DNA of 57,493 nt, filler included, from Sphacelaria rigidula (Eukaryota): NCBI GenBank assembly GCA_964200075.2. It is 4 parts of 4 records of this genome, joined end to end, with 100 filler letters (N's around TTAATTAATTAA, not from the genome) between each part and the next. Parts side by side here need not be neighbours in the genome. Positions count along the whole stretch, not along the records: positions 1 to 14,300 come from CAXNAA020002328.1; 3 more parts are not named here. One strand, 5' to 3'. The notes beneath the pieces are model-generated. The model had not been told where the DNA came from and did not search any database. It worked only from the letters and a program-made list of their open reading frames with translations. Positions within the stretch are counted from its first letter, which is position 1. Each line of letters begins with the position of its first letter. Shown here piece after piece: positions 1-57,493 of the stretch. A program made the translations under genes and the position numbers.

Positions 1-74
1 TTTTTTCCACCCCCCCCCCGCAACCCAATAGGCTAGATTGTGTTGGTTTATATTCTTTTTATGGGCCCGTCGCC

Positions 75-530
75 GGACCGCCCCCCCCCCCCCCCCCCCC
101 CCCAAAGCGGAAAACACCTTATTTTTGTGTATCTGGGCTTGTCGCGGCTTAGTATTACGCGCAAAGGCAAGCACGTAACTCGGCGACCTAGGTTGGGTGT
201 GTGGGAAGCGCGCGCAAGAAACCACAGTCCAATCCTCCGCTTCGTTGCCGAGATGTTAGGGTTGCGCGATCTGCACGACAACACACTGCAACAAGAGGGG
301 CACACACAGCACCACGAGCAGCAGTTTTTTTCTTCCTACTGTTGTAACCCTGTGCGCAGGTGTACTACATGTTGTATGAGCGTGGTTATCATTTCGAGGT
401 GACGCATGTATTTTTGATTGATATGATTGGCCCAGTTACGGTCCAATTATTACGCATATAGCGTTCGGGGTACAATTTTCCCCCTAAACATGGTACCCAA
501 ACTCGGCCCCCACTCTCACCCATAACTGTG
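75..530 (+). repeat. Dispersed ~450-bp repeat, copy A (direct repeat with 5051-5490)
   Basis: Colinear similarity with 5051-5490, e.g. GCGGCTTAGTATTACGCGCAAA / GCGGCTTAGTATCACGCGCAAA, TTGGGTGTGTGGGAAGCGC, TTGCCGAGAT, AAACTCGGCCCCCA...CACCCATAACTGT. The copies are clearly diverged and have no TG...CA termini. Confidence 0.85.
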
Positions 531-549
531 GTCTTTTCTTCCCCTCAAT

Positions 550-3500
550 GATTGGATACGGGCGTTGTACTGAAGGTAAGTCAAGTGAGCCCTGGCGTCC
601 TGGTATTTTTATGGTTGTCCAACTTCTTTGGAATGGCTTACGTCACGGCATGGATAAAATCCCGTCAAACCTTCTGTAGTGGATTCGTCATGGTCCACAT
701 ATCCTGTGTATACTTTTTTTCGTTCCACCAGACGACGTAGCGCAGGAAAGGTTGGGATTTTGTGCCAACACAGCCGTATCCCAGGCGTTGTTGCCTACGC
801 ACACTCTGTACTAGAGTCAAGTTGAGTGAGATTCGGGGGCGTTGTGTCCAATACGTCTTCGGACTTCAAATATAGTGCTGGGTTGACGAGGTTTGATTGA
901 AGTCGTCGAAGTATTTGCAATAGAGCGCTAATCCCAACGTTATGCACCTCGCCTTGGGGGCGCAGGGAGCATTGTTAGGGGTGCGAATAGGGTTAGGGTT
1001 AGCCCCCCGAAGAGTGTTTGGGCTGTTTGACAACATTTCTTTAACCATAGACAACTAAGCTCTTCTTCCGTTTTTCTGAAATGTGTTCACCCGATTTTAG
1101 ACTGCGCCATTCTAATTGGACGTGCGTGAGTGACAGCTACGCCCTCCTTATCCTGAAGCTGAAGATGTCTGCTCACCGCTGACAGAGAGGGGGCCATAAC
1201 CTTTTCCCTATAAATCGTTTCAAAGCGTACCCTGAACACCTCAAATTCAGTCGTTTTCCGGGTTCAGATGTGAGCGCATGCCGTGCCGTGACAAGGAGGT
1301 TATCGGCCCCTAGATATATAAGCACATAAGACAATTAATATTCGCCCGAATCGCACACGTCGACGAGGAGCGTTGGTTAGGCAAAGTCGACACCTCGCAG
1401 GAGGCTCGCGCCCAACCCATCCGGCATCAATGCAACCAAATAAAACCCCCACAGACGAGAGGGGGCTAGGGGAAACGCCGGACGATACGTTCGAGCCGGA
1501 GAAACTTTTGTCCCGCTACGTGCTTGTGTCGATACGTAATGCACTCCGAGAACTTATCACGAACAAAACGCTTCCGCTTGTGTTCCCAGCGGCACAGGGC
1601 ACCCATGCTGGAGGGCCTGGCTGTGTACACGAACAGATGACACTATCGTGACTCTGTTTTGCCCTCATGTAAGTTATCTTGAGTGTGTCGTACAGTCGTT
1701 TTGGGGCGTGCCGTCTGTACAGCACCTACCCGCTACAGGGCTAAGCTGACTTGTTGATTGAGATATCATGTCACAGCAAGTGACACCCGTCGGGCGCATC
1801 AGATGTTGCATGGTCATCTATTTTACTTGAAATATGAATGAATGGTCCAGGTGCCGCACGCTGCCGGTCGAATGCTTCCTTCATTTCGATGCCGGTAGGA
1901 TGGTGTCACGCTCTCTCGACGCTTGGTATCGTGTTATTCTTGCCGGTACTCATTAACGAAGGTAAGACACACGAGGGTAAGGGGAAAGAGGAAACAACTC
2001 GTGACATGGAATCGTACATCGTTGTACAATGCTCGGGCACAACAGTAATGGGCTCCAGAAACTGTGCGGGCTTCGTACACCTCCACGCCCCTGACAGCAT
2101 GGGCTCACACCTCTCATGTCCAACTAAATGCCTGTAACCCTTTGACCGCCGGGGTGGACACCCTTCATCTCACGTTCAATATTCGAGTGGAGATGATGCT
2201 GGTTCAGCAGAAGACACAGACAGGATCCCACGACCCTCCGACACACCGGCTGTATGAACATGAAGGAGATCATGTCACCACTTGGTAGCAAGGCTCTTCA
2301 AAGAACGATCTTGAGATAACCTTAAACCTGACCCTGGGCCTACTCCAACCAAGGCACGTGAAATCTCTCGGACCAGGGGACTGCAAAGTATACCGTAGGC
2401 GGAGAGTTGCATGGGTAGACCTCAATTACCTCATATCGGCGCCGATGTAGACAAACACAGATCTTTACGCATGCTGGGAGCACGTTGGACTGTAAGCACC
2501 TCCGACGATCCGAATTTCAACTCTTGACACTCAAATCGAGTAAAAATATTATTGAAAACTGTCATTCCACCAAGTGATATCTACTGAATTGAGTATATCA
2601 CAGTTGGCCGCAACGTTACGCGGGGAGCACATTTTCTCTTCGCAGGGATTGTTCAGACGATAGCAACACGTGATTGTACTGGCGGGGCGCGCTTGTATCA
2701 CAGCAGCCCGCGCACCGTCGTCCTCTACATCTTTGTGCAGCAAGAAGCGCTCCAGCCTCGTGGTGGACAAGACATGCACGCAGAGGAACACTGATCGAAC
2801 AAAAAATGAAACCTGCCGAATTGCTTTTATTTTTTGAATGCATTCATACGCCACAAACCCTCAGACTCCCCGATCAACGGATTGTCTGAACTTGCGGACA
2901 TTACAATTGTAAGTGCGGGAAGCACATTTTATATATGGCGTAGAAATCGTGGAAATGATAGAGACACGCGGTTGCACAGGTAGGGCACACCTTGGTCACG
3001 GCACGCCGCGCGTCGATGTCCTCTGTGTCTCTCTGCACCAAAAGTCTAAGCCATCCCCTATGCTCACGAACTCCGCACGCCTCACCACTTGACGTCTTGT
3101 ATCGCTTGGATGGTTTTATAATGGTTAGGTGAGAGCATGTCGTGCGCAAAACAGTTCTTACCGTGTCAGCGCTTCCCAAGATTTCATTCAGCAAACCCGA
3201 GGTTTGGTGGGCTGAACGTTAGCCAGCGGACAAAACACGCTGGGTAGCTGGAAATGATTCAGCACAGCACTCACAGCAGTCCACACGGGGAATCATTGGC
3301 GATCATCCGTGCAAACGACCGGATCGCGCTCTACTAGCCTTACGTGTGCACGCCGTCTCAGCTTTCGAAAGTAACCGTAACACCTTCCCTGCTGGGAATC
3401 AACACTCTCAAGCGTCATGTACTGGGTGTGCTAGTAGTCGTTATTTTTCGGCCTTCACGATACACTTATTTTGGATGGCATGCACACAAAAGAAATGGGA

Positions 3501-4500
3501 CGGTCAAAGTTGGCGTCTTGGCTTACCGTTGATTGAGATTTGTGATCCTTCATGGGAGATCCAGCCCACTGATGGGCGTCCGCAGCTGCACTGCCCAATG
3601 ATGGCATGAGCACCTCTGCACGTGACACGGCGGAAGCACAGTGGGGCGGTGGTTCAGCGGCGACGGGTTTCTCGTCCAGCCAAGATGATGGGGAAGACAC
3701 AGTGACACCCGAGAGTCGGATATCACAGTTACAGCACCTAAACTGCTGGCCTTTCGAGCTGTTAAGGCGCAGTCTCCATCATTTGGCATCAAGCCCCTGT
3801 GCTGGCGGTAAAGCACTGCTAGCACAGTGCACCACGCGAAAAAAATAACAGAAGGTCTAAGACATGCTCACTTCAGGATGTGTATGTCCTAAGAACATAG
3901 AAGAACTGTTCCCTCTAGGACGTGAGTGCCCAACACGCGTGGGGTACGTGTTCACTCTGCAAGGATTTCCTCGAATATGTGCAGGTATCCTCTTGGTTTG
4001 AAACAACTTTTCGCAACATGGTGAGATACTTGCCACTTGAGAACGCGTTCCTGCTACTTTGTCAGATATTTCTGAGCTTAAAACGAGTTACCTGGACGCT
4101 GTTGAACATCTGCCGCCTTGGAGCAATGCTCTTGCACGCCTTTTCAAAACTTTTTGAAGTCACAACATGTTTTCTCCAAAGCAGTTCTAGAAACAACGGT
4201 GTCTACAGTAACGATAATATTTCTACGCTATTTAGGATGTTTGCACCCATCGTGTACAGCTATGATGCATTCACCAGGTTCAAAATGTACTGTCCTGAGA
4301 TTCATTGTGCCCCTCAACCATCCCGTGTCCCGCTCAACTTTTGGCGCTTCCCTGACATGACACTTCGGTTCGGAGAAGAGAAGCGTGTAATCACCGTGCG
4401 GATCATGTGGACACAATACGAGCAGTACCCGAATTCCTGTGTAAAAGCTGTTCCACAAAAGGCAAATATCGATTTGCAGGCCACGTGGAAACTCAAAGAG
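550..4500 (-). pseudogene. Decayed coding-like region (probable transposon or viral remnant), product unidentified
   Basis: Minus-strand frames give protein-like text broken by stops (e.g. GECIIAVHDGCKHPK*RRNIIVTVDTVVSRTALEKTCCDFKKF*KGVQEHCSK). It also holds a duplicated Cys-containing module at 2620-2790 and 2915-3090. No family motif recognised. Confidence 0.3.
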
Positions 4501-4543
4501 TATAATACTGTCATGGGTGGGAATGGGGGGCCTGAGGACAAAA

Positions 4544-4793
4544 GAGTCATGCTACGATAGGGGGGGTGTTTGATTCCACGAATAAATGGGCTCATTGGTG
4601 CGTCAAACGGCCTAAAATGCTTGTGTTGCGCTCGTGTTGAGGTAAAAGCGGTGTCAAGTAGTATGCATGAGCGCTATTTATCGAGAGCAAGCGCGTTCGA
4701 ACAACCGTTGGCTGCTTTCAACGACGAGTGAGGTAGACTTTCGTGGAAGAAAACGGCCCAAAATACCCCCCCCCCCCTATCGTAGCATCAACC
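4544..4793. mobile_element. MITE (~250 bp), TIR GAGTCATGCTACGATAGGGG / CCCTATCGTAGCATCAACC
   Basis: Terminal inverted repeats are visible, and a second copy lies in the opposite orientation at 29264-29519. No clear TSD. Confidence 0.8.
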
Positions 4794-5050
4794 TTCGGCA
4801 AACTAAAAATAAGAAAAAACTCGGAGGAATAATGAACACGTCAGTAGGTAGTCGCACCTGTGCCGAGGCGTTTACGAACAGAACACACGCTCCATCAACT
4901 ATTAAGTTTGTTGGTATGGAACAACTGTAGCACTTGAGATCGCGCGGTTCTCGACACAAGAAGCAAGCCGGCCCACGGCACCTCACAGCCTCCCGCATAC
5001 ACACAACAGCCAGGGAATTTGGCTACACATTTTGCTCAAGTCGCGACAGC

Positions 5051-5490
5051 GGACCGGAGAACCCCCCCAACACAATATTTTCGTATGTTTGGGTGTGTTG
5101 CGGCTTAGTATCACGCGCAAACGCCAAAATGTAATTCGGGGACCTAGCTTGGGTGTGTGGGAAGCGCACGCAAGTAACCGCATTCCAACCCTCCGCTGCG
5201 TTGCCGAGATATAAGCGTTGCGCGATCGGCACAACAACACGAGCAGCAGCTTTTGTCCTCCTGTTGTGACCCTGTGCACGGGTGTACAGAAACGTGAGTC
5301 ATGGGTTTGCTGTACAATGCACTAGAATATGATAGTACATCTTATGTGAGCATGGTCGTCATTTCAAGGTGACGCGTGTATATTGATATGATTCGCCTGA
5401 TTGCCATCTAGTCCTTACGCATACAGCGTTCGGGGACCAATTTCCCGAAATATAGTGCCCGAAACTCGGCCCCCATTCCCACCCATAACT
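5051..5490 (+). repeat. Dispersed ~450-bp repeat, copy B
   Basis: Colinear with 75-530 (see copy A). Confidence 0.85.
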
Positions 5491-6311
5491 GTTGTTCCGG
5501 ATGATCACTGACTTTTATCAGCTTGTAATTTTTGAGAGGAATGCCCGCAGGCATACATTAGTAATATGAAATATATATGCATACGGGACGTAATGCCCGC
5601 GCGTATGCATTGAGATTCAGCCATTTCGTGTTTTCTCCGACACTTGTGCATGTATCGGATATAACACGACTATTGGAGTAACTGGCTTTCGAGGGTCACG
5701 TGAAGCGCTGTCGAGGAAAGAGGGCAGCTCTGTTCTATTTTCGGTTGTCACCTAGAACGAGATCGGAGCGGATTGGTAGTTCGAAAGCCCATCAGGTACC
5801 CACGAGTTCAGAGTGTTTTCCCCAAAGGTGTACAAATGTTTGTGAACACGGAACAACTTTCCCTAACGTCGTCAGGCATGCCGAAAGTGAAATGCAACCT
5901 TCTGATGCGTTGGCAGGTGTTGTGCAAGCCTGGATATCTGTGATTTGGCATGCCTCATCCTGCCAGGTCGCGTTTTCACTGTGAAGCATGATTTAGCGTT
6001 GGAATTTCGGCCAAGTGTTTCTGCAACACAGGCATTCACGTTTCTACTATACCGGTCCCATACCTGCCTCCAATGCGTACTACCGTAGTGTCGACGACGT
6101 CCTCACCCGCCGAATACCCTTGGACAGTAAGTTGGTATGGATCGGTGTGTATTGAGTGTCATCTTATAAATATTGGATGCAGGGGTCTCGTGCTCTTCTG
6201 AAGTATGCGCAGTAAATGCAAAGACATTGTTTCTTCAAACCAACTTGACACGTTTCCAGCTGTAGCTCACGAACAGCTTTCCGGCGTTTTTGCGATCGAG
6301 CTGCTGGCAGA

Positions 6312-8705
6312 GTGTGGTTCCCGAAGGAGGTTGACGCGAAGGGGGAGCTGACGGCCGACGTCACGACGATATATTGCTTCCACGAGGACTGCTCCACGGG
6401 GTCATCGTACGGTCTACAAGCCTACAAGCCGAAGTTGTACTTTCAGCACGCCAGGTCAGGAATGGTGGATGTGGTGAAGGAGAGATGCGGCGACAAGGGC
6501 TGTGTCAAGCGACCGTCGTATGGTATAGGTGGAAGCCAGACAGCGGAGTTCTGCTTCGAGCACGCTGGGGCGGGAATGATGGACGTGGTGAACAAGAGGT
6601 GCAGTAATGAGGGCTGTGTGAAGTACCCATCGCATGGTGTAGCAGGAAGCAAGAAGGCGGAGTTCTGCTTACAGCACGCCAGGACGGGAATGGTAGACGT
6701 GCTACACAAGAGGTGCGGCGACGAGGGCTGTCTCAAGCAACCGTCGTTTGGTGTATCAGGAAGCAAGAAGGCAGAGTTCTGCTCAAAGCACGCCAGGACC
6801 GGAATGGTAAATGTGGCGAAGAAGAGGTGTGGCGACGAGTGCTGTCTCAAGCAACCGTCATTTGGTGTGGCAGGAAGCAAGAAGGCGGAGTTCTGCTCAG
6901 AGCACGCCAGGGCGGGAATGGTAGACGTGGTGAAGAAGAGGTGCGGCGACGAGGGCTGTATCACGCGACCGTCGTATGGTGTAGTAGGAAGCAAGAAGGC
7001 GGAGTTCTGCTTTGAGCACGCCAAGGCGGGAATGGTGAATGTGAGGAAGACGAGATGCGGCGATGAGGGCTGTCTGAAGTGCCCGTCGTATGGTGGAGCA
7101 GGAAGTAAGAAGGCGGAGTTCTGCTTTGAGCACGCCAAGACAGGGATAATAAATGTGGCGAAGAAAAGGTGTGGCGACGAGGGCTGTCTGAAGTACCCAT
7201 CGCATGGTGTAGCAGAAAGCAAGAAGGCGGAGTTCTGCTCAAAGCACGCGAGGGCCGGAATGGTAAATGTGAGGAACAAGAGTTGCGGTATTGAGGGCTG
7301 TCTGAAGCAACCGTCATTTGGTGCGGCAGGAGACAAGAAGGCGGAGTTCTGCTCAGAGCACGCCAGGGCGGGAATGGTAAATGTGGTGAAGAAGAGGTGC
7401 GGCGACGAGGGCTGTGTCACGCGACCGTCGTATGGTGTAGTAGGAAGCAAAGAGGCGGAGTTCTGCTTTGAGCACGCCAGGGCGGGAATGGTGAACGTGA
7501 GGAACAAGAGTTGCGGCAATGAGGACTGTATCATGCGACCGTCTTTTGGTGTAGCGGGAAGCAAGAAGGCGGAGTTCTGCGCTAAGCACGCCAGGGCGGG
7601 AATGGTGAACGTGAAGAAGATGAGGTGTAGCGATGAGGGTTGTGTCACGCGACCGTCGTATGGTGTAGCAGGAAGCAAGAAGGCGGAGTTTTGCGCTGAG
7701 CACGCCAGGGAGGGAATGGTAAATGTGGCGAACAAGAGTTGTGGCGACGAGGGCTGTCTCAAGTTCCCATCATTTGGTGTAGAAGGAAACAAGAAGGCGG
7801 AGTTCTGCGCTAAGCACGCCAGGGCGGGAATGGTAAATGTGGTGAACAAGAGGTGCGGCGACGAGGGCTGTCTCAAGTCCCCATCATTTGGTGCAGCAGG
7901 AAGCAAGAAGGCCGAGTTCTGCGCTAAGCACACCAGGGCGGGAATGGTGAATGTGAAAAAGAGGTGCGGCGATGAGGGCCTCCTCAAGTACCCATCAGTT
8001 GATGCAGCAGGAAGAAAGAAGGCGGATCTCTGCTCAGAGCACACCAGTGGAGGAAGGGTTGGCGCAGAACGTGTTAATTTCGGCAAGAAGGGGCGCTCCG
8101 AGCTCGGTACCTCCGAGAAGCACAACCTCGTTGAGGCCCAGTTCTGTCGACAGCATGCTACTAGAGACAACGCAATTGCAGTTTGCGACACCCCAGAACT
8201 CAAGACCAGGGTGGCCACATCCGGCCGCAGCCCGACGGAGGATGGTGGAGGAAGAGTTGCTGACGTACGAGGAATGAAACGTGACCACGCAGCTTGCTTG
8301 GGCTCTGGTTCAAATGCCGTTGTCGGCACTCGCCGTAGTGTGTGCCCCAGTCCAGGGCGGGATGGTGCAACGCTACCGCTGCTCTCAGCACGGATACCCT
8401 CAGGGTTTGATGGCAAGGTGTCGTCAGAGGCAAGGGCAGTGGCAGGAATAAAGGTGGAGCCGGCCGTCCCTTCTTCAGCGCACTGTGGCACTTGGGCCAG
8501 AGGTTGTGAGGAACAGGCTTCCAACTCAAGTGGTACGGGAAATGTAGGTGGTGGTAGTAGCTCCAGTAGCAGCAGTAGCGGTGTAGGTACGAGGTGGCTC
8601 CATGAGTCGTCGGCAGTGGGGTCTTGGTGCCTTGGCGTGTTTGATAGTGTGCAAGCTGAAGAGGCTATGAATTCGAACGTAAAGTTGGAGTTCGGGGGTG
8701 TCTAA
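6312..8705 (+). CDS. EsV-1-7 cysteine-rich repeat protein (tandem C-x4-C-x16-C-x2-H putative zinc-binding repeats) with a Ser/Gly-rich C-terminal tail
   Basis: 797-codon uninterrupted frame. It has 13 canonical repeats of 38 aa (last one 37 aa), consensus KKRCGDEGCxxxPS(Y/F/H)GVAGSKKAEFCxxHARAGMV(N/D)V, plus degenerate flanking repeats. This matches the EsV-1-7 domain of Ectocarpus virus and brown algae (IMMEDIATE UPRIGHT family). The 5' end is uncertain: the frame opens at GTG 6312, the first ATG is at 6462, and an upstream exon is possible. Confidence 0.92.
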   Translation: MWFPKEVDAKGELTADVTTIYCFHEDCSTGSSYGLQAYKPKLYFQHARSGMVDVVKERCGDKGCVKRPSYGIGGSQTAEFCFEHAGAGMMDVVNKRCSNEGCVKYPSHGVAGSKKAEFCLQHARTGMVDVLHKRCGDEGCLKQPSFGVSGSKKAEFCSKHARTGMVNVAKKRCGDECCLKQPSFGVAGSKKAEFCSEHARAGMVDVVKKRCGDEGCITRPSYGVVGSKKAEFCFEHAKAGMVNVRKTRCGDEGCLKCPSYGGAGSKKAEFCFEHAKTGIINVAKKRCGDEGCLKYPSHGVAESKKAEFCSKHARAGMVNVRNKSCGIEGCLKQPSFGAAGDKKAEFCSEHARAGMVNVVKKRCGDEGCVTRPSYGVVGSKEAEFCFEHARAGMVNVRNKSCGNEDCIMRPSFGVAGSKKAEFCAKHARAGMVNVKKMRCSDEGCVTRPSYGVAGSKKAEFCAEHAREGMVNVANKSCGDEGCLKFPSFGVEGNKKAEFCAKHARAGMVNVVNKRCGDEGCLKSPSFGAAGSKKAEFCAKHTRAGMVNVKKRCGDEGLLKYPSVDAAGRKKADLCSEHTSGGRVGAERVNFGKKGRSELGTSEKHNLVEAQFCRQHATRDNAIAVCDTPELKTRVATSGRSPTEDGGGRVADVRGMKRDHAACLGSGSNAVVGTRRSVCPSPGRDGATLPLLSARIPSGFDGKVSSEARAVAGIKVEPAVPSSAHCGTWARGCEEQASNSSGTGNVGGGSSSSSSSSGVGTRWLHESSAVGSWCLGVFDSVQAEEAMNSNVKLEFGGV
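6477..8069 (+). repeat. Coding tandem repeat, 114-bp unit, ~14 copies
   Basis: AAGAAGGCGGAGTTCTGC and GGGAATGGT recur at 114-bp spacing. Confidence 0.95.
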
Positions 8706-9611
8706 TCTCCCTCCTTGGGCGTCCGACGGGTGATGGATAATGCTACTGGTCATGAGTTTCACGTCTAGATTCGGCGCGGCGTAATCGGGCGTACGCTGGG
8801 ATGCACCAGCGGTAGTTTATACGAGGAGCGGTCGGTAAAGATTTTTCTTCTTTGTTGATGCACGGGTGTCGTGTGGTTGTGGGGACCAGATATCCGACGC
8901 CAAAATTCCACGAATATCTCGTTGGTAGGTGGAGATAGGTACGATGGCCACATGTTGGACGCGTTGATGAAAGTGGATGTAGTGTAGCAGTCGGCCCCCC
9001 GAGGAACCATGGCACTGCTGGTGGACTTACTATTCGTATTGCAATCTTGTCCAACTTTCTCTTGATGATGTAGTGAGTATTTTCAGTCTCGCATAGTAAG
9101 TTCGAGAACTGAGACAGGAAGCTGGAGAGATGTCTGGCATTCGTCACGCTCGATCTGTTTGTGCCAGCATCAGTGTCCTCATCCAATTACACGTGAAATT
9201 GTTTATTAGCCAGTTGATTGCCGCAAGCGGGTGATCACAGCAAGATCCAGTCGGAGTGGCAAAGAAGACGTGCCTATGCGAAGCAAAACGGAAACACCCG
9301 CCGGAAAGCCGAGCCGGAAAACTTGGATCTAAAGAAATTCCAATTTTCAAACTGGTTGTTCTCAGGCTATTCCAGATTCGGCATTAGAATTCTGTGACAG
9401 AAAGCACTGTCGTTTTCTTTGGAATACCTCTAAAAAAACGAGCAGAACGTTTTGAAAAACTGCTGAAAAATGACCCCAATATCTTGAGTACAGGGTGGTA
9501 CACTCAGCACCAGACAACTCTGCAGTGGTATATGAAGTGCAGAGTACTACACTCAACACCAGACAAGGCAGTTCTGCAGTACTTTTTATTTTCAGAACCT
9601 GAACACCGACC

Positions 9612-9705
9612 TTCTGTGTGTGTGACCCCGGCTGGTGCGCCAACATATACCAAAAGCTCTAGACCGGCGTCCAGAATAGATGGGACGACAACACACACAC
9701 GCACA
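9612..9705 (+). repeat. 3' fragment of the tRNA-derived SINE family (full copy at 53976-54367)
   Basis: TGTGTGACCCCGGCTGGTGCGCCAACATATAC...GGCGTCCAGAATAGATGGG...ACACACAC matches 54271-54367. Confidence 0.7.
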
Positions 9706-10189
9706 GTGTACAAACAAATGCCGCACAGCAGACAGCAGACAACTTTTAGTCTGCCGATGTGGCGGGGGGGGGGGGGGTTGCTCTATTGCAGCGGAAGATT
9801 CGAGGCGAGAATATCACCATCAAACCTAAGAACAAAGGAAAGAGGCAGATGCCCCAACAGCAGCGGCCCAAAGTGGAGATGAGTGACGACTGCCGGCAAC
9901 GGAGCGCATACTACTGACAGCCCAGAGCGGAAGGAGAAGGAGGAGGAGATCGTTGATCGGGGGTGGGGATGGGGTAATGGGCAGAGACGATGGGTTCGTA
10001 CCATCAGTCGGGGTGAGCCGCACGCAGCATGGTCTTACTCTGTGATGTTTATGGTCTGCCGTGCTTTCGTCGTTCGGATGGGATATCAGCCCGTACATGT
10101 TGACATACCATGCTTTTCTTCGTCACATTGCAGTTTTGAGCACGTGTTCTTCGAAGTGAGTGAAACTTAGTACACCCTTGATTACATCA

Positions 10190-10460
10190 CGGCCAGCGAT
10201 ATGTTGGTCTTGCGTGCGGGGCGCACTGCGGCCAACACCACGCATCAACACCGATAGCTCCGTGGACTAGTGCCGAGATAGTCCCCCCACAAAAGTGCAC
10301 CGAGGACCGTCCGACAAACCGGCTGCGATCCCACTATTTGGCTTGTTTGCAGCGATTTCGCCCACACGAGAGGCATGTAGCAGTCCGAAATCAGCTATAA
10401 CGCCCAAATAAGTCGCGTCGTGCAGCACCAAGCCAGCTCTAACGGCGTTTGTGATCATCG
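10190..10460 (-). pseudogene. Degenerate tyrosine recombinase fragment (DIRS/Ngaro/Crypton-type element)
   Basis: Translation YLGVIADFGLLHASRVGEIAA resembles the YR box I pattern (hydrophobic helix, then R-x-G/S-E). After a stop and frame change comes RKTN, resembling the catalytic-Lys (SKT) region. Box II (HxxR...Y) was not found. Confidence 0.45.
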
Positions 10461-11280
10461 CCTCCGTGTACTTTTTTGGCCGATTCGGGGGGGGGCTATG
10501 TCGGCAGCAGTCCGTGGCTGTTGTGTCGCAGAGGGTGGTCTTGCCCGTTTGTCGTGAATATTTTGCTGATTTCCTCACTTCCACTTCGGCCATATTTTGA
10601 CGACAACGCCACTGTTCCACTGCCCAACTTTATATGTGAAAATGTACCAAGATGGACAAGATACTTCTGCTCAGATTAAAAAAAGTGTACTGCGCACAGT
10701 ACTGAAATCTGTTGTCGAGTACAGCTGCAAGACGGTCGGGTTACAAAAATCTGGACCTGCTACAGGTGGTGTTACCCGTAGACATGAACGGCAGCAGAAA
10801 CGGCTGGGTACATGTTGTGGTGAACTGCGGAAGACGGGTGGAAATCACTGCAGGGCAGAGATATACGAAGGATGTTACGTTCTGCGGTGTGCCATATCAC
10901 CTTGCGCGTTGCTGCTGTGCATCGAGCACGTTGTGCAGCTACAGGCGTCACTGATGCGGGTGGTGCGCAGTCTCTAACCACAGTATATGATGTGCTGCAC
11001 TGTATCACTTGTGTTCGTAGACCAGTGCGGGCGGGGTGGGGCCCGCATGTACATAATCCTTCACGAACTTCGTCGTGCACTACCGATCCGGCACGTTTTC
11101 CCAGTAGAAATCGCTTGCAATCTATGCTGTTACATAACTCGCAAGCGATGCAGCTTTCTTCACGTCCGCACACCGCTCGTGAGGCGAGCTCTTGATGGTG
11201 GAAGTACCCGCCCGTCTTCCCGTGATGATCTCCAGCCTTGGTCTGAGACCATTAAAACCTTCGGAATATAACAGTAACTA

Positions 11281-12204
11281 CCGTAAGTTGCTCTGTGATC
11301 GCACAGGGGTGCGATCGATTTCTAAATGTTTTCGAACTTTTTTTTCCCGCACAGGGATGCGTTCTCACGACCCCTGCGCGAAAATCGAATTAAATCATTG
11401 GGGAATGCTTTTCCATCACACACCCCTGTGCCATGTCAACGACATGTGCGATATTGAGTGAATGATTTCGATGACACAAGCGTCTTTGAACGCACACCCT
11501 GTGCGATAACCCCGCCATGTGCGATACTGAGTAAGTTTTCGCCGGTGTAAAGGAACAATCTGCGATAGTACTGCCGTGGGAACAAGATCTGAAGATGCCT
11601 GAAACATAGCAAGTATACACGGGCACACAGCCACAGCACGTCAACATCAAGCACACCGCACGAGCCTACGGTAGCTGTCGTGGTACCGGTATACCGTTAC
11701 ACGAAACGTCGAAGAGAGAGCCGAGATTGATTGCAAGAAATATCGTTCGGTGCCAGTACGCGTTTGCTTTCGGGCTTCGTTCTTTCCGTCGGTAGTGGCG
11801 TTTGGTGAAAGGTTTCGGCTTTGGTGGTTTCATCCAAGATGCACGACGAGAACTTGAGTAGAATAAATTGAAAAAGAAAACCACTCCGTATGATTTTGTG
11901 TCTGCACTGCCACACTGCAGTGCGTAGTCCAGAAAAGCCCCATAATGACCAGTGGAATAAAGACAAGAATCGTGGCAACTCAGGCTGTCCGCGTCTAGGA
12001 CCCATCCGCGCGCACGCGTCCTCACACCCGGAAGGTGGCTGAGACGCATTTCATCCTTGAGATCGCACCCCTGTGTGAAAAAAACGCCCCCTGTGCGAAA
12101 AAACAACTAAATCGCTTCAAACCGTGTTTTTGATCGCACAGGGGTGCGTTCTCACGACCCCTGCGCGAAATTCACGCCCTGTGCGATCATAGAGCAACTT
12201 ACGG
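11281..12204. mobile_element. Non-autonomous DNA transposon (Tc1/mariner-pogo-like), ~924 bp
   Basis: 28-bp TIR CCGTAAGTTGCTCTGTGATCGCACAGGG / CCCTGTGCGATCATAGAGCAACTTACGG (1 mismatch). Flanked by TA on the left and CA on the right (possibly a mutated TA TSD). Internal subterminal repeats CGCACAGGG(G/A)TGCGTTCTCACGACCCCTGCGCGAAA. Confidence 0.8.
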
Positions 12205-13594
12205 CACTGGAAGTTACACGTCTCGCACCCTAATCCCTCCATATTATCGAAAAGTAATAACACTGACACAGCATGGACAACGTGGACACGGCTTCGACAA
12301 ATGAGTCATGGCTGACTGCCTGTAGATGGAGGAAAATATACACGTAATATAACACCCACGCGAGATTTATCATATTATATGCTCTTCGAATGAGTGTCCA
12401 AAACCAACCCACGACAAAGCCAATTTCAAATCGAAATGCTGCACACGAAACAGCGGCCAGGTGCACTTCACAGCAATCCACAGCAAGGCAGTAAAGAAAG
12501 CATCTTGTCGTAGAGCAGAAGACCGAAAGCCTGCGGCGATAAACTCTTTGCTCGATATTGACGAGCAAACACTCGTCTTGTGTTTTTGGTCAGCCAAGCA
12601 CCGCGCATGCGTGATTGTATGGATGCTCTGACAACCGGACTGTATGCAGTACGCATCAACTGCTTGCCATCGAGCATACCGCCATATCATACTGTCGTTG
12701 TTGCACTGCTGTTGTACAAGACACCACGCTCTCCGTACACTGTGTCTGTGTACTGTGCAGGCCATCCAAGTGGCAGCACAAGTAGCGGGAGTGGTCCTGT
12801 ATCGCACCACTTGTCAACTGTTCAGAGCACTATAGACCCTGTGCAGTAGTACTTCTGTACTGCTGTCGTCTGTTGCCTGTTGCTTTCCTTGTCTCGGTAG
12901 CCGGTAGGAGGTAAAAAGGGGTGTGGTTCATTCTTTCTCGCTCACTCCTTTTGGTGGGCGGTGTCCTCTTTCGTGAGTTTTTTGCCACACCAGATGCCCC
13001 ACCTTTTTAGTTGCGTTGGGTGCAGATGTGTCATTGTTTTTCGTGTCGGGAAGGTCTTTCGGCATGAGCAACTTTTGTGGCCGTACTGCTGCTGTCGTGC
13101 TAGTAGGGAAGGAAATGATCAACCTGTGAACAGGATCAATCAAGTTGAATGTGAAAAACAAAAAAACGTCGGGTTTAGTTCTGCTACCCCGAAACCTTAC
13201 GTGACGTATCCTATCAAAACCCCTTGAAACAAAGGTCCTCGTCCGTTTTGTGCTTCCGTTGGTCCCACAAAGGGCAAGCGTAGCACTGTACGAACGGACG
13301 GTCGTCAATAGTGTCAGCACCGGCACTACTGAGGTATTCAGAGCCCTCAATTGCACCTGTTTTGGCACTTTCTAGAGTAGTGCCGGTGTCCGTGGTGGCC
13401 ACATACCGCCACTACTTAGAGCCCCGCACTGTATATATAACATGCATATAGTGATCGTTGGGTCTATATCCGGTCGAGAATACCATCCTTGCTGGATACT
13501 ACGAGCATAATCGAGCATAAGTTCCACGTTGCGACAAGGTTGCGAACATAAATCGAGCATAAACTCCACTTTACGAGCATTATTTTTGGTGATA

Positions 13595-13795
13595 TTGGAG
13601 ATTTTCGAAAAACCCGTTTTTGTCATTTGAGAGTGGGAATATCTCAGGATCAGAGGGTACCGAAATAATTTCCGTCAAATGTGGTATCCCCTTGACTTCT
13701 TTTCGATAAGTTGTTTTTTTTATGATTCTGCACTCTGATCCTGAGATATTTGCACTCTGAAATGAAAAAAAAACGTTTTCTGAAACTTTCGATTA
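13595..13795. repeat. Imperfect inverted repeat (hairpin), probable DNA-transposon subterminal structure
   Basis: GAGTGGGAATATCTCAGGATCAGAG pairs with CTCTGATCCTGAGATATTTGCACTC, and the arms extend with mismatches. Confidence 0.65.
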
Positions 13796-14300
13796 CTCGC
13801 ATTGAAAAACACCTTCCTAGCATCACAACTGGAAGCCTATTTGTAAGATAGGAGTCAAGTGCCGCTTCGTGTCTTTCGACCGCATGTTTTCAATCTCAAA
13901 CGATTGTTTTGTACCTTGTTGCATTCTTCTCCGCGTGCCGCTCGTTATAATTTTGAGTTGAAGCCTCCAAGGAATGTAAATGCGGTGGGCCTATGAGATC
14001 GGCAAAAAAAAGTCGACCGCAATTTTTCGATCGAAAAAAAAGTGCTGAGACACGCCCTCAGAGCCCCAAAGAGTCGATGGATCAAAGGTGCTTGGCCCTA
14101 AAGAGGCAACGGAGCTAGGAAAGGTGCACCGAAGGCCTTTGGCAAATGGCCTTCTGCAATTCTGCGGTTCTATTATGACCGACCGGACAAATCCTTCGTT
14201 TCTGACTGGCCGGGTAGATTTTTCACTAAATCGCACTTCCTGAATCCAACCACCCTGGGACTGATTCGGCTACACAGCTCTTTTTCAGAGTCATCCTACG

Positions 14301-14400
14301 NNNNNNNNNNNNNNNNNNNNNNNNNNNNNNNNNNNNNNNNNNNNTTAATTAATTAANNNNNNNNNNNNNNNNNNNNNNNNNNNNNNNNNNNNNNNNNNNN
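14301..14400. other. Artificial contig spacer N44-TTAATTAATTAA-N44
   Basis: 100-nt N run containing a palindromic linker with stops in all six frames. Confidence 0.98.
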
Positions 14401-15233
14401 ACCATCCTCAACATAGATGATTGGCTGTTTGTTGTCGTTCAGAGTTTATGTACCGTACTGCACCGCTTGCAACTTTATTCCGTCACTTTTGTCGAGATGA
14501 ATTCAGGGTGCAGCTTCTTTCAAGATCAGATCACAACCCAAAACCCGGATGAAAAAGACGGCACCGTGTGTGTAGTGCCATGTGTGATGCTGCGGTAGCT
14601 CACACCGCACATGGAATCACTCAGACGTCAATCACCTTGATGTGTATCCACATATATCTACGGTACATCCCCACGTACTTTGTCCTGTAATTGGGGATGG
14701 GTGCTCACGGGAACCCTCGCATGCTCTGTATTTCGGGGAGCCCATGCCCCAGCTACTGTGGCAGTATCACTATCTTTGTCAGTCGATACCACCGGTATTC
14801 TGGAATATGCCGTATTTTCGGCAGTCGAATACTCCAGGAACCCTGAAACACGCAGAGAATCTTCAACGGCGATACTCTAGGTACTCCGGCATACTCAGAA
14901 CTTTGCGGTGTTGTTACTGTTCAATAATATTGAAGCGGTTTTTTCGGAGGAGCACTGGTACGTTTCACTACTCCCGCACCTACCCATTTTTTTTCCCCCA
15001 CGAAGGGGTACCGGCGGTAGCTTAGACACACATGATGCTGCAGTTGTGATTGGCAGCGACATCGTTGTTTGGGGTACACGTGAGTGAAATACCCCAACCG
15101 AAAGCGTCTCGTTTATGCACAAATTGAATGAGCAGCGCCTTTCGCTACCCTCCGTTCCTCGGTTCCTCCCACGTCCCCCGCCGCCCCCCCCCCGTTGCCC
15201 GCCACCTGGGCCAAAAATGACTCGTGCAAGCAG

Positions 15234-15317
15234 ACCTACATGCTCATGATCGGGGCTAATGTGGGTGACTTGGTGCAGTTTGTCAAGACGAGCGCCGGCA
15301 GTCGAAGGGACCTCAAG
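15234..15317 (+). CDS. Internal exon of a DDRGK1/UFBP1-like gene (TYMLMIGANVGDLVQFVKTSAGSRRDLK)
   Basis: CAG acceptor at 15231-15233 and GT donor at 15318; 84 nt, phase 0/0. Joined to 23343 it gives DLVQFVK...K|VSSLVALENELG, matching the DDRGK1 pattern LxxFxxYIKxxK-VVxLEDLAxxxG. Confidence 0.6.
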
Positions 15318-16042
15318 GTATCTAATACAGCTCAGGGGAAAAGCGTGCGAGATGCGGTAGTACAGGTGGCTAAATGCAAGCACCAAAACCGATCGAGGAA
15401 GCTACGCAAGTAGCTACCCGGCAAGCGAATCGTTTCCGTACAACCGATGCAACGGGATCCATCTACTCCGGTGAAGCAAAAAATACTCCAAAAGGAAGCG
15501 TTCACAATTTATTCTGAAAACATGCTTCCTTATTAGTCGCCCTGGAATAGAAGAACTCGTTTGAAATTTCGTGCTTGCGTTGTTTTCTTTTTCATCCATG
15601 TCATGCACCTGATCGAGCATCTCATACGTTTATTTCCGGTGCCGACGTCTCTTGGCGCATGGGGTGCTTTGATGGTTTGTCGCATTGACCCCCCTCCCCC
15701 TCCCTGTTCTTGCGTGCTTTTTCCTATCCAGCGGCGGGGGAACAATGAGCCGCCGCTTGATGTGACGATATCGCGTGTAGAGCTGGACTGCAAGCCTTAC
15801 CACCACCGCAAACATTGGCGCGCTAGCGTGTTGCCACGTCTTTATGAGTTTGCACGGGCAGTATACAAGTTTCGCGCGGACGATAGCCTGCGGTGGCGGT
15901 ATCTTCTCGCTAGCCCTGTGAGTATTCGTGAAACTCGGTTATCTTACACCGTGTGTTGTGTATTTTCTACACCTAAACAAGAAAAACTCCCCCGACCAAC
16001 AGGCGCTCTAGACATCAAATAATCGGTCTTGTTTTCCCACGT

Positions 16043-16595
16043 GAAACACAGACCGGATATGGGCATGGAAGACGGGTGCTCACCATTTTTCTTTGCATTA
16101 AGCACAACACGACCCGGATATGGACATGGCAAGAAGAAGCTGACCATTTTTCTTCGCACTGCCAGAACACAGCCCGGGCATAGGCATGGAATGACGAACG
16201 AAGCTAACCATTTTTTCTCGGGACTGACCGGGACACAACCCAAATATAGACACGAAACACCGAAGCTAACCATTTTTTCCTTTGCATTGCCAGAACGCAG
16301 CCGGGATATAGACATGGTATAAAGAAGCTGATCATTTTTTCTTTACATTAACCAGACACAGCCCAGACATGGAGATGTAAAACAGAAGGTAACCATTTTT
16401 CTTTTTCATCACCAGAACACAGACCGGATACGTGTAGATGTGAAATAACGAAGCGACCTAATTTTTTTCTTTGCACTATAACCAGAACACAGTCCAGATA
16501 TAAACATTAAATTACGAAGCTACTCATTTTTCTTCATCAACCAAAACACAGCTCGGGTATGAGCATGAAATGACGGGACTAAGATTTCTTCATCT
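16043..16595 (+). repeat. Minisatellite, ~60-68-bp unit, ~9 diverged copies
   Basis: Unit approx CCAGAACACAGCCCGGATATAGACATG...GAAGCTAACCATTTTTTCTTTGCATTA repeated head to tail. Confidence 0.9.
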
Positions 16596-18057
16596 CCCCA
16601 TACCGAAAAAAATAACAACCGATATCATTCCCCCCATAACGTAACAGAGGTAAGATACATGAAAACAGAGACCCAAGACCCAGGCATGTGAGCAGTAGCT
16701 CGAGGCGGACCACGTTGCATGCAAATTGAAAGCACAGAGGAGTTGCAACAAGTACAGATAAAAGGTCACCCCAACATGTTTACTTCACATGAAGGGAATA
16801 CCCTGAAAACTGACTGATTCCTATTGGGCGGTGGGAGTCTGGCGAGATATTCTCCTTAGTTCCCGGCATCAGGTGCACAGGCGTCAAATGAAGGGAACGG
16901 TTGGGTAATGCATAATGAAAATTTCAAAACCTTCTGCACTCGTGAAACAGACACCTTTCCAATTACCGGCTACAGGACTAAAAAAAAGGAGCACCAAGCG
17001 TTACGTAGATATGTTGAGACCTTTGAAGGATAGAAACCGGTACGGAATGTGAGGAAACTGTTGGCCAAGTTTTCGGCAGCTAAGATCTACTCGGGGGCAG
17101 TAGTGGGGCAGCTGCCCATGGTAAACCGTACACGGAGTGGGAGGAAGTGATGTACGGGTCATACTGATGTGTGAATGAGACTTTGTGTTATGCAAGCCGT
17201 CTTTGAACCTTGCACGGCGAAAATAATCCGCGCGGAGAACAGGAAGCGGTACAGCAGCGGGGTAAGAATATAGAAGATACGATCGTGGGACGCCTGAATG
17301 GGTTACCGTGGAGATCGCGTGGCACAAACTTGGGGTTCTTGTGTCATGGGTGTTGAACTTGACCAGGCTACAAGCCCGTCTTGACTGATTTGGTTGATTG
17401 ATCGGTTGTCGCACTTTAACTGAGCCCCAGGGATCCGGCCGTGGTCACATAATAGACGTACCCAAGAAAAAACAAAACTGAAAAACACTTGCTGAAAACA
17501 AGGAAGGAACAGAAAACGTCGAACAGAACGACATAGTAGACTAAGACGTGAAAAAAAAAAAGGAAAAAAAAATGTCGAGCAAAGCAAAGCACAGAAAGAA
17601 ATGGCAGACCCCAAAAAACAAATAAAAAAAATGAAATAAGATGGACAGAAAGTGTTGAAAACACTATTTAGTGTCCGTGAGCCAGCGACAGCAGTGAAGA
17701 CACCAGACCCCCACTAAGCACTAGGATTGATAAATCCCGGTATCTTGACCACGCCACACTACAAAACTGAAGACAAAAAAGCTGGAGATATTCTCGAAAG
17801 AGATCGAGAGAGATAGTGAGGCAGGGTATATGGGGGAATAAAATTGAGCGGCGAAGTGCTCGTAGTGCTTGTGTTTGGAGTCCCTATCGATGTGGCGACA
17901 ATTCAGTACAAGAGAAAATGCGATGAAGTAGGGCCGTGCTGTTTGGCAATAGGAAAGTAGAAAGAGAGGGAGAACACTTCCGAGTCACGCTAAAACAGAG
18001 AGCAAGCAGGGAGCGTCAGAGGACAGAGACAACGTAGTGTCAGCATGGGTTATCTTT

Positions 18058-18128
18058 ACTGCCAGTAGATGTACGCTACGCGGCTGGGGGTGGGTCTGAA
18101 TCAGCCGGTGCCGATACTGCTGCTGCTG

Positions 18129-18159
<31 letters not shown>

Positions 18160-19430
18160 CGTTTTTCCTAATGAGAGAGACGGTCCGCGTTTCGATCGTG
18201 CTACAACGCCCACGCACCTTGCGCGTGATAGCCACCGTGCTGGAAGGCGCTGGTCCGTACTACCCGCGGATGAGTCCATGCTTCCCCACTAGGCTAAGTG
18301 CTGGGAGATGAAAACAAATTTTACGCACTGCACTGGTACTGAAAATGCTATGTGGGCAACAACACGCAGACAGATCATGGTCGATTTCAAGTAGGGAGGA
18401 GGCAATAACGCGCCAGGTGCATGGGTATTGTCGCACATCGAAACGCGGACCGCCTCCCGCACGAGAAGCAGCAGCATATTTATTGCCAGTGAATGTACGC
18501 GGCTGGGGGTGGGTCTGAATTAGCCGGTGCCGATGCTGCTGCTGCTCTTCATCGTAGACGGTCGCGTTTCGATCGTGCGACAACACGCACGCACCTTGCG
18601 AGTGATAGCCACCGTGCTGGACAGCGCTGGTACGTACTACCCGCCGATGGGTCCATGCTTCCTCACTTGGCTAAGTGCTGGGAGATATAGCTGTGCGCAT
18701 CTCTCTGTGGGAGATGAGCACGTCGGGTGTGTCTCGCACGCGTGGCTACTGCTGGTGATGGGAATGAAACCAGCGTCCAATACAGGGGAAAACGAGTGAT
18801 ACGTACTCGTACTGAAAATGCTACAGTATACTGGAACAGTATGAGGGTAACAACACGCAAACAAATCATGGTCGATTTCAAGTAGGGAGGGGGCAATAAC
18901 GCGCCAGGTGCATGGGTATTGTTCAAGGGCAGGTCGAGTAGAGTATACTCGATTGCGGGGTATTTCGAAAGACGTACTTGGGATACTCAGATTAGGGTAG
19001 AGTGTTGGTAGTCGTACCCCAAATATGACTGGAAAGCGATCCCTAAAACCTTACCCCCGATTTGTGTACTTCAAGTACGACTTTCAAAATACCCCGCAAT
19101 TGAGTATAGTCTATTCGACCAGCCCTTGGTATTGTTGCATGTCGAAACGCGGACCGCCTCCCGCACGAGCAGCAGCAGCAGCAGCATCTTTATTGCCAGT
19201 ACATGTGTACGGTTGGGGGTGGGTTTGAATCAGCGGGTGTCGGTGCTGCTGCTTCTGCTGCTGCTGCTCTTCATCGTAGACGGTCCGCGTTTCGACGGTG
19301 CGACAACATCCACGCACCTTGCGAGCGATGGCCACCGTGCTGAACAGCGCTGGTACGTACTACCCGCCGATGGGTCCATGCTTGCTTACTCGGCAAAGTT
19401 CTGCGATATATAGCTGTGTCATCTCTCTGT
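18058..19430 (+). repeat. Tandem repeat of a ~420-500-bp unit (about 3 copies) containing (CTG)n/(CAG)n tracts
   Basis: Units start near 18058, 18482 and 19190 and share GGGGGTGGGT(C/T)TGAAT, GCACCTTGCG, GCGCTGGT(C/A)CGTACTACCCGC and GTCCATGCTT. Confidence 0.9.
18924..19128. mobile_element. hAT-like MITE (205 bp) with 8-bp TSD GTATTGTT
   Basis: TIR CAAGGGCAGGTCGAGTAGAGTATACTCGATTGCGGGGTATTT / AAATACCCCGCAATTGAGTATAGTCTATTCGACCAGCCCTTG. Perfect 8-bp TSD at 18916-18923 and 19129-19136. The empty site is present in the neighbouring repeat unit near 18425. Confidence 0.92.
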
Positions 19431-19615
19431 GGGAGCTGTGCACGTGGAGTTTGTCTCCCACGGGTGGCTACTGCTGCTGGCATTGAACTCAGCATGGCTA
19501 CTGCTAGTGATGGGATCCCAACCGTCTGTCCCATGAAGTTTTTAAAATACTGTTGGACTTCTGTCAGTACACTTCTATCCATGTAGTCTACCTTCGGTTC
19601 TAAAATGTTCTTATA

Positions 19616-19749
19616 ACACTCTTGGAGTTCTGTATTGTGTTCAGTGTAATACTCTGTAATATCTATGATACTGTGAAATAACGATGATACTCTTGGACTT
19701 CTGTATTGTGTTCAGTATAATACTCTGTAATATCTATGATACTGTGAAA
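19616..19749 (+). repeat. Tandem duplication of ~70 bp
   Basis: ACTCTTGGA(G/C)TTCTGTATTGTGTTCAGT(G/A)TAATACTCTGTAATATCTATGATACTGTGAAA occurs twice. Confidence 0.85.
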
Positions 19750-20199
19750 AAACGAAGTTTTCTGGCACAGATTTCCGTCACAAGAAATGAATTTGACATG
19801 AGAAAAGGGCTAAGACAACACCGTTTTTCATGGCGGAAAAATGGAATAGTAGTAGAATATGGAAGTGCACGTGTGCGCAGCGGACGTAGGAACTACGGAT
19901 CATTGCATAATGTGGACAGAAAGCCGAGATACGGGAGGAATAAAAAATTGGGAATACTCCGGAGTAGAATAACCAGAAATGACCGAAACCCAGCGAGAGT
20001 TTCAAGTAGAGATGCCCAAGATTTCAGTGAATTTTTCCGAGTTGTTGGAAAGCGTTGGTACAGCTAAGAACGAAATGGAGACGGGTCGGGCAGAGCGAAG
20101 ATTATAGAAGGAGGGGAGCAATTGGTCAAAAACATAGCGATTAAAATAATGGATAAGGAACTGATCATATGCAACATGGCAGTAAAATGGTGGGATGAT

Positions 20200-20828
20200 A
20201 TACATAGAGTAAAACTACGTAGGGTGGGAGGAATATGCCTAAGCTAGGAAAAAGGCAAAATAAATGGTGAAGAAAAAGAAGGGATGAAAAGATATGTGGT
20301 TAATAAGACGAATGAGGACTTTGATGGAGGGATGGAGCAAAGACGGGTAGGGATAAAAGGGATACCGGGCGAATAGGCAGGGGAGGCGGATAAGGGATTA
20401 GCCATACTAAGGTCACCGAACGGCAAAATGGTCACCAGTTCGAAGGGGAAGAGGCAAGTACTAGTAGAGCACTACCGAAAGTAGGAACACCAACAGGTAA
20501 CAAAATGTTTGACCCGAATCCGAGAAAGAACTCACGCGTGGGCAGTGGAAACTGTGAAGGCATCAAGATGGGAAGGTAATGGTGCAATCGAGTTGCAGAG
20601 AGTCCACGAGAGAGAAAGTAAAGGCGTGTGTAGCTACACCTAAGAGTAGAAGGCAACAGGGGCAATCGGAATAATGAAAGAATTTATCAAGTGCGGGGGA
20701 GAGGGAACGATTACCACGGTTGTTGTGTTGTATAATTGGATCTGGAAAATGGAGTACACACCCCAAGAGGTGAAGAGAAGGGGTAGTTGTAACCCCTTTC
20801 AAGAAAGAAGACAAGGCTGACCCAGGGC
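20200..20828 (+). mobile_element. Degenerate LINE ORF2 fragment (pre-RT region and start of RT), same family as 36187-38113
   Basis: Frameshifted translation LRSPNGKMVTSSKGKRQVLVEHYRK...LYNWIWKMEYTP..EGVVVTPFKKEDKADPG. The last part aligns to the LYNWIWENEYMPKRWREGVVANLFRKEAKADPG start of the 36187 copy. Confidence 0.85.
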
Positions 20829-22121
20829 GCTACACTCGTTACCTTGCATGCCATAGTCATACGACCATTGATCTCGCATCTCTACACAAGGTAATGGAGA
20901 ATGGCAGCAGTCGTGTATGGAGAACAGAGTACTACCCTGAACACAAGACAACACGGCAGTTCCGCAGTGTTTTCTAGTTTTAGAACCTGAAGATGGACTC
21001 TATACAGTATGCATCAGCTTCTCTTGTTGCAAAATCACAGCGTCCTGACTGATACTATTATATGTTACAGCTTGGTTACATAGAGACAAACATAGCAATG
21101 CAGCACATCAAGCAATCTCAGCGGAGACCAAACCGTCTCCGCAAGGTCTAAACACACCCCAGAACAGTGATGGATACATCACATGAGAACGGAAGTGAGA
21201 GTGTTTGTGCTGCAGTACAGTGAGACAAGAAATGTCCCATGTTCTAGTGCTTCGGCTGATTTCGAACGGGCCCTCAGTGTTTGCAGGGTGCTGATCTTGA
21301 ACGCTCGGACATATTCGCGAAAATAATTTTATTTTCGCCCAAGATACAGGCAGCCATGACAGCAGCAGAGGCGACCTTTCACTCCTGCGTGCGCAACCTA
21401 GGGCAAACGCACGATGCAGCTACAACACGAAGAGCTTTACAAAATGATATCCCGCGAGCACGTTGACCGCAGATACAAGCGGTTGCGTGCATGTTATGGC
21501 GAACTGCATAGGACAGCGCGAAATCAATGCAGCACAGGGATAGGCTGAGGATGTGGCGTTCTGTGGTGTGCTTTGTCACCCTGCACCCTGCCGCTGTGCA
21601 GTGAGCAGGTAGTGCCACCGAAGGCGTAACGTCGCGGTTGGTACGTAGTGTCGAACCAATAGCAGCAAACAGCATATATCTTGTACACCAGACGAGGATG
21701 TGTGTTTCAAGACCGATGTGCAGAGAGTGGGACCCGAATCTTGATAAATCTGCGCTAACTCGCTCTGTTCTTGTTGATACATGAATCTTTTCGGCAAAAA
21801 ACGCTTGTAACGTGTGCTGTGACGAATGTCATGCGTCATGCAGCTTTCTCCCATGTGCGGCATCGCCCGTGAAGCGAGCTGTTGAAGCTAACAGTGCCCA
21901 ACCCTATTCCCACGATGATCTCCCGTCTGAGCTCGAGATAATTGAAACTACGAAACATGACTTCAACTAGTAGAACGTACACCTCACGGTGATTAAAGCT
22001 TCCATAATATTGAAAAGGAACAGCACTGTGAGGGCGTCTGTCTGTTCTGTCCCTTTTCCATTCCATTCCAATGTAAGGAAGGATAGGAAATTTGGAGGCG
22101 CGATGCGAAGCAGAGCAATCT

Positions 22122-22530
22122 TTACCAGTAGTCGAAAGGAGGAGGAAGTAGATGGATAGAACTGCCTCTGTGGCGAAGGAATAGAGAGCAGAAGTCATTA
22201 AGTGGCAGAATGTGAACTATACAAGAAGGAACGGGACATGCTGGAGGGGAAATGCGGGACGTGGACGAAGGTAGCATGAAATCGTTTGATGCATTAGAAA
22301 GTAGGGAGAAAACGATGCCTTTACTAGGAGATGGAGGCCACAGACCGCGAAACTGGACGGGGATTAGATATGAAGAAGGTTTTTGTGCAACGTATGAAAG
22401 TACGTAATGAGGGCCGGAATGTTGGAGGTGTCTCTATTAGGGGTAGGAACGGTGCTCCGTCTCGAAAGGGATGGGTGGTCAATAGTCGAACGACTCAGGC
22501 AAGCAACAAATGAGTACGCCCACTTCCCTC
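22122..22530 (+). mobile_element. LINE 3'-end fragment
   Basis: Aligns to 37700-38110 (TACCAGTAGTCG...GAGGAGGAAGTAGATG...GCAGAATGTGAACTATACAAG...GGAACGGTGCT...GCAACAAATGAG). Confidence 0.88.
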
Positions 22531-23342
22531 TATCTCACACACACATTTGAGTAAGGTTCTGTATATTTGAAAAATTGAAAATTTTACTCCCGGACCATCT
22601 TTTGATTACAATGGGCCGTTCGTGAAGCTCATCGAAGATCGTCTTTACCTGTAAGGCAACAAAACGGTAGCGACCACAGACGGCGCATGTACAGATACGA
22701 CGAAAGACCCACAGCCCATCAGCCCTTCACCGTCTCACACTCCTCGTTTGCAGCGAGACAAACCATGATTTGAGCCATAGCTGTTGACCAGCTGAACCCG
22801 ATGTGCTTGGTTTGGCTTTAGTCCGTTCAGAATGGATGGGATACGATCACTTGTGTCAGGCGAGTACCAAGGTCAGTGCCAAACACAACACAAACGCAAG
22901 CACAAATGATTAACAATACACTACTAGCAACAGCTACGCGTTAGATCTACTCCTTTCCAACACCAAACTGATTCGACATCAGAAAAAAAAAGAAGGTGTG
23001 CGTAAGTAAGCAAGAGGTCATCCACGTGTGATGCGCGGCTATGCATATTTGTTCGGAGCTCCGTTGGAAGCCCTGTGTGTTTCGGAAGCGTTTTGGGGGC
23101 TGCGTGCTCAATCTTGTTGGACCGAAAACTATCGCAAGAACCATCGAATGTTGACCTTCGTGCAGATCTGACCAAAGTAGTGTTTCAGATTATGCTCGAC
23201 ACTGATCGTAGGGGGCAAACCAGAATACCGACAATGAATAGTGGTCTCTAGTTGTGATAAGACTCGGGGTTAGCACGTGCGTTACACTCCATGTGTCATG
23301 AGCGTCTTGCACTTTCAACAAACTCCCGTCCCTCTTGATCAG

Positions 23343-23735
23343 GTGTCTTCCTTGGTAGCCCTTGAGAATGAGCTCGGCATACCGTTGGCAGAGGTGACAG
23401 CACTACTGAAGCAGCTGGAAACAAACGGACGCATCATGGGAATATTCTTCGACAGCCGTAGCGACGGGGTCCCAAGCTCCTATATTCGCGTTAGCCTAGA
23501 CGAACTGCGCACCCTCGCTACCTTCGTCAATGAGAGAGGGCGGTTGAACGTGGCGGAGTTTGTCCATGAAGCCAACGAAGTGCTTCAGCTATCCCCCCCG
23601 AGCGAGGAGCAGGAGACAAGTGGGGTTATCGGGGTCGAGGATTTGGGGAAAATGGCTGATGGATCGCAGCAACCAGTGCTCAGAAGGAGGCTGTTGTCTA
23701 CACGAGACGTGGCAGAAAAGACAAAGGAGCTGTAG
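23343..23735 (+). CDS. Terminal exon of a divergent DDRGK1/UFBP1-like protein (PCI/winged-helix DDRGK domain)
   Basis: Acceptor TTGATCAG|GTG. Translation VSSLVALENELGIPLAEVTALLKQLETNGRIMGIF...SYIRVSLDELRTLATFVNERGRLNVAEFVHEANEVLQL matches the DDRGK domain pattern (VVxLEDLAxxxGL...LxxxGxLTGVxDDRGKFIYIxxEELxxVAxFIxxRGRVSIxELxxxSNxLI). Stop TAG ends at 23735. Confidence 0.8.
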   Translation: MSSLVALENELGIPLAEVTALLKQLETNGRIMGIFFDSRSDGVPSSYIRVSLDELRTLATFVNERGRLNVAEFVHEANEVLQLSPPSEEQETSGVIGVEDLGKMADGSQQPVLRRRLLSTRDVAEKTKEL

Positions 23736-24541
23736 TACCAGACGCGTAGGTGTGAAGGATGGGTTGACAGTCGGTGTATGTAACCATACCGTGCGCAGCA
23801 CGAAATGACGCCTCGCCGTTTTGGAGATGTCGAGATGTCCTTCCTGAGGATCATAAATGATAATCACTCTTGATAGTGAGACACAGCAGTATGCACAGGG
23901 TGTTTCATGCCGGAATTTCTGGAGGTTTCAGCAGAAACGCGATATCTCGATGACCACAGCGTGTGACTAGAATAACCAAGAGACTTCAGATTGAGCTCGT
24001 CTTCAAATCACGTCACATATGATTGTGACAAAAGTGCAATGATTTGCTCCAAGTTGCGCATGTGGCCACCAAATTGGTAGGCTTCGAGCTTGAGCAAAAT
24101 GTGTTGTCGGTAAGGTGCACCTTTTTTCATTTCAGGTCCTTTGTGAGTCAGAGTGCGTCGTATTCCATGATATCGTGACGTCAGAATATCGAAACGATAA
24201 ATGCGCGATTTCAACGTTTGACGCCACAGGGCTCTGCCGAACTCGACCGATGTCACTGGAGAGATAGTAACGAAGAGCCGTGTCACAATCCGGTGAGGGT
24301 GAAATTCGCAAATTATTGGGCCTGCGGTGATAGGGGAGACGTGAAATTTGTCCCCTCACGGAGGTAGTATCGAGCTCCCCTCGTGCCAGCATGACAATCT
24401 TTCCCCAAAGAAGTCTGTTGTCATAAGCTATGCAATGATCGTTTCAACACGTTCCCTGAAAGTACATCCCCGTGTATCGAAACTTTACAGTCTTGCCAAT
24501 ATCTCCCCCCTTCATTCTCCGCACAACTCTCAATCGATGCA

Positions 24542-25281
24542 CTAATCATGCTTTTTCCTCGATATGTCATTCACGCCCCGAACAACCAGTCCACTCACCG
24601 TATAAATACCCCCCACAATCGCGCAAACACTGGTTACAAACTCCAACGCAGATTTCCGTGTCTCGGTGAACCGTACCATTACAGGCGTAAAATCGTACCC
24701 GAACTCCACCCCTAACCACTGCTGCGAGTGCGTCACAGCGCGCATTGCATCAATCTCCGTCAAGAATCCCACATTCGTCGAGTAGGTGTGACTTCTTGTC
24801 TCGCGGCCGTATATCGACATGTGTGATATCGGAACAATTTTCAAGGAGTACCGAACCTGTCCCGCCCCTTCTTTTGAAACAAACGCACTTTTCGCCAACG
24901 GATTTTGACCCGCCGAACCGAAACCTGCCCCCTTGCTCATGCCCACCGGAACACCAAAAGCCAAATCGTGAATTCTGTGACTAACGTTCCTCCCTGCGAC
25001 CCCCTCCGGGCCAGTACGTTTCTCGCCCTGCGTTATGCCCACAACACCGCCTACAGCCATAATCCTGGCTGGGTCGTGGTGCATCACGTGCACCCGAATG
25101 GAACCTTTGGCCCTGGCGACTTCCAAGGTACCGTCTAAGGTGCACCCCACTTGTGAACCTCTATCCTCTCCAGCAGCTTTGAACGGTAGAATCTCCATCT
25201 TGGATGGCAGTCGGTGCTCGACGGTTTTGATATCCAAAAAGCCGGTGTTTCCTCTCGGGTTGTCGGCGATAACTTCAAGGT
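24542..25281 (-). CDS. Terminal exon of an ER-Golgi intermediate compartment protein (Erv41/Erv46, ERGIC1/ERGIC3 family; COPII-coated ERV domain)
   Basis: Motifs GCTLDGTLEVARAKGSIRV, NVSHRIHDLAFG, NPL, YSLKIVP, GVEFGYDFTPVMVRFTETRKS, a TM segment (FVTSVCAIVGGIYTVSGLV) and C-terminal dilysine KKHD. Acceptor ACAG|AC at 25281 is phase-compatible with the upstream exon (CK-D-LEV). Confidence 0.92.
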
Positions 25282-26303
25282 CTGTCGATGTGTAGCAAGG
25301 GCCACAGGCGATTGATGGCGAGGGCAGGCGGTGGCGAGTACGGGTAACAGGGAAATGCAAACATGTGATCATTTCCGTGATGCTACGTGATAGTGGGCAA
25401 TACAGCCGGCGAAAGTATCGCGAAAACACACCTGTGCGGCGTACACAAGCCAGTATGCTGAGTCTACGGGCTGGTCCCACTGCCTGACCCAAAGAATGGT
25501 CTCCGCCGCAAGTAGGACGAATATCAGCAACAAGTAACGCACTGAGTAAGTTTTCTGCAATCGTGAAGCCAGCCTGGAGTGCACCGCACACTCTGATCGT
25601 TTGTCGAGGCACTTTCATTATTTTACATCATCCTGGGACACCAAATATCGCTGATTGCGGCCCTGGGTGGCAGTTTGGTTCAGATATCTGATACTTGCAG
25701 TTTGGTTCAAATATCTGATACTTGGATCCTTGTATGATTGCGCTGATGATGTTGGTGCGCGTGTAGCTTACATCAAGGCGAGAACAGCAGCGCCTGCTTC
25801 GGCTCCTCAATTGTTACCTTTCAAAAGTTCCGAGCAGAACAAACTATGGGGGGGGGGTAAATATGATGTACACGATTTCTGGCCCTTGGAAATGTACATA
25901 TCTTGCATTCTCGCTCGAGGTGCGAGAGTTCAAACCTGGGTTTACAGGAGCGGTGCAAAAATCGGTATTTTCAAAGGCCATCAGTACGATATTTTCCTCT
26001 CCCATTCCGGAATATGGGTGGATTTCCCTCCAACAAACTCAGTCAAATGGTCCAAACTCCGAGAACAGGAAGAAAGGAAACAAGTCCAGTGATGACCTCC
26101 GAATGGTTGAAACGCATCTTTCCTCAAATTTTCACGTCGTAGCTCTTCACACCGGGAGCGGAAAATCCAGGGTCAAGATTTCTTATCTCAGGTAGTAGGA
26201 CCAGCCTGTTACGTGGTACAGCAGCGGATAGCTTTCCCACCAACTTGTACGCACAAAAATAACGAGTAGCGTACGACTCAACAACGAAAGCTCAAGCTCT
26301 CAC

Positions 26304-26465
26304 CTTTGCATTCTACATGTGGGAAGGTGACGTGCAGTCGCACATTGACAGCATCGTGCTCGTGAAAGTCGGCGACCGCCATTTGGGACGCCGTGTCGAC
26401 GTTGATGAAGACAACGAGCTCGGACAGGAAGAGCACCGTCATCAGCGCTACAGACGCTATTGTCA
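26304..26465 (-). CDS. Internal exon of the ERGIC-family gene (ERGIC_N region with first TM helix)
   Basis: VTIASVALMTVLFLSELVVFINVDTASQMAVAD...VNVRLHVTFPHVECK; acceptor TAG|TG, donor G|GTGAG; 162 nt, phase 1/1. The first coding exon was not identified. Confidence 0.88.
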
Positions 26466-27659
26466 CTACCGGATAAGTAGAATAGGCAAGGAGGAGGGGG
26501 AAATCGACAGTCTTTACTTGATATGGCACTGTTAACAATGCAGTACACGAACAGTATATCATTTCTGTACTTCGTCATTTGTGTAGCTGATAATTAATTG
26601 TTGTAGATATGAGCAATACGGACGATGTGTCTCCTGCAAGCAGTCAAAGTTACATTTGGTACCGGTGCTGGTGGTCAACTCGGGACATGTTTGAGCATCT
26701 TCACCAGGTTCAGCTTAGCTATCGCCCATAAATACAACCTGTCTTGCTCCGCTGGCTCTTCGGAATCAGGGAGCAATGCAATAAAATCGACGATGCAGCC
26801 ACCACTTTGCCACTAGACAAGAAGACACCTCAAAGCTCGATGGACTGCACGCTGATGGTTACAGGGCTCCAATACCAAACGCCCCCTAACAACTAGTTTC
26901 GTGAGGACGCGGGGAAACTTCGACGCTCGGTTCCCGATGTACAAAGGGTCACTAGTTCCCTTCGCCTTGACTTGCCGGTCGCAGGTATCAGAGTTGTGGA
27001 CCACAACAAGTACTGTGAGGGGTTGAGGAGAAGACATTCAGGGGAAATATCGCAACTCTGGGCTAGGATATTGTGCGCCAGGTTCCGTAGGGTCGACGAA
27101 ACGTTGTGGACACGCTTTCCTTCCAACGGTTAGAGGAGCCTTGGAGCAGTATATACTAAAATCCGATCGTGTAAGGCAGGGCGTAACGTCTGTCTACTAC
27201 AATACGCTGCTAATGTTTCATTACAAAAGCATGAGCTCCAAGGAGTAGTTCCGGTTCCTCAATTATGAAATATCGGAAATCAGACCGCAGAACCCACTTA
27301 CAGAAAAACATGCTAAAGCATGCCAAACAGCATCGCAAACCCGGTATATACCAACAGTACCATGGCTATCATTCCACGTTCCAGTCCCTCAATAACACTC
27401 CTCGGTACCATAAATATATCATTCCAACCCCTCGATAAAACTTCTCACCGATGGGTTCCCGGCAATTCTTGGCAACGTACGGGTCCCGATAGTAATGTGC
27501 CAGTATATGCTGCGTATTGCCCCCCCCCCCCCCCTCCCCAATCTTACCAGCAGGTCAATCGCTTACATGCGAATGCTTTTCACCCAGCGGTGGTATATAC
27601 TGTGTTCTGCAGTACCGTTGCACCGCAAAGATTAAATTTACGTAAATGTACCGGCATGA

Positions 27660-27700
<41 letters not shown>

Positions 27701-28699
27701 TATATGTGTGTATAGATCTTTGTCAATTCTAACTCCAACCCCTGCTCGGGACAAGTCCGTGGTCTCGAGGAATCAACAATCAGCTCATCTCTCCCACTCC
27801 CCCCCCTAGACACGCCTTGCAGTTTGGACCGTCACGGATTGGATCAAGACTCCCGTACCGCGTCAACTGTCCTCCATACGACTGAGTCAAACATACTTGT
27901 TTTGGGTCACGCCCTTACGTTTTCAAAGACGGGAATCGTACGCTTCTGAGGAAAAAGCCATACTGTACGGTACTGCCTGGAATCAAACCCGTATTTTTGC
28001 CGCCCTGATCACTCGTACCACTTGACCGCCGATGTACCGTGGAATCAAACATCATCCAGCTACAAAACACAAAGGAACAGGAGTGTGTCGGATTCGCTTC
28101 GACTCATTCTAACTCAAGTATCTCGTACAAGCAACCACGCCCCCATTGATGCGCACCTCTTGCGCATTTCCAGGACAAAATCGCTCGCAAAGTCATACTC
28201 CCGTGAAAGTAGCCCAGGAACGTCAAATATTGTTGTTCTATTGTGACCACTGAAAACAATTTACTGCATGCTGCTGATGCCTCTGCTCAGTATTCCTCTG
28301 CAACACTACAGACAGTGTGATGTTATGCTGGCAACACGTGAGGCGTGAGACAGGCGGCACAGACCTCGAGCAGAGTACAAAGCAAGATATTTTTACCCAT
28401 GAAATCTATAGTTGAATTCCCATGACAAAAAATGGAAGGACCGGTATACAGCGGAGTAGCCCATTTGTAGTCCACCAGTAGGAGCACTACGTGCCCATTT
28501 TGACGGACGAGATCGGTCAAAATGGTCATTCCGCGCCTCTCGGGCCTCGTTCCCGGCTTAGAATCTTGCGCGGGAAACTTTCAAACACACATCACTCATT
28601 GACTAGGTGAGCTTTCCGGTTGCTCTGAGAACAGACCCCCCCCCCCTCAGCCTGTAAAACTGTTCCGAAGCGACGCTCGTTGTCCAAGGCTTAACCCTT

Positions 28700-28799
28700 N
28701 NNNNNNNNNNNNNNNNNNNNNNNNNNNNNNNNNNNNNNNNNNNTTAATTAATTAANNNNNNNNNNNNNNNNNNNNNNNNNNNNNNNNNNNNNNNNNNNN
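28700..28799. other. Artificial contig spacer N44-TTAATTAATTAA-N44
   Basis: Same 100-nt spacer as 14301-14400. Confidence 0.98.
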
Positions 28800-29263
28800 C
28801 GCATCCTGTTGGAAGATTTCTACCGCGACCCATACTGCTTGCTACATCGGATGTACACCACCTAATGCGCACCCTGCACCTGAAAATAGCTTAGATTAAA
28901 CTTTCGGTCCTCGTCACAACCATGCCGTTACATCCGCGGATTTTCAGCAATACACCACTGTTTCGTGCATACGCCAGAGACGTCATTCCTGACCAGCCTC
29001 ATTGGTCGTCCTGGAGGACCGGTTCCAAAAGGGTTAACGCCATGTATTATGCAGTACCTTTTTTTTCTTCATTCAGCGGCGGTGCCATGTGTTACCTGGT
29101 TGGTCTACACTTCACAGTGATATGCTTACATCGGGTTCATTCGGGAAACTGGGAAAGCTGTGGTGTGAGCAACTTTTAGCCGTTTTAAAGCTGGCCCAGC
29201 TCGTACGACTACCCTCTCCCAGAAAAAGTCCGAATGCATCTGCCCGGAACCAAGCCCGCGTAT

Positions 29264-29519
29264 GAGTGATGCTACGATAGGGTGGTATTTGGGGATATTT
29301 CTTCCACCAAATTCAACTTCAAATCGTTGTTGAAAGTAGCAACGGTTGTTCGAGCACGCTCGTTACCAATAAATAACGCTCGTCCATAATGCTCGACGCC
29401 GTCTTCATCGAGATACAAGCGCACCGCGAGTGCGTGAGGTCGTCTGACACACCTATGACTTTTCTTTTTCGTGAAATCAAACATTCCCCCCCACCCCACC
29501 CCCTATCGTAGCATGACCC
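29264..29519. mobile_element. MITE (~256 bp), same family as 4544-4793, opposite orientation
   Basis: TIR GAGTGATGCTACGATAGGG / CCCTATCGTAGCATGACCC. Internal AACGGTTGTTCGAGCACGCT is a near reverse complement of AGCGCGTTCGAACAACCGTT in the other copy. Confidence 0.8.
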
Positions 29520-32500
29520 GTCTTTCCTACCTAATGTTTCCAGTTGCACGAGCGTACTATTAATATTAATATTAGACCCCGGGGGTGCGGCATACCATTT
29601 TCACCCCAATTCTCTGTCTCCCATCACTGCGGATCGGCCGTACAAAGACCGGAGCAGATACCGCGTCAAAGAGCACTATGCCAGCAACAAGGAAATGAAG
29701 GGAAGGCACCGTGACAAACAAATCGTACACGAAGACTAGCTACACTCGTGCTGCGATTGATGAACGTATGATCTCCTGCAATGAGTGTCTCCCACTTCAT
29801 GGCGATGGTCGACACCCTGCACCATGCGCACCACTGTGGGGCTCAATCCACTTCAAGGCTGAGCCTTTCTGCAGAGCGATCAATATTTGCTCGCACGAAA
29901 CCACCGCCGTTGAAGCGAGGAAACACTGCGGAATCGATCGCCGTGCTTGATGGAAGGAGGATGTGAATTTAACGTGCAGGGAGATACGCCTCAGAACCTG
30001 CACCATGTTTGGTACGTCGTCATCTTTGAAATCTGAGTTGAATCTGTAGCTGCAATAGACACAGAACTCGAGAAAAGGGAGGACAAAAAAAGGTAATGGA
30101 TACAAAGAGACGGGCTTTTCCCCCTGTTTTCTTGAAGTCTCTCGTTCTCTCTCATCATGTCATTTCGTGTTATATTGTTTTTGGAGTCTCAGAAGGAGCA
30201 CGGAGAGTTCCATCTCATGTAATGAATAGCAGTGACGGTACTGGAAATGTGATACTACGTCTATGACCTCGGGTTCGAGAGATCGGAATACCTGGTGTCA
30301 AAACATACGGGAAGATGAAGACGTCAGCCCCATCTCTTCGAAGCTAACTGGCAATCGATCGATTGATTTGATTCATTGATTGATTGTCGTATCGTATGGT
30401 ATTTTATCATACACTAAGTGATCCTGGAGGGAATCAGCTGTGGTCACATGACAGACGTGCCCGAGATTATACACAAAATGGAAACCCTGCCTGGAGAAAC
30501 GCGAAGAACACACGAAGGTAGAACGGACAGCAGACGGAATATATATATTATATATATATATATATAAAAATGCCCAGCCTCTCTGCAATATGGCTTCAGG
30601 TGGGAAAAGATCTTGCGAACAAGCGCATGCACCCACACCCAATCGAAAAATCGAAACAGCAACGCCGTGGGGGCACAGATCGCGCTCATCCCTTTCGCCC
30701 GCACTATTTTATGTACGAAGCTCGCACCCATGAACCATACGGAAGCGAGGCACCAAAGTGCGACTTGCGTACACTGGGGGGAAAGAAACGTATACAAAGG
30801 GAGTGGGGGAGAGAGCTGGGGAAAGAGCAGAGATAACAGAGGGGAAGGGAACTACGACCTCAAGTCGAAACAAAACATTAGCACGTCGGCCAAATCTCTT
30901 CGAAGCCTGCTTGTCACCAACGTGGGACCACTTCTTCTGTATACCAGTGCAGCTATGGCAACAGACCAAACGTGACACAAAGTGTACGATAGCAATCCAT
31001 ATCTCAAGGTGACAGTACGTGGCACTACCGCAGTCTGACGTCATGCGGCACGGTACTACAGTACTGTGTCGTATCACAGAATGGTCGAAGGGAAGTATTC
31101 CTTGGTACGTCACACGTCCCTACGACACACTGATTTGCTTGAATGAACTTGAAGTGCTTGTGCTTCACCCATCTCGAGGGTCCAGAGGCATATGTCTCGA
31201 TACACATGGTGTCCAGACTGAGAGCAGTACAAGCAATCAAGGCCCATACCTCGTAGTGATGTTCTCGGCGCTGAAGCACACATCGAACATTCAGCTTTTG
31301 CAAAACAGAGGTGAAGCAGGATTTAAAATTGCGTGAATTGAAATGGAACCCGGAGAGGTCTCCAGGCAGGTCGTTCCCAAAGGCCTGTACGCTGATATGG
31401 GGCGTTTCCACCTACACGCTCGAAAAGCACGCGACCGTGAGTAGCTGACGCCCGGACTTCGAGACGTCGGCGTGAAAATACGAGCGAAAATCTACCCCAA
31501 TTTTCGAGTGCACATGTCCACGGTCTGCTAAAATTGTCCGGTGGTGCCTCAGCGACTGTAAGGAGTATTATTGCTCCTCGAAAAGAAGCAGGGCAAAATA
31601 AAACAATTCGCTAAATATTCATTCTGAGAGCGTGTTCTGTACGGTATTATTTATCATTATTTATTTCCGCACATTAGTCCGATCTCTCGAACCCGTGGTC
31701 ACAGACGTGTGTGGGCATACCGGCCGAAATTCGGATGTATTTTCTCAAGGGTAAACGAGATACTGTGTAGGTGAATACCCTTCCGACCACGGCTCGATAC
31801 ACAACCAAGAATCCCCTACTGGTGGGTATACCCTATCTAAGCACAACACAACCCTTGAAAATATTCCGCCTCACCCCTTTCAGGTCCGGAGCATCATCGC
31901 GAGTGCTGAAGTCTGTTCGACCCCTTTTGGAGGACAGGGTGGGTCATTCGTGCCTTAAAACCATCTTTCGTGTGAAAATAACGCCGATTCAATATTTGAA
32001 CCACCTTAGCGACCAAAGGATCAACATTGATCGGTTGATTTGATTAATCGGTCGATTGATTGATAACGCTTTGTAGTTAACGACTACCGTGAGTGGTCTG
32101 AACGTGGAAAATATGTCGTGAATGACCGCTCGTGAGGAGGACTTCAGTTACTCAAATGTGGGCGAAGATACGTGTATAGAGGTGCGCTTCCCAGGACCCC
32201 AACGGCCCGGTCATAACCGTTATTTTTGGTGAAATAAATATTACCAGTGCACCGATGTCATTACTTGAAAGTATACTCGAGTGTGTCAAGATACTTTTTT
32301 CCTCAAGGGTTAAAATGGCCTACGTTATACGTTGAAATGCGCACATCCTAATATCAGCTCATTCATTCACAGCACAATTGAACAGGCGTATCCACAAGGT
32401 GCATAGTTTGAGGAGAGCCCGACGTCGCCGGTGTCTGATTGTTTCTCTTCTGATTTGTTCCGCCGGTTTCTTCGGGGTCCCCGGCCACCGTATGCCGTCA

Positions 32501-33308
32501 CATTACTCAAATATTTCCACGCCTGCTCCATTTTTCAGGTCGATTTCAAAAATAAGGAAGGCATATTCTGCGTACGTGCTCCAAAATGAAGCCCAAGGTC
32601 CCTCGTGGCTGGGTTTTTACTTACCTAGCTCGGTATCACCAGTTATTGGGGTCCCTGTCGAGTGGAAGTGACCGGAACCCCGACAAACCGACAAAGCTGC
32701 GGGAACTTGTATGCACCTCAAGTACCGACGACCTCGGGCTTGTGTTGAGGAGGAATACACGGATAAAACAAATTGTTTCCTGCATCTTTAGAACGACAGG
32801 AAAATTGAACCGAAGGTAATGTAGCACTCTCGGAACTATTTGATGTCCTTCTCTCTTCTTGTCGCACCTTTTTCAAGGGTTGAGAGATAAAAACTCGCGC
32901 ACTTTTTCCTCACGAAAAGCCCCCAAGATTGTCAGTGATTGATACCGTTAGATTTTCCCCGAGGTGGCCAGAGTTTCTTGGGGGTCTCCGGTACTAGTAT
33001 CGATCCGGGGTCCGAACGGGAGAAATTCGAAGTCTCCGTCTCCGATGAAGCTCAAGTTTCCTTCACGAACACGCACGTAAAATCTCTTCTCTTGACTCTT
33101 CAAAAGAGGCAGGAGAAAGAAAGGGCTGCCGACCGAACGTAGGAGTGTTATTCCGCGGACCAGCTTGTTCGTCTCACCGGGCACAACGATCCAAGAGGTC
33201 ACGAACACACCATGTACAAGTTTCGCTTTAGACGGACAGTTGAACGTAAACTCCGCGCGCAATAGTTTTCCTTTCTTGTCACCCTTTATTTTATTTTTTT
33301 CTTCTCAC

Positions 33309-33447
33309 CCTGCGACACTGCCACTGGTATCAGAGACTGAAAAAACGGGCGGATTCGTTGCGCGAGCTGCTCCGGGGTCCCCGGCCATCTCCCAGACGTG
33401 TGTATGTCCACAATTGTGAGATCAAAATCAAGCGCCAGGAAGTTCAC
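33309..33447 (-). CDS. Internal exon of a HAD-superfamily-like hydrolase (DxDxT motif I; resembles protist p36-like proteins)
   Basis: Acceptor GTGCAG|GTG after a pyrimidine tract, donor G|GTGAG. Translation VNFLALDFDLTIVDIHTSGRWPGTPEQLAQRIRPFFQSLIPVAVSQG contains hhhDFDLT. Other exons were not found in this contig. Confidence 0.8.
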
Positions 33448-36186
33448 CTGCACACGCACATAAAAAAACAGAAGGAGACACACCACATATACGGGACACG
33501 AGAGAGCAACACACATGGCGATACAGTAAGTGAAGAGGGTACAGTACGGTGGTTGTTCTCCGCTTTCGAGTGTGTGGTAGGTGGTTAATGCAACCAGAAT
33601 TGAACCGCGCGCTTAGTTTGGCCGCGAGGCTTCATTTCGGAACAATATCTCCGGCTGACCCTTTTGCCCTTTGGCGGAGAGAGTAGGTAATTTACTGAAT
33701 CAGAATCGGTTCCACCTTAAAAAATCATGCATGATCCAGATGGACTACCATCGCGGTCGAAGGGTCAACGCTGGTAATCCCGACATGCAAGTCAAGCAGC
33801 ATCTCTCTGCTTGCGAGCCATCACCCCCGGTGACAACATACCACTTATTCTACGACTCTGTAACACCTCACTCGTAGTGTTCAACATTGAGGATGGATAA
33901 TGGACCAGTACACATCGGCAGTAGTACTACTGGTACTAGAAAGAAAGAAAAAAAACAGCCAGTGCCAGCGCATTTCAATTCACTCACGTCGCAATATAGC
34001 GCGTCACTATTCGAGGAAAGCTCTAGTTGCGCCGCAAGTGAAGCGCACTTTTTCCCGCTCTAGTGAAACCAAATCGAGTAAAAACGCGCCTCCAATGGGG
34101 CTTCGCCGCGATCGCAGTTGACCTCTTGAACACGATATGACACAAAACCGTCCCTAAATGGAAAAGCATAGAGACAAGCTAGAAACACAGGCGAATCTAC
34201 GAGAGTTTGTCATGTTATCGCGGTTGCCCAGTCCGGATCTGCCTCGGACCGGAAGTAACCCTAAACCCATTCCAAGGCATGCTGTACTCGTTCCGAGAAT
34301 CCTCGGATAAGGAACATGTATGCATACACTATCCAAGACGCTAGAGACCGCCCTGTATTCGACGGATTGAATCCGGATTCTCGACAGTCGGAGATCTCTC
34401 CTCTGTACCCTCTGTACCCTCTGTACCCTTCAGCCGGTCCGCGGATGGATCCAAGTTCCAACCTGGACCCGTCCGTTTGAATCCAACCGATTCGCGGATT
34501 CCGCCGCTTTTGAGGTCGCCAGTATAGTTACTGAGTACAGTCCGCCGTACCGTACCGTAAAAAAAAACGTAAGTAACGTACAGGGTAATATAGGACAGTC
34601 GTCAGTAGTCGGACTTGCACTTGGCAATTGCAGCAAGGCGATAGTGGAGGGAATAACTTTTGAGGAACATCTTTGACGTTGTGTTTAAGGGGGGTGACGT
34701 CCCACCCGTCGAAACCAACATCAAATGACAGCTCTCCTAACGGGCTGGCCTTCCGACGCAGGCCTTCTTTGCTTCTGCTATTTCTCGAGCTGAGAGCGAG
34801 CAACACACGCAGAAATCAATTTCTTTGCTATTTTCTTGACATCAACAACGAAGTACAATATGACAACGGAGTCGGCGAGAAGCCTGCGAGTACAAACTTC
34901 GCATCAACTCATGGTTCATGCGGTAAATCATCATCCACAGAGCCTACACAACACCACACAGAAGCGGTTATTTTCGGCCATTATCCAATCTCTCTCTATT
35001 TTCCTCCACGACCGTACGTCCTGCTCAAGAGCTGGTACAACAACTTGCATGCTCGACACGTTTGTTAGGCGATGGAATCAGGATCCAACAGATGTTACAG
35101 CATATGCGACACACTACGTGTGATAAGTAAACGCACCAGGGGCTCTACGCCGTACAGCACCACTTCGCGGCGGAACAAAGAAAGATCGTTGTGTTCGTAG
35201 ATATCAGATCGCGACCTTTTGCTTCAGGTCGAGGATCACATATTCTAGTCTCCTGCAGGTTCGACCTGAACGATGAACTATTCAAAGCACCCTGAACCAA
35301 CGCTGCAGCCCGTGTTCGTAGGGACAACATCCGGTATCCAAGTTTTCAAGCCAGCAGTATCCGACCCAAGCTATACTCATGGGATTCCGTCAAAAGGTTG
35401 TGGTGGGCGTCACAAATAAAAAAGAAAACTTGACCGACTTCGTCACTTGGCCAGCTTTGACGATACCGCTGTGGCTTTCGCCGGATGTTGTCCGATCGAC
35501 GAAAACTAGACACAGCATCAAGTTCCCACGAGTGAGGGCTCCACCGCTTAGTCGGGGTGAATTGGCTATACCGTATAGCCCGCGATTCAGGCTATCGATA
35601 CACTAGGGAATAACTCTCGGTCTGAAAAAAAAGGCTTGAATAGTTGACCTCCACGATATGTCTTCTTCTATTTACCCCCGTCACATCTCCAACCACCCGT
35701 CCCTCCTCAGGGACGGGTCCGTCATCTCAAGTAATCAGCCCATCTCTCCGTGGGTAAATGCCCTACACTTTGGAGCCGCCGATTGGATTATGACTATCAG
35801 CATCCCCGCACCGCGTTAACTTTTTGCTGCCAACGTCCTCACGTTATCAACGACGCGAATCAGATAGTTTTTCAGAACAAAAGACGAAAACGCCTCTGCG
35901 GGGACTCGAACTGATACTAAAACGCAAACGCCTGTGCCCTAACCGACCATCTTCGCGACAGCGGCACCACCGAGGCGCGGCAACGCTGTTGTACGTAAAA
36001 GAGCCCGAAATGCCTCAGTGAATGGAACCCTACCCCCCACCCCCCCCACCCCCAGACTTAAAACGGTTGAGCGGGCAAGGGAAAAACGACTGAGGAAGAC
36101 AATAAATGAATACGCCCCCCCCCGCCTTCCCCATCTCACCCCCAAAAAACAGCAGGGGCAGACGGAATCATATGAATTTCTGAAGC

Positions 36187-38113
36187 ATGATGGTTATGCT
36201 GTATAATTGGATCTGGGAAAACGAGTACATGCCCAAGAGGTGGAGAGAAGGAGTAGTAGCCAACCTTTTCAGAAAGGAAGCCAAGGCGGACCCAGGGAAC
36301 TATAGAGGGAAAACGCTACTGAGCACGGTAGGGAAAACGTTCTATAAGATTCTGAATGATGGAGTAGGAACGATGCGCTAGAAAAAGACGAAAAACTGAG
36401 CAGGTGTCAAACCAAAGCGTAGTTGCGTAGACCATCTGTACACACTAGGTAAGACTATCCAAGGTAGAAAAGACGCCAGGCTGACGACGTACTGTTTCTT
36501 TCTTGACGTGCAAAAGGCTCACGACACAGTATGGGGAAATGGGCTGTGGAAAAAGTTGTGGGAAACTGGGATCAGAGGAAAGATGTGGAGAATGGTAAAG
36601 AAGATGACAGAATGTGCCAAAAGTGCCTTGATGCTAGACGGGGAAATATCGAAATATTTTACAAGGAGTTGCACGAGGATGTACGTTATCACCCACTTTA
36701 TACAAGGTACTCATTAATGACTTGATCATAGACATAGAAGCGGCAAATCAAGGAGTCAAAGTGGGTGAAGATGTGATATCAGGTTTGGTGTTCGCAGATG
36801 ATATTGTGGGGATTTCAGGAACAGCAGAAGAATTGCAACAACAAATAGAGAAGGCGCTAGAATACACCAGGAAATGGAGAGTGACAGCGAATGTTGACAA
36901 ATGCGGTAGAGTTCAAGTGGAAGTGGGGACAAGAGGAACTGCAGATCGTAGACCAGTTTACATACTTTGGCATAGAGATCTCAAGAAACTGTTCTTGAGA
37001 CGCACACATATATAAAGAAATAGAAAAGGGTAGAACACAGATAGGAAGGACCGACGTGGTCCTCAGAGACTCGCGCCTAGACGCTAGGATTAAGAGATGT
37101 ATCCTGATGAACGTGATCGTACCAAAGCTGGAGTATGCAGGAGAAGTATGGGAGGGGAACGTGAAATTGGTGAAGAAGTTGGAAACAGTACATCTGGAAG
37201 CAGCTAAGAAGATACTTGGATGCTCGAAAACGACGAGAATTACAGTTTTGAGAGCAGAGTTGGGAATGTACTCACTTAAAACAAACAGAAACATGAGGAA
37301 ATTGAGGCGGCAATATAGCGTAAAGAACGCGCAGAGAAAGAGATTGCCAGCTATAGTTGATCAGGCTGTATGGGAGAAAAGTACGAAAGGGCATGCTGGA
37401 ATAAGGTGGGATCAAGAAGTCGAGAGAGTATGGAAAGAAATAGGAGGAAACCAAGACGAAATACTGCCCAAGGGTGAAGGCGCGGGGTACAAGACAAAAG
37501 TAAGAGACGTAGTAGAAATAAGGAGAAAATGAGCGCTCAGACGCAAAGTAGACGACGAAGAACACCTGAAGATATACGGGGGGTTGAGAGAGGGGATCGG
37601 GATGAAAACATATCTGCATGGCCCCATGGACGCGGCGAAGAAATTGAAACTGCGATTCGGGTGGGGGACCTGGACCTGCCAGAAAGAAGAAAGAGATATA
37701 TACCAGTAGTCGTGTGGAGGAGGAAGTAGATGCACAGAACTGCCTCTGCGGCAAAGCAATGGAGTGCAGAAGTCATGTAGTTGCAGAATGTGAACTATAC
37801 AAGGAGGGACGGAGCGTGGAAGAGGGGTAAATGCGGGACGTGAACGAAGGTGGCATAAAATCGTTTGGTGCATTAGGCAGTAGCGAGTAAACGATGGTTA
37901 TACTAGGAGATAGATGATGGCCGCTGGCGGCGAAATAGGACGGGGTTAAGACACGTGAATGTTCTTTGTGCAATGTATGGAAGAAGCGTAATGAGCACGT
38001 AAATGTAATATGTGTCTCTATCAGGCGTAGGAACGGTGCTTCGTCTCGAAAGAGATGCGTGGTCAATGGTCAAACGACTAATGCCAGCAACAAATGAGCA
38101 CCCCCCGCCCCCC
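36187..38113 (+). mobile_element. 5'-truncated, frameshifted non-LTR retrotransposon (LINE) ORF2: reverse transcriptase and C-terminal CCHC-like motif
   Basis: RT motifs DPGNYRGKTLLSTVGKTF, FLDVQKAHDTVW, QGVARGCTLSPTLY, LVFADDIV, NVDKC and PKLEYAGEVW; C-terminal NCLCGKAMECRSHVVAEC; several stops and frameshifts; ends GCAACAAATGAGCACCCCCC. Confidence 0.93.
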
Positions 38114-38117
38114 AGCG

Positions 38118-38455
38118 CAAAGGGAATGATCATAACTCGTAGTGTTGGAATGATGAGACATCCATGAGGCAGTGTGGAACCCGTGGTTGTCTCTGGAATT
38201 GGCGATACCAGAGAACGAAGCAACTCATTCGAGGCTGTCATCTATATGCAATATAATCAATACGCTTCGGGCCGAACGATCTTAGCAGGATGCAGCTCAC
38301 CCTTCATGCGACTCGCCGAACACATTACGGCGCTTCGCGCTTCGTGATCAATTGGTCCGGCGAAAACCCGGTGTTCTCCATCCTGGCCTTGTAGGGATAC
38401 GAGTTCAATGGTGATATGAGTACGACATGCAATATCATAAGTACACCCCCCTCCC
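38118..38455 (+). mobile_element. 3' fragment of a second, related non-LTR element family (family B)
   Basis: Colinear with 55305-55650 (-) and 56170-56425 (+), e.g. GGCGATACCA, GGGCCGAAC, TTCATGCGACTCGCCGAAC. The terminus AGGGATACGAGTTCAATGGT...AAGTACACCCCC resembles the LINE terminus. Confidence 0.75.
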
Positions 38456-40379
38456 AGCGGCTCGGCTTCGGCCACCATGTACGGAGGGCCGAGAGGACGC
38501 ACCCCGAAAGGATCGCCCCTTACCACTGTTGTAGCTTAGTGTACAAATCCTCGAACACCTGCACGTTCGTCATCTGTCACTTCGTGCCGCTACCTTCTCC
38601 GGCTTGCAATTCCATGGTAACACTTGAAGAACTCTAAACCTATGTACATACGCGTAACTGGACGAAATGTCATCGATGTTGTCGCAGTTGATCTCAGCTA
38701 CGGCCCTCGGCAGTGCCCTTTCCCTCCTTTTGTGACGAGCATTCCTTCGGGGTTAATGTCCTAGCTGTGCCCATTGGAAGCAGCTCAGACTATTTGCACT
38801 TGCAAGACACATCATCGGTCCTCCCCGGTACTCCCAACACTATCGGTTTTTGTACATGTTCGGTGACTGCAGACAAGTCGCGACACCATCGAGATGACAT
38901 ACACGTATACACACATTACTAACATGAAACGAATCTCTTCACCACAAGCTACCGGCATAAAGGACTACACAGGACAACATTCAAGACGTAAGCACTCGGC
39001 TGATAGGATGATGCCGATACTCAAATAGGAACTTGCAATACTGCCTGAGCCATGTGTAATTTGTTTTGGCGATTTGTTTTCGGATCATACCAACATGGAC
39101 ACATTTATGTATGGATTGAGACTACGGATGGACTTCCGGACTGTGTTGACGCCGCGAACTTGGTACGTGTGTAACAGAGTCATGAAGTAGTCGTTCCCAT
39201 TGCACAGGCATCACGAAGTCGGCCAGAAGCTCATCACAAGTGTTTGTGGCCACAAGATGTGATCGCCTCCATGTTATGAGGCCATCGATTGCTGGACTTC
39301 GCCTACTCGTGCGGGATCATCATGACGTTACCTACTGGCGCCTGGATTCGACCGGTTATAGGCACTGCACAGCCGAGCATCTGGGTCGTGCGAGTCACCA
39401 CATGAGCAACGATAATACATGCCTTCAATGAGGGAGGAAATGATACCATACATCGCTCTGCCGCGGAGTGCTTGCTTACTCCTGCGCTTCCGGCTTGTCG
39501 TAGTAAACACCACTGCCGCCGAGTTGGTGTCTTGAAGCCTTACTGGGTTTGTTTTGATCCCAGGAAGTTGCATGCCACTCGCGTTGTTTTCCCTTCGTTT
39601 TCAACTTGATGCAGAGGCTCTCGAAGATGCCTTCGAGGAGCTCGTCATATCTGACTGCTCATCTCGGTCCTCCTACGGGAGTTGACACCCCTCCCAGTTG
39701 TCATGCAGGCGGCACTTCCCGAGCGGCGTGTCCAAAGGTGAAGTGTGGGCCACCTCAGGTACTTTTTTTCTCTCGAATGCTGTGCGCCAGTGTCGAAGTT
39801 TGTTGCTCATGCCATGCTCCCCATACATTATGGGTGTGTGGAATCGTCACTCCTCGGTGGACGTCACCGGCGTATTGCGGGCGATCCTTTGTGTATCTGT
39901 TTCGCTTCGACCTCGGTACGAGGGAGTTCAGAGGGGTTTCCCTTCTGGGGTCGGGCGGTGTCCGCCCCTTCGCACAGTTGTCACGGGCGGGGGGAATTTC
40001 CACATCACGTACCCCATCTGAGGAGGTGGTGGTGGGTTCCTTGGCTTGCGCATGTTCATGGATGACACATCTTACGTTTGAACCCGTGATCGCTCACTGG
40101 TTTATAACGAGTTTAAAGGCCAAAAGGTCTGCGTCGTGAACAGAAATGTTTGCATGAACACAAGACACGGGGTTCGAGTCTGCCGTGCTCGATTTGAAGC
40201 GGAAAACAAACTGTGAACCGGGAGGCTTGCGAGGGGCGCGGCCCTGGAGACCGCTGATGATGTGAATATGGCGGAGCAAAGCCTGCAACATATACTTTGT
40301 TCATGAAGCAGACACTACTTGACCTTTGAACCATGCAGTGAACACTCAACTTCAGCGTTTCTATCCTTTCCACCGTACA

Positions 40380-40900
40380 CTGACGACCGGGTTCTCGAGA
40401 TTCCTCGTCGAGTGCCTTGGTCACCACCATGGGCCCTGGCGATCTCCCACAAACCTCGCAGTCGTTCTTCAAGTTTTATGCTGGCCGACCCCTACGCACA
40501 CAAAATATCGCCCGTGGTGTTTTTCCTCCCGAACGCCACCGGCTGTGCCGTTGTCTTTGATGCAACATCTAGACGCACACATTGGGCAACAGCACGCGTG
40601 CGGGGGGGAGGGCAGAAGATGAGCGAAAAATAATGTTGGTTTCCTCGCCCTGATTTTACCGACTCACTTTTCCTCGCGGGCCAAGCTCACCGTCCCTTTC
40701 ACTCGTACTATTTCACGGTTCCCTTCCAAGCGTTTTTCCATCGTTAACGAGAGACGATCAAATCTCCTACACTCCTTCGGTGGGTATGATTCGCCGTGAG
40801 TCTTACGTCGATGATGCTTCTTCCATCGTTGATGGCGTAGGGTATGCACACACCGCGTTTTTTCTGAATCAACGATGGGAGTAATATTATTATACACTGC
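40380..40900 (-). pseudogene. Possible degenerate Ty3/gypsy integrase C-terminal region
   Basis: Frameshifted text ...LEGNREIVRV...AREEK...GDIL...KLEERL..GPMVVTKAL resembles the GD-x-V...KL..RW.GP(F/Y).V module. No DDE core seen. Confidence 0.35.
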
Positions 40901-42641
40901 TTTTTTTACTTACAGTATATGTTATGGTGTTCAGGACCTGCCGGTTGTGAACGCAGCGGAAGGTACGCGGCGATCCTAAGGGGTCGATGACAACGCTCTG
41001 ACGCGTTGTAACTTCCGCATGTGCTATCTGCATTCCAGAAAACCTAACCTTCTACCCTGTACAGTAAGTTAAGTACAAAACGAGCAGTACGGTATCTAAG
41101 AGTACATTCATACCATGTACAGGTATCGTGTTACAAGCCCGCATAACCCAACTTCAAACGTTTCCCGACTTCAACCATGTCGTTTTCTTGGTCTTGTTGA
41201 TGACTTCCCGCAAGCGTTTGTGCACTTCAAGGAGCGTCATTCCGATACCATGTCAGTTTGCTGAGTTTAAAAATGCATCCCAAACCAGAGACCGCCCCGT
41301 AGCGCGAGCATAACAGGTCTTCACAAAACCACAACAAGGAGGCGGGCTGGGATCGGGGGGGGAGGGGGGCGCCAGTTAAAAAAAGGGAATACACTATCTA
41401 CGAGTAGTAGTAGGTCTAGTGCGGATCATTTTTATCTTGTCACGCACCGTGACACAAAAGGCTAAACTTCGAGTGATACATCACCCTCATCACCTTCGCT
41501 TGTGCAGTCTGGCGAGTAATGCTGCCCAGCCGGTGATGTATGTGAGTGTGAACCTGGGCCTGTACAGGGCGTTAGTCATCCTCATTCAGCATTTTTCAAA
41601 AGAGGCACACATCTACCCAGAGTCATGCCTGACGCTTTCCCTCCCCCTCCCCCGTATGTTCTCACATGTCACCTCATCAGGTTGGAGAGATGACTGCTTT
41701 GGCAATCACTGTATCCTACGCAACTCACACATCTTGGAGAGAAGTGGGAACAACAGTACAGACGCAACCACATGATAAGTAAGTGCTATAGGCAGGCCGC
41801 GGCTTGTATTCGACTGCGGGCTATCCGATGAAGACACAGCAGTACTCATGATGATGCATGTCAACGATTTCGAGACACAACAGTGGACGAACTTTGAAGC
41901 TTGTGGTGCATGATCGCCAATCAATCATGAATAAGTGTTTGTGTTATCTGTCATTGTCCACGCAAAGCTTGTTCGGCTTCTAGCTGAAGAGGTGGGCACT
42001 CTTGCCTCATTCAGCAACCGTTGTTGCCGCCTTCTTCTCACTCTCGCTCAAGATCGGCTGACTGGGTGAATCCTCTTGTTTCCGCACGGCTTGTTTCGTT
42101 TCACCATGAGTGTTCATAATAATATGATAATCCACAAGGATCAAGGAACATTCTGCGGAACGGGATAGAAGAAGAACAAATCTACGCACGAAGCACCCCA
42201 TAAAATGTGGAACGTCTACTAATATGCTGCACAATGCATCAACAAGATCGGAATAAACGCCGATTTCGTAGATGTATAAAGTCATGCTATACGGTAGTAG
42301 GGGTTGCACATTTGGGCCCAGATTTTTTCATTGATGAAAAGCTCGAGCAACACAAGAAGAATACGAGCTGGGCCAGCCAAGAGTAGGTGTGAAACTCGCT
42401 CAGGCGACGCACGGCGCGATATCAGGAGTTGGACGCTGAAATGTTGACAGCAGCTTTTTATGATCGCAATGCAGAAGATCACGTGAGCAGCAAAGAAAAA
42501 AAAGAAAGGAAGTTGTGTTGTTGTTGTTGTTGTTGTCTTTACATTAAAAACCGTTCCGATATCTGGGCATTTGAAATTTCAGCAGAAACAAGATAATAAT
42601 GTCATGAGGCTACTTATGTATCAAAAAATGAATCTTGTTGA

Positions 42642-43037
42642 AAAAAAGTGCATTTTCGGCCCTTCCCCTCATTTTCCCCCCGAAAAGAGGGCTAGGCGGA
42701 TGTTGACACTGTGGAATGACTTGCTCTACTCGCTGAGACGGTTCCAGAGCACTTTGGCGTTTCCCGTAGGTCACAGTTTCGCTCTTGGACAAAATTGCAT
42801 TTTCGATAACAAACGGTCAAGTCATCAAAGGACAGGGGGAAAATTGATATTTTTTGGTAACTTGACTGTTATTGAGAATGCAAGTTTGACCAAAAACGGA
42901 ACCGTGACCTACGGAAAACGCAAAGGTGCTCTGGAACGGCCTCAGCGAGTAGAGCAAGCCATTCCAAGGTGTCGACATCCGCCCGACCCTCTTTGGGGGG
43001 AAAAACGACGGAGAAGGGCCAAAAATGCACTTTTTCA
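42642..43037. mobile_element. Foldback-like element with ~170-bp inverted arms
   Basis: AAAAAGTGCATTTTCGGCCCTTC...CTTGCTCTACTCGCTGAG...GTTCCAGAGCAC...CCGTAGGTCAC pairs with GTGACCTACGG...GTGCTCTGGAAC...CTCAGCGAGTAGAGCAAG...GAAGGGCCAAAAATGCACTTTTT. Confidence 0.8.
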
Positions 43038-43098
43038 GAGCGATGCTACGGTAGGGGGGCACTTTTTTCGCGAAATCATGTTTAGTTCAGGGGCTCCT

Positions 43099-43198
43099 NN
43101 NNNNNNNNNNNNNNNNNNNNNNNNNNNNNNNNNNNNNNNNNNTTAATTAATTAANNNNNNNNNNNNNNNNNNNNNNNNNNNNNNNNNNNNNNNNNNNN
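43099..43198. other. Artificial contig spacer N44-TTAATTAATTAA-N44
   Basis: Same 100-nt spacer. Confidence 0.98.
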
Positions 43199-43332
43199 CC
43201 CCAACTCAACCATCAGAAGGTTACGAGGTTACCAACTGAGCCACCGGGGCGACCGGCTCTTGCGGTGCTTGCCTTTATTTTTTATCGCGAGAGGGGCCTT
43301 GCACTCCCTTTTCCTCGTCGACCGTTAAGTCG
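43199..43332 (-). mobile_element. tRNA-derived SINE fragments (head 43199-43258, body piece 43262-43332)
   Basis: Reverse complement GCCCCGGTGGCTCAGTTGGTAACCTCGTAACCTTCTGATGGTTG contains a perfect A box and matches the head at 53983-54028. The body piece matches 54129-54198. Confidence 0.75.
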
Positions 43333-43600
43333 TTTTTTTTTTCCCCAACAACTACGGAGGGTAAATACGAGTAATACGTAACTATCTGCCTATAACTATC
43401 TGCCTATAGACAGACATTGGATGGGTATGATGAGTTGAGTGCAACCAGTTGTATTGAATGAGCAAACCTGTGCAGTTAGTGAATAGTGACTTGTGGACAA
43501 CCTCTGGATGAGAAACCTGTGCGATCAGTGAACTGTGTCTACAACTCATGGGTGAGAAATCTGTGAAACTAGTATAATAGTGGGATCTGAACAACCCTCA

Positions 43601-44082
43601 GGCCGGATGTTATGGCATACAGATTTTTGGCCCACGGATTGTCCACTTTTATGGCGTTTGAGCCACTTTTGAGCCCCGAACAGGGAAAATCGCCAACACA
43701 AGTCTTGGATACTTTGCATCACCCCACAGAGAGGTGCCTAGCCCACTTTTCAGATTCGCTTGGCTCCAAGGTTTCGAGAGCGCCCGCTGAACAAAAATAC
43801 GTGTGCAACAAAATCTACGGCGATCTCCACATATTATTGGGTAAACTGGCGGGGTTTGGCAAGCACAGATATTTGCACACGAATTTTTGTTCAGTGGCCA
43901 ATCTCGAAACCTCGAAGCCAAGCGAATCTGAAAAGCAGACTAGTCCTCTCTGTAGGGTGATGATGCAAAGTGTCCGAGACGTGTGTTGGCGATTTTCCCT
44001 GTTTGGGGGTAAAAAGGTGGGTCAAACGTCCCAAAAGCGAACAATTCGTGGGCCAAAAATCTATGTGCCATAACATCCGGCC
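43601..44082. mobile_element. Nearly fully palindromic MITE (482 bp), PIF/Harbinger-like, 3-bp TSD TCA
   Basis: TIR GGCCGGATGTTATGGCA(T/C)A(C/T)AGATTTTTGGCCCACG, with imperfect arms extending ~215 bp. TCA on both sides (43598-43600, 44083-44085). Confidence 0.9.
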
Positions 44083-45437
44083 TCAGCGGAAAATTTCACA
44101 CGACTTGTTTCACCGCCGCTGAAATCACGGGGCGATCTGATGTGGCTTCAGAATGTATCTTGTTCGCCCTCATACGGCACGGCTGACGTCAACTACTCGT
44201 AGCAGCACTGTTGTTTACACAACTACTAGGTAAAATACCTGCGCAACGAGTACCTGTTGACTAATTTTGGATGAAACTGTTGAGTGATGTCGCGATAGCG
44301 CCTCCCCCCCCCTCCCCCGAGAAAATTGTCCTGGCTTTGTTGGGATACGAAGTCGATGAATCATATGAGTAGGGCGTGCAAGATCATGAGTACACCCCCC
44401 GAGAAAGATGCTGTGTCGACCGAGGCACAATTTTTTACATTTGATATGTTCAGACCTGGTTTTTTAAACCATTCATCATCTCGATGCGCTGTCTGGCCAT
44501 GATTTCAAGGGTCGGACGAATGAGTGATTCGTCCGGAAATCACCTGATTTTAGTTTGATTGATTCGTACGGACGAATCAATCCTTTATCTTTGTTTTCAG
44601 CGTTGCAACGCAGGTACGCGCAGCCCAGGAACGTGGGATAGCTTCAAAGCTGCGTGGAGGCCTGTTTGACCAGCGGTCAACTTTTTCCATCTCTTTCGAT
44701 AAATTAGGCGTAAGAAATCGTGGATATGGTGATTCGAACCGGCAATGATTCCTCCGAACCGTGCATTGTTGCCTGACCAGAGTTTTGGCCCTTTTTTGAG
44801 GGGGGGGGGGGGAAGGCCATCGCGGCACCGCCCTGTTAGTTAGCCAATCTGGTTGACCGTAGACAGCTAACTACTGAATGAGAAACCTGTGAAATGAGAA
44901 ACCTGTGGAGGACTGTCGGACGAGAGATCTGCGCAACTACTTGTCTGTGCGGAAGTTTCGACCAATGATTTTGCACTAGGGGTATGTAAACGACTCTCGG
45001 TCGAACATTTTGCGAACAGACATCCCCGCGGATGGGAAACCTGTGCAACTGTGTCGTGTGTTGTCATCCCGTCTACTCTGGATGCCAGTCTACACCTTTC
45101 GGCGTATTCTATCATACTGTAGCCAAATGCCTACTTAACCGGACAACTGCCAAGAAAATTGCGTCTGCTCCTTATTTTGGTCGTTTCTTATTTCCAACCC
45201 AGCGATTTATTCATGTTTCTTACTTACGTCAGTTATTCTTCAGACGTACGAACTGTCGTCGCACGATATCAATATTCGATTTCCTGCCGCTCCATTTCTT
45301 ATTTTGTCCCATCTTCTGAGCTCGATTTCTTACGGCAGATTTCCTTCTTCTTTTTTTTCCAAATTCTGAAGCTCAATATCTTACGAAGACATTCTTCATG
45401 AGGGGGTTGGTACCGTATTCTCAGGCACCATCATTAA

Positions 45438-45552
45438 CCCCTTTCGAACCCATTGGCGATTTTTGTTTTTTTGAATAGACACCATTTTCATTTTTCAAGT
45501 CAAAATGATGCCGCTTCACCAAAACAAAAATTGGCAATGGGTTTCGAAAGGG
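45438..45552. mobile_element. piggyBac-like mini-MITE (115 bp) with TTAA TSD
   Basis: TTAA|CCCCTTTCGAACCCATTGGCGATTTTTGTTTT ... AAAACAAAAATTGGCAATGGGTTTCGAAAGGG|TTAA. Confidence 0.85.
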
Positions 45553-48500
45553 TTAATGAATGTCAACATTCTCACCACACGACTGCATACACTGCAGATC
45601 AACTTGTCATGGCTCTCCACAGCACACACAGTCTACGCCGTTTCTGCGTCTGTCATCCGCAGTCAGTGCGCTGCCCTCTATAGGCAGTTACCTCCTCAGC
45701 AAGCAAGACGGGTCACGGAGCTCAAGGCAGCACGAAATTCCCTCCCCGTTTGTGCATCTTGATTGATTTTCGCACGTTAACTGATCCCCGAGGGGTCCAG
45801 CTGTGGTCAGAAGCTGAACAAAATTGGAAATCTCGCTATAGGTAACTCGAGAAAGAGAAGAGACGAAGGATAAAAGGAGCGGGGTAAACCGAACTGAATT
45901 GCATCTGAGTCGTCCAATGGTCTCTGTTCGTTTCCGGCTTCCCATGCACACCCTGAGACTGTTGAGTTAATGAATGGCAGTCCATTTGTGCTACAACATA
46001 TTCGTGCACTTCGCTGGTCTGAGGTCACGTCGGTTGTTTGCTCAGCTAACCCGCTTGTGCTGGAACATGCCCCTTCCGATGCCTCCACCCTTTCCCTGTT
46101 ACAGCCACGGGACTATCAGACAAACTGCTGTTCCGAGACGAAGCTCACAGCCGGAGATTTACTATCGATGGACTTGTCGTGTAGAGACGCTGCCGGCTCA
46201 TGAGAAACGCGTGCATAAGGGAGGAAACCTTTCTTTTTTTCAAAATACGATAAGGTAGCCTTGAGAAACGGAGACTCAAGTTGACTGCCCCGTCCTCATG
46301 TCCCTTCGTATCATGATAGGCGGAACAACATAATACAATGCAGCATCTTCATCAATAATTTCAGAGACATTTTTTTCACCTCTTTGTATGTTTCTTGATT
46401 GCAGGCGGCATATTTACATCGATCTATACGGAAGACTGTAGATTATTCTTCACAGAAGCATAACGCGGAACTCTATTGGAGGAGCATACCGCAACTGATA
46501 TGTCGAACATGCTCGACATTTTAATATGCTTGGCTTATTTTCGGTTCCTCGCCACCGCTTCGTCACCTCTCCACCTCTATTTTCCTTGAAGCCTCATACG
46601 TGCTATTAGTACATCCATCCCACGTCCTACATTTTCCTGCTTGTGTTGTCAAACACAGATGATCGATGCGCACATCCCAGTGCCGGGGCCAGACACTATC
46701 GTGCTCATGTGCGGACCTCCTCCCATGCTGAAGTTTGCCTGCCTCCCTGCGCTGGAGGCATTGGGCTATTCGGAGGAGATGCACTTCTCCTTCTGAGACA
46801 ATGGTGGTGTTTTCGGACGTTTCTAGTATTTTTTAGGGAATTACTTTTCGGCTTTTGACTTTGGGCTTTCGGCTTCTTGAAAAAAAATCCCTGGCGGATT
46901 CCCTCTTTTGCTTTTCTTTTTCGATCAGGGGGAAGGCCAAGAAAAAATATGGCGATTTATTCATGGTGTGTACTTCCGGGGCAGTTTCAAGGATCGTTTT
47001 TGTCATCAACAGTGTGATCCTGCTGCTTCCTTTGAGTGGCTATTCGGGGTCCACGTCGGCGAAAATTTTCTTGTGAATGACGTAGTGGGTGGCAAAAGCA
47101 TCTCTTGAGTCAGTCGAAGTTTACGGGGGGTTTCGAAGTACTTGATGAGCTTGATGAGACTTGATGAGACTTGATGAAACACTCGCCCAAGAAGTTTCTG
47201 TGCGTGATGTATGTGTTGCTTGTTGTGCACATTCACATTCGAGAGAGACGCCAACACCATGAAAATTCAGCGACCAGTCAGGGTGATGGACCTCCGCGTT
47301 TATCCCATCGAAATATAGAACTGTTTTTCCGAGTGAAAACTCTATGTGGTTGTGATATGAATGGCATCATTTCCCGCGCACCGTCAACGTCTGAGCACGC
47401 GGCGGAATAACAAAAGTGCAGCGTCTATATTCCTCTTGCCGCCTGACCGTCACGGCACGTCGGGTCGTCTGGGTCTTCAAGTTTTTTTTTTGTACTTGAG
47501 GACCTATATTATCGATACAGTCTTTTCGGAGATTGCCAAGATTTTAGCCGTTTTCGTACCTGGGGTTTGGCGTTCTCCGAAAATGAAGCGGTGAGATTTT
47601 TGCTTCGAACCGAAAATTTCGGACCGCAGCGCAACATTCCGCAGAGCTGCTCATAGCACACGCCGTGGCGCTCGCAAGCATGCGAGAGTCGCCAGGGACC
47701 TTGCTAGTGACACCCTGGGCTATGTCGTAGATTAAGAAGCACCGCGGGTTGGCGGTATCTACCTCCTTAGATGGCGTGTGCCCCGGCAGCGGCGTTGGAG
47801 CTGTTGGGGTCAAGCATGGTGGTGGTCGTTTTTTGCAGATATACACACTTTAGAAGTAAAGAGGAGAAACAATCCACTAGCTACCTACTCGCCTGCAGTT
47901 CTGCTACGAGTGTACGCTACCAGTGTAAAGGTCGTCATTTCATTGAGTGTGTCTGCGCATACAACTACATAAAGCAAACATGCTGCAATCTTTGCACGGG
48001 GCTTTCTGCAGTCAGCATGTTTACCCATGTGTGCTACTGCAGCATCCCGAGAGAGCCGGTCGATCACGCCCTCGTCTGTCCAACTGCCCCCCCCGTGTCA
48101 CCGAGAGGTTGCGAGAAAGATGTTCACCATGGTTATGAACGATATGCATGGGCAGGTAGCATAACCCTATCCTCTATTTTGCCAGCGAAGGCAAGCAAAC
48201 GACGAGATCAGCACCATCTGTAACGAGATATCTCACAGCAACAGATAGTAGATATAGATAATAATGAGCCGTTGGGAGCTTTCCTAAATTTGAGGACTTC
48301 TCTAAAACATTTCTTCGATCATAAAAGGGCCTAATAATAGTACCGACTCAACCGAGGAGGGACGCACCGCGGTGCTCAAGCTAATCCTTCCACCACGAAG
48401 ACCCTTTGGATGTTTCTGATAGGAGCATCCGCGGGTCGTGTACAAAATTCAACACAAGACAGAGCGTTTCCATAGCAGGAATCTCAACCGGCAATATTTT

Positions 48501-50482
48501 TCACGATTTCATGTTTGACTTCGAAAACAACTGCAGGACAAAGATCGCAGGCAGGTCAAAGTGATGCTGCGACAGCTCCCCCCTAAACCGGCCTCCAAAA
48601 CTGCCACGAGGGGAACAGTCATACAGTGTATGGTAGCTTGTTTCAGACTGCATAAAGCCTGTCATACGGGCGACATTGGCGAAATGGTCCCACGCAAGGG
48701 AGTTCTGTCATTTCATTTCAAATGTAGGTTTTGCCTCCTACAGTATTTTGAAGCGACGGCGATGGCGGGGGCGGGGGGCGGGGGGCTATCTCGGCACCAG
48801 TCGTCGACAATTCTGTATAGATCCCGGAGCCCACGTACTGCTGCTGGTCATGTTGCCTAGTTCGTTACATATTTTGCGTCGGCCGTGCAGAAATGGAGGT
48901 TGCGAGCCGTAGGCGGTATGCCGCAAACAAGCAAATAAATTTGAAAGAACCACAGCATGTATTTTATTCAAGATTTTTCCTGATCCAGTTGGCGGGCTAT
49001 ATTATTGGGGAGCCACGACACAATATACCAAAACACCGCGCCATTAAAAGTACAGCCCTCCTGTACCATAAGCCATGCTCAATACTGCGTAGTGTATGTA
49101 GCACTACACTTTTCTATTGCGAGGCGCTGATGATGGATGATGTACACTGGAGGAAGAATGCAAGTTGAGGGTTTGATGCTGACTCGCCTATTGTACTATC
49201 TGTCCGCACTGACGTACCTTGCATTGGTGTTGATGTATAAAATACGTCAACGAGCTGCTCAACCATGTGTGCCATTCCCGCATCTTCAACTGTCACTCAA
49301 CCCTTGTTGACTTTCAGCACTTGTGCGGGTATGAAAATCCATCACTTTGGCGAAAGTATCATTTGAGAAAAATGAGTAATGCAACCATACGCTAAACGTA
49401 CATGCCATGACAAGAGAACATCTGTCGTACCAACATAAATTCACCGTTGTACTACTTCACTGTGCCGTAAAACTACGTAGGTCCGAAATGCTTAGTCAAC
49501 TATGCGTGTGGTACTCACTCACTGTCGATGTTAGTCAATCAACCTCCAACCGAAAAGTAGGAGTAAGCAGCCACACAGACACCGGTTATCGTAACTTTGC
49601 TGTGCATCGACAAAAGCTGTGAGATTTCATGATCGCCATGTATTTTGTCTCTCTCTATCCTCATCCCTGTCTGCGTACTACGCACGATTTGTGGCGCAGC
49701 GTAAGCGCACGCGCACAAGGCACTAACTGCGTTATACCTAGATCACTGTAAGAGTACAGTACCCACGGTATCGCACATGCGTAGGACAGTACTGTAGGAG
49801 AGTCGAACCACCCGAAAATGTTGAAAAATCCAATCCATTTGGCTGTGGTGAGCACGGAAGATCTTAAGAATATTTGAACGGATTTGCTGTGCTCTTTATC
49901 CTCGTAAAATGGACCGTGATGATGTCAGCCGCTGTTGGCCGGGTGCTTGCGAAAGTGTTGCGGTATCAGTCAGGTGCGGTAAGATCGAGTCACAGGGGAT
50001 TCTCCGCTGCGCCGCAGCGCATTGGAGTTTGGGTGATGATCGATGCGAATTGTTTATCCGTGCTTGTCGCGGAAGAGATACACTGTGGCGTACAGTCGAT
50101 ACTCGAGCACGAAACACGTACCGTCGGTCGGTGGTAGTTGAGGGAGGGAAGGGGTAAACCGGTGACGACTTGCAGACAACGACCACGTTGTAAGCGGCAA
50201 GACTTGCGGTACCGCACCGTGTACCCGTGGCCCACATCGGACACGAAATCGACTTCAATTTACCTCCTGACCACGCTTGTCAACCAACGTAGCAGAACAG
50301 CTGTAGGCAGAATACCCACGTGAGCTGCCGAGCGCAACACCACGAGATGTACACAGCTCCTTAGACTGTTGCTCATGATAGGTGTACACAACCAAACTTT
50401 CGTCTTCAGTCGGCAGATCGTATCCAAAAAAACGGTGAAACAAGCAAAGGGTACCCCTCGGGTACAGCATTGACTGCGCGTA

Positions 50483-51861
50483 TTGCTCGAGACACCGAGC
50501 GCCGCGCTGCACCCTTCTTCGTCGGCAGCCACCGACGAACCATCACGCCTGGCGCTCGCTATGATGGCCCCTGAGTGTCGAGGTATCATCGTGCCAGAAT
50601 CGGAGACGTCGGGCGATGTCAAGTCCGTACCACCTTGGACTGCCACGACCGCACCGACCGGTGACAAACTCATCAGGAGAGCACACTCCAGGCAGGCAGT
50701 TTTGCAAACCAGTAGCATCCTAACAAATACCGGTAACCGAGAAAGAAAAGCTGCCAGCGACGGTGAGAGCAGTGGGTATCTCTGCACTTCCACACATGAG
50801 GTCGGCGGTATCCTCGGCTTTTCCAAAGCAAAGCCTGTTGAACACCAGCAGCAGCAGCAGCGGCAACGGCAACAACCGATCTCAGAAGATCCAGCATGTC
50901 TTGGACCAACATCTTACCATTCAACCCAGTCGAGACGAGCCGCCAACGAAGAGGACAGTAACAGCAACCCTGCGCTCGACTTCCGGTTTCCCACGAAAGT
51001 CCCACCGGGGGTGACAACAGCCACTGGCAGTGACGACAGCGGTAGCCGTCGAGGCGGCGGCGGCGGCGGCGAGTGCTCAGATTCTCTCCCGTCTGGCCCA
51101 GATAGTTCACGGGGTGCGCGCAGCTTACAACCATACCCGACGCGTACAAGGGTGCACGAGATCGGTAGCAGCACGGATGTTGCTGCTGATGATAAAGACG
51201 CCACCGAACGCGGCTACGACAACAACAGCAGCAATAGCAGCAGCAACAGCGGGGACGAAAGTCATTCCAACGCTTGTAGCAAATACACGAAGAACGGATC
51301 GTCGATGCTTCTGCCGTTCCACATGCTTCCTTTTGAGGTGCGGGCGCATCTGCTCATGCAAAACTCGACGGCGCATCAATCCTTGTCCTCGTCGTCTATC
51401 GATTCTTCCACTCGAGATGATGGAGCATGCGATAACATAGAAGACAGTGTCTACCGTGAGGACGAGGCGGCTGCGGCGGCGGTAGATGAGTGGTTTCCCC
51501 TACTGCCGCCGGCAATAGCGGCAGCAGCTACGCAGCATCAACAACAAAGTATGGAAACGACACAGCTGTTACCCACCATCCTCCCCGGCAATTCGGGACA
51601 ACAGCAAGGGGGCAGCACAAATACAACGAAGACAACAGAAGATCTCGCTGAACACAGCGCGTTCCAAGCAGCGTCAACGGGGTCAATTTCTCGGTTTCAT
51701 CATGACGGCAGGTCATGGAGGGTTCAAAATGGGCCTGTCTTGTCATTGCCTAGGGCACGACGGCAAGGGTCGTCACGCAGGGATTATTGGGGGAACGTTC
51801 ATGGTACTACTGTTGCTACTGCGGCTGCTGATGCGACGAAATGCGTTAACTACGACGGAAG
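50483..51861 (+). CDS. Large ORF/exon encoding a low-complexity Ser/Ala/Gln/Gly-rich protein of unknown function
   Basis: ~460-codon open frame with poly-Q, poly-G, poly-S and poly-A tracts. First in-frame ATG at 50561. A strong donor-like site GAAG|GTGAGC at 51861/51862 lies just before the in-frame stop. No domain recognised. Confidence 0.55.
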
Positions 51862-52894
51862 GTGAGCGTGTGTGTCGCATGGTACACCTGCTGTCATAAT
51901 CATCATCATCGTGTCGTTTTCATGCTGCTTGTTTTTCTGCACCTGGCTCTTTTTTTCATGTGCGCTGTACACTCGTTTCGACGCCTTTCTCAGCATGCGA
52001 GAGCAAAATCACTAACAGGGACTTTCGGGACGGCCTTGTTGTAGGCCTGGCACGTGGTATGATGTGGGCCTGTGTGAACGATTTCACAGTCCTCCCTGTA
52101 TAATTACAATACTCTACACTGTTGTCACGTTTCAATAACACGCTACACTACACTACACTACACTATACACTACAGTAGAAAGGCGCACTTTCGTCTCTGG
52201 AGCGTAAGGTAAAAGAGGAAGTTGAGAAATCATCTAGTGAACTCTACAGTCCGATGGAAGCCGCTTTATTAGTTCAAATCCAGACTCCGAAATTGTTCGA
52301 TGGTTGCCATGAAAGCAATAAATTTTCCTTCTTGCTTCTGAAAATAGCGAGCAGCCAATATCCCATTTTCTGTCGAAAATGTCGCGTTGTAATTGCGGCG
52401 AGTAATTCCACCCCGCGCAAATTCCTTGACGTACCGCCGAAGACACAGCTTATAATAATCCCGGCTGTCTTTCCGGGAAATTTGTGCGTTAGACACCGGC
52501 AGCACGAGCTGCAATCTATCAGCATGTCAGTGCGTTAAAAGAACAAATCCGGAACTTGCGCCACGATCATGCGCAGAAATACCCACCCCCAACGTCTTAC
52601 ATGTCCTGTCGTGTTTCATCTATTTTCGGGTTCTTCCCCCCCCCCATCCCCCTGCTGCACACTTACGCACTCGCTCCCGATTTCTTCCGTGGTATACATA
52701 CGAATATAACCATTTGGTGGTATCCTTCCTACACATGTTCTTTGACCCTTTGACTTCGAGACTTGAGCGGTTTTTACAGCTGGAGATCGCGGGCGTTGAA
52801 ATCGGTTCATAAGCCTTCGCATAGGTGTAAGTGAAACTCAGGAGTGGTACGTGCTTTGCAACGAAACGGTTCCGTAGGGGAACTACGGGGTTGA

Positions 52895-52997
52895 CCCTTT
52901 GACCGCACGGGTGAATGAATCATGCGGGTATCACGGCCAGTTTTCCGATGATGAATGACGCCGACTCCACAGATGGCCCACTTTGGCGGTCAGGGGG
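52895..52997. mobile_element. Degenerate piggyBac-like mini-MITE
   Basis: TTGA|CCCTTTGACCGC ... GCGGTCAGGGGG|TTAA. Confidence 0.55.
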
Positions 52998-53975
52998 TTA
53001 ATGTTTTCATGTGCCATCCGCTTACGATGATACGCAGTAAGGTCTGCCAACTTTCCACATACACACATGTAGATCATGGCGGTATGATGCGCTCGAGCGC
53101 CTGCGCTAGTGCCATCTCTGCTGGCGAAGAAGGAACCGCACGTAAGTTGCTCCGTCCGCGGCCGCGCAACGTGCAACAAATATCTGTGCAGCAAAACGTT
53201 TCCCTCGTCGAGCTTGGCTGGGAAACATTATCGAAACTAGAGGGATGACACACAGCGTCCATTTATTGTTATTGAAGATGATAATTGTGTTCTTCTTCTG
53301 CCTGCGGCGGTGTGCAAATTTCGCTCGAGTCAATTTGTATGTACGCACAACAAAAGCGCAGTGAAGACATGGACCACGTGGTGCGCTGGACCTTCCGGCC
53401 AGCAACAGCAACATACGACGTCATCGGTACGAGTGGCGTGAAGGAACACAACGAGAAAGTTATCCTTCACTGGCGTGGCATATATATCGTGCTTATCAGC
53501 TTTACTCATTTGTCGTTCACGACGCGTTTTTCCATCCGTCCGTTGCAAATCGCCACCATTCACTCTTCTGACTCATGTGCCCATCGGCGAGTTCACATAA
53601 AAAAAGACGTGAAACAGATATGGAGAAGCAAGCAAAACCTTCCAGCCCCTTCTCGTGTACGAATGAGAGGGAGACGGGAAAGTTGATCCTTCTTTCCATA
53701 TCTTGTTGATACATGTCGATGGGAGAACGAGCAGTCAATGTTTCTCATGCACTTTTTCAGGATCACACCACGCTGTGCAGGTTTGTTTTTCCCCTCTTCT
53801 CGTTCAACCGTTTTACCGCCGGGTGGGGTAGATCATCTGCGTGTGCCATTCCTTTTGCAAGCGAATATCGCGGCGATTCACCAGATGATCGACCCACCAT
53901 GGCTGTCAGAGGGTCCACGTACCATTTCTCGCGACGCTTGTGTGTGGACGGTGTGAAAATGCCCTGTACTCGACC

Positions 53976-54367
53976 GCGAGTTGCCCTGGTGGCTCATTTG
54001 GTAACCTCAAAACCTTTTGACGGTTGGGTCGTGGGTCGAATCTCGGTGAAGTCACACCACGAGCTGGGATTTTTTCTCGCTCCATGCCCAACAGTGGAGA
54101 GCGACTATATCGTGGGTACATAAAATTCGACTACACGGTCGACGAGGGAAAGATAATGCTGAACCCCGCTCGTGATGGAAAATAAGGCAAGCAGCACCAC
54201 AGAAGAAATAAGGTGGAGTAGCAAAACAAGATAAAACCGGAAAATCTCCTGTCTGTGTTGGCCTTCCTCCTGTGTGACCACGGCTGATGCGCCCACATAT
54301 ACATATACTGAAAGGTGTAGGTTGGCGTCCAGAATAGATGGGGGATGTCAACACACACAACACACAC
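53976..54367 (+). mobile_element. tRNA-derived SINE, near full length (~390 bp)
   Basis: A box TGGCTCATTTGG (53990-54001), B-box-like GGGTCGAATCT (54033-54043), a non-tRNA body and a CA-rich tail. Partial copies at 9612-9705, 43199-43332 and 45050-45125. Confidence 0.75.
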
Positions 54368-55304
54368 TTACTTGTCATGAACCATTTTCTCCAGGTAGCC
54401 GATACCCGTCCCCACCTTCGAACGTATACATCATGCTGGAAACGCATGATGACGAAAAAAAACGGTCCGCCGACGCACGTCTGTCTGCGTCCCAGATCGT
54501 TGCAACTTGCTTCCGAGTTTCTGAACACACACGGATGTATTCCGAATACTCTTCTTATTCTTATTCTTCTCCTTGTCATGCAGCACGGCTGCAGGACGCG
54601 GTTGTTGTAGGCATGTGTCGTCGACGAATGATTTCGTCTTTTGTGATGCATCCAAGCTAGGGTAACGCCCGCTACCACTTCCATACTTCATTGTTTTCGT
54701 ATTCTCGTTGTACTTGTAAGTCCCCCCATTCCACCCCCGGGACGCATCCGTGTCTTGAAGTGATCGACGACGCCCGCCTCCCACTGGCGTGCCTGCATGA
54801 TCTTGGCATCGTGGATCATAGGACCAACGCTCCCGTACCGCGTAGGCTCTCTCGTCCTCATTTGTCTTGCCACTCATGTCCTGGCGCTCTTCTCGACGGA
54901 AACCAAATTAATCTCAAAACGCTGACGGAGATTCGGACCCTCAACCGCCCGCGTTAAACTAGCCGATGGTGTATATATATATATATATATATATATGCAC
55001 ATGTGTATACCATTTGGACCGCCCGTTCCCCCTTGATCACGAATGTGGAGTGCAGCGCAGTACAGTACAGTACAGTACAGTACAATACAATGCAGTAGTA
55101 TCACCCACGTATTTTGAGACCAATCATCCGACACATTACAACATGTGCACGCAACCCTGTTGCCTTAATCAAAATGAAGCACTGTTGTTGGTACAAGGAG
55201 CATCACAAATTATACGTGGCAGAATTGCCGGGTAAACTGTGAGTCGTACGTCCAATTTTCATAACTGTAAGCTATCACACGCGGGCGGCGGTGGCGGCGG
55301 CGGC

Positions 55305-55650
55305 GGCGAGGGTGTTCTCATGACCATGCATGCCACAGTCACAGTCACATGACCATTGACCTCGCATCCCTATAAAGCCGGGACGCCGGGTTTTCGCCAG
55401 ACCAGGCTCGCACTCAATCACCAAGCGCGAAGCGCCGTGGTGTGTTCGGCGAGTCGCATGAAGGATGAGCTGCATTCTGCTAAGATTGTTGGGCCCGAAG
55501 CGTACTGATTATGTTGCATTTGGATGACAGCCTACAACGAGTTGGTTAATTTTGTGGTATCGCCACCCCCACAGACAGCCACGGGTCATACACTGCCTCA
55601 CGAGTGTCTCGCCATTTGAACACCACGTAGTACGATCATCCCCACTGTGC
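55305..55650 (-). mobile_element. Family B non-LTR 3' fragment
   Basis: Reverse complement is colinear with 38118-38455 and ends GAGAACACCC followed by a (CGC)n tract. Confidence 0.75.
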
Positions 55651-56012
55651 GAGGTTGAGGCTCTCCCACGCCGTGCGACATGATCTAGCTCGACTACCAT
55701 CATGGTTCCCGCAGAAAAACGCCAGCGCGCAAAAACAAATTGGTAACCTGGATGCCTAGCTTACGCGGTGGGTTATACAGCATCATCGCCAACCGACGCC
55801 AAGCCTATCGGGGGTCCGCCCCTACAAAGCCGGAACGGAGCACGTCGGGTTCTCGTCGGACCAGGGGGCGGCGGGGGCGGCGGCGGGGGGGGAGTGTTGC
55901 CTGTGGCCCGAAAGGAGCCCTTACGTTTAACAGCGTTCGATGAAAATAAACACCCACCTCCGTCGTGGGACCACCGTCTGTATCTGTTCAGCACAACTTT
56001 ACCTTCTAGATT

Positions 56013-56054
56013 GACAACAACAACAACAATAACAACAACAACAACAACAACAAC
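56013..56054 (+). repeat. (ACA)n microsatellite
   Basis: Direct inspection. Other microsatellites: (TA)n ~27665, ~30540, ~54972; (CTACA)n ~52143; (CAGTA)n ~55058. Confidence 0.9.
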
Positions 56055-56169
56055 ATAATGCTCCGAACTCGTCACTGTCTGAATCGATGCCCCAAAAGCG
56101 ACGCCTTCGTGCCTGCAGCGCTTTTGTTTGAAACGAGCCCTCCTCCTCGCCGCCCCCCTTTCCCCTGCT

Positions 56170-56425
56170 TGTCTCTGGAAGTAGCGATACCAGATAATGA
56201 AACAGCTCACTCGAGATTGTCACGAATATACCCGAGATGATATTGCACGCCCCGGGCCGAACAATGTTAGCAATATGCAGCTCATGCTTCATGCGACTCG
56301 CCGAACGCTTCGCGATTGGTGATTTGCGGTCCTGATCCGGGGAAAATCCGTCCCGGCGTTCTAGGGATGATATATCATTGGCCCTATGACTACGACATGC
56401 CGAATCAAGAGTACCCCCTCCTGTA
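56170..56425 (+). mobile_element. Family B non-LTR 3' fragment
   Basis: Colinear with 38190-38455 and ends GAGTACCCCCTCC. Confidence 0.7.
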
Positions 56426-57289
56426 CCCCCGCCCCCAGCCATAACCTGAAGTGGCTCACAGTATGTGTTCGCTCTAAGTATCGCCTACTTTTTGTTGGTG
56501 ATGCTATCTGCTTGCCTTCGGTCACCCGATTATCAATCTTTTCCGTACGTGCCTCGAACCCTCGTACCCCAACACACACGCACACGCTATTGACTACACT
56601 TCGAACTTGTGCCGTCATGCTGTACCCAGAGTTGCCACCAGCATTCGTCATTCCAATGCTTTTGCGTCCCTGGCTGCGTTGCCGCGTGTATCGTGCACCA
56701 GTTTTCATGGGCCATCGACATAATAATTCGCCTGTTTTCAAAGTAATTACTTCAAGACACGCACGGACAGACTCACACGCACACACGACTCCCTGAATCG
56801 CCTAAGCATTCCAGCAATACAAAGCTCCTGACTCAGCCTGAACAGATACGAGCACGGCACCCCCAACAGCCCACCACGCTCCTCCGTAAGATACAGGATT
56901 TCCCCGCCCGTCCGCCCCACTCAGTTTATCTCAAAAACAGTAGTGCAGTACTCGTACTCATTCTCACCCCACGGTGGTGGTATCCAGTGCAGTAGTCGCT
57001 GGACCCATGCGCAGTCTCGACTCATACACCGTATTAAGCCCCACATAAAAATACTAGATTTACATTACAAAGAATGACGCCTATTTAATATGCAAGGTAT
57101 GTCTACGCGGGTATACTGCTGGTGAAGCATGATCAGGCTTCAGGGTAGGGGTGATCCCTGAAGAAAGTCCGGTGACCGATATAAGGTATGTCATTTTTCT
57201 GGACACCCATACTTTCTATTTAGGTCCACCTCTTACATTCCCCCTTCCCCCCGCCCCTTTCCCACCCCCACCTGATGCATCCGCCTAGT

Positions 57290-57440
57290 GAATGGCAGAA
57301 ACGTAGTGAGCACCGAAATGTTGGAGGTACCCCAATTGGGAGTAGAAACGGTGCTCCGTCTCGGAAGGGATGCGTAGCCGATGATAAAACGACTAAGGCA
57401 AGCAACAAATGAGTACGACCCCCCCCCCCCCCCCCCCCCC
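57290..57440 (+). mobile_element. LINE extreme 3'-end fragment followed by poly(C)
   Basis: AATGTTGGAGGT...AACGGTGCTCCGTCTCGGAAGGGATGCGT...ACGACTAAGGCAAGCAACAAATGAGTACGA then a long C run. Matches 22400-22520 and 37990-38105. Confidence 0.85.
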
Positions 57441-57458
57441 TGACACAAATTAAACCCC

Positions 57459-57493
<35 letters not shown>

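Follow-up and report, generated by a model that had tools for sequence, protein, structure and literature searches.

The EsV-1-7 array gene and its setting

The 57,493 nucleotides of Sphacelaria rigidula DNA analysed here (the window, filler included) contain an intact host gene of brown-alga type that belongs to the EsV-1-7 (PF19114) family and is selectively maintained. A single open frame of 818 codons runs from stop to stop at 6249..8705 on the plus strand and is read as one large terminal coding exon; it has no in-frame ATG upstream of 6462, and a 'cag' at 6308-6310 on the same strand would be a candidate splice acceptor. Public short-read contigs of the same organism agree with the window without differences at both array edges. 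Contigs break at 6309/6338 in four of four runs, where contig depth goes from ~10 to 29-37, and none spans the array interior, so that the count of 14 units depends on the window's own assembly.

On the plus strand, the array opens with a degenerate unit (6372..6485) that keeps C1, C6 and H26, has C23 replaced and is one residue shorter. The next 13 units (6486..7964) are intact, each of 38 amino acids (114 nt) except the last, of 37; they start at 6486 + 114k, carry C1, C6, C23 and H26 for every k from 0 to 12, and all read C1-x4-C6-x16-C23-x2-H26 plus Met31. After a one-codon deletion comes a degenerate last unit (7965..8075, plus strand), in which C6 is changed to Leu, G13 to D and M31 to R. 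The four-ligand spacing is complete in 13 of the 15 units, with one residue missed by each terminal unit. A Ser/Gly-rich C-terminal tail without a Pfam family (8076..8702, plus strand) contains a half-unit remnant, AQFCRQH (8136-8156), and is closed by a TAA stop codon (8703..8705). Tandem Repeats Finder recognises a single array (6445-8047; period 114, 14.1 copies, 82% matches, 0 indels, score 1804), and a six-frame motif scan of the whole window gave 13 matches, all inside the array gene and none elsewhere in the window. The preliminary description had claimed a conserved 38-residue scaffold in tandem array, which the 13 intact units bear out, and its readings of the linker variants and of the triplet after the second Cys (VKR, VKY, LKQ, LKQ, ITR, LKC, LKY, LKQ, VTR, IMR, VTR, LKF, LKS, LKY) agree exactly with ours.

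The gene is an ordinary member of the already known EsV-1-7 family: its protein matches PF19114 (EsV_1_7_cys) in Pfam over 14 stretches with E 2e-213 and 690.3 bits against a cut-off of 25. The tandem C-x4-C-x16-C-x2-H-x12 arrangement is shared with Q8QNQ2, the EsV-1-7 protein encoded by Ectocarpus siliculosus virus 1; the window array differs in a tail of its own, common to it and one relative (P0003, below), and in lacking the viral C-terminal domain described below. No C2H2 Pfam match was found in the window protein. Pfam matches to DUF1490, Phe_ZIP, TnpV, Imm12, RNA_lig_T4_1 and similar families had 0 passing stretches and were read as summed repeat noise. The accessible text of two reports describes the family as expanded in brown algae and proposes it as a new zinc-finger class (10.1101/2024.02.19.579948), with 2018 proteins in 31 genomes forming the largest orthogroup and one of the largest brown-algal expansions (10.64898/2026.04.27.720984; 10.1101/2024.02.19.579948). 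Searching for related loci by protein or unit alignment returned 1 locus per scan and a degenerate DNA pattern returned 120 loci. With 15 domain hits, the window array outnumbers in units each of the 120 protein homologues listed (next 12).

The array gene sits in host-like DNA. A COPII/ERV gene at 24542-25627 of the window was counted as host context, the array's own part being positions 1 to 14,300. The window protein shares its tail (58% identity across 98% of the tail's length) with Sphacelaria rigidula P0003, alone among the homologues compared, and P0003 is, judged from sequence, a likely orthologue. Among the window units, mean pairwise dN is 0.171 and dS 0.414 (dN/dS 0.41), the global omega of the array is 0.55, and the Cys, Pro and Ser codons have undergone synonymous changes only. 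Purifying selection acts on the unit scaffold. A repeat that has lost its function or is in decay, be it a pseudogene or the remnant of a transposon or viral insert, would fit an ORF with no ATG before codon 51 and an array whose first and last units are both degenerate; the array appears in no run on record as RNA, which weighs neither way. Such decay is extremely improbable in view of 818 open codons, four ligands kept in 13 of 13 inner units despite synonymous codon change, the dN/dS of the units, a tail conserved in P0003 and the COPII/ERV host gene in the window.

Free and constrained positions of the unit

The third residue of the triplet had been described as hypervariable and, indeed, it occupies the most variable position of the 13 intact units, position 9 (2.29 bits). 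Its codons (6510-6512 + 114k, k = 0 to 12, spanning 6510..7880 on the plus strand) are CGA five times, CAA three times, TAC twice, and TGC, TTC and TCC. Second and third in entropy are position 35 (2.20 bits; codons 6588-6590 + 114k, plus strand) and position 24 (1.85 bits; codons 6555-6557 + 114k, plus strand). Altogether, 26 of the 38 unit positions vary in the intact units, and 20% of the entropy falls on the three most variable. Position 24, which lies between Cys23 and His26 and is occupied by F, S, A or L, was missed in the preliminary description. In 80 other arrays, mean within-array entropy peaks at position 9 (1.78 bits), which ranks first in 21 of them.

Covariation of position 9 with position 12 had also been noted. 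It stands inside the window array, where Q9 goes with F12 in 3/3 units, Y9 with H12 in both intact units that have it, and R9 with Y12 in four of five, and fails family-wide, where the 9-12 pair ranks 74 of 703 and both R9 (with F 93, with Y 71) and Q9 (with F 73, with Y 59) occur with either aromatic residue. Shared descent alone is not supported as the cause of the in-array link, since units of the same state are no closer than others outside codons 7-12 (0.843 versus 0.833; as much in 2775 of 10000 shuffles). The link spans only 9 nt, so that linkage can explain it, and its likely cause is linkage over this distance plus exchange between units.

In four of five model/tree settings, site omega in the window array was 2.7-4.5 at position 9 (p 0.004-0.055), 2.5-9.4 at position 24 (p 1e-5 to 0.17) and 3.6-5.6 at position 35 (p 0.002 or less), the weakest values coming from uniform codon frequencies for position 9 (p 0.055) and from the half-unit tree for position 24 (p 0.17). 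Exchange between units, which is not part of the omega models, distorts trees, and omega inflates to 9-32 when the tree is built without the hot-spot sites; omega above 1 at the hot spots is not secure. Positions 24 and 35 are not fast in arrays L002 and L003, the first two checked, and arrays do not all have the same set of hot spots. Across 162 units from 22 independent arrays of giant viruses or metagenomes, joint omega stays at 0.43 or less at 35 unit positions; the three that are not significantly below 1 are positions 9 (1.49, p 0.078 versus 1), 11 (1.49, p 0.13) and 36 (0.90). Furthermore, a tree-free count places pN at position 9 above the array pS in 17 of these 22 arrays; of the 16 with pS <0.55, 15 show this excess (one-sided binomial ~0.0003, by our own arithmetic). 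Positions 9, 24 and 35 here, and 9, 11, 36 and to a lesser degree 24 across arrays, change as fast as synonymous sites or faster. The earlier picture of a constrained scaffold with few free positions is thereby upheld, through site omega estimates above 1 at 9, 24 and 35 in the window and through position 9, which replicates in independent arrays; the map of free positions (9, 11, 36, less so 24 and 35) against the scaffold, replicated in the 22 arrays, is new here.

Free positions may carry information or none. In the latter case, the hot spots would be surface or linker sites that drift neutrally, free of constraint, and the array would bind a polyanion or play a structural role with no recognition specific to single units. 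This would agree with the joint omega values at 9, 11 and 36, which do not differ significantly from 1, with a 9-12 link that is seen in the array and not family-wide, and with a position-9 string that is not kept in the likely orthologue. Indeed, the position-9 residues of the window protein differ from those of P0003, and the string as a retained recognition code is not borne out; the comparison by unit index covers this one relative, the sole one with the same tail, and its unit register is uncertain because the P0003 gene model probably begins within a unit. Neutral drift is at odds with the excess of pN over pS at position 9 in 15 of 16 unsaturated arrays and with site omega of 2.7-5.6 at positions 9 and 35 here. 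Nor is position 9 free in its alphabet, which is biased in viral units to Q (25%), R (24%) and I (17%), together two thirds. We consider hot spots without information unlikely.

Predicted fold of the array

An AlphaFold2 model of six units (pLDDT 94.2, pTM 0.68) predicts, at high confidence, that successive units pack against one another in a single regular body, and such a confident model is new here. Short strands occupy unit positions 12-14 and 31-33 of the models, and neither the six-unit nor the two-unit model contains a helix of at least four residues. The best BFVD match of the six-unit model is the EsV-1-7 protein Q8QNQ2 (E 3.6e-27, TMq 0.69, 53% identity), which superposes with an rmsd of 5.5 over 227 columns, both structures being predicted. 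Among solved structures in the PDB, no significant match was found for the six-unit model (Foldseek best E 1.1, VIA-align best Z 2.3) or the two-unit model (Foldseek best E 3.9, VIA best Z 2.2), and thus the fold gives no hint of function. By sequence, the whole protein has no PDB match at E 1 or better; plastocyanin, retrieved with the unit profile, was rejected as a relative (12 residues only, E 0.6).

The weak structural neighbours are Zn modules, namely the IDOL RING (Z 2.3, 2.2), B-box, LIM and PZP domains. They are the sole neighbours and such modules mostly bind proteins, which would suit a protein-protein scaffold of LIM-, B-box- or RING-like Zn modules, whose fast positions would adjust the choice of a partner or help to evade one. 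Fast evolution would likewise fit host-virus conflict, and no further Pfam domain occurs in the Ectocarpus family according to the accessible part of one report (10.64898/2026.04.27.720984). Against a protein scaffold, none of the structural matches is significant, and the arrays are uniformly basic: the window array has a pI of 9.16 and a charge of ~+2.6 per unit, in line with the basic scaffold first described, and over 94 arrays the median is +2.6 per unit with none at or below 0. Moreover, arrays precede nuclease-like, transposase and HA domains, the usual place of DNA-binding modules. A role as protein scaffold appears doubtful to us.

Partner domains and proposed recognition of nucleic acid

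Behind the arrays of giant viruses, 93 of 95 tails of at least 120 amino acids fall into one cluster and form a conserved domain with the motif PD...E-x-D-E-x-Q-H and the invariants D, R-P-D, E-x-D-E-x-x-H and R-x-N-P-D, including D215, E228, D230, E231 and H234. Between 1 and 15 units stand ahead of it. PF19114 is present in 105 of the best 120 relatives of the domain, and the array-plus-domain form has more than 1800 relatives in public data. Among 79 tails, PD-(D/E)xK families gave weak matches (MTES_1575 in two, Hjc in two, DUF559 in one; E 0.006-0.06, all under the curated cut-offs), and hhalign against E. coli YcjD gave a probability of 1.9% (E 0.026) with the PD and E-x-D-x-x-Q-H motifs aligned. 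A profile search returned no PDB relative of the domain, and NCBIfam models had no meaningful match on 10 viral tails; four array-bearing BFVD proteins carry the name Endonuclease. These similarities point weakly to a PD-(D/E)xK-like nuclease. In the usual viral form, which is a new finding here, a conserved, nuclease-like domain without a Pfam model stands behind the array.

Other fusions also involve modules that act on DNA. The homologue P0038 has two helicase-associated (HA) domains, and the Ectocarpus TcMar-2_Ec32 transposase is described, in the text available to us, with an EsV-1-7 domain at its N-terminus (PMC12477816). The homologue P0076 is an ELO fusion that may be a merged gene model. 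The preliminary suggestion of a link to nucleic acids gains from this context, in which relatives join arrays to nuclease-like, transposase and HA modules. The viral nuclease-like tails and the Ectocarpus transposase make nucleic-acid binding by the array plausible, at about an even chance. The accessible text of the literature found reports no binding, Zn content or localisation of EsV-1-7 proteins and gives no molecular ligand for the family.

We propose that each unit would bind one Zn through C1, C6, C23 and H26, which are conserved, and that the basic array would bind nucleic acid, most likely DNA, with conserved Lys/Arg residues contacting the backbone and the fast positions making unit-specific contacts. 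In viruses, the array would aim the PD-(D/E)xK-like nuclease domain and, in the Ectocarpus Tc1/Mariner element, the transposase; in algal genes like the present one, it would have been kept without an enzyme, in sequence-directed binders or regulators. Ectocarpus IMMEDIATE UPRIGHT (IMM), a developmental regulator with an N-terminal domain peculiar to it, is a member of the EsV-1-7 family. As a whole, this best explanation, a DNA-binding EsV-1-7 member whose viral counterparts aim a nuclease-like domain, is in our view as probable as all else combined. Homing endonucleases and PD-(D/E)xK enzymes of the Vsr/DUF559/MTES_1575 type offer a likeness, in that the viral relatives similarly pair an array with the PD...E-x-D-E-x-Q-H domain, whose nuclease identity is weakly supported; unlike module-aimed nucleases and transposases, the algal window gene has no enzyme domain.

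Known repeat-built readers differ in how recognition is distributed over the unit. TALE repeats are 34 amino acids long, helical and free of metal, and they hardly differ from one another outside two residues. The window array resembles them in unit length (38 amino acids), tandem order, position-specific variation and a predicted rigid superstructure, and differs in that its repeats have 82% nucleotide matches and vary over 26 of 38 positions. A strict modular code of this type, in which one or two hypervariable residues per unit would read a single base or a set word and the position-9 string would predict the target, draws on a hot spot at position 9 that is consistent across arrays, on the predominance of Q, R and I there, on the 1-15 units ahead of one conserved domain and on the rigid packing suggested by the model. 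It is hard to reconcile with entropy of which the top three positions hold only a fifth, with the 100 distinct (9,11) combinations (commonest pair 5.8%) and 223 distinct (9,11,36) triplets among 398 distinct viral units, with 9-12 coupling that is absent family-wide, and with a hot-spot set that is not constant between arrays. Thus, of the TALE/PRDM9-like code first suggested, the few fast positions on a constrained scaffold are supported and the strict form is not. We hold a strict TALE code to be quite improbable, and a simple per-unit recognition code in general only slightly less so.

C2H2 zinc fingers are defined by C-x2-4-C-x12-H-x3-5-H and a beta-beta-alpha fold, and C2H2 arrays vary at a few sites in each unit, which diverge rapidly from species to species. 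The EsV-1-7 array shares with those of KRAB-ZFP and PRDM9 tandem metal-bound mini-domains (with Zn predicted here), a constrained scaffold, few variable positions and a basic character. It differs in its CCCH ligands with x4/x16/x2 spacing, in models without the beta-beta-alpha helix, and in variable residues that neighbour Pro10, fall within the Cys23-His26 interval or belong to the linker. Recognition by the proposed DNA-binding array is more likely to be C2H2-like, with several residues per unit and many combinations, than a TALE-like one-residue code.

Extended to the family, this proposal would make EsV-1-7 arrays further natural repeat-built, sequence-reading DNA binders, next to C2H2 fingers and TALEs. 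In giant viruses they would aim a nuclease, as a natural 'zinc-finger nuclease', and in brown algae the array alone would have been domesticated many times as a regulator, IMM included; residues 9, 11 and 36 (and 24 and 35) would set the bases, with targets that would in time be predictable and re-programmable. We regard this wider reading as tentative and on balance unlikely. Should the array indeed read DNA, it would account for the rise of a family of regulators from a domain of viral origin in a separate multicellular lineage, and could offer a new programmable binder. Should it not, the hot spots would still show where on the surface to begin with mutations.

Finally, the first 13 profile positions of Zf_WRKY19 (PF24906; C-x3-G-C-x-K-x-[PA]...) match EsV-1-7 units in 4 of 78 homologues; Zf_WRKY19 differs in its shorter period, and the window protein has no match to it at E 0.01 or better. 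A possible relation between the two families is a lead that comes from these profile matches. At one related locus (L024), HGGGKRC-type, Zf_WRKY19-like units lie between the EsV-1-7 units and the viral C-terminal domain.

The array gene and its relatives

The window gene belongs to the known EsV-1-7 family, of which it is a new, ordinary member. On the plus strand a frame is open from 6249 to the TAA at 8703-8705 (818 codons), and within it the table-11 ORF of the array protein P0001 spans 6312-8705. Tandem Repeats Finder places a single array at 6445-8047, with 14.1 copies of a 114-nt period, 82% matches and no indels, and the protein matches PF19114 (EsV_1_7_cys, Pfam) in 14 stretches with an E value of 2e-213, bearing out the tandem EsV-1-7 array of the preliminary description, whose triplets and linker variants are all present. 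Thirteen intact units of 38 residues, starting at 6486 + 114k (k = 0 to 12; plus strand), keep all of C1, C6, C23 and H26 (numbered within the unit), while the unit preceding them (6372-6485, plus strand) lacks C23 and the last unit (7965-8075, plus strand), with a one-codon deletion before it, lacks C6. A six-frame scan of the whole window gave 13 matches to the EsV-1-7 motif, all inside this gene and none elsewhere. Short-read contigs from the same organism (four runs, two studies) match both array edges without differences and none bridges the interior, so that the number of units depends on how the window itself was assembled.

The window ORF has no in-frame ATG upstream of 6462, contigs break at 6309/6338 in all four runs with a step in depth from ~10 to 29-37, and a 'cag' at 6308-6310, ahead of the frame, may be a splice acceptor. 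On these grounds, the gene may have an upstream exon that holds the start codon. None of the matching runs that contain the window stretch is recorded as RNA. An antisense frame across the array (6443-8701, minus strand) is open for 752 codons; we read it not as a gene but as a side effect of codon composition in the repeat.

A homologue search scored 7999 candidates and returned 443 proteins at E ≤ 1e-5, the best of which are other Sphacelaria rigidula proteins (53-56% identity), followed by proteins of Ectocarpus, Pylaiella, Scytosiphon and Ascophyllum and many from metagenomes. Within the length range searched, the 208-aa tail C-terminal to the array is shared by the Sphacelaria protein P0003 alone (58% identity over 98% of the tail), and P0003 is therefore the likely orthologue. 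The Sphacelaria rigidula homologue models P0002, P0003, P0005, P0007 and P0010 are probably truncated at the 5' end, which makes the units counted in them minimum numbers. In all five the first unit lies at residue 9, and P0003 starts with MVNVRNKR, at Met31 of a unit. The surroundings of the array look like host DNA, since long ORFs are few (25 of at least 150 aa in 57 kb) and one of eight window ORFs scanned is an exon-sized part of a cellular COPII/ERV (ER vesicle transporter) gene (24542-25627, minus strand, E 2.5e-25), the other seven giving no family match. The window also contains a tandem repeat at 16045-16531 (61-bp period, 7.8 copies, 68% matches), within a strongly AT-skewed stretch. 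N runs of 44 bases occur as three pairs, at 14301-14400, 28700-28799 and 43099-43198, at a regular spacing of ~14.4 kb; they are masked and are not biological gaps.

Published work describes the EsV-1-7 family as a possible new zinc-finger class of viral origin, expanded in brown algae, with Ectocarpus IMMEDIATE UPRIGHT as a member (10.1101/2024.02.19.579948, 10.64898/2026.04.27.720984, PMC12993054, PMC7457493). The literature covered on EsV-1-7 or PF19114 contains no report of hot-spot positions, ligand or array-plus-nuclease form.

Variable positions in the window array and across the family

The array had been proposed to be a conserved scaffold with a few hypervariable sites. The scaffold stands, with 12 positions invariant in the 13 intact units (C1, C6, P10, S11, G13, A20, E21, F22, C23, H26, G30 and V34), but the remaining 26 of 38 vary. 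Position 9, the third residue of the triplet that the preliminary description singled out, has the highest entropy (2.29 bits; R5 Q3 Y2 C F S), followed by 35 (2.20), 24 (1.85) and then 15, 12 and 7. The units are old copies under purifying selection, since codons of invariant Cys, Pro and Ser carry synonymous differences and the pairwise means between units are 0.171 for dN and 0.414 for dS.

Site-wise selection was assessed by fixed-effects likelihood (GY94 on an IQ-TREE unit tree; the global fit set the synonymous rate and gave an omega of 0.55). The proposed per-site dN/dS check gave omega above 1 at position 9 (2.7-4.5; p against omega = 1, 0.004-0.055), position 24 (2.5-9.4; p 1e-5 to 0.17) and position 35 (3.6-5.6; p ≤ 0.002), but significance varies with the codon frequencies and the tree, the ranges arising from altered codon frequencies and half-unit trees. 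Dropping these three positions from the tree inflated omega to 9-32, so tree conflict, that is, exchange between units, can strongly distort the test. By our reading, positions 9, 24 and 35 evolve no more slowly than neutral sites; at 35 and 9, positive selection is likely, not secure.

Position 9 is a family-wide hot spot, replicated in homologue entropies, joint omega and a tree-free count. Among 611 units of 120 homologues, C1, C6, C23, H26 and M31 are nearly invariant. Mean within-array entropy over 80 arrays of at least five units is highest at position 9 (1.78), which ranks first in 21 of them, and then at 36 (1.62), 35 (1.58), 11 (1.44) and 7 (1.41); 39% of the differences between near-identical units (78 pairs, at most six differences) fall at 36, 9, 35 and 11. 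At the DNA level, a degenerate pattern brought in at least 120 giant-virus contig stretches, and the loci collected by then had 128 unit-bearing ORFs, of which 106 were dropped, leaving 22 arrays (162 units) with at least six usable units and at most 30% of units common to a kept array. Joint site tests gave omega ≤ 0.43 (p < 2e-4) at 35 positions, the exceptions being 9 (1.49, p against 1 of 0.078), 11 (1.49, p 0.13) and 36 (0.90, p 0.9). The tree-free count, of arrays whose pN at a position exceeds the array pS, agrees: 17/22 for position 9 (15/16 in arrays with pS < 0.55), 15/22 for 11 (13/16), 12/22 for 36 (12/16) and 12/22 for 24 (10/16), with positions 25, 29 and 35 near 1 and all others below. 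Positions 24 and 35 are stronger in the window array than in most arrays, and position 11, hot in viral arrays, is a fixed Ser in the window array. This hot-spot pattern is a new, testable lead.

Covariation and the question of a code

The suggested covariation of positions 9 and 12 is the strongest of 300 variable-position pairs in the window array (reached by 119 of 20000 shuffles), but it would fail correction for 300 pairs and is absent family-wide, where it ranks 74 of 703 (R9 with F 93 and Y 71, Q9 with F 73 and Y 59). Units in the same state are no closer than others outside codons 7-12. The link presumably stems from the 9-nt distance and the exchange of short segments between units.

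A simple TALE-like reading, as first put forward, is not supported: entropy in the window array is spread over the 26 variable positions, with only 20% of the sum in the top three, far from a TALE-like pattern, and 398 distinct viral units (Q 25%, R 24% and I 17% at position 9) contain 100 combinations at (9,11) and 223 at (9,11,36). The position-9 string, its register being uncertain, is HSHSFH in the likely orthologue P0003 and GRYQQRCYQRRRFSY in the window protein, a difference that fits fast turnover or lack of constraint rather than a conserved target.

Predicted structure and clues to function

A six-unit model (116 homologues as alignment) reached pLDDT 94.2 and pTM 0.68, and a two-unit model pLDDT 88.6; in both, unit positions 12-14 and 31-33 form short strands, and a long helix is absent. 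Variable 7, 9 and 11 are interleaved with conserved K8, P10 and F/Y12, and the alternation would fit an extended segment with one side exposed. Searches with the array models gave no solved-structure match (best Foldseek E 1.1; VIA Z 2.3, the IDOL RING domain), the weak structural rows all being Zn modules; the top BFVD match is the name-giving EsV-1-7 protein (E 3.6e-27, TM 0.69). Met31 equals the four putative Zn ligands in conservation (565 of 611 units in homologues, 99% of the 398 viral ones). It is probably a core residue, and a likeness to plastocyanin probably chance; a role for Met31 as a fifth ligand, or the binding of a different metal, is less probable. The likeness concerns positions 22-33 (for example 6549-6584), where F-C-x-x-H-A-x-A-G-M-V gives a 12-residue match to the copper-ligand loop C-x2-H-x4-M (1byo, E 0.6).

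Viral ORFs carry the array (1-15 units) at their N terminus, and a C-terminal domain of ~190 aa follows it in giant-virus contigs (L004-L123, e.g. L099:1186-1767 and L078:6792-7994). One cluster takes in 93 of the 95 viral tails of at least 120 aa, with the window tail outside it. Invariant in the domain are four Cys, then D202, R213, D215, E228, D230, E231, H234, R245, R262, N264, P265 and D266, and P214 and Q233 are nearly so, giving the motif R-P-D...E-x-D-E-x-Q-H...R-x-N-P-D. The domain has no Pfam model of its own; among 79 viral tails there are weak family matches to MTES_1575 (two), Hjc (two) and DUF559 (one) at E 0.006-0.06. The PD and E-x-D-x-x-Q-H motifs of E. coli YcjD (DUF559) align with it in hhalign at a probability of 1.9%, and the sole match in a PDB profile search is an A20-type zinc finger (E 0.1). 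Its relatives number 1852 proteins at E ≤ 0.001; PF19114 is present in 105 of the best 120 of these and absent from 15, so that some relatives stand alone.

Our best guess from sequence is that the EsV-1-7 array binds nucleic acid, probably DNA. This is because the window array is basic (pI 9.16, K+R 98 against D+E 61), as are its relatives (median charge per unit +2.6 over 94 arrays chosen as relatives of a basic query, none ≤ 0), and because of the viral domain with its weak nuclease matches, the source name "Endonuclease" of four array-bearing BFVD proteins and the same automatic name of one ESM Atlas cluster, two helicase-associated (HA) domains in the homologue P0038, and a Tc1/Mariner transposase reported to carry an N-terminal EsV-1-7 domain (PMC12477816). 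The viral array-plus-domain architecture is a second new, testable lead. In one viral ORF (L024:9130-10359), HGGGKRC-type units (Zf_WRKY19-like, ~25 aa period) stand between the EsV-1-7 units and the C-terminal domain, which hints that the two repeat types may be related or interchangeable.
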